9,088 bases of DNA, taken from the IMG/VR virus record IMGVR_UViG_2684622669_000014; one strand, written 5' to 3'. How positions within the stretch are numbered: position 1 is the first letter of the stretch; each line of letters opens with the position of its first letter. The translations under genes and the position numbers were made by a program. The notes beneath the pieces were generated by a model. That model was not told the DNA's origin and did no database searches. It saw only the letters and a program-made list of their open reading frames with translations. Shown here one piece after another: positions 1 through 9,088 of this stretch. The stretch is from a virus. Its lineage: Duplodnaviria > Heunggongvirae > Uroviricota > Caudoviricetes.

Positions 1-74
1 AGGCATGTGGTGAGGCGTTTCTGGCGCAGGTTCGCCTGCAGGCGGAAAAGCTGGTCAGGGAGATGGCGGCATGA
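1..74 (+). CDS. 3' end of an unidentified upstream nin-region gene (5'-truncated by the window edge)
   Basis: Frame 3 is open from the window start and ends at TGA 72-74 (C-terminus ...LQAEKLVREMAA), forming an ATGA start/stop overlap with the next gene at 71. Too short to identify; not in the ORF track because it has no start in the window. Confidence 0.4.
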   Translation, partial: ACGEAFLAQVRLQAEKLVREMAA

Positions 75-397
75 CGACGTTAACTCAATGCCAGCAGCAG
101 GTGCTGGATATGCTGATTTCTTATCAGAAAGAGCGTGGCTTCCCGCCAACCAATCAGGAGGTGGCAACCATGCTGGGATACCGTTCGGTGAATGCAGCGG
201 TGGAGCATCTTCGCGCACTGGAGAAAAAAGGCGTCATCACGATAAAGCGTGGTGTGGCCCGGGGGATCACGCTTCATACCGCGGTGAAGGACGACGACAG
301 CGAGGCGGTCGGGATTATCCGCTCACTGCTTGCCGGTGAGGAAAACGCAAGGCTGCGTGCAACTCACTGGTTACATGAGAGAGGCCTGAAAGTATGA
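71..397 (+). CDS. LexA-like winged-helix DNA-binding domain protein lacking the S24 peptidase domain (108 aa)
   Basis: ORF 71..397 with SD AGGGAG 57-62. The N-terminal ~70 aa resemble the LexA N-terminal DNA-binding domain as I recall it (LexA ...[55 protein letters not shown]... vs here LTQCQQQVLDMLISYQKERGFPPTNQEVATMLGYRSVNAAVEHLRALEKKGVITI). Stop overlaps the rusA start (ATGA). Confidence 0.75.
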   Translation: MTTLTQCQQQVLDMLISYQKERGFPPTNQEVATMLGYRSVNAAVEHLRALEKKGVITIKRGVARGITLHTAVKDDDSEAVGIIRSLLAGEENARLRATHWLHERGLKV

Positions 398-783
398 AGC
401 TGATCCTGCCTTTCCCGCCCAGCGTGAACACCTACTGGCGACACCCCAACAAAGGGGCATTTGCTGGTAAGAGCCTGATAAGCGCGGCGGGGCGAAAATT
501 TCAGAGCGCGGCGTGCGCAGCAATAGTTGAGCAGTTACGTCGTCTGCCAAAACCAACGTCGGCACCTGCTTCAGTGGAGATCGTGTTGTTTCCTCCGGAT
601 AACCGGATCCGCGATCTGGACAACTATAACAAGGCGCTGTTTGACGCCCTGACCCACGCGGGTGTGTGGGAAGACGACAGACAGGTGAAAAGAATGCTGG
701 TGGAGTGGGGACCGGTTATCCCGAAAGGGAAGGTCGAGATCACTATCAGTAAGTATGAGAAACCGGCGGGTGCAGCCGCCTGA
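394..783 (+). CDS. rusA: RusA-family Holliday junction resolvase (crossover junction endodeoxyribonuclease)
   Basis: 129-aa ORF with RusA signatures (LPFPPSVNTYWR, DLDN, FDALTHAGVWEDDRQV). Translationally coupled to the upstream gene via ATGA overlap; typical nin-region position upstream of Q. Confidence 0.9.
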   Translation: MKLILPFPPSVNTYWRHPNKGAFAGKSLISAAGRKFQSAACAAIVEQLRRLPKPTSAPASVEIVLFPPDNRIRDLDNYNKALFDALTHAGVWEDDRQVKRMLVEWGPVIPKGKVEITISKYEKPAGAAA

Positions 784-802
784 TTAAGAGGAGAAACGAA
801 GT

Positions 803-1612
803 ATGAATAATCTGATGGTTATTGATGGTATTGAAGTTCGTCGTGATGCTTATGGGCGTTACAGCCTGAACGATCTGCACAGGGCAGCCGGGGGAGAACA
901 AAAAAACCGCCCGAAATACTGGCTCTCCAATAAGCAAACCTGTGAATTGATTGAACAACTTTTCACCGAGGGTGGAATTCCGCCTCTGGAACAAAATCAA
1001 CCAGTTAGCGTCATTAATGGCGGAAATAACCAGGGGACGTATGTCTGCAAAGAACTGGTGTATGCCTATGCAATGTGGATCAGCCCGTCATTCCATCTGA
1101 AGGTGATCCGTACTTTCGATATGGTAACCAGCGCACCGGAAAAATTATCCGGGCAGGCTGCTGACAAGATGCAGGCTGGAGTGATTCTGCTGGACTTTAT
1201 GCGCAGGGAGTTAAACCTGTCTAACTCTTCAGTGCTTGGTGCCTGTCAGAAACTCCAGGAGGCTGTTGGCTTACCGAATCTGGCACCGCGCTATGCCATT
1301 GATGCTCCTGCTGATGCACACGATGGCTCAAGTCGCCCGACACTGTCACTGAGTGCACTGCTGAAACAGTATGGTATACGCCTGACGGCTAATCAGGCAT
1401 ATCACCAGATGGTGAAACTGGGGATCGTCGAGCAGCGCGAACGATACAGCCGTACCGCGATTAACAACATCAAAAAATTCTGGTCGCTGACAGCGAAAGG
1501 TTGCATGTTCGGCAAGAACATCACCAGTCCCGCAAATCCGCGCGAGACGCAGCCGCATTTCTTCGAATCCCGATTCCCTGAGCTGTTAAAGCTGCTCGAT
1601 ACCGTTCATTGA
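803..1612 (+). CDS. KilA-N domain protein (phage antirepressor/Roi-like DNA-binding protein)
   Basis: 269-aa ORF with strong SD (AAGAGGAG) 8-15 nt upstream. N-terminal ~100 aa match the KilA-N fold signature (VIDGIEVRRDAYGRYSLNDLHRAAGG...KYWLSNKQTCELIEQL...GTYVCKELVYAYAMWISPSFHLKVIRTF). Confidence 0.85.
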   Translation: MNNLMVIDGIEVRRDAYGRYSLNDLHRAAGGEQKNRPKYWLSNKQTCELIEQLFTEGGIPPLEQNQPVSVINGGNNQGTYVCKELVYAYAMWISPSFHLKVIRTFDMVTSAPEKLSGQAADKMQAGVILLDFMRRELNLSNSSVLGACQKLQEAVGLPNLAPRYAIDAPADAHDGSSRPTLSLSALLKQYGIRLTANQAYHQMVKLGIVEQRERYSRTAINNIKKFWSLTAKGCMFGKNITSPANPRETQPHFFESRFPELLKLLDTVH

Positions 1613-1613
1613 G

Positions 1614-1955
1614 GTGACCGTGAGAGCACTACTGACCCCTGAAATTGCCCCGCGTATGGGGATCGTATTGTTCAGGCCAGGTTCAGAGCTGATGCCCCTG
1701 TTTATGCAGGGGCGTGTCCTGCTGGAGCCTGAGCCGGAACGTTATTCATCTTTTGCCAGTGGTGCCGTTCCGGCTGCATCACAACCGCTGGCGGATGATC
1801 CTGCCGTTCGGGCCGTGTTCCGCAATGAGGCAGTGATCCGTCGTGCTGGTGGCGTGGAATGTCTTGAAAGCTGGTTACTTCGTGAAAAAGGCTGCCAGTG
1901 GCCTCATTCCGACTGGCACAGCGAGAACATGACCACAATGCGAAGCAACGGATAA
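1614..1955 (+). CDS. Hypothetical phage protein; possibly the N-terminal part of a YdfU/DUF968-like gene that continues in another frame
   Basis: 113-aa ORF starting with GTG immediately after the KilA-N stop. No recognisable motif. The downstream frame-1 ORF is open from 1933 and overlaps this ORF's 3' end, suggesting one gene interrupted by a frameshift. Confidence 0.5.
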   Translation: MTVRALLTPEIAPRMGIVLFRPGSELMPLFMQGRVLLEPEPERYSSFASGAVPAASQPLADDPAVRAVFRNEAVIRRAGGVECLESWLLREKGCQWPHSDWHSENMTTMRSNG

Positions 1956-1968
1956 CTGTGCCCGCTGG

Positions 1969-2529
1969 GTGTTGTCTGTTGTGCGTCGGGATCTCGGTTT
2001 TGATGACAGTCACGTTGTGACAATGCCGGAACTATGCTGGTGGCTGATTCGTAATGATCTGGCGGATGCCTTACCGGAAAGTGCAGCCCGTAAGGCACTG
2101 AGATTACCGAAGCCTTTTGTGCCGTCTGTCACCCGGGAAAGTGACCTAGTGCCTTCGGTTCCTGCCACCAGCATCATCCAGAATAAAGCGAAAAAGGTGC
2201 TGGCGCTGAAAGTGGATCCGGAGTCGCCGGACTCTTTTATGTTACGCCCAAAACGTCGCCGCTGGGTTAATGAAAAGTACACGCGATGGGTTAAGACGCA
2301 GCCGTGCGCATGTTGTGGAAAACCTGCTGATGATCCCCACCACCTGATAGGCCACGGTCAGGGTGGAATGGGGACAAAAGCGCATGACCTCTTTGTGTTG
2401 CCTTTGTGCAGAAAGCATCACGACGAGCTGCATGCGGATACTGTGGCATTCGAAGAGAAGTATGGCTCCCAGCTGGAGCTGATATTTCGTTTTATCGATC
2501 GTGCGCTGGCGATTGGTGTGCTGGCCTGA
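1969..2529 (+). CDS. YdfU/DUF968-like prophage protein with Cys/His cluster (putative zinc-binding, HNH-like)
   Basis: 186-aa ORF containing [14 protein letters not shown] ... CRKHHDELH. Sits immediately upstream of Q, as the DUF968 gene ydfU does beside the Q homolog in the K-12 Qin prophage (from memory). Start is uncertain: GTG 1969 or ATG 2027, both without a clear SD. Confidence 0.6.
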
Positions 2530-2546
2530 TTTTGTGGAGAAAGTTG

Positions 2547-2924
2547 ATGCGTGATATTCAGATGGTTCTTGAGCGTTGGGGAGCGTGGGCGGCTAATAAT
2601 CATGAAGATGTGACTTGGTCGTCCATTGCCGCCGGTTTTAAGGGATTAATTCCTTCAAAAGTAAAATCTCGCCCACAATGTTGTGACGATGACGCGATGA
2701 TCATTTGCGGGTGCATGGCCCGTCTGAAAAAGAACAACAGCGATTTGCATGATTTATTGGTGGACTATTATGTCGGCGGCATGACTTTTATGGCGCTTGC
2801 ACGTAAGCATGGGCGATCTGATTGTTGGGTTGGCAGGATGCTCCAGAAAGCTGAGGGCGTAGTGGAGGGTATGCTGATGGTGTTGGATCTCCGATTGGAG
2901 ATGGATGCTGATTGTTCGAAATAA
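2547..2924 (+). CDS. Q: Late-gene antiterminator Q (phage 21/QuuD-type)
   Basis: ORF track gives 2406..2924, but the protein from the internal ATG 2547 ([34 protein letters not shown]...[16 protein letters not shown]...) matches the DLP12 QuuD-type Q antiterminator as I recall it, has an SD GGAG at 2536-2539, and avoids overlapping the upstream gene. Confidence 0.9.
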
Positions 2925-2936
2925 TTAAAGGAAAAG

Positions 2937-2965
2937 TTGCTGTCTGATTGTCATTAGTCTAACAT
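2937..2965 (+). promoter_or_regulatory. Candidate late promoter pR' (-35 TTGCTG, 17-nt spacer, -10 TAACAT); a Q-utilisation (qut) site is expected within or just downstream
   Basis: TTGCTG at 2937-2942 and TAACAT at 2960-2965, just after the Q stop. A start near 2972 with termination at tR' near 3051 would give a short ~80-nt leader as in lambdoid late operons. Hexamers are non-consensus; assignment is by position. Confidence 0.35.
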
Positions 2966-3022
2966 TTTAAATGTTGGAATCGCAACGTAGTTATTATCAT
3001 ATAACAGCTTGTTTCCTGATTT

Positions 3023-3051
3023 AGCCAGCCTCCCCAAAGGCTGGTTTTTTT
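3023..3051 (+). terminator. Rho-independent terminator, candidate tR' (target of Q antitermination)
   Basis: GC-rich hairpin CCAGCC(3025-3030)-loop TCCCCAAA-GGCTGG(3039-3044) followed by T-run 3045-3051. The minus-strand reading has no U-tail, so it is + oriented. Confidence 0.7.
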
Positions 3052-3079
3052 CTAATAAGTATTATTTCGGGTAGGGATT

Positions 3080-3604
3080 TTATTGTTTAACCCATAATAA
3101 TTCATTGACATTGAATCCCAACTTTTGAGCGGTTCGCACATAGTCTGCTTTTACTTTATCTGGAATAGTTGGGGTCCTTGCCAGAATCCATAGGTATTCT
3201 CTGTTCGGACCACTGACAAGAGCATACTTATACTCATCATCCAGTTTGATTACATTATAGCCACCATAGAAGGGGCCAAAAAACGAAACCTTCAACGCTG
3301 CAGTTTTAGTATCTCCAGTAAAGTATGCTTTACCTTCGCTCTCGCTCCATTTATTTTTCGTTGGATCGTATCCACGGTTAAGTACACGAATCCCTCCGTC
3401 GTTCCGTTTTCCATAAGTAGCGCTGACCTGTTCCAGACTACGTTCGAACCGGTTCTCGAGGCGAGCTATTTCATACCATTTTCCGAGGTAGCGGTTGGCG
3501 TCAAAATTTGTAATCGGCTGCACACCTTTAGGTGGTGTCGGGGCCTTACATGCTATAAGAGTGAAAGAGAGTGCAATGCCAGTCAACACAGGCCATAACT
3601 TCAT
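3080..3604 (-). CDS. Bacterial lipocalin (Blc-like) outer-membrane lipoprotein
   Basis: 174-aa ORF with a lipoprotein signal peptide and lipobox (LIAC) and lipocalin motifs close to E. coli Blc as I recall it (NFDANRYLGKWYEIARLENRFER, GKAYFTGDTKTAALKVSFFGPFYGGYNVI, YLWILARTP). Convergent with late transcription from pR'. Confidence 0.9.
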   Translation of the reverse strand: MKLWPVLTGIALSFTLIACKAPTPPKGVQPITNFDANRYLGKWYEIARLENRFERSLEQVSATYGKRNDGGIRVLNRGYDPTKNKWSESEGKAYFTGDTKTAALKVSFFGPFYGGYNVIKLDDEYKYALVSGPNREYLWILARTPTIPDKVKADYVRTAQKLGFNVNELLWVKQ

Positions 3605-3796
3605 AATAAATCCTGTACTTTTGATAGTTGAGAGTAAGTATGAAAGATAGATGATTACGACCGATCACTTAAAGAACTTTCATACTATATTAGGAATAGT
3701 CCATAACAGAAAAATTGTCAGTGATGACGCCAGAAAGGCAATTTATTCCGTGCACTACACAGTTTATGTGTTAATGAATTAGTCAAGGGGGAGGAT

Positions 3797-4756
3797 ATGA
3801 TAAAAAAACCTGTGATTGGAATTAGCGGTTGTTTGGCCGGTTCTGCTGTTCGTTTTGATGGTGGTCACAAAAGAGCTGACTTTTTAATGGACAAATTAGT
3901 GGAATGGGTAACATTCAGACCAGTATGTCCGGAAATGGCTATAGGGCTGCCAGTTCCGCGTCCTGCTCTACGTCTTGTGCGCTCGACGCAAGGAAATATA
4001 CGGATGTGTTTCAGCCACGACCAGAATGAGGATGTGACAGAGAGAATGACAGAGTTTAGTCGTTCTTATATGGACAAATTAAAGGATGTATCGGGGTTTG
4101 TGGTTTGTGCTAAATCTCCCAGCTGTGGCATGGAGCGCGTGCGTGTCTATGATGAAAATGGTAATCGAGGTCGTAAAGATGGAGTGGGACTATTTACGAG
4201 CACTTTGATGGAAAAGTTTTCCTGGCTACCGGTTGAAGAGGATGGGCGATTACATGATCCAGTGCTTCGTGAGAATTTTGTTGAAAGAGTTTTTGCTTTG
4301 CATGAGCTCAATCACCTTTACAAGGAGAAATTATCAAGAAGAGAGTTATTAGCTTTTCATAGTCGTTATAAGCTTCAGTTGTTGGCGCATAGTCAGGCAG
4401 GCTATAAAGATATGGGACCATTTGTGGCTGCAATACACGAGTGGGCGGACCTTGAATCATACTTTGAGGTGTATCGTGATAAGCTGATGGCGATTCTCAG
4501 AAAACCTGCATCACGTAAAAATCACACGAATGTGCTGATGCATATACAGGGGTATTTTAGTAACTACTTAAGTACACGCCAGCGTAAAGAGTTGAGCGAG
4601 GTTATACTTAACTATCGTTCTGGCACATTACCTCTTCTTGCGCCGTTGACTCTGCTGAAGCATTATCTGGGTGAGTATCCTAATGACTACTTGCTTACAC
4701 AGAATTACTTCGATCCCTATCCGGACGAACTGGCTCTAAGACTGATGGTAAATTAA
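3797..4756 (+). CDS. DUF523-DUF1722 fusion protein (TudS-like Fe-S thiouracil-desulfidase domain plus YbgA-like C-terminal domain)
   Basis: 319-aa ORF with strong SD GGGGGAGG 6 nt upstream. N-terminal domain carries the conserved cysteines expected of DUF523/TudS [4Fe-4S] proteins (GISGCLAG, PVCPE, CAKSPSCG); C-terminal half resembles DUF1722/YbgA. Mid-range GC, unlike the phage backbone. Confidence 0.85.
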   Translation: MIKKPVIGISGCLAGSAVRFDGGHKRADFLMDKLVEWVTFRPVCPEMAIGLPVPRPALRLVRSTQGNIRMCFSHDQNEDVTERMTEFSRSYMDKLKDVSGFVVCAKSPSCGMERVRVYDENGNRGRKDGVGLFTSTLMEKFSWLPVEEDGRLHDPVLRENFVERVFALHELNHLYKEKLSRRELLAFHSRYKLQLLAHSQAGYKDMGPFVAAIHEWADLESYFEVYRDKLMAILRKPASRKNHTNVLMHIQGYFSNYLSTRQRKELSEVILNYRSGTLPLLAPLTLLKHYLGEYPNDYLLTQNYFDPYPDELALRLMVN

Positions 4757-5107
4757 TTGTATGCGATATCATCCAAAAGGATGAGTTCCTGCATGCAGGA
4801 TATTTACAATCGTAAAAACTACACTATGATACCCAGAGTGTCAGTTTGTATAAAAACTCTGTTTACGCTGAAGAAACCATTGAGATGCAACTTAAAGTTG
4901 GTAAACATGCCAGTCAAAATATATAATATTATGATTCCACGCAGCTATATATAATATAACAGATTGGTTTAATAATTTGCCTTTGTGAGTTAAATACATA
5001 ATTTTATACTTGTGATGCAATGAGATTTTCCTTATTGTTGAACTGGCGAATATTGATTTTCCACCTATACTTACCTGGTGTAACCCCAATGATATCAGGT
5101 GGATAAT

Positions 5108-5839
5108 ATGCCATACATATGTTCTATCATTTTGGTGTTGAACTCGTTTGATGTCCGAATTGGTAAAGAAGATATTTTGTTTAAAAAAGGAAGTGCTGTT
5201 CTCATTGATTACAATTTAAAAGATTTTTTTTCATCAAATATAGATCATGTAATGATCGTAGATATTGAAGAGAAAACAGTTAATGATTTCTTTAAAAGCA
5301 ATACACTCTCACCTTTTTCTGTAAGAAGGTTTTATCCGGCATACTTGATGGTGGAGTGTGAAGATTTTTCATTGTTAAAGAATTTGATTGCATGCTTGAA
5401 TTGTGATGGCAGAACTGTGGATTTTGTTAGAAATCAAATATCACTTGCATGTCTTGCTATCTTATCTTCAGAGAAAATAGTGCAAAGTTTTTTATTTGGA
5501 TGTCTTAATAGTTTAGGAAGTAAAGTTAAGGCTATTATTCACACGGATATATCTGCAGCATGGAGACTTTGTGATATATCTTCAAGACTGTATTTGAGTG
5601 AAAGTCTGTTAAAAAGAAAATTAAAGCACGAAGGCTTATCATTTAGTAAGTTAATTCTTGAAGAGCGAATGGTGATGGCGGAAAGGTTATTAAGCTACAA
5701 TTTATATTCTGTTGGAAAAGTTGCTGAGATATGCGGTTATGAAAACACGTCATATTTTGTAAGTGTTTTCAGAAGATATTTTGGTGTTCCTCCCCATCAA
5801 TATTCATCAAGATTTTTTTTAGAAAAAGACATGATGTAA
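5108..5839 (+). CDS. AraC/XylS-family transcriptional regulator (Rns/GadX-like, AT-rich)
   Basis: C-terminal ~100 aa show the AraC double-HTH signature (LSFSKLILEERMVMAERLL...SVGKVAEICGYENTSYFVSVFRRYFGVPPHQY). ORF track starts at GTG 5099; I prefer ATG 5108 with SD AGGTGG at 5097-5102. Strongly AT-rich by eye, with a ~350-bp AT-rich upstream region. Confidence 0.8.
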   Translation: MPYICSIILVLNSFDVRIGKEDILFKKGSAVLIDYNLKDFFSSNIDHVMIVDIEEKTVNDFFKSNTLSPFSVRRFYPAYLMVECEDFSLLKNLIACLNCDGRTVDFVRNQISLACLAILSSEKIVQSFLFGCLNSLGSKVKAIIHTDISAAWRLCDISSRLYLSESLLKRKLKHEGLSFSKLILEERMVMAERLLSYNLYSVGKVAEICGYENTSYFVSVFRRYFGVPPHQYSSRFFLEKDMM

Positions 5840-6027
5840 CGTGATGCGTTTTAATGATTTTGTAATTTTTGTATTTGATAAATGTATGATGCTTTCAGCT
5901 ACGCCAGAATAATCGCTGGTGTTTTTCTTTTTGAATAGATGTTCAAGCCTTACGCTAATGTAACTTCTATACCTTTCCTCTTCGTTCCGAACCGTGTACA
6001 CCATCCGTTATTTGCGGAGGTGAGGCT

Positions 6028-6243
6028 ATGAAATCCATGGATAAGTTAACAACGGGCATTGCCTACGGCACCTCCGCAGGCAGTGCTGGCTACTGGTTTT
6101 TACAGCTGCTCGATAAAGTCACGCCCTCACAGTGGGCAGCAATAGGTGTGCTGGGTAGCTTGGTATTTGGCCTGCTGACGTACCTGACAAACCTTTATTT
6201 CAAGATTAAAGAAGATAAACGCAAGGCTGCGAGAGGTGAATAA
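6028..6243 (+). CDS. S: Phage-21-type pinholin (class II holin) with dual-start motif
   Basis: 71-aa ORF matching S21 pinholin as I recall it ([56 protein letters not shown]). SD GGAGG 6016-6020. Two in-frame starts (M1-K-S-M4: ATG 6028 and ATG 6037) consistent with antiholin/holin dual start. Stop overlaps the endolysin start. Confidence 0.9.
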
Positions 6244-6740
6244 TGCCTCCATCATTACGAAAAGCCGTTGCTGCTGCTATTGGTGGCGGAGCAATTGCTA
6301 TAGCATCAGTGTTAATCACTGGCTCAAGTGGTAACGATGGTCTGGAAGGTGTCAGCTACATACCATACAAAGATATTGTTGGTGTATGGACTGTATGTCA
6401 CGGGCATACAGGAAAAGACATCATGCCCGGTAAAACGTATACCAAAGCAGAATGCAAAGCACTCTTGAATAAAGACCTTGCCACTGTCGCCAGACAAATT
6501 AACCCGTACATCAAAGTCGATATACCGGAAACAACGCACGCCGCTCTTTACTCATTCGTTTACAACGTGGGTGCTGGCAATTTCAGAACATCGACGCTTC
6601 TTCGCAAAATAAACCAGGGCGATATCAAAGGCGCATGTGATCAGCTACGTCGCTGGACATATGCTGGCGGTAAGCAATGGAAAGGTCTCATGACTCGTCG
6701 TGAGATTGAGCGTGAAATCTGTTTGTGGGGTCAGCAATGA
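6243..6740 (+). CDS. R: SAR endolysin (phage-21 R-type lysozyme, T4 lysozyme-like fold)
   Basis: 165-aa ORF with a Gly/Ala-rich N-terminal signal-anchor-release segment ([20 protein letters not shown]) followed by a lysozyme domain. Start overlaps the holin stop (TAATG); stop overlaps the Rz start (ATGA). Confidence 0.9.
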
Positions 6741-7201
6741 ACAGAGTAACCGCGATTATCTCCGCTCTGGTTATCTGCATCATCGTCTGCCTGTCATGGG
6801 CTGTTAATCATTACCGTGATAACGCCATTACCTACAAAGCCCAGCGCGACAAAAATGCCAGAGAACTGAAGCTGGCGAACGCGGCAATTACTGACATGCA
6901 GATGCGTCAGCGTGATGTTGCTGCGCTCGATGCAAAATACACGAAGGAGTTAGCTGATGCGAAAGCTGAAAATGATGCTCTGCGTGATGATGTTGCCGCT
7001 GGTCGTCGTCGGTTGCACATCAAAGCAGTCTGTCAGTCAGTGCGTGAAGCCACCACCGCCTCCGGCGTGGATAATGCAGCCTCCCCCCGACTGGCAGACA
7101 CCGCTGAACGGGATTATTTCATCCTCAGAGAACGGCTGATGACAATGCAGAAGCAACTGGAAGGAGCACAGGAATATATCCGTACCCAGTGTATACCGTG
7201 A
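6737..7201 (+). CDS. Rz: Rz inner-membrane spanin (i-spanin), lambda-type
   Basis: ORF track starts at 6725, but ATG 6737 ([21 protein letters not shown]...) gives the canonical Rz N-terminal TM segment and an ATGA overlap with the endolysin stop. Coiled-coil-rich periplasmic domain; near-identical to lambda Rz as recalled. Confidence 0.88.
6957..7139 (+). CDS. Rz1: Rz1 outer-membrane lipoprotein spanin (o-spanin), embedded in the +1 frame of Rz
   Basis: 60-aa ORF wholly inside Rz, SD AAGGAG 6944-6949. Lipoprotein signal with lipobox LVVVGC and proline-rich mature part ([15 protein letters not shown]), as in lambda Rz1. Confidence 0.82.
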
Positions 7202-7666
7202 TGTTTTGTTATGAAGGTGTTACTGGTAACGTTAAGGTAATTTAACAAAAAGTCAGTTCCGGACTTTATAGTGTGCTCAGATCATGGCCAAAAACGATTT
7301 CTGTGATAAATATTTTGAATATTATTTACAGATAAATGAAGTTGTTCGCATGGATGGAAATATTACAATAGAGTATGAAGTATATGTCCGTATTGTATGG
7401 GCAGAGAAGGCAAAAACACGGTAATTCCTTGTGTTGCCATTATACCTGATTGGCAGAATAGTTGTTTGGTTTTGAGTATATAGTCAGCGTTTTTTGTTCA
7501 GTAATAGCTCTCTCAAAAAATAATAAAATAAGGTGATTATTTGGGTTTATTATTTGGTTTTTTTTGTGTGTTGTTTTGTTGTTTTTCTGTGATTTATTTT
7601 TTATTGTTATTTCATTAAAGGAAGGTAAATTCAGGATAGCAGTCTGTAGATAATCGGAGGTCACTT

Positions 7667-7981
7667 ATGCTACATGATCACCTGGCAGAATGTCTGGAGA
7701 AAAAAGGACTGTACCGGAGAGCAGCTGAACGATGGGCAAAAGTGATGGTACAGCTAAGTGATGACCAGAAAAGAAAAGTGGCGGCACAGAAACGAGCAGA
7801 GTGTTTGCGTAAGGCGCGCCGGACTCCGGTTTCACCGGTGAACCTGACAGAAATAAAACAAGCGGTCAACAGACTACATTCTGAGTTGGGAATGGGATTT
7901 GAAGAGCGGCGGGTATTCCGACGATATAAAGGGACAGGAGAACAGAATACGTCCGGAAACGCGCGGTCAAAAAAATGCTAA
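7667..7981 (+). CDS. PerC-family-like small transcriptional activator (Pch/PerC homolog candidate)
   Basis: 104-aa basic ORF with SD GGAGG 7656-7660. N-terminal LEKKGLYRRAAERWAKVM resembles the PerC/Pch signature as I remember it (..LE.KGLWRRAA..W..V). Preceded by a long AT/T-rich tract. Confidence 0.55.
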   Translation: MLHDHLAECLEKKGLYRRAAERWAKVMVQLSDDQKRKVAAQKRAECLRKARRTPVSPVNLTEIKQAVNRLHSELGMGFEERRVFRRYKGTGEQNTSGNARSKKC

Positions 7982-8017
7982 AAAATATCTGAGAGAGTTA
8001 TTGCCTGTTACCATAAT

Positions 8018-8047
8018 AAAAAGCGACTTTAGTGGTCGCTTTTGTGT
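8018..8047. terminator. Candidate bidirectional intrinsic terminator between the convergent PerC-like and YlcI-like genes
   Basis: Hairpin AAAAGCGAC (8019-8027) - loop TTTAGTG - GTCGCTTTT (8035-8043), flanked by an A-run upstream and T-rich tail downstream, so either strand reads stem plus U-tract. Confidence 0.45.
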
Positions 8048-8061
8048 CATATATAAGTTAT

Positions 8062-8286
8062 TTAAGTAAACCTGTCTGAACAGGTGCTCTGGTCGTGTTT
8101 GTCTTTGTTGGGTAAAAATTGAGAATATTTTTCATTAATTAATCTTCTTCTGCAGGCTTCAATAACCCACGCTGAAAAATTCCCTGAACCTTTCTGGTCA
8201 AGAGCAATATTAATTTGTTCAATCATCTGGTTTGGAAATCGGATGTTGCGGGTTGTTGTTCTTCGGGTTCTGTTCTTCGATGACAT
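8062..8286 (-). CDS. YlcI/DUF3950-like small prophage protein (putative ribbon-helix-helix type)
   Basis: 74-aa ORF on the minus strand; NIRFPNQMIEQINIALDQKGSGNFSAWVIEACRRRL matches what I recall of DLP12 YlcI, which also sits immediately upstream of the Nu1 homolog. Confidence 0.7.
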   Translation of the reverse strand: MSSKNRTRRTTTRNIRFPNQMIEQINIALDQKGSGNFSAWVIEACRRRLINEKYSQFLPNKDKHDQSTCSDRFT

Positions 8287-8459
8287 AAGGTTGCCCCATA
8301 TTCAGTGTTGCTGATTTGTATTGTCTGAAGTTGCTTTTACGTTAACTTGATGCGGATCAATTAATACGATATCTGCTGCATAATTAACTGTTTGTCGTGG
8401 TTTGATGGCTCACACACATCGTTGTGATGAGCATTATTCACATGAAATTATTATCATTT

Positions 8460-8682
8460 TTGTGGGTCCTTTCCGGCGATCCTGCAGGTTACGGGGCGGC
8501 GACCTCGCGGGTTTTCGCTATTTATGAAAATTTTCCGGTTTAAGGCGTTTCCGTTCTTCTTCGTCGTAACTTAATGTTTTTATTTAAAATACCCCCTGAA
8601 AAGAAAGGAAACGACAGGTGCTGAAAACGAACTTTTGGGCCTTTGTCGTTTCCTTTCTCTGTTTTTGGCCGTGGAATGAACA
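8460..8682 (+). other. cos site: cosN cohesive-end sequence (8494-8505) with upstream cosQ-like region and downstream cosB (R3, IHF region, R2, R1)
   Basis: GGGCGGCGACCT at 8494-8505 is the lambda 12-nt cohesive end, followed by CGCGGGTTTTCGCTATTTATGAAAATTTTCCGGTTTAAGGCGTTTCCGTTCTTCTTCG, matching the lambda left end as I recall it. R3-like CGTTTCCGTTCT at about 8546-8557; inverted pair 8604-8616 / 8644-8656 corresponds to R2/R1. Confidence 0.85.
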
Positions 8683-9087
8683 ATGGAAGTCAACAAAAAG
8701 CAGCTGGCTGACATTTTCGGTGCGAGTATCCGTACCATTCAGAACTGGCAGGAACAGGGAATGCCCGTTCTGCGAGGCGGTGGCAAGGGTAATGAGGTGC
8801 TTTATGACTCTGCCGCCGTTATAAAATGGTATGCCGAAAGGGATGCTGAAATTGAGAACGAAAAGCTGCGCCGGGAGGTTGAAGAACTGCGCCAGGCCAG
8901 CGAGGCAGATCTCCAGCCAGGGACTATTGAGTACGAACGCCATCGACTTACGCGTGCGCAGGCCGACGCACAGGAACTGAAGAATGCCAGAGACTCAGCT
9001 GAAGTGGTGGAAACCGCATTCTGTACTTTCGTGCTGTCGCGGATCGCAGGTGAAATTGCCAGTATTCTCGACGGGATCCCCCTGTCG
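8683..9087 (+). CDS. nu1: Terminase small subunit Nu1 (lambda-type), 5' portion; continues beyond the window
   Basis: Frame-1 reading from ATG 8683 is open to the window end (MEVNKKQLADIFGASIRTIQNWQEQGMPVLRGGGKGNEVLYDSAAVIKWYAERD...), matching lambda gpNu1 as recalled. Absent from the ORF track because no stop occurs in the window. Start is 190 nt after the first cosN base. Confidence 0.92.
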   Translation, partial: MEVNKKQLADIFGASIRTIQNWQEQGMPVLRGGGKGNEVLYDSAAVIKWYAERDAEIENEKLRREVEELRQASEADLQPGTIEYERHRLTRAQADAQELKNARDSAEVVETAFCTFVLSRIAGEIASILDGIPLS

Positions 9088-9088
9088 G

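Follow-up and report, generated by a model that had tools for sequence, protein, structure and literature searches.

Here, we show that a gene in the nin region of a lambdoid prophage encodes a LexA-type DNA-reading head without the protease domain, that this gene is under purifying selection, and that, within the nin operon and ahead of Q, its expression signals couple it to both dam and rusA. The gene lies at positions 71–397 of the 9,088-nucleotide stretch of DNA that we analysed (the window), and it is derived from a proteobacterial lexA. In the reading that we tentatively prefer, and to which we give slightly less than even weight, its product would be a dimeric, RecA-insensitive, LexA-type protein, made during lytic growth, that binds SOS-box-like operators in trans. 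The first-pass annotation of this DNA had proposed a non-inducible binder of LexA operators; comparison with homologues leaves that idea plausible, unproven and now better grounded. The gene is already widely annotated (SfV orf42, PHROG 362), by homology. What is new here is the conserved C-terminal hairpin, the purifying selection, the recognition helix identical to that of genuine LexAs, the constancy of DUF968 as a neighbour, and the SOS boxes of a sister clade.

A LexA head without a protease domain

In its first part the window covers early-right (nin) genes of a lambdoid prophage, and this placement agrees with the first-pass annotation. The C-terminus of dam is followed by the LexA-like gene, rusA, a KilA-N gene, DUF968 and Q. 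The relevant features are as follows.

3–74, plus strand: last 24 codons of a dam methyltransferase (frame translation; named phage N-6-adenine-methyltransferase in the related prophage L001, SfV and mEp460)
58–74, plus strand: GGGAGA ribosome-binding run (58–63) and ATGA overlap (71–74), read from the sequence
71–397, plus strand: LexA-like gene, 108 aa, ATG to TGA with the stop included (ORF list, PF01726, PHROG 362, dN/dS)
71–274, plus strand: LexA-type winged helix-turn-helix, residues 1–68 (AlphaFold2 secondary structure, Foldseek to 3jso)
185–226, plus strand: recognition helix, residues 39–52, SVNAAVEHLRALEK (aligned with E. coli LexA)
236–274, plus strand: beta wing, residues 56–68, with invariant R64, G65 and I66 (invariant alignment columns)
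275–292, plus strand: short variable linker, residues 69–74 (low pLDDT, column identity 0.40)
293–379, plus strand: two-helix hairpin, residues 75–103 (AlphaFold2 and column conservation)
377–397, plus strand: GAGAGAGG ribosome-binding run (377–384) and ATGA overlap (394–397), read from the sequence
394–783, plus strand: rusA, Holliday-junction resolvase (PF05866 RusA, E 1.3e-14)
803–1612: KilA-N protein
1614–2529, plus strand: DUF968 (YdfU-type HNH protein), split into ORFs 1614–1955 and 1969–2529 (PF06147, PHROG 96)
2553–2924: antiterminator Q

PF06147 matches the second DUF968 ORF (1969–2529) at E 4e-81, and PHROG 96 spans both ORFs. On the 3′ side of Q, the window continues with a low-GC block of cargo genes and then holin, lysozyme and Rz/Rz1. 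E. coli RM14516, SfV and mEp460 are annotated with an identical gene order. The nin module is nearly without intergenic DNA. The dam stop codon (TGA, 72–74) shares bases with the ATG (71–73) of the LexA-like gene, the terminal ATGA of the LexA-like gene (394–397) contains the rusA start, and a purine-rich, Shine-Dalgarno-like run lies 7–9 nt upstream of each ATGA overlap. The translational coupling to rusA proposed earlier is thus borne out, by the overlap at 394–397 together with the ribosome-binding run at 377–384. The same 4-base overlap with rusA is found in mEp390 and in two further loci (L007, L013).

The first-pass annotation had recognised the LexA winged-helix domain by eye and suggested an HMM search. 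That search gives a significant match, with residues 1–65 of the protein covering the whole LexA_DNA_bind profile (PF01726, 1–65 of 65; E 2.9e-19) and a score of 69 bits, where the cutoff is 23.7. By BLASTP, E. coli LexA is 43% identical over 90 residues (E 8e-22), and the best solved relatives in a PDB sequence search are the N-terminal domain of E. coli LexA (1lea, E 7e-16) and full-length LexA (E about 1e-15). A monomer model from AlphaFold2, built on 17 family members (pLDDT 82.6), places helices at residues 6–22, 28–35 and 40–52 and strands at 56–58 and 66–68, which is the topology of LexA with its two-strand wing. Foldseek superposes the head of this model on the LexA–DNA complex 3jso with an rmsd of 1.0 Å over 68 residues, at 50% identity. 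The sole match of the protein in defence-system libraries is a weak, winged-helix one, to a CARF model.

The absence of an S24 peptidase domain is equally clear. Peptidase_S24 (PF00717) is not found in the 108-aa protein by Pfam search, even at E≤1, and in the model the chain stops at residue 108, two helices after the wing, with no domain to bear Ser119 and Lys156. The NCBIfam lexA equivalog TIGR00498 is matched over positions 1–91 of 203 only, and at 70.8 bits falls below its cutoff of 110.95. By contrast with that partial match, PHROG 362 ('transcriptional repressor') aligns from end to end, residues 1–108 with profile positions 1–106 of 106 (E 1.1e-59).

The earlier description of the product as ending before any S24 domain needs amendment in one respect. 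The peptidase domain is indeed missing, but the winged helix is not the end of the protein: a conserved helical tail with invariant A97 and L101 follows it. This C-terminal module of ~35 residues stands at the site of the LexA hinge and S24 domain. A linker with pLDDT <50 at residues 71–75 leads into a predicted hairpin of two helices, 75–88 and 93–103 (AlphaFold2, pLDDT about 88). Besides the two invariant residues, the tail has five positions (82, 83, 86, 87 and 100) that stay hydrophobic in every member, even at 38% overall identity. Foldseek returned no PDB match to the tail region. We infer that the hairpin may be a dimerisation element, supplying the contact that LexA gets from its C-terminal domain.

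Within the tail, A88–G89 aligns with the cleavage site of LexA, A84–G85, and HMMER pairs 'rsllage' of the protein with 'grvaage' of LexA. In the family the pair varies (A–N, V–G, E–R, T–R and others), and the predicted structure of the segment is a helix, unlike the strand-loop that docks in an S24 active site. We have set A88–G89 aside as a functional cleavage site because it is neither conserved nor predicted to have a suitable conformation.

DNA of the LexA-like gene is found in 2233 of 5426 complete E. coli genomes (about 40%), in up to four copies per genome, and 2222 of the 5426 carry it intact. Near-identical copies are present in SfV (orf42), SfII, SfIV, cdtI, mEp460, many Stx2c and Stx2a phages, and others, under names such as 'LexA-like protein', 'LexA DNA binding domain protein' and 'repressor, lexA family'; PGAP uses 'LexA family transcriptional regulator'. 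Tail-bearing relatives of 38–52% identity occur in Citrobacter, Salmonella, Hafnia, Klebsiella, Enterobacter and Buttiauxella. A scan of genome contigs, based on a 5-sequence alignment, returned only 13 loci. Pairwise dN/dS against close homologues is 0.05–0.3, and the values of 0.05–0.11 against three of these indicate that the gene is real. Stand-alone LexA_DNA_bind heads are widespread across phages, unrelated ones included. Full-text literature searches found no functional study of the enterobacterial LexA-like protein. A small 'phage repressor pr' gene of E. coli strain EcN guards K-12 against lambda and Stx phages (PMC5987069). Its size led us to suspect that it was the same gene; the pr primers were absent from the window and from all loci examined by then, and we dropped the idea.

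The recognition helix and its possible targets

In E. coli LexA, residues S39, N41, A42, E44 and E45 contact DNA (PMC3091678). The window protein keeps four of these five (S39, N41, A42 and E45), with valine in place of E44 and also of P40. In the tail-bearing family E44 is never kept, and V, A, T, F, L or Y is found there. Taken alone, the loss of E44 would suggest altered specificity. Residues 39–46 of the window protein, SVNAAVEH, are, however, identical to the corresponding helix of four full-length LexAs from betaproteobacterial assemblies (L025, L027, L030 and L031), which carry both an S24 domain and a GRVAAGSP cleavage site. Likewise SPNAAAEH, the commonest helix in distant members of the phage family, is also found in a full-length LexA (L032). 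As both helices occur in full-length LexAs, V44 and A44 are, by this comparison, natural LexA variants. In all four of the loci with SVNAAVEH, tandem CTGT-N8-ACAG boxes lie 0.5–1.2 kb upstream of lexA. Two of them, L027 and L030, were examined in detail. Both are chromosomal, with the order rdgC, tandem boxes, small membrane ORF, lexA, comEA-like gene, and in both the tandem boxes head the lexA operon. We infer that V44 LexAs bind the boxes in their own loci, in which case V44 and A44 would be compatible with the canonical box.

Conservation within the family also bears on the function of the helix. Mean column identity is 0.78 for the recognition helix, 0.76 for the wing and 0.40 for the linker, taken across a family whose members are only 38–50% identical overall; helix and wing are thus the best-conserved segments. 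Such strong conservation of a base-reading helix points to sequence-specific binding. A few members nevertheless have strongly altered helices (QNTVFIH in P0242, SNAVLLH in P0168, PYAAYEH in P0219, VNTIAGH in P0086), which implies that the family is not locked onto one sequence. In P0242, P0168 and P0219 the upstream SOS boxes are still canonical despite the diverged helices, so it would seem that not every family member can read CTGT.

Exact CTGT-N8-ACAG is absent from the window itself, and sites within two mismatches number 35, as chance predicts (34.8 in shuffled sequence). The first-pass annotation was correct on this point. A position weight matrix, made from 21 E. coli boxes, found no site of at least 10 bits, neither in the window nor over 27 kb of the related prophage L001; the exact-pattern counts are independent of this matrix. 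Any SOS-box target would therefore lie elsewhere. Strong SOS boxes do occur in other phages with the gene: mEp460 and mEp390 have them before dinI, SfV, mEp460 and L012 where the late-region DNA methylase gene begins, and mEp460 also within its repressor gene. A count over ~209 kb of family loci gives 14 copies of exact CTGT-N8-ACAG, versus 1–2 of each pattern with one of the other three central bases. Half-sites of the form CTNT-N6-10-ANAG show no enrichment in the same DNA, with the single exception of the canonical form, G at N8. We also looked for a private operator among 5+5 palindromes with spacers of 0–14 common to L001, SfV and mEp460. All 99 of these lie at homologous offsets in shared coding DNA, none being multi-copy or intergenic, and the candidates were rejected.

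Conserved neighbours and a sister clade

We compared 16 distinct family contexts, spanning 38–100% protein identity. DUF968 lies 3′ of the LexA-like gene in 14 of the 14 contexts with enough downstream sequence; in the two others (L013, L019) the contig ends within the downstream ORF. RusA is found 3′ of the gene in 12 of the 16, Q comes next, and a DNA methyltransferase often precedes it. In P0158, the LexA-like head is naturally fused to the C-terminal HNH half of DUF968. This fusion, seen on a single contig, looks like a deletion of the tail, rusA and the DUF968 N-terminus. DUF968 has weak matches to HNHc_6 and RecA_dep_nuc.

A sister clade, distinguished by an N-terminal extension, is represented by seven loci (L010, L011, L012, L015, L016, L028 and L029). 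In all seven, the operon that includes the LexA-like gene is headed by strong SOS boxes of 12–27 bits, and the strongest box of each locus scores no less than 17 bits by the same matrix. These boxes overlap a sigma-70-like promoter at the operon start, and the operons of L010 and L012 are directly preceded by a terminator-like hairpin. The gene order is SOS box; dinI, recA or nothing; phrog_1813; the LexA-like gene; phrog_1212; RusA where present; DUF968; and Q. The LexA-like gene thus travels with SOS and recombination functions. To judge from these boxes, the sister-clade gene is itself under SOS control, as lexA is. One caveat is that the seven loci are related by descent and so do not represent seven independent events. 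Moreover, what an upstream SOS box demonstrates is control by host LexA; it does not demonstrate that the encoded protein binds there.

Relation to known systems and possible roles

The window protein shares with E. coli LexA (3JSO, 1LEA) a homologous winged helix-turn-helix in which S39, N41, A42, E45 and R64–G65 are conserved. It differs in having a 35-residue helical hairpin, where LexA has the S24 peptidase/dimerisation domain, and V44, and its gene belongs to a phage early operon, whereas lexA is an autoregulated chromosomal locus. SfV orf42, mEp460 gp46 and PHROG 362 are the same gene, at 95–100% protein identity and in the same order of dam, LexA-like gene, rusA, KilA-N and DUF968. The lambdoid CI-type S24 repressors, unlike the window protein, combine an HTH with S24 and are encoded at the immunity region, divergent from cro, rather than in nin. 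Indeed, a separate S24 repressor gene (ymfK / cI) is present at the immunity region, about 4 kb upstream, in the related prophage and in SfV. LexA(Ind-) proteins are non-cleavable laboratory mutants, and LexA 1–84 is a short-lived fragment that is degraded by ClpXP through its VAA-COOH end. The window protein resembles both as a proposed operator-reading head that RecA* cannot remove; in contrast to them, it is natural and conserved, with its own C-terminal module and no VAA-COOH degradation end.

GIL01 gp6 is the only characterised phage-encoded truncated LexA. This protein of a Bacillus thuringiensis tectivirus is 44% identical to the head of the host LexA. Its recognition helix is reworked and includes K38, its binding site is GaCACAnnTGTGaC, and it activates transcription from the late promoter P3 (PMC6182141). 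Like the window protein, it is a LexA head without a protease, made from an early operon by a temperate phage with SOS-linked biology, and it matches PF01726 (51.6 bits). BLASTP gave no alignment of the window protein with gp6, whereas E. coli LexA gives E 8e-22; the lack of pairwise similarity suggests that each arose by its own truncation, from a different host LexA. Furthermore, gp6 has 66 aa and no C-terminal hairpin, against 108 aa with a hairpin, and it reads its own palindrome with a changed helix, while the window protein keeps a genuine LexA helix. Four differences thus set the family apart from known phage truncated LexAs: independent proteobacterial origin, a helical tail, a LexA-like helix, and a fixed association with DUF968 and RusA.

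How might the protein act? In the mechanism that we propose, the hairpin at residues 75–103 would give the dimer contact in place of the LexA C-terminal domain, and the dimer would read CTGT-type, SOS-box-like palindromes, as suggested by the SVNAAVEH helix shared with full-length LexAs whose genes lie beside tandem CTGT-N8-ACAG boxes. Without Ser119, Lys156 and a working cleavage loop, the protein could not be inactivated by RecA*. Made in lytic development, once host LexA has been cleaved, it would act in trans to restore repression at promoters with SOS boxes. It might target the host SOS regulon as well as SOS-controlled genes of the same or co-resident elements, for example dinI, the late-region methylase, or the antirepressor or Q operons of rival prophages. 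Since part of the family has diverged helices, we hold the SOS-box-binder reading at just under an even chance. In that weighing, the four retained contact residues, the helix shared with full-length LexAs, the conservation of helix, wing and hairpin, the 14 exact boxes in the family loci, the purifying selection, the frequency of the gene in E. coli, and the SOS boxes of the sister clade with its dinI and recA neighbours were counted in favour; the invariable loss of E44, the diverged helices, the gp6 precedent, and the constancy of DUF968, which is no SOS target, were counted against. The biological purpose of such a protein is a separate and more doubtful matter. It may be a RecA-proof mimic of LexA that, in lytic growth, shuts the host SOS regulon down again and silences SOS-controlled rivals (antirepressor or Q operons, colicins), and that in the sister clade provides non-cleavable negative feedback on an SOS-driven operon ending in Q; we consider this possible, on balance rather unlikely.

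It is also possible, if unlikely, that the protein is a private regulator of the gp6 kind, its head retuned to a phage palindrome so that it times late or accessory genes and leaves the host SOS regulon unaffected. GIL01 gp6 provides a direct precedent, with its own palindrome and late-promoter activation (PMC6182141); position 44 is always changed, several helices have diverged, and stand-alone LexA_DNA_bind proteins are common in unrelated phages. Our searches yielded no candidate for the private operator that this would call for, however, all 99 shared palindromes being in homologous coding DNA and CTNT-N6-10-ANAG half-sites being unenriched, and the nin module offers almost no intergenic DNA. 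The identity of the window helix to those of genuine LexAs also speaks against retuning, and the absence of BLASTP similarity to gp6, indicative of an independent truncation, weakens the analogy. Less probable again is a role as partner of the DUF968 and/or RusA nucleases, in which the protein would anchor them to DNA or control their action there, rather than serve as a transcription factor. The neighbourhood data favour such a partnership: DUF968 in 14/14 contexts and RusA in 12/16, ATGA coupling to rusA that recurs in distant homologues, the P0158 fusion to the HNH half of DUF968, the weak HNHc_6 and RecA_dep_nuc matches of DUF968, and the presence of dinI and recA in the same operons. Yet common descent preserves gene order in lambdoid nin regions, which makes synteny a weak argument by itself, and the P0158 fusion is the single-contig case that resembles a deletion. 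DUF968 and RusA are presumably also encoded in prophages without the LexA-like gene (ydfU in Qin, rusA in DLP12), and the conservation of the base-reading helix again points to sequence-specific binding.

Two further explanations seem very improbable. One holds that the gene is a non-functional remnant of a captured lexA that has lost its 3′ half, as might be supposed from the HMMER alignment, which runs through the LexA hinge to the A–G cleavage motif just as a truncation would. This is strongly disfavoured by dN/dS of 0.05–0.3, by a hairpin conserved down to 38% identity with A97 and L101 invariant, by intact copies in 2222/5426 complete E. coli genomes, and by a ribosome-binding site and translational coupling to the neighbouring genes. 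The other, for which we see scarcely any likelihood, is that the protein works as a decoy or competitor, with A88–G89 cleaved in trans by, or inhibiting, RecA*-activated host LexA or CI-type S24 proteases. Kim and Little are said to have described, in 1993, intermolecular cleavage by the LexA C-terminal domain, and A88–G89 does align with A84–G85 of LexA. Against a decoy, the pair is replaced in other family members (A–N, V–G, E–R, T–R and others), and the segment is predicted to be helical rather than strand-loop.

The choice between the SOS-box-binder reading and its rivals has practical consequences. If the protein binds SOS boxes, then induced lambdoid prophages, those encoding Stx2 included, would carry an off-switch for SOS that is proof against DNA damage. 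This would bear on the timing of induction, on Shiga-toxin output and on competition with co-resident prophages and colicin plasmids, as well as on SOS mutagenesis under antibiotics and on the reading of SOS reporter data in lysogens. With the gene in 2233/5426 complete E. coli genomes, the question touches a large share of strains. If instead the protein serves DUF968 or RusA, it would offer a first handle on DUF968, a very common prophage protein. DUF968 is itself an HNH protein with weak similarity to the Ref type of P1.

SOS-box-headed operons in the sister clade

In the sister clade, whose LexA-like proteins carry an N-terminal extension, the operon that includes the LexA-like gene opens with a sigma-70-like promoter, and one or two strong SOS boxes of canonical type overlap it. 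This arrangement is seen at seven loci.

SOS-box/promoter regions of the sister clade
L010: 4533-4579
L012: 4530-4580
L015: 485-532
L016: 4242-4277
L011: 3514-3548
L028: 3467-3486
L029: 3306-3325

The gene order that follows is dinI, recA or nothing, then phrog_1813, the LexA-like gene, phrog_1212, RusA, DUF968 and Q. The phrog_1813 product is 75-82 aa long and has no assigned function. The HTH_3 repressors of L010 and L011 are short and lack an S24 domain; therefore, these prophages may be induced by way of the LexA-controlled operon, and phrog_1813 is a candidate for the antirepressor.

SOS boxes are also found elsewhere in phages carrying the gene. One strong box, [TC]ACTGTAAAAATAAACAGTG, is common to three different phages, where a late-region DNA methyltransferase gene located between Q and the lysis genes has it at its annotated start or immediately inside.

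SOS boxes at the late-region DNA methyltransferase
SfV (L003): 34170-34189
mEp460 (L004): 41021-41040
L012, of the sister clade: 7739-7758

In these phages the methyltransferase gene appears to be under LexA control, and the start codon annotated for it may be incorrect. Separately, mEp460 contains a box with a very high score (25.8 bits), TACTGTTTTTACATACAGTA, at 31970-31989, inside the coding sequence of its S24-type prophage repressor (31506-32153, minus strand).

Other arrangements of the LexA head

Proteins of other lineages (P0132, P0133, P0149, P0152, P0153, P0155, P0156, P0159, P0160, P0163, P0167 and P0186) have two LexA DNA-binding domains in tandem per chain and no S24 domain. Such single-chain pseudo-dimers offer a different way around the absent LexA dimerisation domain. 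In P0158 (L011:5001-5723, 240 aa), a natural fusion known from one contig, a LexA-like winged helix runs directly into the HNH half of DUF968, its C-terminal part, with the hairpin tail, rusA and the N-terminus of DUF968 all absent. The prophage that encodes it also has a RecA gene behind SOS boxes.

On two betaproteobacterial chromosomes, lexA itself comes second in its operon (L027:3456-4609; L030:3393-4603), preceded by tandem SOS boxes spaced 20 bp and a gene for a small predicted membrane protein of ~140 aa. Both LexA proteins have V where E. coli LexA has E44.

DUF968, cargo and lysis genes of the window

The DUF968 gene of the window (1614-2529) is broken into two ORFs in different frames. 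Compared with the intact alleles of L001 (a related prophage) and L021, the window sequence parts from them directly after ~1944, and the split gene has the appearance of a mosaic joint or of a pseudogene. Further downstream, a low-GC block (3080-5839; 31-43%, versus 50-57% in the nin region) is flanked by Q with its terminator (3023-3046) and by the holin gene, at the site where Stx phages carry stx. Beyond the holin, Rz1 (6957-7139) is nested within Rz (6725-7201), and two more genes lie downstream of the lysis genes.

Features of the window
1614-1955, first DUF968 ORF, 113 aa
1969-2529, second DUF968 ORF, 186 aa
3080-3604, minus strand, Blc-type lipocalin
3797-4756, YbgA-type 2-thiouracil desulfurase/DUF1722 protein
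5099-5839, AraC-family regulator
7667-7981, plus strand, second PerC-family activator gene, downstream of the lysis genes
8062-8286, minus strand, DUF3950 (YlcI/YnfO-type) gene, downstream of the lysis genes

Follow-up and report, generated by a model that had tools for sequence, protein, structure and literature searches.

Positions 1614 to 2529 of this prophage DNA hold two consecutive open reading frames (ORFs), one in frame 3 (1614-1955; 113 aa) and one in frame 1 (1969-2529; 186 aa), and the question is whether they represent two genes or a single gene that has been interrupted, and if so, by what kind of event. The best explanation, to which we assign a probability of about 0.82, is that 1620-2529 is one gene of the DUF968/YdfU family that was inactivated in a prophage by a recent, private internal deletion of 80 bp. 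The window analyzed here, i.e., the whole stretch of DNA, corresponds to the full length of the 9088-bp contig BBWB01000055.1 from draft assembly GCA_001515025.1. This right arm of a lambdoid prophage contains the following features, all assigned from the ORF list, Pfam, and the contig annotation:

71-397, LexA-like gene
394-783, RusA gene
803-1612, KilA-N gene
1614/1620-1955 and 1969-2529, the two ORFs of the broken DUF968 gene
2547-2924, plus strand, antiterminator Q (Pfam Phage_antitermQ, E 2e-51; quuD in homologous loci)
3080-3604, minus strand, lipocalin (cargo)
3797-4756, YbgA-like, DUF523+DUF1722 (cargo)
5108-5839, AraC-type regulator (cargo)
6028-6243, holin
6243-6740, lysozyme
6737-7201, Rz
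7667-7981, PerC-like
8062-8286, minus strand, DUF3950
8683-9088, truncated Nu1

The slot between Q and the holin gene (2925-6027) is occupied by a three-gene cargo encoding the lipocalin, the YbgA-like protein, and the AraC-type regulator, and the GC content falls to 31 to 33% over 4800-6000. The same cargo is present in some Escherichia coli genomes at ~97% identity, and the closest relatives of the DUF968 flanks have a porin gene (ompC/nmpC-like) in this slot. Downstream of Rz, the segment from 7200 to 7660 has a GC content of 31% and no convincing ORF and is followed by the PerC-family gene; at the place corresponding to 7202-7981, the prophage of E. coli F2_81 carries an iss/bor lipoprotein gene. 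An ORF for a Pro-rich, lipoprotein-like product (6957-7139) lies inside Rz in the +1 frame. This is how Rz1 is usually arranged and is not remarkable.

An earlier note on this DNA had drawn attention to a stretch, 1933-1955, across which both frames are open. The overlap is real, being bracketed by the TGA of frame 1 at 1930-1932, after which that frame is open from 1933, and the TAA of frame 3 at 1953-1955. By itself such an overlap is trivial; its meaning comes from homology.

For the first part, translation most likely begins at GTG 1620 rather than at GTG 1614. The Shine-Dalgarno (SD) duplex energy was -6.9 kcal/mol for GTG 1620 versus +0.3 kcal/mol for GTG 1614, the gene caller used GTG 1620 on the contig, and the equivalent GTG is annotated in intact homologs. 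For the second ORF, the earlier note had seen no convincing SD sequence, and duplex energies revealed none at any of five candidate starts: GTG 1969 (-3.3 kcal/mol), TTG 1972 (-0.9), GTG 1981 (-3.7), GTG 2017 (+0.6), and ATG 2023 (+0.7). The SD scores of these candidates were no better than those of 25 to 90% of all window positions. Genuine starts in the window mostly ranged from -5.4 to -10.8 kcal/mol, the weakest being that of Nu1 at 8683 (-3.3 kcal/mol). The in-frame ATG that had been placed at 2027 is in fact at 2023-2025, and a 168-aa product starting at 2023 is already on record; NCBI labels an identical fragment Escherichia albertii, no more than a hint at the source.

The gap relative to intact DUF968 genes

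Positions 1500 to 2700 of the window were compared by megablast with 5,426 complete E. coli genomes, and matches with at least 80% query coverage were found in 2,340 of them. The best matches were 99.2 to 99.4% identical, and all were aligned in two pieces, spanning 1,279 to 1,281 bases against 1,199 to 1,201 bases of the query, i.e., 80 extra bases. They are annotated as one "DUF968 domain-containing protein" between the KilA-N and Q genes; the copy in E. coli F2_81 is a 990-nt coding sequence (CDS) for a protein of 329 aa (WP_071830202.1). Pairwise and three-way DNA alignments placed the gap between positions 1943 and 1945, where the window reads CACAATGCGA followed across the breakpoint by AGCAACGG. 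The missing segment encodes HAPGAIRLCWHCDNQLRDQFTERLESM. The lost codons correspond to residues 109 to 135 (H/N-APGAIRLCWHCDNQLRDQFTERLESM), and as one of their 81 bases, 1944, is retained, the net loss is 80 nt. This loss moves the downstream codons from frame 3 to frame 1, and the overlap of open frames at 1933-1955 is a by-product of that change. The parts of the interrupted gene are as follows:

1611-1622, plus strand, ribosome-binding site (RBS) GAGG (1611-1614) and probable true start GTG 1620 (SD duplex, homolog annotation, gene call)
1620-1943, plus strand, N-terminal remnant, native codons 1 to 108, frame 3 (PHROG 96 positions 1 to 111, E 3e-47)
1943-1945, plus strand, deletion junction, with 80 bp of the intact genes missing and base 1944 (A) as the sole remainder of 27 codons
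1944-1955, plus strand, out-of-frame tail Ser-Asn-Gly and premature stop TAA 1953-1955 (translation, alignment)
1945-2529, plus strand, C-terminal remnant, native codons 136 to 329 plus stop, frame 1 (Pfam DUF968; PHROG 96 positions 137 to 334)
2299-2439, plus strand, HNH/His-Me finger core, intact residues 254 to 300

Profile comparisons gave the same picture at the protein level. An intact homolog covers positions 1 to 334 of PHROG 96 ("HNH endonuclease," 334 positions), of which the first fragment matches 1 to 111 and the second 137 to 334 (E 5e-105); positions 112 to 136 are missing from the window copy. The match to Pfam DUF968 (PF06147; 271.2 bits, well above the gathering cutoff of 27.8; E 5.1e-81; profile positions 2 to 171 of 171) lies wholly in the second ORF, as does that to HNHc_6 (28.1 bits; cutoff, 26.6), while NCBIfam yielded no match. 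The C-terminal remnant thus contains a complete Pfam DUF968 domain without a functional start signal. The suggestion that a single gene of ~300 aa had been interrupted was borne out, as the two translations align to contiguous, nonoverlapping parts of one 329-aa family, and neither matches an unrelated protein. In the enterobacterial 329-aa subfamily of PHROG 96, the protein is encoded by one ORF, whereas the fragments in the window lie in different frames; the window copy belongs to this subfamily as a pseudogene, not as an intact member.

The protein search returned 1,619 relatives. Among the best 120 of these, complete relatives were almost all 329 to 330 aa long, with identities down to 68%, and came from taxa including Salmonella, Kosakonia, Phytobacter, and Citrobacter. 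In an alignment of 31 full-length homologs (68 to 98% identity; Escherichia, Salmonella, Kosakonia, Phytobacter, and Citrobacter), residues C92, H96, H100, C117, W118, C120, D121, and L124 were invariant, and the last five lie within the deletion. The N-terminal remnant keeps C92, H96, and H100; the remainder of the N-domain motif (C117-W-x-C120-D121) is gone, with C117, W118, C120, and D121 all deleted. Of the approximately 187 phage records with a match, 171 to 173 encode the complete fusion (a match to the N-terminal 135 aa occurred in 172), and no homolog split at the same boundaries was found. The possibility of a conserved two-gene arrangement was rejected on this basis. The fused architecture extends as far as Vibrio phages (35% identity) and P1 PdcB (26% over the full length).

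The surviving 909 nt are 99.2% identical to the F2_81 gene, with seven substitutions, one of them nonsynonymous (A177T). Four nucleotide differences, all synonymous, fall in the 324 nt of the N-terminal remnant, and three, causing one amino acid difference, fall in the C-terminal remnant. Neither remnant has acquired further stops. With only seven differences from an intact copy and no further stops, the event appears to have been recent, unless it is an assembly artifact, and we propose that the 194 C-terminal codons are still open only owing to this recency. A 44-mer across the junction was absent from the 5,426 complete E. coli genomes (megablast), and a 34-mer and a 22-mer were absent from 185,579 species-representative genomes (GTDB scan). 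Likewise, the junction was not present in the metagenome contigs or the viral contigs scanned, and exact N-fragment proteins were not found in a collection of 15 billion proteins. The product of the 186-aa ORF is on record from contig BBWB01000055.1 only. The deletion is strain private.

In an intact copy resembling the parent, the breakpoints carried no direct repeats, which argues against a slipped-strand deletion and presumably also against a shortcut taken in a k-mer-graph assembly. With an LR-33-type parent, microhomology at the breakpoints amounted to 0 nt, and an F2_81-type parent would require an additional base change. Slippage between direct repeats or microhomology is therefore unsupported as a mechanism. 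The sole nearby direct repeat (16 nt, with a spacing of 57) lies off the breakpoints, and a 7-nt inverted repeat that flanks the deleted region is too weak for interpretation.

Domains of the intact protein and consequences of the loss

The Cys/His cluster that the earlier note had read as an HNH-like zinc finger indeed sits within the Pfam DUF968 and HNHc_6 matches. Ten residues that are invariant in the family (C256, C258, C259, D264, D265, H267, H268, C290, H294, and H298) are present in the window at 2299-2439. These include the predicted catalytic His and the putative zinc-ligand Cys/His residues of a His-Me finger, and the beta-beta-alpha-metal fold characteristic of such enzymes was also found. 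When an intact homolog (P0019) was modeled with AlphaFold2 from 31 aligned sequences (mean pLDDT, 69), this C-terminal beta-beta-alpha unit was placed at residues 265 to 268, 286 to 289, and 291 to 299. Searches of the PDB by sequence or profile gave no significant match (YbcO, E 0.28), and Foldseek hits against the PDB were nonsignificant; the best structural match of the modeled HNH domain was P1 Ref.

In the same model, residues 104 to 124 form a beta-hairpin plus helix with a CWHC motif, followed by a long helix at 130 to 151. The deleted residues 109 to 135 comprise a strand (112 to 117), a helix (118 to 124), and the start of the long helix, with pLDDT values of 75 to 86. The N-terminal Cys/His set (C92, H96, H100, C117, and C120; window 1893-1943 plus the deleted segment) thus falls in a region predicted as a beta-hairpin plus helix. 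Judging from the model, it looks like a second zinc finger or a degenerate beta-beta-alpha unit that is not described by Pfam.

DUF968 and DUF1364/YbcO have been assigned to group 7 of the His-Me finger superfamily, with RusA, Q, and antirepressor genes in the DUF968 neighborhood, and DUF968 proteins have been hypothesized to act in recombination or repair as nucleases comparable to NinG and to those that depend on RecA (Jablonska et al. 2017, PMC5714182). DUF968 has also been described as an Orf-like DNA-binding part joined to a zinc-finger HNH motif (Curtis et al. 2014, PMC4118853). Following the proposal in PMC5714182, the intact protein may act as a nuclease in recombination or replication, similar to P1 Ref, NinG, or YbcO; in the literature found, no biochemical activity has been demonstrated for any member of group 7, YdfU/DUF968 proteins included.

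The intact 329-aa protein combines a conserved N-terminal Cys/His domain with a C-terminal DUF968 domain that ends in the HNH/His-Me finger core. Removal of codons 109 to 135 except for one base moves the downstream codons from frame 3 to frame 1, such that ribosomes starting at GTG 1620 would produce a 111-aa peptide consisting of 108 native residues and SNG before the stop at 1953-1955. Missing from such a stub would be half of the metal motif in the N-domain and the nuclease domain as a whole. The latter is most likely not made, as no candidate start of the C-terminal part has an RBS. The deletion is known from the draft assembly alone, and the sequence suggests that the locus has lost its function.

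The Q gene has its own SD sequence (-6.4 kcal/mol) and starts 18 nt past the native DUF968 stop, so translational coupling to the broken gene is not an issue. Transcriptional polarity over the ~590 untranslated bases is conceivable, and it would be countered if the phage has N-type antitermination.

Alternative explanations

Three kinds of cause had been considered in the earlier note: a pseudogene, a sequencing error, and a programmed frameshift. Only the first of these stands, as the lesion is an 80-bp gap with the loss of 27 conserved residues. A point indel or homopolymer error is ruled out by the size of the gap.

The gap itself could still be an artifact of assembly or sequencing, if the organism carries an intact 990-nt gene that was misrepresented in the draft assembly of a repeated prophage region. 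We consider this unlikely. In its favor, the window comprises one whole, short contig from a draft assembly, DUF968 loci are multicopy (median of 2 and maximum of 6 places per E. coli genome) and repeats are prone to misassembly, and the junction occurs in no other genome or contig collection searched. However, a gap of 80 bp is not a homopolymer indel, and apart from it the flanks match cleanly (99.2% identity). Furthermore, the breakpoints share no k-mer or direct repeat, and a graph path across them would presumably need reads that contain the junction.

Alternatively, the deletion could have split the gene into functional parts, such that termination-reinitiation on the 186-aa (or 168-aa) ORF gives rise to a stand-alone DUF968/HNH nuclease. 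Low-level reinitiation is possible at GTG 1969, which lies only 13 nt past the premature stop at 1955, and the second ORF encompasses the complete Pfam DUF968 domain. A domain-only product could also be viable, given that DUF968 proteins of Gram-positive phages consist of an Orf-like part and HNH (PMC4118853) and that HNH-only relatives exist in Vibrio phages. Nevertheless, a functional split is very improbable: none of the candidate starts is preceded by an SD sequence, virtually all phage copies of the enterobacterial subfamily have the N-domain fused, and the allele is private to one assembly, with no sign of selection. Moreover, the breaks in the DUF968 genes of ST64B and PhiR49_1_star lie at other positions, which fits random decay. 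It is, if anything, slightly more doubtful still that reinitiation produces an accidental stand-alone nuclease of 168 to 186 aa freed from control by the N-terminal Cys/His domain. If it did, the enzyme would resemble the shorter DUF968 forms of Gram-positive phages.

A programmed +1 (or -2) frameshift within 1933-1955 that fuses the two frames was rejected as next to impossible: the 23 nt open in both frames and the +1 direction of a change from frame 3 to frame 1 would allow it, but in thousands of close homologs the gene is a single ORF that is 80 bases longer, making the frame change a by-product of the deletion, homologs do not share a two-frame organization containing a shift site, the overlap (ACC ACA AUG CGA AGC AAC GGA UAA) is by eye unlike familiar shift sites, the local RNA fold is ordinary (z, -0.84), no Rfam match was obtained, and even with a ribosomal shift, the protein would be missing the invariant CWxCD.

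With inactivation by a deletion as the preferred reading, annotations should combine the 111-aa and 186-aa ORFs into one entry marked as a pseudogene and not list a hypothetical protein and, separately, a short DUF968 protein. As the window copy illustrates, an intact DUF968 gene is dispensable for carriage of the prophage; the lesions in ST64B and PhiR49_1_star are independent. The N-terminal domain could be probed through the loss of residues 109 to 135, the segment with the invariant CWxCD. Overall, this is an ordinary prophage pseudogene of a known HNH-nuclease family, the value of the finding lies mainly in annotation, and no open biological question is touched.

Comparison with known systems

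The closest known counterparts are the genes for the 329-aa DUF968 protein in E. coli F2_81 and in phage mEp460, SfII, and Stx2 phages; the surviving 909 nt are 99.2% identical to the F2_81 copy. These loci occupy the same slot as the gene in the window (LexA-like, RusA, KilA-N, DUF968, Q), i.e., a position in the nin region with RusA and KilA-N on one side and antiterminator Q on the other, and the start codon, stop codon, and HNH core are the same. The window copy differs by the missing 80 bp (residues 109 to 135) and the resulting frameshift, which leaves ORFs of 111 and 186 aa.

P1 Ref is a RecA-dependent HNH nuclease. It is a small single-domain HNH protein (PDB 3plw), unlike the two-domain DUF968 protein, and it is as a hypothesis that RecA dependence has been put forward for DUF968 proteins in the literature. 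YbcO of the DLP12 prophage in E. coli K-12 (PDB 3g27) is likewise an HNH-only protein of 96 aa and belongs to His-Me finger group 7. YdfU of the Qin prophage, also in E. coli K-12, is a DUF968 member that has been placed in the same group (PMC5714182). Among more distant proteins, P1 PdcB (AF234173.1 pdcB; OP279344.1 82422-83441) shares 26% identity with the 329-aa DUF968 protein in a full-length alignment.

The DUF968 gene seems to decay repeatedly in phages and prophages. In the Escherichia phage PhiR49_1_star (L005:1501-2486), the DUF968 copy is 1 nt short and the CDS ends early. In the Salmonella phage ST64B (L004:1537-2491), the same gene is present as two overlapping ORFs, sb47 and sb48, between a regulator gene and Q, as in the window. 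The break in ST64B, however, is a 1-nt length change near residue 240, in contrast to the 80-bp deletion at residue 109 in the window. As the lesion in ST64B is independent, the presence of two ORFs does not reflect a conserved arrangement.

Follow-up and report, generated by a model that had tools for sequence, protein, structure and literature searches.

The stretch of viral DNA analysed here (the window; 9,088 nucleotides, IMG/VR record IMGVR_UViG_2684622669_000014) carries three non-phage genes between the Q antiterminator gene and the holin gene of a lambdoid backbone. The left flank is a Q gene of QuuD/phage-21 type (2547-2924, plus strand; Pfam Phage_antitermQ, 171.8 bits), whose product is 96.8% identical to Q of phage 1H12 and whose DNA is 87% identical to K-12 quuD as far as position 2906. 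The right flank is a P21-type holin gene (6028-6243, plus strand; Phage_holin_2_1, 120.9 bits), followed on the same strand by genes for endolysin (6243-6740; Phage_lysozyme, 157.1 bits) and Rz (6725-7201; Phage_lysis, 181 bits). Between these flanks lie a gene for a Blc-type outer-membrane lipocalin lipoprotein (3080-3604, minus strand, convergent with late transcription), rudS (3797-4756, plus strand; TudS/DUF523 and DUF1722 domains, both recognised by Pfam), and a gene for an AraC/XylS-family regulator of the PatE/Psr/GadW/YdeO group (5108-5839, plus strand, with an alternative GTG start at 5099; HTH_18). Stx phages carry stx in the same Q-to-S slot. In DLP12, whose Q and holin are related, homology to the window breaks at 2906 and restarts at 6017, and the boundaries given in a preliminary description of this DNA are therefore accurate. 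Its account of the layout also stands: the three genes lie where it placed them, between the Q-side terminator and the holin gene, with profile matches to support each; they are cargo outside the backbone, in a slot that holds morons in lambdoid phages (nmpC in DLP12, psrA just after Q in Sakai Sp4); and rudS and the AraC gene share the strand of the late transcript and are placed after the late promoter and ahead of the lysis genes. Rfam at its gathering threshold gave no match anywhere in the window, and a tRNA scan of the window found none.

A pR'-like late promoter candidate (TTGCTG-17 nt-TAACAT; 2937-2965, plus strand) was read by eye and is assigned by its position, because the consensus scan missed it; it is conserved across all aligned cassette-bearing alleles. 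The terminator scan returned a tR'-like intrinsic terminator at 3023-3052 (plus strand), with a 9-bp GC-rich stem, a run of seven T and a fold energy of -14.9 kcal/mol (z -3.6). On the minus strand this hairpin also forms, without a U-run after it, and we do not claim it as a bidirectional terminator serving the lipocalin gene. A direct repeat matching at 17 of 20 positions, one copy of which is in the late-promoter leader (2995-3014) and the other upstream of the AraC gene (4950-4969), was first taken as a possible relic of a duplicated leader and then dropped, because chance alone is estimated to give about three such matches in 3.2 kb of sequence this rich in AT.

The three cargo genes

The lipocalin matches Pfam Lipocalin_2 (148.6 bits), passes the NCBIfam Blc subfamily model NF007786 over residues 1-174 (314.5 bits against a cut-off of 267) and is 59% identical to K-12 Blc over its full length. 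Its translation carries the signal peptide MKLWPVLTGIALSFTLIAC-K, with the lipobox LIAC, Cys19 and a Lys at +2, and sorting to the outer membrane is predicted. An outer-membrane lipoprotein of this kind might shield a phage receptor in the manner of Cor or Llp, or the whole cassette might serve as a defence system: moron slots often house exclusion genes, lambda morons are mostly membrane proteins (PMC6969025), and the lipobox and sorting signal are in keeping with such a role. However, the protein scores above the Blc subfamily cut-off, PADLOC matches none of the three cargo proteins, and chromosomal lipocalins about 80% identical to it, in Enterobacter and Leclercia, stand beside rudS and not beside phage genes. 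We consider superinfection exclusion or anti-phage defence very unlikely. The spacer that separates the divergent lipocalin and rudS genes (3605-3796; GC 0.34) presumably contains both promoters, for which the consensus scan returned weak matches only. This spacer is about 95% conserved among the phage alleles and shares no DNA homology with its counterpart on the C. sedlakii chromosome.

The rudS product contains PF04463 (137.9 bits, residues 7-149) and PF08349 (138.2 bits, residues 192-309); judged by these domains it is a TudS [4Fe-4S] desulfidase fused to DUF1722, a predicted eraser of 4-thiouridine (s4U) in tRNA. The protein shares 93.4% identity with phage 1H12 RudS_vir and has the cluster cysteines listed for RudS_vir (Cys12, Cys44 and Cys110), the first two of which are spanned by its alignment to TudS 6Z92, while Glu46, Arg55, Ser107 and Ser109 lie at offsets that match the essential Glu51, Arg60, Ser111 and Ser113 of RudS_KT. 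Overexpression of RudS_vir in E. coli lowers tRNA s4U, and among the RudS proteins assayed RudS_vir was the least active on tRNA although its protein level was good, and on free 4-thiouracil it showed the shortest lag (PMC11417400). A UVA phenotype was seen in that study with the Pseudomonas enzyme only, and only on overexpression (PMC11417400). A hairpin just after the rudS stop (4757-4800, z -4.45) is not conserved in 1H12 and has no T-run, and is not claimed as a rudS terminator; no conserved terminator after rudS was seen among the alleles compared.

The AraC-family protein ends in a double helix-turn-helix (PF12833, 54.8 bits) and is 53.6% identical over 235 residues to Sakai ECs_0287, which from its position in Sakai and its length is probably PatE. 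It is 43% identical over 188 residues to PsrA and 32-34% identical to GadW, AppY and YdeO. Identity to ECs_0287 is 67.6% in the DNA-binding half and 40% in the N-terminal half, where identity to PsrA is 18.5%. The protein scores below the NCBIfam equivalog cut-offs for YdeO (127.4 against 348 bits) and GadX (85.5 against 500 bits). By these comparisons it belongs to the PatE/Psr group of prophage regulators and is a relative, not an orthologue, of YdeO and GadX. Upstream of the gene, the promoter-like element TTTACA-16-TATGAT (4803-4830, plus strand) matches the consensus at 10 of 12 positions, joint best in the region, and lies within a 28-nt block that is invariant in four alleles and is flanked by sequence that varies. 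Between the AraC gene and the holin gene the terminator scan found an intrinsic terminator (5901-5933, plus strand; fold energy -9.4 kcal/mol, z -2.0), whose stem and T-run are kept in every allele, that of the AraC-only prophage L083 among them. The promoters of the cargo genes are all candidates, called from consensus matches or from conservation.

Composition, distribution and history of the cassette

Gene-by-gene calculation of GC and GC3 across the cassette and its neighbours sets the AraC gene well apart from the rest (GC 0.313, GC3 0.258). The lipocalin gene (0.438 and 0.406) and rudS (0.434 and 0.397) are an indistinguishable pair, slightly below the Q, S and R genes (GC 0.47-0.48). 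The preliminary description had seen by eye three genes that differed from the backbone and from each other, and had suggested stepwise acquisition; the difference holds between the AraC gene and the other two but not between the lipocalin gene and rudS, and the steps reduce to two, one for the lipocalin-rudS block and one for the AraC gene. In enterobacterial chromosomes the divergent lipocalin-rudS arrangement is found at 41 of 62 loci, with a MerR gene and a transthyretin-like gene between the two in 36 of those 41; at 2 chromosomal loci they are directly adjacent, as in the phage. AraC homologues, for their part, occur alone between Q and holin behind two other Q families, and in prophage L083 the AraC gene is the sole cargo of this slot. 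From these distributions and the composition, the cargo is two independently acquired modules. As expected of a moron in the sense of Hendrix and colleagues, the cassette stands between backbone genes that enclose other cargo in related phages, nmpC in DLP12 and the AraC gene by itself in L083. The AraC module has a terminator kept across alleles, a promoter-like block that does not vary and a GC of 0.31; the lipocalin-rudS pair has weak promoter matches, no conserved terminator after rudS and a composition slightly below that of the late genes.

A search for the donor of the lipocalin-rudS pair identified no chromosomal source, because DNA identity between the phage copies and any copy found on a chromosome is only about 70%. 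For rudS, the closest of these copies reaches 77% protein identity and about 70% DNA identity, and the chromosomal copies are GC-rich (0.54-0.59 for rudS, 0.59-0.62 for the lipocalin gene). Partial forms of the cassette (lipocalin and rudS only, rudS and AraC only, and that of BL21) were considered as intermediates in its assembly and rejected: all of them end at IS1, IS3 or ISEc52, and on the evidence of these junctions they are IS-mediated deletions.

The cassette was found in 1155 of 5426 complete E. coli genomes (about 21%) and in 12 deposited phage genomes, among them the isolate IdasGreatGrand, from swamp mud, and the 1H12/Lambda_ev genomes. At least 80% of it is kept in 999 of the 1155 carriers. 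It sits on unrelated backbones, including one with a myovirus-type tail module (L001), Qin-like prophages (L005-L007) and the siphovirus 1H12. In the window a pchA-like gene follows Rz, a junction present in none of the 5426 complete genomes. We found no description in the literature of the three-gene cassette as a unit, but the combination is not the unusual configuration it was first taken to be: apart from its frequency, the RudS of its 1H12 copy has been assayed by others and blc has been catalogued as a moron that more than 50% of lambda phages from the infant gut carry (PMC6969025). It is an ordinary moron cassette that is already known, in the sense of being common, annotated and partly characterised.

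The cassette is tightly linked to its late-promoter allele. The segment 2925-3060 is present in 1113 genomes, and among the 1096 with near-full-length copies the late-promoter/terminator allele is fused directly to the lipocalin gene in 1065 (97%). The preliminary description had proposed a search for the empty-site configuration at the junctions; a chimeric query made of the left flank (2800-3056) and the right flank (5985-6300) found the two flanks adjacent in none of the 5426 complete E. coli genomes for this Q allele. It had also held that its view of a cargo island would fall if the genes proved to be conserved components of the lineage with backbone-like composition. Conservation is indeed what the 1065 joined copies of 1096 and the missing empty site indicate, but the composition of the cargo is not backbone-like.

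Such linkage could mean that the genes are hitch-hiking passengers of no benefit, locked between Q/pR' and the lysis genes, which are exchanged as a unit among lambdoid phages, and the unrelated backbones and the IS insertions and deletions in some genomes could be read in the same way. Against this, dN/dS, taken between alleles with dS of 0.19-0.36, is low throughout. It is 0.078 for the lipocalin gene when compared with the 1H12 allele, 0.10 for rudS and 0.25 for the AraC gene, next to 0.07-0.13 for Q, S and R, and these sequence comparisons show sustained purifying selection on all three cargo genes. Together with the large majority of carriers that retain most of the cassette and the intact catalytic residues of RudS, this makes a pure passenger improbable. 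IS elements do disrupt the cassette in a number of genomes, and it is therefore dispensable in some lineages.

Expression and proposed role

We favour, with moderate confidence, the view that this is a compound two-module moron cassette in the lambdoid Q-to-holin slot, which acts most likely by lysogenic conversion. Its expression pattern, the AraC targets, the role of the lipocalin and any effect on fitness are inferred. The lipocalin-rudS pair would have been captured in one piece from a stress locus of an enterobacterial chromosome, minus its MerR-type regulator, and the AT-rich AraC module would have brought a promoter-like block and a terminator of its own. In a repressed prophage the cargo genes would be transcribed from their own promoters. 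RudS would then convert 4-thiouridine in tRNA back to uridine, lowering s4U and blunting the growth delay caused by near-UV, the lipocalin would work in the outer membrane, and the AraC protein would target promoters of the host, of which those of the acid-resistance genes gadE/hdeA are the most plausible, as for its characterised relatives. PatE, PsrA and PsrB are reviewed as acting in lysogens, with activation of gadE/hdeA and repression of type III secretion, and gadE/hdeA are named in review as targets of PatE and PsrB. That the cassette protein shares the targets of PatE/Psr is a guess by analogy, because it is 54% identical to the probable PatE and failed the YdeO and GadX cut-offs.

All late genes lie beyond the cassette, and after induction Q-modified RNA polymerase would therefore have to transcribe its entire length. 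This Q-dependent read-through, expected from the layout, would give a pulse of mRNA for rudS and the AraC gene, with antisense transcription over the lipocalin gene. It is possible, though in our estimate rather unlikely, that this is the main point of the cassette, and that rudS and the AraC gene are a Q-dependent payload made mainly after induction, like stx; stripping s4U from host tRNA, for example, might allow translation of late proteins to continue after the inducing UV. The two genes are on the late strand between pR'/tR' and holin, the consensus scan found no promoter-like site between 5840 and 6027, just before the holin gene, and s4U is a known near-UV sensor in tRNA. The late-promoter allele is almost never seen without the cassette, with no empty site, and the deposited phage genomes, that of the IdasGreatGrand isolate included, retain the cassette in this slot. 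However, the AraC module has a conserved terminator and a promoter-like block of its own, the lipocalin gene lies on the strand opposite to late transcription, the lipocalin-rudS pair of chromosomes forms a cellular stress locus, and the characterised PsrA, PsrB and PatE function in lysogens, while a regulator produced minutes ahead of lysis would have little time to act. The late-payload and lysogenic-conversion models are compatible and not mutually exclusive.

Within lysogenic conversion, we put forward as a speculation, more doubtful than the general reading, that the pair of lipocalin and rudS genes is a mobile unit that protects against sunlight, to which the AraC gene adds control of acid resistance. 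The MerR-type regulator that mostly accompanies the chromosomal pair appears to be of the kind tied to light-responsive RudS operons, and lambdoid phages would have brought the pair into E. coli with this regulator left behind. Lysogens with low tRNA s4U would escape near-UV growth arrest and the stringent response, and the phage would gain a host whose translation still works after the same sunlight that triggers SOS induction. If this is true, one cassette would tune survival outside the gut and on re-entry.

Relation to known systems

E. coli has been described as having no RudS (PMC11417400), whereas about 21% of the complete genomes carry a prophage rudS with its catalytic residues intact. 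This has a bearing on work on tRNA s4U and on the near-UV response in natural isolates. The AraC gene may be of similar interest, as it belongs by likeness to a group of regulators that in EHEC reprogramme both acid resistance and type III secretion, and is here widespread in other E. coli. The two modules, with their different histories, are a clean example of how cargo builds up in the Q-to-holin slot.

In its position, which follows a late promoter and terminator and precedes the holin gene, the cassette resembles the stx cargo of Stx phages and nmpC in DLP12. It differs from them in that one of its three genes is antisense and its AraC module has its own terminator, and its products are neither toxins nor porins. 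The lipocalin resembles the product of chromosomal blc of E. coli K-12 in passing the Blc model, in its lipobox and in its length (174 residues, compared with 177 for K-12 Blc), but the gene is a diverged second copy paired with rudS and not with ampC. RudS shares with the known desulfidases RudS_KT and RudS_ST (ORF319 of Salmonella SPI-2) the two-domain architecture, the three cluster cysteines and the Glu/Arg/Ser/Ser catalytic set, and has the 319 residues of ORF319; in contrast to most chromosomal copies, the cassette rudS is phage-borne and lacks the gene for a MerR-type regulator. The regulator is comparable to PsrA, PsrB and PatE of EHEC O157:H7, which are likewise small AraC-family proteins encoded by AT-rich genes on lambdoid prophages, and a Pch/PerC regulator gene lies close to it, as reported for the psr genes; it is a distinct member of the group, found mostly in non-EHEC genomes.

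The closest relatives of the whole cassette are those of phage 1H12 (NC_049947, gp65-gp67), of the related infant-gut phages Lambda_ev/Lambda_2E9 and of IdasGreatGrand (PP925829), in which gene order and orientation are identical and the cassette likewise lies between a QuuD-type Q and a P21-type holin. The window carries another allele than 1H12, with about 89% DNA identity and protein identities of 96.6% for the lipocalin, 93.4% for RudS and 83.1% for the AraC protein, the most diverged of the three. The cassette DNA of IdasGreatGrand is 99.0% identical to that of the window.

Organisation of the late region

The window (9088 bases) comes from a lambdoid prophage and spans its late-regulatory and lysis region. 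Genes for a small LexA-DNA-binding-domain protein (71-397, plus strand), RusA (394-783), a KilA-N protein (803-1612, plus strand) and a ydfU-like DUF968 protein (about 1614-2529, plus strand) lead to a QuuD-type antiterminator gene, Q (2547-2924). Directly after Q we read TTGCTG-17 nt-TAACAT (2937-2965) and a hairpin of nine GC-rich base pairs with seven T (tR', 3023-3052; fold -14.9 kcal/mol, z -3.6), a layout over 2937-3052 that is expected for a putative late promoter with a short terminated leader. The three cargo genes of the cassette follow: a lipocalin gene (3080-3604, minus strand), rudS (3797-4756), which is a DUF523/TudS-DUF1722 fusion with both domains matched in Pfam, and an AraC-family regulator gene (5108-5839) with the AraC helix-turn-helix domain. 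The lipocalin scores 314.5 bits against the curated Blc subfamily model, above the cut-off of 267. A lipobox is present (LIAC with Cys19, followed by Lys at +2), and identity to K-12 Blc is 59%. Beyond the cassette lie a P21-type holin gene (S, 6028-6243), the endolysin gene (R, 6243-6740), Rz/Rz1 (6725-7201), a PerC/Pch-family regulator gene (7667-7981, plus strand; PF06069, 148.8 bits) and a DUF3950 gene (8062-8286, minus strand).

Homology to the K-12 prophage DLP12, whose Q and holin are related to those here, stops at 2906 and restarts at 6017, so the cassette boundaries are sound; in DLP12 the slot between Q and holin is occupied by nmpC. The preliminary description had named three cargo genes of these kinds at these positions, between tR' and the holin, and had expected late transcription of the two on the plus strand. 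The domain matches and DLP12 breakpoints confirm the genes and their boundaries, and the DLP12 comparison together with the layout supports cargo that occupies the moron slot and lies along the late transcript.

Several other features of the window deserve mention. Of LexA, the 71-397 product (108 aa) has the DNA-binding domain alone (PF01726, 69 bits) and lacks a domain for cleavage or dimerisation; its RefSeq homologue is labelled 'LexA repressor', and a LexA mimic encoded by a phage could change how SOS is controlled. The KilA-N protein weakly matches the PADLOC candidate-defence model PDC-S22 (E 1.2e-6, 25.8 bits, 36 residues), likely through the shared domain only. The DUF968 gene is split into ORFs 1614-1955 and 1969-2529 and, compared with the intact 990-nt gene of another locus (L001), lacks a net 80 nt at about 1944; it is probably a pseudogene, which hints at prophage decay. 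At the junction after Rz (7179-7200), homology to cassette carriers ends at 7179, and the 1.9 kb downstream matches STEC/EHEC prophages at about 95.7%. In the 5426 complete E. coli genomes the cassette and lysis module are never joined to this pch/ylcI/nohD segment as they are here; the source of the window carries a mosaic absent from that collection. Between Rz and the pch-like gene, 7200-7650 has a GC content of 0.30-0.34 and strong positive GC skew, contains no convincing ORF and gives no hit in Rfam; it may be an H-NS-type regulatory region of the pch gene.

A widespread cassette linked to the late-promoter allele

The arrangement had been thought non-standard, a view that our data contradict: of 5426 complete E. 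coli genomes, 1155 (21%) match the cassette (3052-6027), 999 of them across at least 80% of its length, and it is present in 12 deposited phage genomes. The complete Q-to-endolysin arrangement occurs in 950 genomes, and carriers among the matches listed include E. coli strains HS and C. The E. coli alleles fall into classes of at least 99%, about 94% and about 89% identity; the phage isolate IdasGreatGrand matches at 99.0%, phage 1H12 and the Lambda_ev/Lambda_2E9 series at about 89%. Gene order, orientation and position are identical across the deposited phage genomes, and the backbones of cassette-bearing prophages are unrelated to one another: 1H12 is a lambda-like siphovirus, one cassette prophage has a contractile-tail module and adjoins torI/dsdA, and Qin-like elements adjoin hokD, rem and ydfU. 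The cassette is already known, and blc is listed as a moron in more than half of the lambda phages among infant-gut coliphages (PMC6969025); we found no literature description of the three-gene unit as a whole.

An empty site, proposed as identifiable from the junctions, was found in none of the 5426 complete E. coli genomes, where the flanks are never adjacent. The 136-nt promoter-leader-terminator segment is present in 1113 genomes (1096 near full length) and in 1065 runs straight into the lipocalin gene at that gene's 3' end. Because there is no empty site and direct junctions are this frequent among the near-full-length copies, the Q/pR'/tR' allele and the cassette behave as a single recombining unit. 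The preliminary description had set its foreign island against conserved genes of backbone-like composition; on these grounds the cargo is indeed conserved in the lineage, but its composition is not backbone-like.

Two modules of different history

Stepwise acquisition of three genes differing in composition had also been suggested. The AraC gene is a clear outlier (GC 0.313, GC3 0.258), whereas the lipocalin gene (0.438, 0.406) and rudS (0.434, 0.397) are alike and only slightly below Q, S and R (GC 0.47-0.48, GC3 0.40-0.54); early-region genes are at 0.50-0.56 and 0.54-0.65. The cargo thus comprises two composition classes, not three.

In a scan of one genome per species, RudS relatives of 66-77% identity were found on chromosomes of Citrobacter, Enterobacter, Leclercia, Kluyvera, Klebsiella, Pectobacterium and others. 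At 41 of the 62 loci, a gene upstream of and divergent from rudS encodes a lipocalin that shares about 80% identity with that of the phage. In 36 of the 41 the two are separated by genes for a MerR/MlrA-type regulator and a transthyretin-like protein, and two Citrobacter loci have the pair directly adjacent, with a spacer of 188 nt in C. sedlakii compared with 192 nt in the phage. None of these loci contains the AraC gene, Q or the holin gene. Taken together, these arrangements indicate that the pair was captured as a single block, without its regulator. Since phage and chromosomal copies share only about 70% DNA identity and the latter are GC-rich (rudS 0.54-0.59, lipocalin gene 0.59-0.62), the capture is old or the donor unsampled. 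Most Enterobacter/Leclercia-type chromosomes have the form with both intervening genes (3660-4898 of L028 and 35 similar loci), which puts a transthyretin/HIUase-like gene inside a locus that erases tRNA 4-thiouridine. The cassette of this E. coli phage, with Q, lipocalin, RudS, AraC and holin at 94-100% protein identity, also appears on two short contigs (JARKOR010000151.1 and JARKOR010000135.1) binned as 'Candidatus Nanosynbacter sp.'; they are almost certainly binning contaminants of a metagenome-assembled genome.

The AraC gene has a different history. Homologues 64% (P0013) and 56% (P0015) identical each stand alone behind a Q gene of two other Pfam families, with a P21-type holin gene downstream where the contig reaches far enough, and homology begins about 17 nt before the ATG and extends through the terminator into the holin gene. 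Acquisition in three steps is thus an overstatement: there were two, the lipocalin gene and rudS being one block. Some genomes have incomplete cassettes; in each case the break is at IS1, IS3 or ISEc52, and we reject these forms as assembly intermediates in favour of decay products. IS insertions affect a minority of genomes and show that the cassette can be lost.

Expression and possible functions

The AraC-gene terminator (5901-5933) is kept in every allele, including that of an AraC-only prophage. A promoter-like TTTACA-16 nt-TATGAT (4803-4830), the joint best match in the region, lies inside a 28-nt block invariant in four alleles with variable flanks, and the two elements would fit an autonomous AraC unit. 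A promoter consensus scan found no promoter-like site from this terminator to the holin gene, and the cassette keeps this position in deposited phage genomes, among them the isolate IdasGreatGrand. For these reasons the Q-dependent read-through proposed in the preliminary description must, judging from the layout, be a structural necessity: late transcription from the post-Q promoter would continue beyond tR', traverse the lipocalin gene in antisense and then go on over rudS and the AraC gene and past the second terminator. The main rival explanation, that the payload is expressed primarily late, seems rather unlikely to us. We consider a two-module lysogenic-conversion cassette, additionally read through late, to be the best explanation and a fairly probable one; the two models are not mutually exclusive. 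Between the window and 1H12 alleles, dN/dS is 0.078 for the lipocalin gene, 0.101 for rudS and 0.252 for the AraC gene (Q 0.095, S 0.069, R 0.131), indicating that the cargo is maintained as working genes.

The window RudS is 93.4% identical to gp66 of 1H12, the viral representative 'RudS_vir' (PMC11417400). It retains Cys12, Cys44 and Cys110, and its Glu46, Arg55, Ser107 and Ser109 are spaced as the RudS_KT residues whose mutation abolishes activity. Every RudS gene tested by overexpression in E. coli, RudS_vir included, lowered tRNA 4-thiouridine; RudS_vir was less active than the other enzymes despite good protein levels and gave the shortest lag on free 4-thiouracil, and a smaller UVA growth delay was demonstrated for the Pseudomonas enzyme only, in BL21(DE3) (PMC11417400). 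The same work states that TudS/RudS homologues are absent from E. coli, whereas a rudS-bearing prophage cassette is matched in the 1155 genomes. BL21-Gold(DE3) (NC_012947.1, 2193331-2195387) carries a relic in a Qin-like prophage, with the lipocalin gene intact and rudS truncated by IS3 to its first 147 nt; owing to this insertion BL21(DE3), host of the published UVA assay, has no working native rudS. The most interesting reading, a portable near-UV protection module for a species otherwise lacking RudS, is a doubtful one.

The AraC protein falls below the YdeO and GadX equivalog cut-offs and is 34% identical to GadW and 32% to both AppY and YdeO. It is closer to PsrA (ECs_1087, 43%) and closest to Sakai ECs_0287 (53.6%; 247 aa, at the end of prophage Sp1), more so in the DNA-binding half (67.6%) than in the N-terminal half (40%). 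ECs_0287, to which two database homologues (P0017, P0018) are 98% identical, is probably PatE, judged by position. The product of the pch-like gene (7667-7981) is identical at 103 of 104 residues to PchA of O157:H7 Sakai, which is known to activate the LEE type III secretion island. With this gene about 450 bp 3' of Rz, the late region pairs a PatE/Psr-like AraC regulator with a Pch regulator, and psr genes are reported in a review to be associated with Pch regulator genes. According to review literature PatE and PsrB are activators of gadE and hdeA, and PsrA/B act through GadE to repress type III secretion; by analogy, it is plausible that the window protein shares targets with these regulators. 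PsrA lies immediately downstream of the antiterminator of the Sakai prophage Sp4, and an AraC regulator in the Q-holin slot thus has a characterised precedent.

What the first reader, a model, noticed from the sequence alone, without database searches (positions are those of the whole stretch)
3080..3604. Blc-like lipocalin lipoprotein encoded antisense to phage late transcription
A near full-length bacterial lipocalin with an intact lipobox sits on the minus strand right after tR', so Q-antiterminated late transcription would run antisense across it. This suggests expression in the lysogen and shut-off on induction. Phage-borne outer-membrane lipoproteins (Bor, Cor) commonly mediate serum resistance or superinfection exclusion, and a lipocalin could analogously alter envelope lipid handling.
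Basis: partly seen in the sequence, partly recalled or inferred. Interest (0 to 1): 0.55.

Follow-up and report, generated by a model that had tools for sequence, protein, structure and literature searches.

The report
Phage-carried Blc-type lipocalin cargo gene
This is a real, intact outer-membrane lipocalin gene carried as accessory cargo by lambda-like E. coli phages; it is already annotated and described, sits backwards in the same slot that holds Shiga toxin genes in other phages, and is common (about one E. coli genome in five) rather than novel.

Summary
Window 3080-3604 (minus strand) encodes an intact 174-aa lipoprotein of the Blc lipocalin subfamily. It lies 28 nt beyond a canonical plus-strand terminator that follows the Q antiterminator gene, so late transcription would cross it antisense.

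It is already known. RefSeq names it "lipocalin family protein", phage records name it "Lipocalin Blc", and Mathieu et al. 2020 list phage blc as a moron in over half of infant-gut lambda-like coliphages. The gene is in 1135 of 5426 complete E. coli genomes. In every locus examined the layout is Q(+), lipocalin(-), YbgA(+), AraC(+), holin(+). It is under purifying selection (dN/dS about 0.07-0.10). A one-residue variant has been detected as protein.

What this work adds: the gene is not a copy of E. coli blc (63% identity). It belongs to a second enterobacterial lineage that sits next to a MerR-type regulator and a YbgA gene, and the phage captured the lipocalin and YbgA genes together. The ligand pocket matches Blc at 18 of 19 contact residues.

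Lysogen expression has one supporting dataset. Shut-off on induction and any Bor/Cor-like role remain untested. Interest is low.

The parts
2547..2924 (+). Q antiterminator gene (125 aa, QuuD / Stx-phage Q type)
   Evidence: Pfam PF06530 E=6e-51. RefSeq start as in L001. 81-84% aa identity to the Q of Stx1/Stx2 phages. Only distantly related to the solved Q21.
2925..3022 (+). Late promoter (pR') / Q-loading region; exact -35/-10 not resolved
   Evidence: About 97% conserved across five backbones. Homologous to the annotated late promoter region of the Stx2 II phage over window 2920-3051.
3023..3052 (+). tR'-like intrinsic terminator, effective on the plus strand only
   Evidence: 9-bp stem plus U7, dG -14.9 kcal/mol, z -3.6. 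Invariant. On the minus strand the hairpin is followed by CUAAAUCAGG with no U tract.
3080..3604 (-). Lipocalin lipoprotein gene (174 aa, Blc subfamily, second enterobacterial lineage)
   Evidence: dN/dS 0.07-0.10. Intact in 80 of 80 viral contigs.
3548..3604 (-). Signal peptide and lipobox (codons 1-19; LIAC, Cys19; +2 Lys)
   Evidence: Rule-based lipobox test met. 119 of 120 homologs also positive. The +2 residue is never Asp.
3611..3614 (-). Shine-Dalgarno AGGA, 6 nt before the ATG
   Evidence: Read from the sequence. Conserved in all alleles and in chromosomal relatives.
3678..3692 (-). Conserved upstream block TAATATAGTATGAAA with a -10-like TATAGT (3689->3684): candidate core promoter or operator of the divergent lipocalin/YbgA control region
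   Evidence: Matches 11 of 15 positions of CAATATACTACGAAT, which is invariant at -83 to -90 in MerR-linked chromosomal loci. The phage block is at -88. 89 of 20000 register-restricted shuffles reach this score, but 500 of 5000 do when any position is allowed. Suggestive only.
3605..3796 (.). Divergent intergenic control region between the lipocalin and YbgA genes
   Evidence: About 97% conserved among backbones, while synonymous divergence of the flanking genes is 0.18-0.30.
3797..4756 (+). YbgA-family gene (DUF523 / 2-thiouracil desulfurase plus DUF1722), co-captured with the lipocalin
   Evidence: Pfam. 70-73% aa identity to the YbgA genes that neighbour lineage-2 chromosomal lipocalins.
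5108..5839 (+). AraC/XylS regulator (YdeO/GadX/PatE-like), very low GC
   Evidence: Pfam HTH_18. NCBIfam best hit YdeO, below cutoff. 54% identity to Sakai Sp1 ECs_0287. GC about 0.31.
5901..5930 (+). Second plus-strand intrinsic terminator, at the end of the cargo
2907..6016 (.). Exchangeable unit (end of Q, pR'/tR', three-gene cargo), replaced by an OmpD porin gene in the same-backbone phage PhiR29_1
   Evidence: Homology to PhiR29_1 breaks at 2906 and resumes at 6017. Annotation. GC falls from about 0.55 to 0.30-0.47.
6028..6243 (+). Phage-21-type holin S, first late lysis gene
   Evidence: Pfam PF04971 E=2e-35.

Best explanation
The gene is a lysogenic-conversion (moron) gene of lambdoid coliphages. 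It encodes a Blc-subfamily lipocalin. The protein is inferred to be exported by Sec, lipidated at Cys19, and sorted by Lol to the periplasmic face of the outer membrane, because the +2 residue is Lys and not Asp. Its ligand pocket is essentially that of E. coli Blc, so it most likely binds the same class of hydrophobic ligands (lysophospholipids and fatty acids, possibly tetrapyrroles). The inferred benefit to the lysogen is better envelope lipid handling under envelope or stationary-phase stress. It is transcribed from its own promoter in the 192-nt region it shares divergently with the YbgA gene, independently of the phage late promoter. Because it points against late transcription, Q-modified RNA polymerase reading through tR' would collide with its transcription during lytic growth. 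The same arrangement is seen for nmpC/ompD in this slot and for bor further downstream. Shown: identity, fold, lipobox, pocket conservation, layout, purifying selection, wide distribution, and presence of the protein in a prophage-carrying strain. Inferred: localisation, ligand, promoter, benefit to the host, and interference on induction. In evolutionary terms the lipocalin and the neighbouring YbgA gene were captured together from a chromosomal locus of another enterobacterium (YbgA - [transthyretin-like] - MerR/MlrA-like regulator <> lipocalin). The regulator gene is absent from the phage.
For: Identity and fold. Lipobox. Pocket: 18 of 19 heme-contact residues listed for Blc (PMC8177097) are identical, against 79 of 136 elsewhere; P about 5e-4 to 1e-3. 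Selection: dN/dS 0.07-0.10 between the most diverged alleles, similar to Q and the holin; 80 of 80 viral contigs intact, with 28 synonymous and 21 nonsynonymous segregating sites. Distribution: 1135 of 5426 complete E. coli genomes carry the gene, and 990 carry at least 80% of the 3.2-kb module. It occurs on isolated phages (IdasGreatGrand, Lambda_2E9, 1H12). Constant layout in DLP12-like, lambda-like, Qin-like and other backbones. Dispensability: same-backbone phage PhiR29_1 carries OmpD instead; DLP12 has nmpC there and Stx2 II has stx2AB. Foreign base composition. Protein detected, rising 2-3 fold with envelope-stress proteins after meropenem, with no peptides shared with chromosomal Blc. 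Prior description as a phage moron: PMC6969025. Origin: context classification, DNA homology of both genes to L009, and a tree in which 299 of 300 bootstraps exclude all classical blc sequences from the clade joining phage and MerR-context sequences. Blc background (stress induction, nanomolar lysophosphatidylethanolamine binding, micromolar heme binding): PMC8177097. Effect of chromosomal Blc on gut lysophospholipids: PMC7026729.
Against: No promoter on the lipocalin strand reaches the sigma-70 consensus threshold in 3605-3796, and the conserved -10-like block is only suggestive. No transcript data were found for the lysogenic or induced state. The physiological function of Blc itself is unsettled (lysophospholipid versus heme or tetrapyrrole; dimer versus monomer), so the ligand assignment inherits that uncertainty. 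This window's allele has Ser56 where 115 of 116 homologs with the RFER motif have Gly. That residue lies between pocket residues 54 and 57, so this copy could be impaired. PHROGs lists the family (phrog_2809) as function unknown.
Confidence: 0.7

Rival explanations
1. The lipocalin does not act alone. It is one half of a two-gene stress module with the adjacent YbgA-family protein. The module was lifted from a MerR/MlrA-type-regulated chromosomal locus and may respond to light, oxidative or lipid damage. In E. coli it may be controlled by a host MerR paralog through the retained 15-nt upstream block.
For: The two genes co-occur divergently in Enterobacter, Leclercia, Buttiauxella, Raoultella and Huaxiibacter, with a MerR/MlrA-like gene between them. 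In Cedecea the same regulator plus lipocalin flank SnoaL, SDR, amine-oxidase, DUF1365 and CFA-synthase genes. Both genes stay together in every phage locus examined where flanks were available. The upstream block is retained at the same distance from the ATG. From own knowledge: E. coli ybgA lies in an operon with the photolyase gene phr, and DUF523/TudS enzymes act on thiouracil and 4-thiouridine.
Against: Co-capture may only reflect physical adjacency in the donor. No functional link between lipocalins and YbgA has been shown. The block match is weak if position is not restricted (500 of 5000 shuffles). BL21 keeps the lipocalin although its YbgA gene is truncated.
Confidence: 0.2
2. The protein is a surface-modifying factor like Bor/Iss or Cor/Llp. 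It would give serum resistance or block adsorption or DNA entry of superinfecting phages.
For: It is an outer-membrane lipoprotein encoded antisense in a lambdoid late region, as bor is. The same slot holds a porin gene in related phages. Mathieu et al. note that membrane proteins predominate among lambda morons.
Against: There is no sequence or fold relationship to Bor, Cor or Llp. No PADLOC defence model matches. Many carriers already encode Bor/Iss next to the lysis genes. The conserved internal ligand pocket argues for small-molecule binding rather than receptor masking.
Confidence: 0.06
3. The main role is regulatory for the phage. Lipocalin transcription lacks its own terminator and reads antisense through pR' and Q, damping Q expression and stabilising lysogeny, much like the lambda paQ antisense RNA. 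The protein would be secondary.
For: On the minus strand the tR' hairpin has no U tract, so no intrinsic terminator separates the lipocalin stop codon from pR'/Q. pR'/tR' and the cargo move together as one exchange unit.
Against: Strong purifying selection on the protein sequence and on its pocket is not explained by this reading. Rho could terminate the untranslated 3' region. Alternative cargos (stx, which runs in the sense direction) work with a related Q.
Confidence: 0.07
4. The gene is a neutral hitch-hiker or decaying gene with no function in E. coli.
For: This window's copy carries the unusual G56S change. The neighbouring ydfU-like gene of this prophage appears disrupted.
Against: dN/dS is 0.07-0.10. 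80 of 80 viral contigs and 1042 of 1135 genome copies are at least 80% complete. The protein has been detected.
Confidence: 0.03

Closest known systems
E. coli Blc (outer-membrane lipocalin, b4149; PDB 1QWD, 2ACO, 3MBT)
   Same: Same NCBIfam subfamily, same length class, gap-free alignment, 63% identity in the mature part, same fold (TM 0.84-0.94), lipobox at the same position, and 18 of 19 ligand-contact residues identical.
   Different: It is not the ortholog. Classical blc lies between frdD/ampC and gdx/ecnB, whereas the phage gene belongs to a separate lineage linked to MerR/MlrA-like and YbgA genes. It is phage-borne, lacks Blc's known genomic context, and its regulation is unknown.
Phage 'blc' moron of infant-gut lambda-like coliphages (Mathieu et al. 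2020, PMC6969025; e.g. Lambda_2E9, 1H12)
   Same: It is the same gene family in the same Q-to-holin slot with the same neighbours. Those records annotate 'Lipocalin Blc'. The allele there is 95% identical at DNA level.
   Different: None of substance; this window is another allele on another mosaic backbone. The paper does not discuss orientation, origin or the linked YbgA and AraC genes.
nmpC / ompD porin gene of DLP12 and PhiR29-type phages
   Same: It occupies the same slot between Q and the holin S, on the strand opposite to late transcription, and encodes an outer-membrane protein as dispensable cargo.
   Different: It is a beta-barrel porin, not a lipoprotein lipocalin. It is a single gene rather than a three-gene block.
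bor / iss of lambda and DLP12-like prophages
   Same: A small outer-membrane lipoprotein moron, encoded antisense to the late operon and expressed in lysogens (own knowledge: Barondess and Beckwith). It is present on many of the same prophages.
   Different: Unrelated sequence and fold. It lies downstream of Rz. Serum resistance is documented for Bor/Iss and not for the lipocalin.
stx genes of Stx-converting phages
   Same: They sit in the same cargo slot, directly after a homologous pR'-tR' region controlled by a Q protein 81-84% identical to this one.
   Different: stx runs in the sense direction and depends on Q read-through. The lipocalin is antisense and cannot be expressed from pR'.

Membership tests
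Lipocalin / calycin fold (Blc subfamily) | Eight-stranded antiparallel beta-barrel followed by a C-terminal alpha-helix | tested here: met
   The AlphaFold model has strands 41-49, 58-66, 72-80, 85-95, 103-107, 114-121, 127-131 and 138-142, and a helix at 149-161. Foldseek gives TM 0.84-0.94 and rmsd 1.3-1.6 A to 1QWD, 2ACO and 3MBT.
Lipocalin / calycin fold (Blc subfamily) | Conserved sequence motifs: GxW in strand A (G41-K42-W43), the D-x-x-Y-x-x-ALV block (D122...Y125...A128-L129-V130), and a conserved Arg after strand H (R143) | tested here: met
   All are invariant or nearly invariant columns in the 38-sequence alignments. Motif names come from own knowledge of lipocalin SCR1-3.
Lipocalin / calycin fold (Blc subfamily) | Score above the curated family thresholds | tested here: met
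   Pfam PF08212 148.6 bits against 24. NCBIfam NF007786 314.5 bits against 267.
Lipocalin / calycin fold (Blc subfamily) | Orthology with E. coli blc (shared frd/ampC-blc-gdx-ecn neighbourhood and clade) | tested here: not met
   The phage alleles fall with MerR/YbgA-context sequences. In 299 of 300 bootstraps the clade joining them excludes all classical blc sequences.
Lipocalin / calycin fold (Blc subfamily) | Binding of a hydrophobic ligand in the calyx | not testable with these tools
   Indirect only: 18 of 19 Blc ligand-contact residues are identical.
Bacterial lipoprotein (Lgt/LspA/Lnt substrate, Lol-sorted to the outer membrane) | Positively charged n-region, hydrophobic h-region, and lipobox [LVI][ASTVI][GAS]C with the Cys at position 15-35 | tested here: met
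   MK / LWPVLTGIALSFT / LIAC, Cys19. 119 of 120 homologs also pass the rule.
Bacterial lipoprotein (Lgt/LspA/Lnt substrate, Lol-sorted to the outer membrane) | No Asp at +2 (the inner-membrane retention signal) | tested here: met
   +2 is Lys. Among homologs it is K, Q, R, S or N, never D.
Bacterial lipoprotein (Lgt/LspA/Lnt substrate, Lol-sorted to the outer membrane) | Actual acylation, globomycin-sensitive cleavage and outer-membrane localisation | not testable with these tools
   Known experimentally for E. coli Blc (Bishop 1995, cited). The proteomics paper lists 'outer membrane' as a predicted localisation.
Phage moron (lysogenic-conversion cargo) | Lies inside a (pro)phage genome between conserved modules | tested here: met
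   It lies between Q and the holin in all loci examined, including isolated phages.
Phage moron (lysogenic-conversion cargo) | Dispensable for the phage life cycle | tested here: met
   Same-backbone phage PhiR29_1 and DLP12 carry a porin gene instead, and Stx phages carry stx.
Phage moron (lysogenic-conversion cargo) | Base composition different from the neighbouring phage genes | tested here: met
   GC is 0.30-0.47 across 2850-6000 and 0.52-0.58 upstream.
Phage moron (lysogenic-conversion cargo) | Own promoter and terminator allowing expression from the repressed prophage | tested here: inconclusive
   There is no consensus sigma-70 promoter on the minus strand. A conserved -10-like block is suggestive. 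No intrinsic terminator on the minus strand. Protein detection implies a promoter exists.
Phage moron (lysogenic-conversion cargo) | Confers a benefit on the lysogen | not testable with these tools
   Purifying selection and 21% prevalence are consistent with a benefit but do not prove one.
Bor/Iss or Cor/Llp-type exclusion or serum-resistance lipoproteins | Sequence or fold homology to Bor, Cor or Llp, or a match to a defence-system model | tested here: not met
   All Pfam, NCBIfam and PDB matches are lipocalins. PADLOC gives none.

The most novel reading that the evidence does not exclude
The lipocalin-YbgA pair is a functional stress module lifted from a MerR/MlrA-type-regulated locus of other Enterobacterales. 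On entering E. coli, which lacks that locus, it comes under a host MerR paralog (MlrA/BluR) or RpoS through the retained upstream block. This would give about 20% of E. coli strains a second Blc-like activity, tunable by envelope stress, that alters lysophospholipid handling, a trait already linked to gut barrier effects for chromosomal Blc. In addition, its unterminated transcript may run antisense into pR'/Q and modulate the lysis switch.
Probability: 0.15. Interest if true: 0.45.

Novelty: already known. Interest (0 to 1): 0.2.

Why it matters
As a finding it is ordinary: the gene is annotated in over a thousand genomes and has been named as a common lambda moron. It has modest practical relevance. 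About one complete E. coli genome in five carries a second, phage-borne Blc-type lipocalin that is easily mistaken for chromosomal blc. The 2026 proteomics paper labels it simply 'Blc'. Studies of blc alleles, lysophospholipid homeostasis or envelope-stress proteomes should distinguish the two. The origin result is a small but clean example of how moron blocks form: lipocalin and YbgA were co-captured from a MerR-linked locus, and the whole block, including pR'/tR', is swapped between Q and the holin as alternative cargo to porin or stx genes.

Tried and rejected
- Literature on 'lipocalin + prophage' mostly returned host lipocalin-2 or unrelated prophage genes. None of it reported expression of this gene. 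The papers that did bear on it came from two other searches: the moron description and the proteomics detection from the accession search.
- The supplementary tables of the proteomics paper are not held, so peptide counts could not be checked. I showed instead that the two lipocalins share no tryptic peptides.
- Fixing pR' failed. The consensus scan gives only weak sites. The -35/-10 annotated in the Stx2 II phage are 14 nt apart and do not map to convincing hexamers. The Stx pR' paper gives no coordinates for this Q type. The Q21 QBE cannot be transferred because this Q is only distantly related to Q21.
- The Rfam scan gave only a sub-threshold hit on the terminator hairpin, which I rejected as meaningless.
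- The PADLOC defence models gave no hit.
- The PatE paper is not held, so I compared the cassette's AraC protein with the Sakai Sp1 regulator instead.
- The first two tree attempts failed. One timed out. The other gave a degenerate comb because a 3-aa pseudogene translation produced NaN distances. I discarded that result and replaced it.
- The alignment with the K-12 DLP12 quuD-nmpC spacer was uninformative.
Full report

Yes. The minus strand carries an ORF from the ATG at 3604 to the stop at 3080-3082, encoding 174 aa (sequence).

- Pfam Lipocalin_2 matches residues 35-174 at E=1.6e-43.
- The NCBIfam model for 'outer membrane lipoprotein Blc' scores 314.5 bits against a cutoff of 267.
- E. 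coli Blc crystal structures align without a gap over the whole mature protein at E about 1e-67.
- Identity to K-12 Blc in the mature part is 97 of 155 (63%).
- An AlphaFold model (mean pLDDT 80.6; only the signal peptide is below 50) has eight strands and a C-terminal helix. It superposes on 1QWD, 2ACO and 3MBT at TM 0.84-0.94 and rmsd 1.3-1.6 A.
- The N-terminus MK-LWPVLTGIALSFT-LIAC-K passes a PROSITE-type lipoprotein rule, with Cys19 and Lys at +2. So do 119 of 120 homologs, none of which has Asp at +2.

SignalP and LipoP could not be run.

**2. The surroundings**

Upstream on the plus strand are RusA, a KilA-N protein, a DUF968/YdfU-like gene and a Q antiterminator that ends at 2924.

A 9-bp GC-rich hairpin followed by U7 lies at 3023-3052 (dG -14.9 kcal/mol, z = -3.6). 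The stretch from the end of Q to the T-run of this hairpin (window about 2920-3051) is homologous to the region annotated as late promoter plus terminator in the Stx2 II phage, and the homology stops at the T-run. That phage's Q is 81% identical to this one. The hairpin is invariant in five different prophage backbones. Calling it tR' is therefore justified.

The lipocalin stop codon lies 28 nt beyond it, on the other strand.

Downstream come:
- a YbgA-family gene (DUF523 plus DUF1722; 3797-4756, plus strand);
- an AraC-family regulator (5108-5839, plus strand);
- a second plus-strand terminator (5901-5922);
- a phage-21-type holin, lysozyme and Rz/Rz1.

GC falls from about 0.55 to 0.30-0.47 across 2850-6000. 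I could not fix the exact -35/-10 of pR'.

**3. How common and how constant is it?**

- The 3.2-kb module is at least 80% present in 990 of 5426 complete E. coli genomes.
- The lipocalin gene alone is in 1135 genomes (21%), with alleles 95-100% identical. BL21 is among them.
- It sits in DLP12-like, lambda-like and Qin-like prophages and in isolated phages such as IdasGreatGrand, Lambda_2E9 and 1H12. The order is always Q(+), lipocalin(-), YbgA(+), AraC(+), holin(+).
- In 80 IMG/VR viral contigs the gene is intact in all 80, and the layout is the same wherever flanks exist.
- Phage PhiR29_1 shares this window's backbone but carries an OmpD porin gene, also on the minus strand, in the same slot. 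Homology breaks at 2906 and resumes at 6017.
- K-12 DLP12 has nmpC there, also on the minus strand. Stx phages have stx in the sense orientation.

The exchangeable unit therefore includes the last codons of Q, pR'/tR' and the cargo.

**4. Is it functional?**

Between the most diverged alleles there are 19-20 synonymous and 5-6 nonsynonymous differences. That gives dN/dS of 0.07-0.10, comparable to Q (0.03-0.10) and the holin (0.03-0.09). Among the distinct viral-contig alleles plus the window there are 28 synonymous and 21 nonsynonymous segregating sites.

The 19 residues within 4 A of heme in the Blc co-crystal (PMC8177097) are identical at 18 positions; the exception is K77R. Identity elsewhere is 79 of 136, giving P about 5e-4 to 1e-3.

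The RefSeq protein WP_000780581.1 differs from the window protein only at residue 56. It was quantified in E. coli CCUG 70745 and rose 2.0- and 3.0-fold after 15 min of meropenem, together with Spy, MliC, YgdI/R, YcfJ and PspC (PMC13459554). The mature phage protein and K-12 Blc share no tryptic peptide, so that identification is specific. This is the only direct expression evidence I found.

**5. Promoter and terminator of the gene itself**

No site on the minus strand of 3605-3796 reaches the sigma-70 consensus threshold. The intergenic region is about 97% conserved among backbones, whereas synonymous divergence of the flanking genes is 0.18-0.30.

Aligning it with the upstream regions of the closest chromosomal relatives shows one shared block. 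CAATATACTACGAAT is invariant in five genera at -83 to -90. The phage has TAATATAGTATGAAA at -88 (window 3692->3678), which contains a 5-of-6 match to the -10 consensus (TATAGT). Shuffles reach this score in the same register in 89 of 20000 trials, but in 500 of 5000 trials if any position is allowed. I treat it as a candidate core promoter or operator, no more.

On the minus strand the tR' hairpin is followed by CUAAAUCAGG, with no U tract. The lipocalin mRNA therefore has no recognisable intrinsic terminator and could extend antisense into pR'/Q. This is untested.

**6. Where did it come from?**

The nearest non-phage relatives are 74-82% identical and come from Enterobacter, Leclercia, Cedecea, Buttiauxella, Kosakonia and others. 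That is closer than E. coli Blc.

Classifying neighbourhoods with marker proteins gives two lineages:

| Lineage | Neighbourhood | Identity to K-12 Blc | Identity to phage protein |
|---|---|---|---|
| Classical blc | between frdD/(ampC) and gdx/ecnB | 78-82% in the closest relatives (Citrobacter, Salmonella, Buttiauxella); 62-72% in more distant genera | 57-61% |
| Second lineage | divergent from a MerR/MlrA-like gene, followed by a transthyretin-like gene (in most) and a 319-aa YbgA-family gene | 65-67% | 74-80% |

The YbgA genes of the second lineage are themselves 70-73% identical to the phage YbgA. Buttiauxella izardii has one lipocalin of each lineage.

A metagenomic example (L009) matches the window at DNA level in both genes, in the same divergent orientation. 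In Cedecea the regulator plus lipocalin flank SnoaL, SDR, amine-oxidase, DUF1365 and CFA-synthase genes.

In a neighbour-joining tree:
- the phage alleles form a 100% clade nested among the MerR-context sequences;
- the clade joining them excludes every classical blc in 299 of 300 bootstraps;
- the phage's sister group is purely MerR-context in 229 of 300.

So the phage captured the lipocalin and YbgA genes together from such a locus. The regulator and the transthyretin-like gene are absent from the phage. The very AT-rich AraC gene probably has a separate origin (inference from GC).

**7. Mechanism proposed**

Shown: the protein's family, fold, lipobox and pocket; its position and orientation; selection; prevalence; and the existence of the protein in cells.

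Inferred from established lipoprotein biology and from work on Blc (stress-induced expression and nanomolar lysophosphatidylethanolamine binding, summarised; heme binding; gut lysophospholipid effects of chromosomal Blc):
- Sec export, Lgt/LspA/Lnt processing at Cys19, and Lol sorting to the inner leaflet of the outer membrane;
- capture of lysophospholipid-like ligands;
- a contribution to envelope homeostasis in the lysogen.

Expression must come from its own promoter, because pR' points the other way. During lytic growth, convergent Q-modified transcription would be expected to interfere with it. That is geometry and analogy with bor and nmpC, not data.

**8. Comparison with what is known, and novelty**

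The gene is already annotated ('lipocalin family protein' in RefSeq; 'Lipocalin Blc' in phage records). Mathieu et al. [quoted passage not shown] PHROGs holds the family as phrog_2809, function unknown. No defence-system model matches.

An outer-membrane protein gene lying antisense in the late region is a familiar lambdoid design (bor, nmpC/ompD). I therefore rate it 'already known' with low interest. The additions here are:
- it is a paralog lineage, not a copy of E. coli blc;
- it was co-captured with YbgA;
- its ligand pocket is essentially that of Blc;
- pR'/tR' travels with the cargo.

**9. Caveats**

- This window's allele has Ser56, where 115 of 116 homologs with the RFER motif have Gly. 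In the phage population the position is Gly in 74 contigs, Asp in 6 and Ser in none. Residue 56 lies between pocket residues 54 and 57, so this copy may behave differently.
- The ydfU-like gene of this prophage appears disrupted, so the carrier may be a decaying prophage.
- Blc's own physiological role is still debated.

Noticed in passing
window 5108-5839 (+): A very AT-rich (GC about 0.31) AraC/XylS regulator closes the cargo block. It is 54% identical over its full length to Sakai Sp1 ECs_0287, the only AraC-type regulator of the prophage where PatE (z0321, OI-8) maps. Its best NCBIfam hit is YdeO, below cutoff. It may act on acid-resistance or LEE-type targets as PatE and PsrA/B do.
   Followed up: partly
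window 7667-7981 (+): A PerC/Pch-family transcriptional activator (Pfam PF06069, E=5e-44) lies in a second swapped segment (7180-8151), which replaces the bor gene found at this position in PhiR29_1 and DLP12.
   Followed up: partly
window 3797-4756 (+): The YbgA-family protein fuses a DUF523 (2-thiouracil desulfurase-like) domain to DUF1722. It is under purifying selection (dN/dS about 0.10) and always accompanies the lipocalin. Its function as phage cargo is unknown.
   Followed up: partly
window 3437-3439 (codon 56 of the lipocalin, minus strand): Ser56 replaces a Gly that is near-invariant in the family (115 of 116 homologs with the RFER motif). Six of 80 viral contigs have Asp at the same position, so it is a recurrently changing site next to pocket residues 54 and 57.
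   Followed up: partly
window 1614-1955 and 1969-2529 (+): The YdfU/DUF968 gene is split into two ORFs in different frames. Relative to PhiR29_1 there is an approximately 81-nt deletion plus a 1-nt offset near 1944, which suggests this prophage copy is decaying.
   Followed up: partly
window 71-397 (+): A 108-aa protein consists essentially of a LexA DNA-binding domain (Pfam E=3e-19) without the LexA cleavage/dimerisation domain.
   Followed up: no
L011 (JARKOR010000135.1, 2.1 kb): A contig binned as 'Candidatus Nanosynbacter' carries a 99%-identical lipocalin and a 100%-identical Q. This is almost certainly misbinned E. coli phage DNA.
   Followed up: no
L012-L021, L009, L010 (about 85-90 nt upstream of the lipocalin ATG): The 15-nt element CAATATACTACGAAT is invariant across five genera in the MerR-lipocalin intergenic region, while its flanks vary. 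It is a likely operator or promoter core of an uncharacterised MerR/MlrA-like regulon.
   Followed up: partly
L010 (Cedecea), 1-4900: The lineage-2 lipocalin and its MerR-like regulator flank SnoaL, SDR, FAD amine-oxidase, DUF1365 and cyclopropane-fatty-acid-synthase-like genes. This cluster type hints at a link with modified or damaged membrane lipids.
   Followed up: no
L032 (Candidatus Symbiopectobacterium), about 6001: The lipocalin homolog has an early stop (translation of 3 aa), consistent with pseudogenisation in a symbiont genome.
   Followed up: no
window 3000-3079 (-): The tR' hairpin is unidirectional, so the lipocalin transcript has no intrinsic terminator before it enters pR'/Q antisense. 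This resembles the lambda paQ antisense arrangement.
   Followed up: partly

Follow-up and report, generated by a model that had tools for sequence, protein, structure and literature searches.

A prophage-borne rudS gene, predicted to encode a tRNA 4-thiouridine desulfidase, in the Q-to-holin segment of a lambdoid prophage

Jamontas et al. (Nucleic Acids Res 2024, PMC11417400) described proteins in which a TudS domain is fused to a DUF1722 domain as a family, RudS, of desulfidases that act on 4-thiouridine (s4U) in tRNA. When RudS_vir of phage 1H12 was overexpressed in E. coli, the level of tRNA s4U fell, and for RudS_vir and five other RudS proteins the reductions upon overexpression ranged from 4.7- to 26-fold (PMC11417400). 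None of the six RudS proteins assayed, RudS_vir among them, supported growth on 2-thiouracil, and in tRNA the RudS proteins acted specifically on s4U (PMC11417400). RudS_KT, the Pseudomonas putida protein PP_0741, was active on tRNA in vitro and lost activity when Cys, Glu, Ser, or Arg residues were mutated; its Y25F variant behaved like the wild type, and its presence shortened the UVA growth delay from approximately 105 to 60 min (PMC11417400). Jamontas et al. describe DUF1722 as the tRNA-binding module (PMC11417400). On tRNA, RudS_vir was outperformed by both RudS_KT and RudS_ST (Salmonella STM1389/ORF319) although it was well soluble, and on free 4-thiouracil it gave the shortest lag among the RudS proteins (PMC11417400). 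Given this combination, the substrate preference of the phage enzyme in vivo could be skewed.

Two described proteins each resemble one half of RudS. TudS (PDB 6Z92, 6Z93, 6Z96, and 6ZW9) is a single-domain protein of approximately 150 amino acids without DUF1722, and it prefers 4-thio-UMP (PMC10611767). Unlike RudS, TudS caused no drop in tRNA s4U in vivo, and it supported growth on 2- and 4-thiouracil (PMC11417400). E. coli YbgA (b0707), encoded 5' of the photolyase gene phr, is a stand-alone DUF1722 protein akin to the C-terminal half of RudS; it has no catalytic domain and does not affect s4U (PMC11417400).

We analyzed a 9,088-nt stretch of viral DNA (IMG/VR record IMGVR_UViG_2684622669_000014), referred to here as the window. 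It is 99.0 to 99.4% identical to lambdoid prophages and phages. The features that we discuss are as follows, in order of position.

2547 to 2924, plus strand: antiterminator Q, QuuD/phage-82 type (PF06530, E = 6e-51; a 378-nt CDS in RefSeq, "antiterminator Q family protein")
2896 to 2925, plus strand: candidate late promoter pR', a weak consensus match (TGGAGA-18-AATAAT, 9/12)
3023 to 3053, plus strand: tR'-like intrinsic terminator from the terminator scan, a 9-bp GC-rich hairpin followed by seven U
3080 to 3604, minus strand: blc, lipocalin Blc-like outer-membrane lipoprotein, antisense to the late transcript (PF08212, E = 1.6e-43)
3605 to 3796, no strand: divergent blc-rudS spacer, containing the Shine-Dalgarno sequence AAGGGGGAGG at 3785 to 3794
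3797 to 4756, plus strand: rudS, predicted 319-amino-acid TudS-DUF1722 tRNA 4-thiouridine desulfidase (Pfam, homology, conservation, AlphaFold)
3815 to 4243, plus strand: TudS/DUF523 catalytic domain of RudS, residues 7 to 149 (PF04463)
3830 to 3832, 3926 to 3928, 3932 to 3934, and 4124 to 4126, plus strand: codons for Cys12, Cys44, Glu46, and Cys110 of RudS
4370 to 4723, plus strand: DUF1722 domain of RudS, residues 192 to 309 (PF08349)
4803 to 4830, plus strand: predicted sigma-70 promoter of the AraC-like gene (TTTACA-16-TATGAT, 10/12)
5099 to 5839, plus strand: AraC-family (YdeO/GadX-like) regulator, the last cargo gene (PF12833, E = 1.1e-14; PF00165, E = 2.1e-11)
5901 to 5930, plus strand: second terminator-like hairpin from the terminator scan, at the boundary of cargo and lysis genes, with the hairpin at 5901 to 5922
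6028 to 7201, plus strand: lysis cassette (Pfam), with holin at 6028 to 6243, endolysin at 6243 to 6740, Rz at 6725 to 7201, and embedded Rz1 at 6957 to 7139

The sequence and its translation indicate that the open reading frame at 3797 to 4756 is a real gene. It starts with ATG, and the GGAGG core of its purine-rich Shine-Dalgarno run ends just 2 nt 5' of the start codon. The product combines two domains in one polypeptide, each matched over its full profile and well over the curated Pfam cut-off: PF04463, named "2-thiouracil desulfurase" (DUF523), at profile positions 1 to 141 of 141 (E = 3.1e-40), and PF08349 (DUF1722) at positions 1 to 117 of 117 (E = 1.9e-40). This is the architecture of the RudS family, and the HMM search upheld the domain assignment made in the original prediction. 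Models for the stand-alone relatives fit less well. At 319 amino acids with a fused DUF1722 domain, the protein is not a stand-alone TudS, and its score of 18 bits (E = 0.0014) with the NCBIfam TudS-related model is far short of the cut-off of 130. Residues 160 to 315 match the NCBIfam YbgA model PRK10167 (E = 1.4e-56), but the score of 190.8 bits is below the equivalog cut-off of 237. Because of this C-terminal match, PGAP calls the whole protein "YbgA family protein", a name that describes the C-terminal domain only. In PHROGs, the protein falls in phrog_3275, "unknown function".

The residues needed for catalysis are all present. The motifs GISGCLAG (residues 8 to 15), PVCPE (42 to 46), and CAKSPSCG (104 to 111) contain Cys12, Cys44, and Cys110, the ligand positions given for both RudS_vir and RudS_ST, and the proposed three-cysteine Fe-S pattern held up on alignment: among 69 diverse homologues, Cys12 and Cys44 are each conserved in 68 and Cys110 in 67. 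Glu46 (69 of 69), Arg55 (69), Ser107 (68), and Ser109 (65) correspond to E51, R60, S111, and S113 of RudS_KT, with residue numbers mapped by offset from the Cys ligands. The same mapping places RudS_KT R24, Y25, and N26 at Arg19 (68 of 69), Phe20 (Phe in 35, Tyr in 29), and Asp21 (Asp in 52, Asn in 17), so that the phage protein differs from RudS_KT at positions 20 and 21; the counterparts of S243 and R244, Ser239 and Arg240, are present at positions that vary across the family. RudS_KT and RudS_ST share with the window protein both the TudS-DUF1722 fusion and the Cys/Glu/Ser/Arg set.

The predicted structure agrees with this assignment. The AlphaFold model has a pLDDT of 95.3 and a pTM of 0.92, and the only significant Foldseek matches in the PDB are TudS structures 6z92, 6z93, 6z96, and 6zw9 (E of approximately 1e-6, probability 1.00, target TM-score 0.71 to 0.74), as anticipated for a catalytic domain with the TudS fold. 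The cysteines C10, C43, and C104 and residues E45, S101, and S103 of TudS correspond to C12, C44, C110, E46, S107, and S109 here, whereas overall identity to TudS is just 26 to 27%. The DUF1722 domain is all-helical in the model, and Foldseek found no solved structural relative of it in the PDB.

The closest characterized relative is RudS_vir itself (Escherichia phage 1H12 gp66, H3V29_gp66), likewise 319 amino acids long, with the same three cysteines and 298 of 319 residues identical (93%) in a gapless alignment. None of the 21 differences falls at a catalytic or mapped tRNA-binding residue. On this evidence from sequence, the product is RudS, a predicted tRNA s4U desulfidase, and the enzyme is already known. 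The original prediction presented the gene as an uncharacterized candidate, a description overtaken by the published assays of RudS_vir (PMC11417400). Its broad idea of an enzyme acting on a thiolated nucleobase in RNA was right, in that the 93%-identical protein acts on s4U in tRNA (PMC11417400). The narrower proposal of 2-thiouracil-type substrates or tRNA s2U, acted on by a TudS-type desulfidase, has in its favor the Pfam name and the ability of stand-alone TudS to desulfurize 2- and 4-thiouracil (PMC10611767); given that no RudS allowed growth on 2-thiouracil and that activity in tRNA is confined to s4U (PMC11417400), we regard this proposal as scarcely credible. At the nucleotide level, the window gene and the 1H12 gene are 92% identical with a dS of approximately 0.30, and we therefore treat them as distinct allele classes. 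Sorted by best match to the window gene, 595 E. coli genomes carry a copy at least 99% identical, and 110 fall in the 90 to 95% band that includes the 1H12 allele.

By homology, the catalytic cycle would proceed as follows. Cys12, Cys44, and Cys110 would ligate the [4Fe-4S] cluster of a monomeric enzyme, leaving a free fourth iron that would bind the thiocarbonyl sulfur of s4U, while Glu46, Ser107, and Ser109 would aid the hydrolytic replacement of sulfur by oxygen. The C-terminal DUF1722 domain would dock the anticodon arm of the tRNA, and the position erased would be s4U8.

Together with blc and the AraC-like regulator gene, rudS makes up a 3.1-kb cargo segment, with Q and its tR'-like terminator on one side and the holin gene on the other. 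In lambdoid phages, late control is exerted at pR' and then tR', which follow Q. The hairpin at 3023 to 3053 has a predicted folding energy of -14.9 kcal/mol (z = -3.49 vs shuffles), and we regard the site at 2896 to 2925 as a pR' candidate because it is directly 3' of Q and approximately 100 nt 5' of the terminator, matching this layout. The lysis genes downstream are well supported (P21-type holin, E = 2.2e-35; lysozyme, 3.4e-46; Rz, 1.2e-53; Rz1, 3.8e-20), and Pfam also identifies RusA, KilA-N, and DUF968/HNH proteins among the neighbors; together these genes confirm the late-region placement originally proposed. We detected no Rfam families or tRNA genes within the window. Among the other cargo products, Blc reaches 314.5 bits with the NCBIfam Blc subfamily model, above its cut-off of 267, and the AraC-like protein matches NCBIfam YdeO (E = 6.6e-37) well under the cut-off of that model; the 732-nt CDS in RefSeq implies an AraC-like start at ATG 5108.

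Comparison with DLP12 in BL21(DE3) delimits the cargo. Homology ends at 2906 and restarts at 6017, which sets the right end and gives a cargo of 2907 to 6016. DLP12 carries nmpC in the same Q-to-holin slot, so the window has a tRNA-modification eraser, a lipocalin, and a regulator in place of a porin. In Stx phages, the Q-to-S slot is occupied by stx, a toxin gene; the cargo of the window is not a toxin. GC content also sets the cargo apart, at 43% for rudS, 44% for blc, and 31% for the AraC-like gene, compared to 47 to 53% for core genes. Position in the slot, distinct GC content, and exchangeability between homologous phages mark these as Q-to-S cargo genes, or morons. Phage 1H12 has the identical gene order of Q, blc (opposite strand), rudS, AraC-like gene, holin, and endolysin. 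The possibility that the assay host BL21(DE3) has a native rudS in DLP12 was also considered and rejected: its quuD-essD slot holds an IS1-disrupted nmpC, and no rudS occurs in the 40 kb examined.

The rudS gene was found in 1,136 of 5,426 complete E. coli genomes (21%), with nearly all copies chromosomal, and in 126 IMG/VR contigs, where copies retain the Q-blc-rudS-holin arrangement. A tblastn search of 50,697 phage records returned full-length RudS in only 12 phages, all of them E. coli lambdoid phages. The ten remaining matches are partial, all in unannotated and mostly short records: nine comprise the TudS domain only (12 to 48% of the query, approximately 30% identity), and one, 68% identical over residues 1 to 195, comes from a 1.6-kb Salmonella record. 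The open reading frame is intact in all 83 copies compared, and its dN/dS of 0.09 to 0.15 indicates purifying selection, which spans the whole gene, including the DUF1722 region. The survey of prophage neighbors suggested at the outset revealed a stable cassette: across 80 rudS-bearing viral loci, blc is present in every one and the AraC-like gene in 71, and the order Q-blc-rudS is kept in 79 within mosaic flanks. Because Q is retained beside rudS (97 to 100% identical in 78 of these loci and 77% in one more), it can be said to travel together with the cargo segment. The cassette also persists in a defective prophage at the DLP12 site of strain MRSN346647, in which the portal gene is frameshifted and the capsid gene broken.

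In E. coli, then, rudS is typically prophage-borne. The expectation that such genes are normally chromosomal fits other Enterobacterales but fails for E. coli. According to reviews of tRNA modification, one of them from July 2026, RudS is absent from E. coli, and this absence has been invoked to account for differences between the UVA responses of E. coli and Enterobacter (July 2026 review). Contrary to these reviews, 21% of complete E. coli genomes have an intact, selectively maintained rudS in a lambdoid prophage; therefore, the choice of strain could confound s4U and UVA experiments.

Several observations bear on when the gene is expressed. It is co-oriented with the late operon, no plus-strand terminator is predicted between 3046 and 5901, and the promoter scan found no strong sigma-70 promoter 5' of rudS, detecting in the blc-rudS spacer a single weak promoter-like site at 3628 to 3655. 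Relative to phage 1H12, the spacer is approximately 96% identical from 3600 to 3730 but only approximately 80% identical in the rudS-proximal part from 3730 to 3796, no better than the 83% at third codon positions of rudS. Given its orientation and the lack of a convincing promoter of its own, the bulk of rudS mRNA most likely stems from late transcripts antiterminated by Q once the prophage is induced, and expression in the lysogen would be low at most. The conserved blc-proximal spacer may nonetheless hold a regulated promoter. No LexA-box-like site that would suggest SOS control occurs within 2900 to 6100. Between rudS and the AraC-like gene, the spacer is just 58% identical to phage 1H12 except at the predicted promoter at 4803 to 4830, which stands out as a conserved island.

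The phage enzyme needs no new explanation, as a near-identical allele has been assayed; why a temperate phage retains a tRNA-modification eraser in a late-operon slot is a question that nobody has raised. Taken as a whole, we consider it very probable that the gene encodes a RudS s4U eraser carried as Q-to-S cargo. It is probably expressed late, and we propose a role of the following kind. Less s4U in host tRNA would mean less UVA-driven s4U8-C13 crosslinking and hence less translation arrest and a weaker stringent response in sunlight, a benefit that would be timed to prophage induction by UV damage, when late proteins are needed. Solar UV would cause DNA damage, SOS, and induction and, at the same time, s4U8-C13 crosslinks that stall translation and raise ppGpp; an eraser already present in the lysogen, or produced soon after the late program begins, would let translation continue and increase phage yield. 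The specific claim that RudS is carried to uncouple prophage induction from the sunlight alarm of the host is one that we judge unlikely. If it is true, approximately one in five E. coli strains would differ in tRNA s4U and UVA response purely through prophage content. RudS acts on s4U that is not yet crosslinked and is not known to repair crosslinks once they have formed; expressed late, it may therefore arrive too late after a pulse of UV, and the mostly dark gut habitat of E. coli phages also counts against a role in sunlight. The same enzyme might instead act at another time and for another beneficiary, as in lysogenic conversion: rudS would be expressed from its own promoter in the uninduced lysogen, possibly activated by the AraC-like protein, and low s4U would shorten the UVA growth delay of the host outside the gut. 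Biochemically, it is more sensible to remove s4U before irradiation than afterward, the cargo has the hallmarks of acquired genes (lower GC and an exchangeable slot), the cassette survives in defective prophages such as that of MRSN346647, and a conserved predicted promoter precedes the neighboring AraC-like gene. We hold lysogenic conversion to be possible, if doubtful, given that no strong sigma-70 promoter precedes rudS, that the proximal 66 nt evolve at about the synonymous rate, and that there is no MerR/LitR light-sensing regulator. The genes for RudS_KT and RudS_ST, by comparison, are chromosomal and accompanied by MerR/LitR regulators and photolyase, whereas the window gene is phage cargo beside an AraC-like gene.

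Two further explanations move the target away from sunlight. The short lag of RudS_vir on 4-thiouracil, its desulfidation of tRNA below the expectation from protein level (PMC11417400), and a fully conserved active site shared with TudS, which prefers 4-thio-UMP (PMC10611767), would fit an enzyme that acts mainly on free products of tRNA degradation (4-thiouracil, 4-thio-UMP, or 4-thio-UTP), either detoxifying them or returning them to the pool of uracil nucleotides while the phage replicates. Such salvage is quite improbable in our estimation: no RudS rescued a uracil auxotroph to the extent seen with TudS, and the authors do not regard thiouracils as primary substrates (PMC11417400); in addition, the tRNA-binding DUF1722 domain is retained under purifying selection, and the flux of s4U would be tiny relative to phage nucleotide demand. 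A gene in the late operon whose product acts on the tRNA of the host could also serve counter-defense, as the original prediction had suggested, or tRNA reprogramming, with loss of s4U8 blinding a tRNA-targeting defense or with degradosome-mediated decay of hypomodified tRNA-Tyr and tRNA-Ser favoring phage translation. In E. coli, overexpression of RudS_KT cut the levels of two tRNA species by half (PMC11417400), and loss of s4U leads to degradosome-mediated tRNA decay in Vibrio cholerae. However, none of the cargo products (RudS, Blc, and the AraC-like protein) has a match in PADLOC, and our literature search found no tie of s4U, ThiI, or RudS to phage defense. We know of no defense system that reads s4U8. 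Moreover, full-length phage RudS occurs only in a single group of lambdoid phages of E. coli, whereas anti-defense genes are broadly distributed, and we consider this explanation very improbable.

With the family described, the PGAP name "YbgA family protein" and the PHROGs entry "unknown function" could both become RudS. The donor of the phage gene was sought in species-representative genomes, in which, contaminant-like MAG scraps aside, no allele exceeded 77% identity. Chromosomal rudS orthologues of Citrobacter and Klebsiella lie in a different, long operon, so their native regulation is not transferable to the phage copy. That operon includes an unannotated gene for a 175-amino-acid protein, which we considered as a sign that the association of Blc with RudS predates capture by phages; we rejected this idea because the protein is unrelated to Blc (BLASTP E = 4.5). 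The 175-amino-acid protein is weakly chalcone-isomerase-like.

The ORF at 3797-4756 (+ strand) of the window, rudS, is real and encodes a protein of 319 amino acids; a purine-rich ribosome-binding run, AAGGGGGAGG, lies upstream at 3785-3794. The original prediction assigned the N-terminal domain to DUF523 from three cysteine motifs, all of which are there (GISGCLAG, residues 8-15; PVCPE, residues 42-46; CAKSPSCG, residues 104-111), and the C-terminal half to DUF1722. A Pfam search confirmed both assignments, covering the full profiles of both PF04463 (DUF523, currently named "2-thiouracil desulfurase"; residues 7-149, E 3.1e-40) and PF08349 (DUF1722; residues 192-309, E 1.9e-40). Bacterial tRNA 4-thiouridine (s4U) desulfidases of the RudS family (Jamontas et al., Nucleic Acids Res 2024, PMC11417400) are defined by a fusion of TudS to DUF1722. 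The window protein is not a stand-alone TudS, nor, at 190.8 bits (cutoff 237), is it an equivalog of E. coli YbgA. Database names are less specific: PGAP calls it "YbgA family protein," and PHROGs places it in phrog_3275, "unknown function." Escherichia phage 1H12 (NC_049947) was recovered among the matches to the window DNA, and its gp66 is identical to the window protein at 298 of 319 residues (93%) with zero gaps, while the copy in phage IdasGreatGrand is identical at 318 of 319.

The product of that 1H12 gene, RudS_vir, is the one viral RudS tested by Jamontas et al., and its cluster ligands are Cys12, Cys44, and Cys110. Overexpression in E. coli of each of six RudS proteins, including RudS_vir, reduced tRNA s4U by 4.7- to 26-fold, the tRNA activity of RudS_vir being somewhat weaker than its protein level predicts. 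In vitro tRNA desulfidation, tRNA binding, and a shortened UVA growth delay (from approximately 105 to 60 min) were reported only for RudS_KT, which is PP_0741 of Pseudomonas putida (PMC11417400).

We examined residue conservation by aligning the window protein with 68 homologues (n = 69), most of them 35 to 56% identical to it. Glu46 and Arg55 are kept in all 69 sequences, Cys12, Cys44, Ser107, and Arg19 in 68, Cys110 in 67, and Ser109 in 65; the remaining two cysteines, Cys71 and Cys104, show no conservation in this alignment. None of the 21 differences between the window protein and RudS_vir falls at any of the eight conserved positions, and the positions found essential by mutagenesis of RudS_KT are conserved in the alignment and all present in the window protein. 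C10/C43/C104, E45, S101, and S103 of TudS (PMC10611767) correspond to C12/C44/C110, E46, S107, and S109 here. An AlphaFold2 model built from a 73-sequence alignment was very confident (mean pLDDT 95.3, pTM 0.92). When it was compared to the PDB with Foldseek, the only significant matches were five chains of TudS crystal structures (E of about 1e-6, probability 1.00, target TM-score 0.71 to 0.74, 26 to 27% identity), and the predicted catalytic half matches the TudS fold; the helical DUF1722 half had no match in the PDB. A PDB sequence search with the window protein also found TudS alone. In its domains, catalytic residues, and predicted fold, the window protein is a RudS; counterparts of the RudS_KT tRNA-binding residues could be placed only tentatively, and the biochemical features of the family are demonstrated on the 93%-identical allele, not on the window allele. 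The enzyme is of an already known kind, and finding it is not in itself a discovery.

The surroundings of rudS are those of a lambdoid prophage, with these features.

Features flanking rudS in the window
394-783, RusA
803-1612, KilA-N
1969-2529, DUF968/HNH
2547-2924, antiterminator Q
3023-3046, intrinsic terminator followed by seven U (-14.9 kcal/mol, z -3.5)
3080-3604, - strand, Blc-type lipocalin gene (NCBIfam 314.5 bits, cutoff 267)
5099-5839, + strand, AraC-family gene of the YdeO/GadX type (likely start ATG 5108)
5901-5922, second terminator-like hairpin
6028-6243, P21-type holin
6243-6740, endolysin
6725-7201, Rz with embedded Rz1

With Q before it and holin, endolysin, and Rz after it, rudS does lie in a phage late region, as had been proposed. 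A mechanical ORF call that begins Q at GTG 2406 makes it overlap the DUF968 gene, but RefSeq and the Pfam hit, to residues 48-165 of this longer ORF, point to ATG 2547 as the true start. The terminator at 3023-3046 is canonical, approximately 100 nt past the Q stop codon, which is the expected place of a lambdoid tR'. Because no + strand terminator was predicted between 3046 and 5901, Q-modified late transcription should read through rudS. The Blc lipocalin gene is antisense to this presumed transcript. We found no convincing rudS promoter; the 192-nt spacer has one weak sigma-70-like site, and the 66 nt closest to rudS are approximately 80% identical to the 1H12 allele, no better than third codon positions of rudS (83%). 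Upstream of the AraC-like gene, a good predicted sigma-70 promoter (4803-4830, TTTACA-16-TATGAT) stands out as conserved within a spacer whose remaining sequence shows 58% identity to that of 1H12. Overall, rudS would be made mainly from the late transcript after induction; that it is instead made in the lysogen seems to us possible, but rather unlikely.

Homology to DLP12 of BL21(DE3) stops at 2906, within the 3' end of Q, and resumes at 6017, leaving 11 nt to the start codon of the holin gene. In DLP12 (L156 7911-10562), this quuD-essD slot is occupied by a porin gene, nmpC, disrupted by IS1, whereas in the window it carries blc-rudS-araC; therefore, we regard this 3.1-kb segment (2907-6016) as cargo that can be exchanged. 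In this segment, GC is 44% in blc, 43% in rudS, and 31% in the AraC-like gene, compared to 47 to 53% in adjacent phage genes. Among 80 loci fetched from IMG/VR, blc and rudS were present in all 80, Q in 79 (97 to 100% identical in 78, 77% in one), holin in 76, and the AraC-like gene in 71, while the nin-region and lysis modules differ (RusA 39% or 98% identical, endolysin 35% or 95%). This constancy of blc, rudS, and Q within varying modules indicates that the cargo travels with Q through mosaic lambdoid phages.

We detected rudS in 1,136 of 5,426 complete E. coli genomes (21%), 1,064 of them with at least 80% of the gene covered, at identities of at least 99% (595 genomes), 95 to 99% (431), or 90 to 95% (110). 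Nearly all placements in these genomes were chromosomal (1,188 of 1,190), and a wider 3.2-kb query, from the end of Q to the start of holin, reached a coverage of at least 80% in 990 of the genomes. In IMG/VR, 126 contigs carry rudS. The 319-codon ORF is intact in all 83 copies compared (IMG/VR viral contigs, two sequenced phages, and the window), which comprise 43 nucleotide alleles, and pairwise dN/dS of 0.09 to 0.15 indicates purifying selection. A search of 50,697 GenBank phage records recovered full-length RudS from just 12 phages, all of them lambdoid phages of E. coli.

No allele of >77% identity was found in a representative genome of another species, except on two contaminant-like contigs (L144 and L149; 3.2 and 2.1 kb) of a MAG named "Candidatus Nanosynbacter sp." Their fragments, 94 to 100% identical to E. 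coli prophage rudS, almost certainly represent binning contamination rather than a Patescibacteria gene. The nearest chromosomal orthologues, in Citrobacter and Klebsiella, are 74 to 77% identical. Those of Citrobacter braakii and Klebsiella grimontii (L003-L005, L009-L010), at 74 to 76% identity, each close a conserved operon of nine genes (SnoaL, SDR, amine oxidase, DUF1365, CFA-synthase-like, DUF2878, a 175-aa gene, DUF3833, RudS); Blc is unrelated to the 175-aa gene. C. braakii ATCC 51113 has two RudS copies (L092, L093). In Salmonella enterica serovar Derby and metagenomes (L006-L008), a RudS with 74% identity is flanked by a PF01171 ATP_bind_3 gene, presumably ttcA, and by a DUF1367 gene. 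The Derby copy adjoins a phage integrase fragment, suggesting that rudS became associated with a prophage remnant a second time, independently. Two single-member clusters in which RudS seems fused to another domain (P0002, 403 aa, PF00990 GGDEF; P0006, 500 aa, DUF3833) are probably gene-calling or assembly artifacts, reading through from the adjacent gene.

By homology, the three cysteines would hold a [4Fe-4S] cluster whose free iron takes the s4U8 sulfur, Glu46 and two serines would aid hydrolysis, and DUF1722 would place the tRNA. With s4U lowered, UVA-induced s4U8-C13 crosslinking would stall translation less, whether RudS is made late or in the lysogen. What makes such UVA protection appealing is that lambdoid prophages are classically induced by UV. 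The s4U-dependent growth delay is also reportedly related to SOS expression, although we do not rely on this. Counting against it, coliphages live mostly in the dark, and RudS is not known to repair tRNA once it is crosslinked.

TudS-like nucleotide salvage would fit the growth on 4-thiouracil, where RudS_vir gave the shortest lag; however, the protein retains its tRNA-binding domain and the authors conclude that thiouracils are not primary substrates (PMC11417400), and we disfavor this explanation. The 2-thiouracil or s2U substrate of the original prediction is contradicted by the same study, in which no RudS supported growth on 2-thiouracil. For its other suggestion, counter-defense, there was no PADLOC match and our literature search found no link. 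That search also found no discussion of RudS in a prophage context. That E. coli has no RudS is stated both by Jamontas et al. (PMC11417400) and in an MMBR review of July 2026; the prophage copies, present in one of every five complete genomes of this species, seem to have escaped notice. Depending on the prophages they carry, natural isolates may vary in s4U content and in their response to UVA, which bears on strain choice for s4U and UVA work and poses a testable question: why does a temperate phage keep an eraser of tRNA modification?

The 9-kb window carries two cargo regulators. The AraC-like regulator belongs to phrog_1450 (NCBIfam YdeO E 6.6e-37, far under the cutoff) and may be one of the AppY/PatE/Psr-type regulators, carried by prophages, that control acid resistance and virulence. 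The other, a PerC-family transcriptional activator (7667-7981, + strand; PF06069, E 5.4e-44) just past the lysis genes, lies in a second variable segment (7180-8138) with no homology to BL21 DLP12, which has iss/bor there instead. In addition, an ORF at 71-397 (+ strand, 108 aa) has only the LexA DNA-binding domain (PF01726, E 2.9e-19), without the peptidase domain, and could encode a noncleavable LexA-like repressor or a LexA-box competitor.

Follow-up and report, generated by a model that had tools for sequence, protein, structure and literature searches.

Prophage-borne regulators of the AraC family connect lambdoid prophages with acid resistance and type III secretion of Escherichia coli. 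PatE and PsrB activate gadE and hdeA, both promoters having been shown to be bound by PsrB, and activation of gadE, hdeAB or gadBC by the two regulators is accompanied by raised acid survival (PMC10877973). Type III secretion is repressed by PsrA and PsrB through GadE and YhiF, patE and rpoS both display higher expression in stationary phase, and these relatives function from non-inducible cryptic prophages (PMC10877973). The same review mentions "six additional Psr homologs" and, with reference to Tree et al. 2011, describes an association of psr with pch genes (PMC10877973). Expression of appY, located in prophage DLP12, depends on H-NS and RpoS (PMC10057817), and psrA is described in reviews to respond to an sRNA that represses Hha. 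A preprint reporting higher acid survival of E. coli Nissle upon overexpression of "PatE" (CIW80_12240) was set aside; RefSeq CIW80_RS12240 is bcsZ.

The DNA analysed here (the window, 9088 bases) is one entire contig of assembly GCA_001515025.1 and covers the part of a lambdoid prophage that is devoted to late regulation and lysis. Its left end harbours genes for a LexA-like DNA-binding protein, RusA and a KilA-N protein, followed by a disrupted DUF968 gene and the antiterminator gene Q. Downstream of Q, genes for a lipocalin (on the opposite strand), a YbgA/TudS-like protein and an AraC-type regulator precede those for holin, lysozyme, Rz, a PerC-family regulator, a DUF3950 protein and the small terminase subunit, of which only the beginning is included. 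The genes and intervals relevant to the regulator are as follows:

2547-2924, + strand: Q-family late antiterminator (Pfam Phage_antitermQ, 6e-51; gene call)
3023-3053, + strand: tR'-like intrinsic terminator just 3' of Q, a 9-bp stem followed by a T run (terminator scan and sequence)
3080-3604, - strand: Blc-type outer-membrane lipocalin, first of three cargo genes (NCBIfam Blc subfamily, 314.5 bits at a cut-off of 267; Pfam Lipocalin_2)
3797-4756, + strand: YbgA-family protein with 2-thiouracil desulfurase domain and DUF1722, second cargo gene (Pfam PF04463 and PF08349, ~1e-40 each)
4757-5107, + strand: AT-rich intergenic region (GC 0.328), where alleles of the insert differ most from one another
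5108-5839, + strand: AraC/XylS-family regulator; residues ~1-134 (5108-5509) form the N-terminal domain, residues ~135-243 the C-terminal double-HTH domain
6028-6243, + strand: P21-type holin, first lysis gene (Pfam Phage_holin_2_1)
7667-7981, + strand: PerC-family regulator (Pfam PerC, 5e-44), 103 of 104 residues identical to PchA (ECs_1091) of O157:H7 Sakai, an activator of the LEE (BLASTP)

Essentially the same prophage was found on a 361-kb contig of another assembly, with a single difference in 7144 bases over window positions 1945-9088; there the phage is complete, genes for repressor, replication and head included. In BLAST comparison with DLP12 of E. coli K-12, homology ends at about 2906 and resumes at 6017, delimiting an insert of ~3.1 kb at the place where DLP12 carries the porin gene nmpC. 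The AraC gene is the last of the three cargo genes of this insert. Its assignment to a late cargo island, made from the sequence alone, was thus borne out: it lies on the late-gene strand between Q with its tR'-like terminator and the holin gene.

Two further observations concern the DNA left of the insert and around its edge. The DUF968 (YdfU-like) gene is split at about 1944 into two ORFs (1614-1955 and 1969-2529), a frameshift attributable to ~80 bp that are missing relative to the near-identical prophage L009 (6757-6837), the product otherwise comprising 329 aa. Between Q and the lipocalin gene (2937-3053), a promoter-like arrangement (TTGCTG, 17 nt, TAACAT) is followed by the strong terminator 3023-3053, and such a short pR'-tR' unit could give rise to a small RNA resembling the StxS sRNA of Stx phages. 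The sole Rfam match, located on the tR' hairpin, was sub-threshold (28.6 bits versus 50), belonged to an unrelated family and was judged to be due to chance.

The AraC gene encodes an intact protein of 243 aa, the sole long ORF of this stretch spanning 5099-5839. ATG 5108 represents the start, also called by PGAP in strain CE10, and makes the protein begin with MPYICSIIL, which can be aligned position by position with the first residues of PatE, PsrA, GadW, AppY and YdeO; the motif M-x3-C-S-[VI]-I is common to all six proteins. The GC content is 0.313 for the coding sequence and 0.328 for the 351 bp upstream (4757-5107), compared to 0.451 for the whole window, 0.434 for the ybgA-like gene (both preceding genes ~0.43) and 0.491 for the lysis genes. 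The sequence-only reading had described gene and upstream DNA as far more AT-rich than their surroundings, and with 31-33 % GC versus 45 % overall they do form the most AT-rich part of the window: the binomial z-score for 4757-5839 is -8.9, the segment of 1083 bp with the lowest GC in the contig begins at 4800, and third codon positions of the gene reach a GC of only 0.258. The E. coli genome has a GC content of ~0.51. The AT content of 4757-5839 (GC 0.31-0.33) is hence well above the host average, a hallmark of acquired genes silenced by H-NS.

BLASTP revealed PatE as the closest characterised relative, with 54 % identity over 235 aa, ECs_0287 having been taken as PatE by its position (Sp1 / O-island 8) and not by an accession from a paper. 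Full-length identities to PsrA (ECs_1087, compared with the upstream start described below), GadW, AppY and YdeO amount to 40, 34, 32 and 32 %, respectively. These alignments extend from residue 1 to about residue 235, so that homology to the branch comprising the GAD-type regulators is whole-length, and the suggested affiliation with PatE- and Psr-type regulators gained support, since the protein is closer to PatE and PsrA than to GadW, AppY and YdeO. The alignment to GadX is confined to the DNA-binding domain (41 % identity). A GadX-like double HTH at the C-terminus had likewise been proposed from the letters; both Pfam models of this domain exceed their gathering cut-offs (HTH_18, 54.9 bits at a cut-off of 33.6, residues 158-234; HTH_AraC, 44.2 bits at a cut-off of 26.6), identifying the domain as AraC/XylS-type double HTH, for which GadX is the best structural match.

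No curated equivalog cut-off of NCBIfam was passed, YdeO and GadX included. The best model was that of YdeO (NF007407) with 127.5 bits over residues 1-236 versus a cut-off of 348, whereas GadX (NF007432) attained 85.5 bits versus a cut-off of 500 and HilD likewise scored below YdeO. Orthology to PatE would demand near-identical sequence and the Sp1 / CP-933H context; identity is 54 % and the locus is a different one. Among phage proteins, the family is PHROG 1450, labelled "unknown function", and a specific name was present in none of the sources, nor did the literature searched, which did not include Tree et al. 2011, Bender et al. 2012 and Yang et al. 2015, contain anything on this gene. The exact protein is recorded from both E. 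coli and E. albertii. Because of its full-length identities, the sub-cut-off curated scores and the missing name, we regard the protein as an uncharacterised paralogue within the PatE/Psr group and as orthologue of no named regulator.

Similarity to PatE is unevenly distributed, with 72 % identity in the DNA-binding domain and 40 % in the N-terminal domain. The putative first recognition helix (SESLLKRKLKHE) equals that of PatE at 11 of 12 positions, and the second recognition region is 69 % identical; in view of the latter value and the divergent N-terminal domain, specificity or signal input may differ from those of PatE. Searched alone, the N-terminal domain matched only 12 clusters among 1.84 billion representatives and is therefore a narrow, specific and fast-evolving domain.

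The gene shares with patE (Z0321 / ECs_0287; CP-933H / Sp1, O-island 8 of E. coli O157:H7) its location on a prophage, its AT-richness (GC of patE, 0.35) and an upstream footprint consisting of a -35 TGG and a -10 TATACTT. In contrast, patE marks the end of a degraded prophage, with pinE and tail-fibre genes as neighbours, instead of lying between Q and holin, and has neither blc nor ybgA adjacent. PsrA and PsrB (psrA, ECs_1087, prophage Sp4) belong to the same branch; psrA is positioned downstream of Q on the late-gene strand and has pchA in the same prophage, just as a PchA-identical gene accompanies the regulator of the window. Identity to PsrA is, however, lower than to PatE, and psrA is neighboured by genes for a CAAX protease and tRNAs instead of blc and ybgA. 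The regulators of acid resistance in K-12, namely the chromosomally encoded GadW and YdeO and the DLP12-encoded AppY, display full-length homology including the N-terminal M-x3-CSVI motif, and appY resembles the window gene in its location on a prophage and in its AT-richness (GC 0.32); their genomic contexts differ, and the scores of the present protein are far below the YdeO and GadX equivalog cut-offs.

The deposited coding sequence of psrA from Sakai (195 aa, start at 18804 of L004 18678-19391) appears too short. Translation from the in-frame ATG at 18678 gives 237 aa with the N-terminus MVVVCSVIM, which fits the family motif, and a perfect TATAAT is present ~40 nt upstream of that ATG.

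An AlphaFold model based on 12 homologues (mean pLDDT 79) predicts a C-terminal domain that is helical from residue 136 onwards. The best solved DNA-binding domain for the model was GadX (3mkl; 40 % identity, target TM 0.86), while Foldseek retrieved Rns, CsvR and ToxT as best full-length PDB matches (E ~1e-10, TM 0.5-0.58, sequence identity 17-20 %). The Rns likeness suspected earlier therefore holds at the level of the predicted fold over its full length. It also raises the alternative of an Rns/ToxT-type regulator that is switched off by a fatty acid bound in the N-terminal domain and that targets adhesin or secretion genes rather than the acid-resistance island. Like the genes of the fatty-acid-responsive activators Rns, CsvR and ToxT, the gene is AT-rich and horizontally carried, its product shares the two-domain fold in the predicted model, sequence profiles reach regulators of this type too, and the neighbouring cargo includes a gene for a lipid-binding lipocalin. 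Rns and ToxT are, however, only 17-20 % identical in sequence and are not the nearest sequence relatives; the alignments to Rns begin at query residue 66-68 and miss the N-terminal region with the pocket residues H20 and R75; and the full-length sequence relatives are GAD-type, not Rns. Fatty-acid gating of this kind is thus considered quite unlikely.

The DNA between the ybgA-like gene and the holin gene contains the following candidate signals:

4785-4798, + strand: small hairpin (TCCTG-CATG-CAGGA) after the ybgA stop, putative (alignment of insert alleles)
4803-4830, + strand: distal sigma-70-like promoter candidate (TTTACA, 16 nt, TATGAT; 10 of 12 positions match the consensus), hexamers invariant in 5 of 5 aligned insert alleles and present in 73 of 78 IMG/VR loci
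5043-5071, + strand: proximal promoter candidate with -35 CTGGCG (5043-5048), 17-nt spacer and -10 TATACT (5066-5071) with a C before it; 70 of 78 IMG/VR loci have this candidate
5097-5102, + strand: Shine-Dalgarno sequence AGGTGG, five bases 5' of ATG 5108 (sequence; conserved in the 5-sequence upstream alignment)
5901-5930, + strand: intrinsic terminator (ACGCCAG...CTGGTGT, then T5CT5), located 3' of the AraC stop codon and 5' of the holin gene (terminator scan)

For the proximal candidate, the last 97 nt before the ATG were aligned from the window, phage 1H12, the more distant relatives P0013 and P0015, and patE. Invariant blocks in these five sequences are TGG at 5044-5046 (TTGGCA in patE), TATACTT at 5066-5072 following 17-18 nt further on, and the ATG with its Shine-Dalgarno sequence. 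Since the window gene and patE have reached saturation at synonymous sites (dS ~3.1), the conservation of a -35/-10 pair at fixed spacing is unlikely to be neutral. From this candidate, transcription is predicted to begin near 5078, giving a 5'UTR of ~30 nt. The idea of a long AT-rich leader consequently did not stand up: a promoter-like footprint located 36-65 nt before the ATG and conserved out to patE renders the 351-bp AT-rich stretch more likely to be upstream regulatory DNA than a long 5'UTR. A promoter scan yielded 13 sites versus 10.0 +/- 2.9 in shuffled sequence, i.e. no excess, and both promoters are proposed on the grounds of conservation only. A -10 element with preceding C (CTATACTTA) combined with a weak -35 resembles RpoS-dependent promoters. 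A link of the proximal candidate to RpoS is thus possible and would fit the stationary-phase rise of patE and rpoS.

The small hairpin at 4785-4798 reads TTCTC-CTTA-GAGAA in phage 1H12, and the two compensatory pair changes suggest a conserved small terminator or processing site. An RBS-sequestering hairpin or RNA thermometer was rejected as an explanation of the region next to the start codon (z-scores -1.7 and -1.1; pairing absent upstream of P0013, P0015 and patE). TCCACCT at 5060-5066, within the spacer region of the proximal promoter candidate, is the exact complement of AGGTGGA at 5097-5103; the two are paired in the minimum-energy fold and kept in 70 of 78 viral contigs as well as in phage 1H12. 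Such pairing could block translation on long read-through transcripts only. A scan for the high-affinity H-NS motif (TCGATAAATT) was uninformative, with 11 matches versus 12 expected and thus no enrichment. Silencing by H-NS is nevertheless plausible from the AT content and by analogy with what reviews describe for appY and psrA.

Downstream of the gene, the hairpin and T run at 5901-5930 are kept in every allele examined (L003, L027, L028 and the distant L030), including the locus with 56 % identity. A conserved terminator, conserved (predicted) promoters and the presence of nmpC in the corresponding slot of DLP12 are the traits of a phage moron. The gene's position on the late operon strand, directly between Q with tR' and the holin gene, would also be compatible with a protein that serves the phage itself, acting on lysis or late genes or in superinfection immunity and being expressed in the Q-dependent late transcript. 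Such a role appears very unlikely: the slot contains nmpC in DLP12 and the regulator alone in phage 82-like relatives, which argues against any core phage function; the conserved terminator separates the gene from the holin gene; its relatives work from non-inducible cryptic prophages (PMC10877973); and PADLOC recognized no defence system in any of the three cargo genes. The coupling of prophage state to host gene expression that the sequence-only reading had envisaged received no direct support either, as own promoter candidates together with an own conserved terminator argue against it and give the gene the appearance of being built for expression in the lysogen.

The insert was detected (at least 80 % coverage) in 994 of 5426 complete E. 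coli genomes, i.e. ~18 %, the prophages that carry it being DLP12-like (at argU) or Qin-like. Carriers include human, animal and environmental isolates and the neonatal-meningitis strain CE10. Among isolated phages, the insert is present in IdasGreatGrand, whose protein is 98.8 % identical, and in Jouyvirus 1H12 and related phages (83 %). The three cargo genes occur together in all of the best 80 IMG/VR loci that have enough upstream DNA.

Inheritance as a block, evident from the 994 complete genomes, the IMG/VR loci and the isolated phages, would agree with a local regulator that controls the genes for the Blc-type lipocalin and the YbgA/TudS-like protein and not host regulons. This is nevertheless unlikely, as close relatives (P0013, P0015, psrA and patE) stand without adjacent blc or ybgA, three of them (P0013, P0015 and psrA) after an antiterminator gene, and the characterised relatives act at distant host promoters (PMC10877973). 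P0013 and P0015 (64 and 56 % identity) directly follow antiterminators of other types. What recurs is accordingly an antiterminator followed by the regulator, rather than the block of three genes. Also speaking against local regulation, the AraC gene has, together with the DNA upstream of it, a separate history within the block: in the Qin-like prophage L003 this part shows 79-88 % identity to the window, compared to 98 % for blc and ybgA.

In L003, which carries the 88 % allele, a 55-bp insertion (about 4760-4815) is situated upstream of the gene between the two promoter candidates. BL21(DE3) retains only the left third of the insert (2876607-2877625), consisting of the lipocalin gene and a truncated desulfurase-family gene, the AraC gene being absent. 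A profile of species spread among genome contigs returned one close match only, on a misbinned MAG contig: the 3.2-kb contig L017 (JARKOR010000151.1), binned as 'Candidatus Nanosynbacter', holds a 98 %-identical copy. This contig is almost certainly a binning contaminant.

The gene is under purifying selection. Among three diverged alleles (83-88 % protein identity), overall dN/dS is 0.19-0.25, with 0.11-0.15 in the C-terminal and 0.31-0.41 in the N-terminal domain, the DNA-binding half being the more constrained. Intact copies make up 70 of the best 80 in IMG/VR, the remainder (8 to 10, about one in eight) being truncated or frameshifted, and several complete genomes have IS insertions inside the block. 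These defective copies are what could be expected of a decaying, functionless remnant, and their frequency among viral contigs implies that the gene is dispensable in some hosts. That the gene as such is a remnant is extremely unlikely in view of its intact ORF with a strong Shine-Dalgarno sequence, the dN/dS of ~0.2 combined with higher constraint on the DNA-binding domain, and the more than 1000 near-identical intact copies. Pseudogene status, named beforehand as a finding that would invalidate the assignment, is argued against by the same dN/dS and does not apply to the copy in the window.

The gene therefore probably represents a working transcription factor of the GadW/YdeO/AppY/PatE/Psr branch, carried as lambdoid prophage cargo (moron) with its own transcription signals. 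In the lysogen, transcription would probably start from its own promoter at a low, condition-dependent level, the proximal candidate combining a weak -35 with the -10 CTATACTTA, and the AT-rich DNA around this candidate would offer a target for silencing by H-NS. Via its two HTH motifs the protein may recognise AT-rich sites of the class bound by PatE and PsrB, i.e. at the gadE and hdeA promoters. Activation of gadE and hdeA would then lead to higher glutamate-dependent acid resistance and, in LEE-carrying hosts, to lowered type III secretion through GadE. Control of gadE and hdeA is inferred by analogy with these relatives; no gadE or hdeA sequence is contained in the window. During lytic growth, Q-modified polymerase would read through the gene, probably incidentally.

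The placement of the regulator as PatE-proximal paralogue is new, as are the extent of the insert's spread and its movement on active phages, the conserved promoter candidates and terminator, and the pairing with a PchA copy in the window's prophage. Nothing departs from the picture established for PatE, PsrA, PsrB and AppY, and no new type of mechanism is involved. Active temperate phages can transfer the gene between hosts. Provided that its action resembles that of PatE and PsrB, it would constitute a common, mobile and unannotated input into the acid-resistance network, extending to the control of type III secretion in LEE-positive hosts, and would strengthen the case made from AppY that AraC regulators of prophages are routinely wired into host stress regulons.

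The PchA-like gene is located 1.8 kb downstream of the AraC gene in the same lambdoid prophage, an arrangement of the Psr type, in which a prophage-borne regulator is accompanied by one of the Pch family. Pairing with pch is particular to the window's prophage variant, since none of the best 80 IMG/VR loci has a pch gene within 4 kb of the AraC gene; other carriers have bor/iss in this slot. One could further envisage lipocalin, YbgA/TudS-like protein and AraC regulator as a single phage-delivered sensing module, in which Blc would handle a fatty acid or lysophospholipid that is bound by the Rns/ToxT-like N-terminal domain. Together with PchA, one infection would then deliver both an activator of the LEE and a lipid-gated, GadE-mediated brake on it, i.e. 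an incoherent circuit. This scheme is decidedly improbable.

Just upstream of the PchA-like gene (7202-7666), a second AT-rich stretch (GC 0.31) was observed, and window positions 6798-8143 are 93.6 % identical to the Rz-pchA segment of the Sakai prophage Sp4. The early region of the window's prophage additionally encodes a second, longer PerC-domain protein of 164 aa, annotated yfdN (L009 3738-4232, L113 424-918), and the intact phage therefore carries two PerC-family genes.

Follow-up and report, generated by a model that had tools for sequence, protein, structure and literature searches.

A pch (PerC-family) regulatory cassette between Rz and cos of a lambda-like prophage, most likely from Escherichia albertii

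Identity of the pch gene and layout of the prophage

The window, that is, the whole 9,088-nucleotide stretch of DNA that was analysed, corresponds to the late region of a lambda-like prophage. The element between its Rz gene and its cos site is very probably a group-1 pch cassette of the pchA/B/C type of EHEC O157:H7. This self-contained moron of ~960 bp occupies the slot from Rz to cos in a prophage whose host is most likely Escherichia albertii, and the mechanism described in the literature for such cassettes would hold in this host as well. The pch locus is already known and characterised; the original prediction, made from the letters of the window, had listed it as a candidate. The new points are limited to the host species, the combination of cassette and backbone, and an upstream tract whose composition is constrained while its sequence varies freely.

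The pch gene (7667–7981, plus strand) is a group-1 PerC-homologue gene of 104 aa. Its product scored 148.8 bits on the Pfam PerC profile PF06069 (cut-off 22.6), with an E-value of 5.4e-44 over positions 1–89 of the 90 in the profile, a strong match to the very family that had been proposed for it. The protein was identical in 104 of 104 residues to PchB (ECs_2182, prophage Sp11) of E. coli O157:H7 Sakai and in 103 of 104 to PchA (ECs_1091, Sp4) of the same strain; it was also identical to WP_001302717.1 of O55:H7. The exact protein was present on at least 1000 contigs, and its UniRef name is 'PchABC family transcriptional regulator'. Among the GTDB species representatives, close Pch relatives were limited to the type strain of E. 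albertii (91% identity) and one other Escherichia species (77%), and an exact 180-mer query gave no match in this set. Pch is predicted to fold as a bundle of helices of the TPR/MIT-like kind with no helix-turn-helix, a fold that does not account for contact with DNA. A PDB sequence search with Pch gave no significant match.

The genes of the window followed the order Q, holin, lysozyme, Rz/Rz1, pch, ylcI, cosN and nu1. A LexA-like gene (71–397), RusA (394–783), KilA-N (803–1612) and a disrupted DUF968 gene (1620–2529) preceded the antiterminator Q (2547–2924). The first cargo block lay after Q and comprised a Blc lipocalin gene on the minus strand (3080–3604), a YbgA-like gene (3797–4756) and an AraC-type regulator (5108–5839). 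The holin (6028–6243) and lysozyme (6243–6740) genes were followed by the Rz spanin gene on the plus strand (6737–7201; Pfam Phage_lysis, E = 1.2e-53), which is the left flank of the slot and in which Rz1 was embedded (6957–7139; Pfam Rz1, E = 3.8e-20). The right landmark of the slot was cosN on the plus strand (8494–8505), the 12-nt lambda cohesive-end sequence GGGCGGCGACCT, which had one exact match in the window with 0 expected by chance; nu1 started at approximately 8683. The position between Rz and cos that had been assigned to the element was thus confirmed by the end of Rz at 7201 and by cosN. The same prophage was found on a 361-kb contig of another assembly, in which the DUF968 gene was intact. 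In an Rfam scan of the whole window (E ≤ 1), nothing was obtained within 7202–8286, and the sole match was a sub-threshold, terminator-like one at 3010–3053.

The host is most likely E. albertii, an assignment that draws on sequence comparison. The exact Rz protein of the window was named 'lysis protein [Escherichia albertii]' at NCBI. This protein is chimeric at the cassette breakpoint, and therefore rare, being found in its exact form on only three contigs. One of them, BBWB01000055.1 of assembly GCA_001515025.1, corresponds to the window over its whole length with a single mismatch. E. albertii is an attaching-and-effacing species that carries the LEE (PMC4332760).

A cassette exchanged against iss

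Three complete E. coli genomes matched most of the window and were collinear with it. In F344 and RM14516, the annotations of which were examined, collinearity held except at 7180–8138, where iss was located on the minus strand. The slot is filled by iss, the bor homologue, in the two closest whole-window relatives, and the earlier placement of the element in the accessory position of bor therefore agreed with the closest backbones. The BLAST breakpoints against the iss-carrying backbones fell at 7179/7180 and 8138/8139, so that the pch cassette extends over ~960 bp (7180–8138). The left breakpoint was 22 nt before the Rz stop codon, and the last ~22 nt of Rz (from 7180) belong to the swapped cassette. 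The right breakpoint was inside the 3' end of ylcI, and the ylcI tail (8062–8138) is part of the cassette. This position fits the alignment of the YlcI family, in which the N-terminal 49 aa were nearly invariant and the C-terminal tail was hypervariable. According to these comparisons of sequences, the pch cassette is a discrete module of ~960 bp in the classical bor position, and it alternates there, as one unit, with an iss cassette. With respect to the features of a moron, replacement by iss with sharp breakpoints and a terminator candidate were found, and a promoter was predicted.

The cassette DNA was 99.7% identical to that of O55:H7 USDA5905 and 98.8% identical to that of O157:H7 PA20; the values for the pchA and pchB loci of Sakai were 96.5% and 93.1%, respectively. 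Moreover, the order Rz–pch–ylcI–nu1 recurred in O55:H7, PA20, and Sakai Sp4 and Sp11. Cassette-like DNA was present in 1539 of the 5426 complete E. coli genomes, with the best matches in O55:H7 and O157:H7 strains, and was nearly absent from the 50,697 deposited phage records.

Downstream of pch, a gene of the ylcI/ynfO family (DUF3950, 74 aa) was located on the minus strand at 8062–8286, convergent with pch. Its product matched Pfam PF13132 (E = 9.6e-20, 70.6 bits, cut-off 25) and NCBIfam NF041551 (YlcI_YnfO_N; 35.5 bits, cut-off 30), and the convergent YlcI-like DUF3950 gene that had been proposed was recovered above both cut-offs. A ribbon-helix-helix fold was considered for YlcI, and neither a PDB sequence search nor Foldseek gave a significant match.

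A hairpin composed of AAAAGCGAC, a loop and GUCGCUUUU was located on both strands at 8019–8043, between the convergent stop codons, and is a candidate bidirectional intrinsic terminator. The folding energies on the two strands were −13.1 kcal/mol (z = −3.9) and −10.7 kcal/mol (z = −3.6) relative to shuffled sequences. The flanks were UUUUGUGU on one strand and UUUUUAUUAU on the other, the core stem was only 6 bp, and the stem was invariant in four loci. No site was called in a consensus terminator scan, the hairpin included. The shared bidirectional terminator of the original prediction is hence retained in part: a hairpin with U-runs on both strands was found, but it was modest, came from folding and was not called by the consensus scan. 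In the interval between Rz and pch, no convincing hairpin was detected, the best one having −4.4 kcal/mol (z = −0.4).

Two further open reading frames were evaluated. The 46-codon frame at 7284–7424 on the plus strand ('unknown protein, CP-933R'; phrog_2157, a PHROG of unknown function) is annotated with its exact sequence in some records and omitted by RefSeq. It had no Shine-Dalgarno (SD) sequence and showed seven nonsynonymous codon changes and one synonymous change against the Sakai copies; judged from these features of its sequence, it is probably not a real gene. The minus-strand frame at 7440–7664 (74 aa) was rejected as a gene, with no Pfam or PHROG match and a location in an indel-rich tract.

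The upstream tract and translational control of pch

The upstream regulatory region of pch (7425–7666, plus strand) contained predicted promoters and a tract of extreme composition. The tract at 7488–7617 (130 bp) consisted of 56% T and 78–79% A+T, compared with 55% A+T for the window. Among all stretches of 130 bp it had the highest A+T content as well as the highest T fraction (T median 28%, 99.9th percentile 55%). Within its core, at 7540–7615, T made up 70% and C 2.6%, and the T-rich string quoted in the original prediction was located at 7559–7608. The description of this tract of ~130 bp as extremely T-rich was therefore accurate. The proposal that its DNA is curved fared less well: in a dinucleotide wedge model the tract was not a curvature peak. 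The regional mean was 12.5 degrees (window median, 9.6), the end-to-end ratio was 0.94 (median, 0.93), and the curvature peaks of the window fell at 7977 and 8115. This model is crude, and these values are indicative only.

Binding of H-NS at the tract is plausible from its A+T content and by analogy with the O157 prophage virulence loci, which have been stated in general to be H-NS bound (PMC4764244). The ChIP supplement of that paper had no per-locus table for pch. The high-affinity H-NS motif TCGATAAATT, with up to two mismatches, did not occur in 7425–7666, and it was not enriched in the window as a whole (11 matches compared with 12 expected).

The role of the tract depends on where transcription begins. 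Two sigma-70 candidates were predicted, namely, TTGCCA-17-AATAGT at 7434–7462, the best-scoring site of the region and among the top ~0.1% for the whole window, and TTGTTA-16-TAAATT at 7604–7631. With the former, the tract would be a U-rich leader, whereas with the latter it would be an upstream element. In each pch copy, a T/A-rich block of ~130 bp was located immediately 5' of a conserved core (7618–7666), and this block diverged ~30 times faster than the pch gene. Among five cassette copies, variable columns made up 33% of the tract, compared with 1% of the pch coding sequence (CDS) and 4–10% of the other non-coding DNA. The copies differed in the tract by indels and by T7/T8 run-length polymorphism, yet all five were T-rich. 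For the more distant pch homologues, found in the type strain of E. albertii and in the Escherichia sp., the upstream alignment by BLAST was limited to the proximal ~70 bp (from ~7597). The window tract was of the pchA type, differing little from the pchA locus of Sakai and at many positions from its pchB locus, and the protein was of the PchB type.

These observations may be read in two ways. In the preferred reading, the tract would belong to the pch promoter region, as its upstream portion, and act via its composition, through binding of H-NS or an activator or through an UP-like effect, rather than via a fixed sequence. Divergence between the copies would then provide each pch copy with its own regulatory input. 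In its full form we regard this reading as rather unlikely: the tract would be a composition-constrained, sequence-free 'tuning' element that sets, for each copy, the balance of H-NS silencing against the input of an activator such as LrhA, and the pchA-type tract driving a PchB-type protein would indicate a reshuffling of promoters and genes among prophages and across species, which would rewire the control of the LEE. Alternatively, the tract may be part of a long U-rich 5' leader from the promoter at 7434–7462 and act at the RNA level, by affecting the loading of Hfq or of ribosomes, the stability of the transcript, or the way in which the SD sequence folds. The rank of this promoter as the best sigma-70 match of the region speaks for the leader, as does the predicted folding of a transcript starting at 7560, in which the SD paired locally (7673–7695) and not with the anti-SD in the CDS; leader length would thus change the fold. 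The leader must be set against the poor conservation of the tract, which showed the lowest conservation within the cassette and contained indels, against the short alignable portion in the diverged homologues, and against the lack of an Rfam family match. It was likewise regarded as a rather unlikely explanation.

Control at the level of translation was explored by folding. The pch SD sequence GGAGG (7656–7660, plus strand), a strong one, was located 6 nt upstream of the ATG and is predicted to be sequestered. In transcripts starting at 7600–7640, partition-function folding predicted that the SD and AUG (7656–7669) pair with 7754–7766 with a probability of ~0.9, and the predicted anti-SD inside the pch CDS (7754–7771, plus strand) overlapped the predicted site for the 5' end of DicF. 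The single-stranded 5' end of DicF (nt 1–14) was taken from the Sakai Sp4 copy located with Rfam. Its best duplex in 7425–7990 was at 7755–7771 with −13.0 kcal/mol, a value equalled by 55 of 500 shuffled seeds. Translation of pchA has been described as blocked by an anti-SD in the CDS and opened by pairing of the sRNA DicF there (PMC7769764, PMC7873438, PMC9438474). The predicted folding of the window and the DicF site are consistent with this pchA model and do not constitute independent proof of it. By analogy with pchA, pairing of DicF at the anti-SD would open translation of pch in the window host. A further prophage sRNA of LEE-positive strains, HnrS, has recently been described on Sakai Sp9, Sp10 and Sp12 (PMC13502914).

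Proposed role of Pch in the host

The pchABC genes, which are carried by lambdoid prophages, are functionally homologous to PerC of EPEC, and both adherence and full expression of the LEE require them (PMC4456613, PMC4332760, PMC6265319). PchA binds in the promoter region of LEE1, where, as at effector loci, it lowers or remodels the occupancy of H-NS/StpA and thereby permits transcription of ler (PMC4764244). Several inputs to pch have been reported, namely, Lrp/butyrate and LeuO (PMC4456613, PMC4332760), NtrC/sigma-S (PMC10714755) and Fur (PMC4090186). LrhA has been reported to activate pchA and pchB (PMC4456613, PMC13012123). Furthermore, expression of group-1 pch rises with the SOS response (PMC6265319).

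In the window host, Pch would bind the LEE1 promoter region and loosen the H-NS/StpA complex, as in O157:H7. Read-through of the late operon may add to pch expression on prophage induction, since no terminator separates Rz from pch; such read-through from the late promoter would explain the effect of SOS on pch. The suggestion of a regulatory moron linking the prophage to LEE control gains from the identity of the protein with PchB and from the alternation of the cassette with iss, and activation of the LEE is carried over from the literature on the O157:H7 proteins.

Two other explanations of the element were weighed. In one, pch would be a passenger without a role in this host, silent or without a target, and its cassette would be hitch-hiking between prophages. 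The backbone, which is otherwise typical of non-LEE E. coli lineages with iss in the slot, and the disruption of the neighbouring DUF968 gene would be in keeping with this. The passenger explanation was nevertheless considered quite improbable, because the CDS is intact and identical to the functional PchB, and because the 1% of variable columns in the CDS compared with 4–33% in the flanking non-coding DNA indicate purifying selection. The predicted SD and anti-SD and the candidate terminator are also intact, the inferred host species is LEE-positive (PMC4332760), and the close Pch relatives among the species representatives are confined to Escherichia, with E. albertii as one of the two. In the other explanation, the PerC-family protein would primarily be directed at the regulation of phage genes, and LEE activation would be a side effect. 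The early/replication genes of such prophages do include a second, longer PerC-domain protein (164 aa), and several PerC-like families are labelled as phage 'transcriptional activator' in PHROGs. However, the 164-aa early protein had only a motif of ~44 residues in common with Pch, and the 104-aa group-1 form is located in a dispensable, swappable slot. This form was essentially absent from the phage records, compared with its matches in more than a quarter of the complete E. coli genomes, and the published regulon consists of host virulence genes (PMC4764244, PMC4456613). A primarily phage-directed role was therefore judged very improbable. The preferred reading remains that of a prophage-borne regulatory cassette that acts on the LEE of its host.

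Pch is a prophage-borne switch atop the LEE/type III secretion cascade of attaching-and-effacing pathogens, and recognising pch means that the prophage contributes to virulence regulation beyond the cargo of genes. The window shows that an identical PchB, together with a control region of the pchA type, occurs in a host that is most likely E. albertii. The presence of pch on a backbone that carries iss in E. coli illustrates the exchange of cassettes across species at the Rz–cos site. The current understanding of pch is unchanged by the cassette of the window.

Comparison with known systems

The closest known systems are the pchA and pchB loci of Sakai. PchB and PchA are encoded at the same place, directly after Rz/Rz1 and before ylcI, cos and nu1, and their loci share the upstream region, SD, anti-SD and terminator hairpin with the window. 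In contrast, the backbones of Sp4 and Sp11 differ from that of the window, which has the Blc/YbgA/AraC cargo after Q, and the Sakai genes reside in E. coli, whereas the host of the window is most likely E. albertii. The AraC-type gene of the window is located after Q like ECs_1087 of Sakai, to which its product is 43% identical; its best NCBIfam similarity was to YdeO, far below the cut-off. Compared with the Psr/PatE-type AraC regulators of EHEC prophages, the AraC-type product appears from its sequence to be only a distant homologue. An association of Psr regulators with prophage-borne pch has been reported (PMC10877973), and the window prophage likewise pairs pch with an AraC regulator, of the YdeO/GadX-like kind, as reported for EHEC prophages.

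The bor gene of lambda and the iss gene of E. coli prophages have the same insertion slot and flanks as the pch cassette, but they are unrelated to pch and lie on the opposite strand. The product of iss/bor is a lipoprotein for serum resistance and not a transcription regulator. PerC of the EPEC EAF plasmid belongs to the same Pfam family, PF06069, as the product of the window gene. PerC is plasmid-borne and encoded in an operon with perA and perB, whereas Pch is encoded by a single prophage gene with its own regulatory region. The target reported for both PerC and Pch is the LEE1/ler promoter (PMC4332760).

Divergence and distribution of the pch cassette

The sequence divergence of the pch cassette (7180-8138) was evaluated by comparing the window with four other copies of the cassette (L001, L004, L005, and L019). 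The T-rich tract (7488-7617), located upstream of pch (7667-7981, + strand), diverged fastest within the cassette, with 33% variable columns versus 1% in the coding sequence, and its T-richness was nonetheless kept in the same copies. The run length at 7558-7565 also differed between the cassette copies (T7 or T8). In the window, a pchA-type tract was joined to a PchB-type protein. The original prediction considered the tract to be consistent with a curved or H-NS-bound regulatory region. In a rough wedge model of the whole window, neither of the two highest curvature peaks was predicted in the tract; these peaks were located at 7977 (the 3' end of pch) and 8115 (inside ylcI), and they flanked the pch–ylcI intergenic region.

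The right breakpoint of the cassette was inside ylcI (8062-8286, − strand), at the 3' end of the gene (8062-8138). Hence, the C-terminal tail of YlcI differs with each neighbouring cassette. In the YlcI family, residues 1-49 were nearly invariant, and the tail was hypervariable.

The pch-region DNA (query 7202-8400) had matches in 1539 of 5426 complete E. coli genomes. A search of 50,697 deposited phage records with the cassette (query 7202-8061) gave two short fragments only. The cassette is found almost exclusively in resident prophages.

Features flanking Q

Relative to the intact 329-aa gene of the collinear prophages L002, L003, and L016, the DUF968 gene (1614-2529) had a deletion of approximately 81 bp and a frameshift, and it was present as two ORFs, one at 1620-1955 and the other at 1969-2529. 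This disruption reflects either pseudogene formation or misassembly of the draft contig. Downstream of Q, a hairpin followed by a U-run (3010-3053) matched RF02278 at 28.6 bits, which was below the Rfam gathering score of 50. Rather than this sRNA, the hairpin is most likely an intrinsic terminator, either one resembling tR' or that of blc.

Additional regulators and comparison with Sakai

A second PerC-domain protein of 164 aa was encoded among the early/replication genes of L016, a prophage of the same type (L016 2109-2603), just upstream of the sequence matching the left end of the window, and also in many related prophages. Only a motif of approximately 44 residues (LE..GLYRRAA..W) was common to this protein and Pch. 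The post-Q cargo block of the window encoded an AraC-type regulator (5108-5839), which was YdeO/GadX-like in NCBIfam with scores far below the cut-offs. Psr-type AraC regulators are reported to accompany pch on EHEC prophages (PMC10877973); therefore, the window prophage may carry two regulators of virulence or acid resistance. In Sp4, the pchA prophage of Sakai, the AraC regulator ECs_1087 occupied an equivalent position and had 43% identity to the window product.
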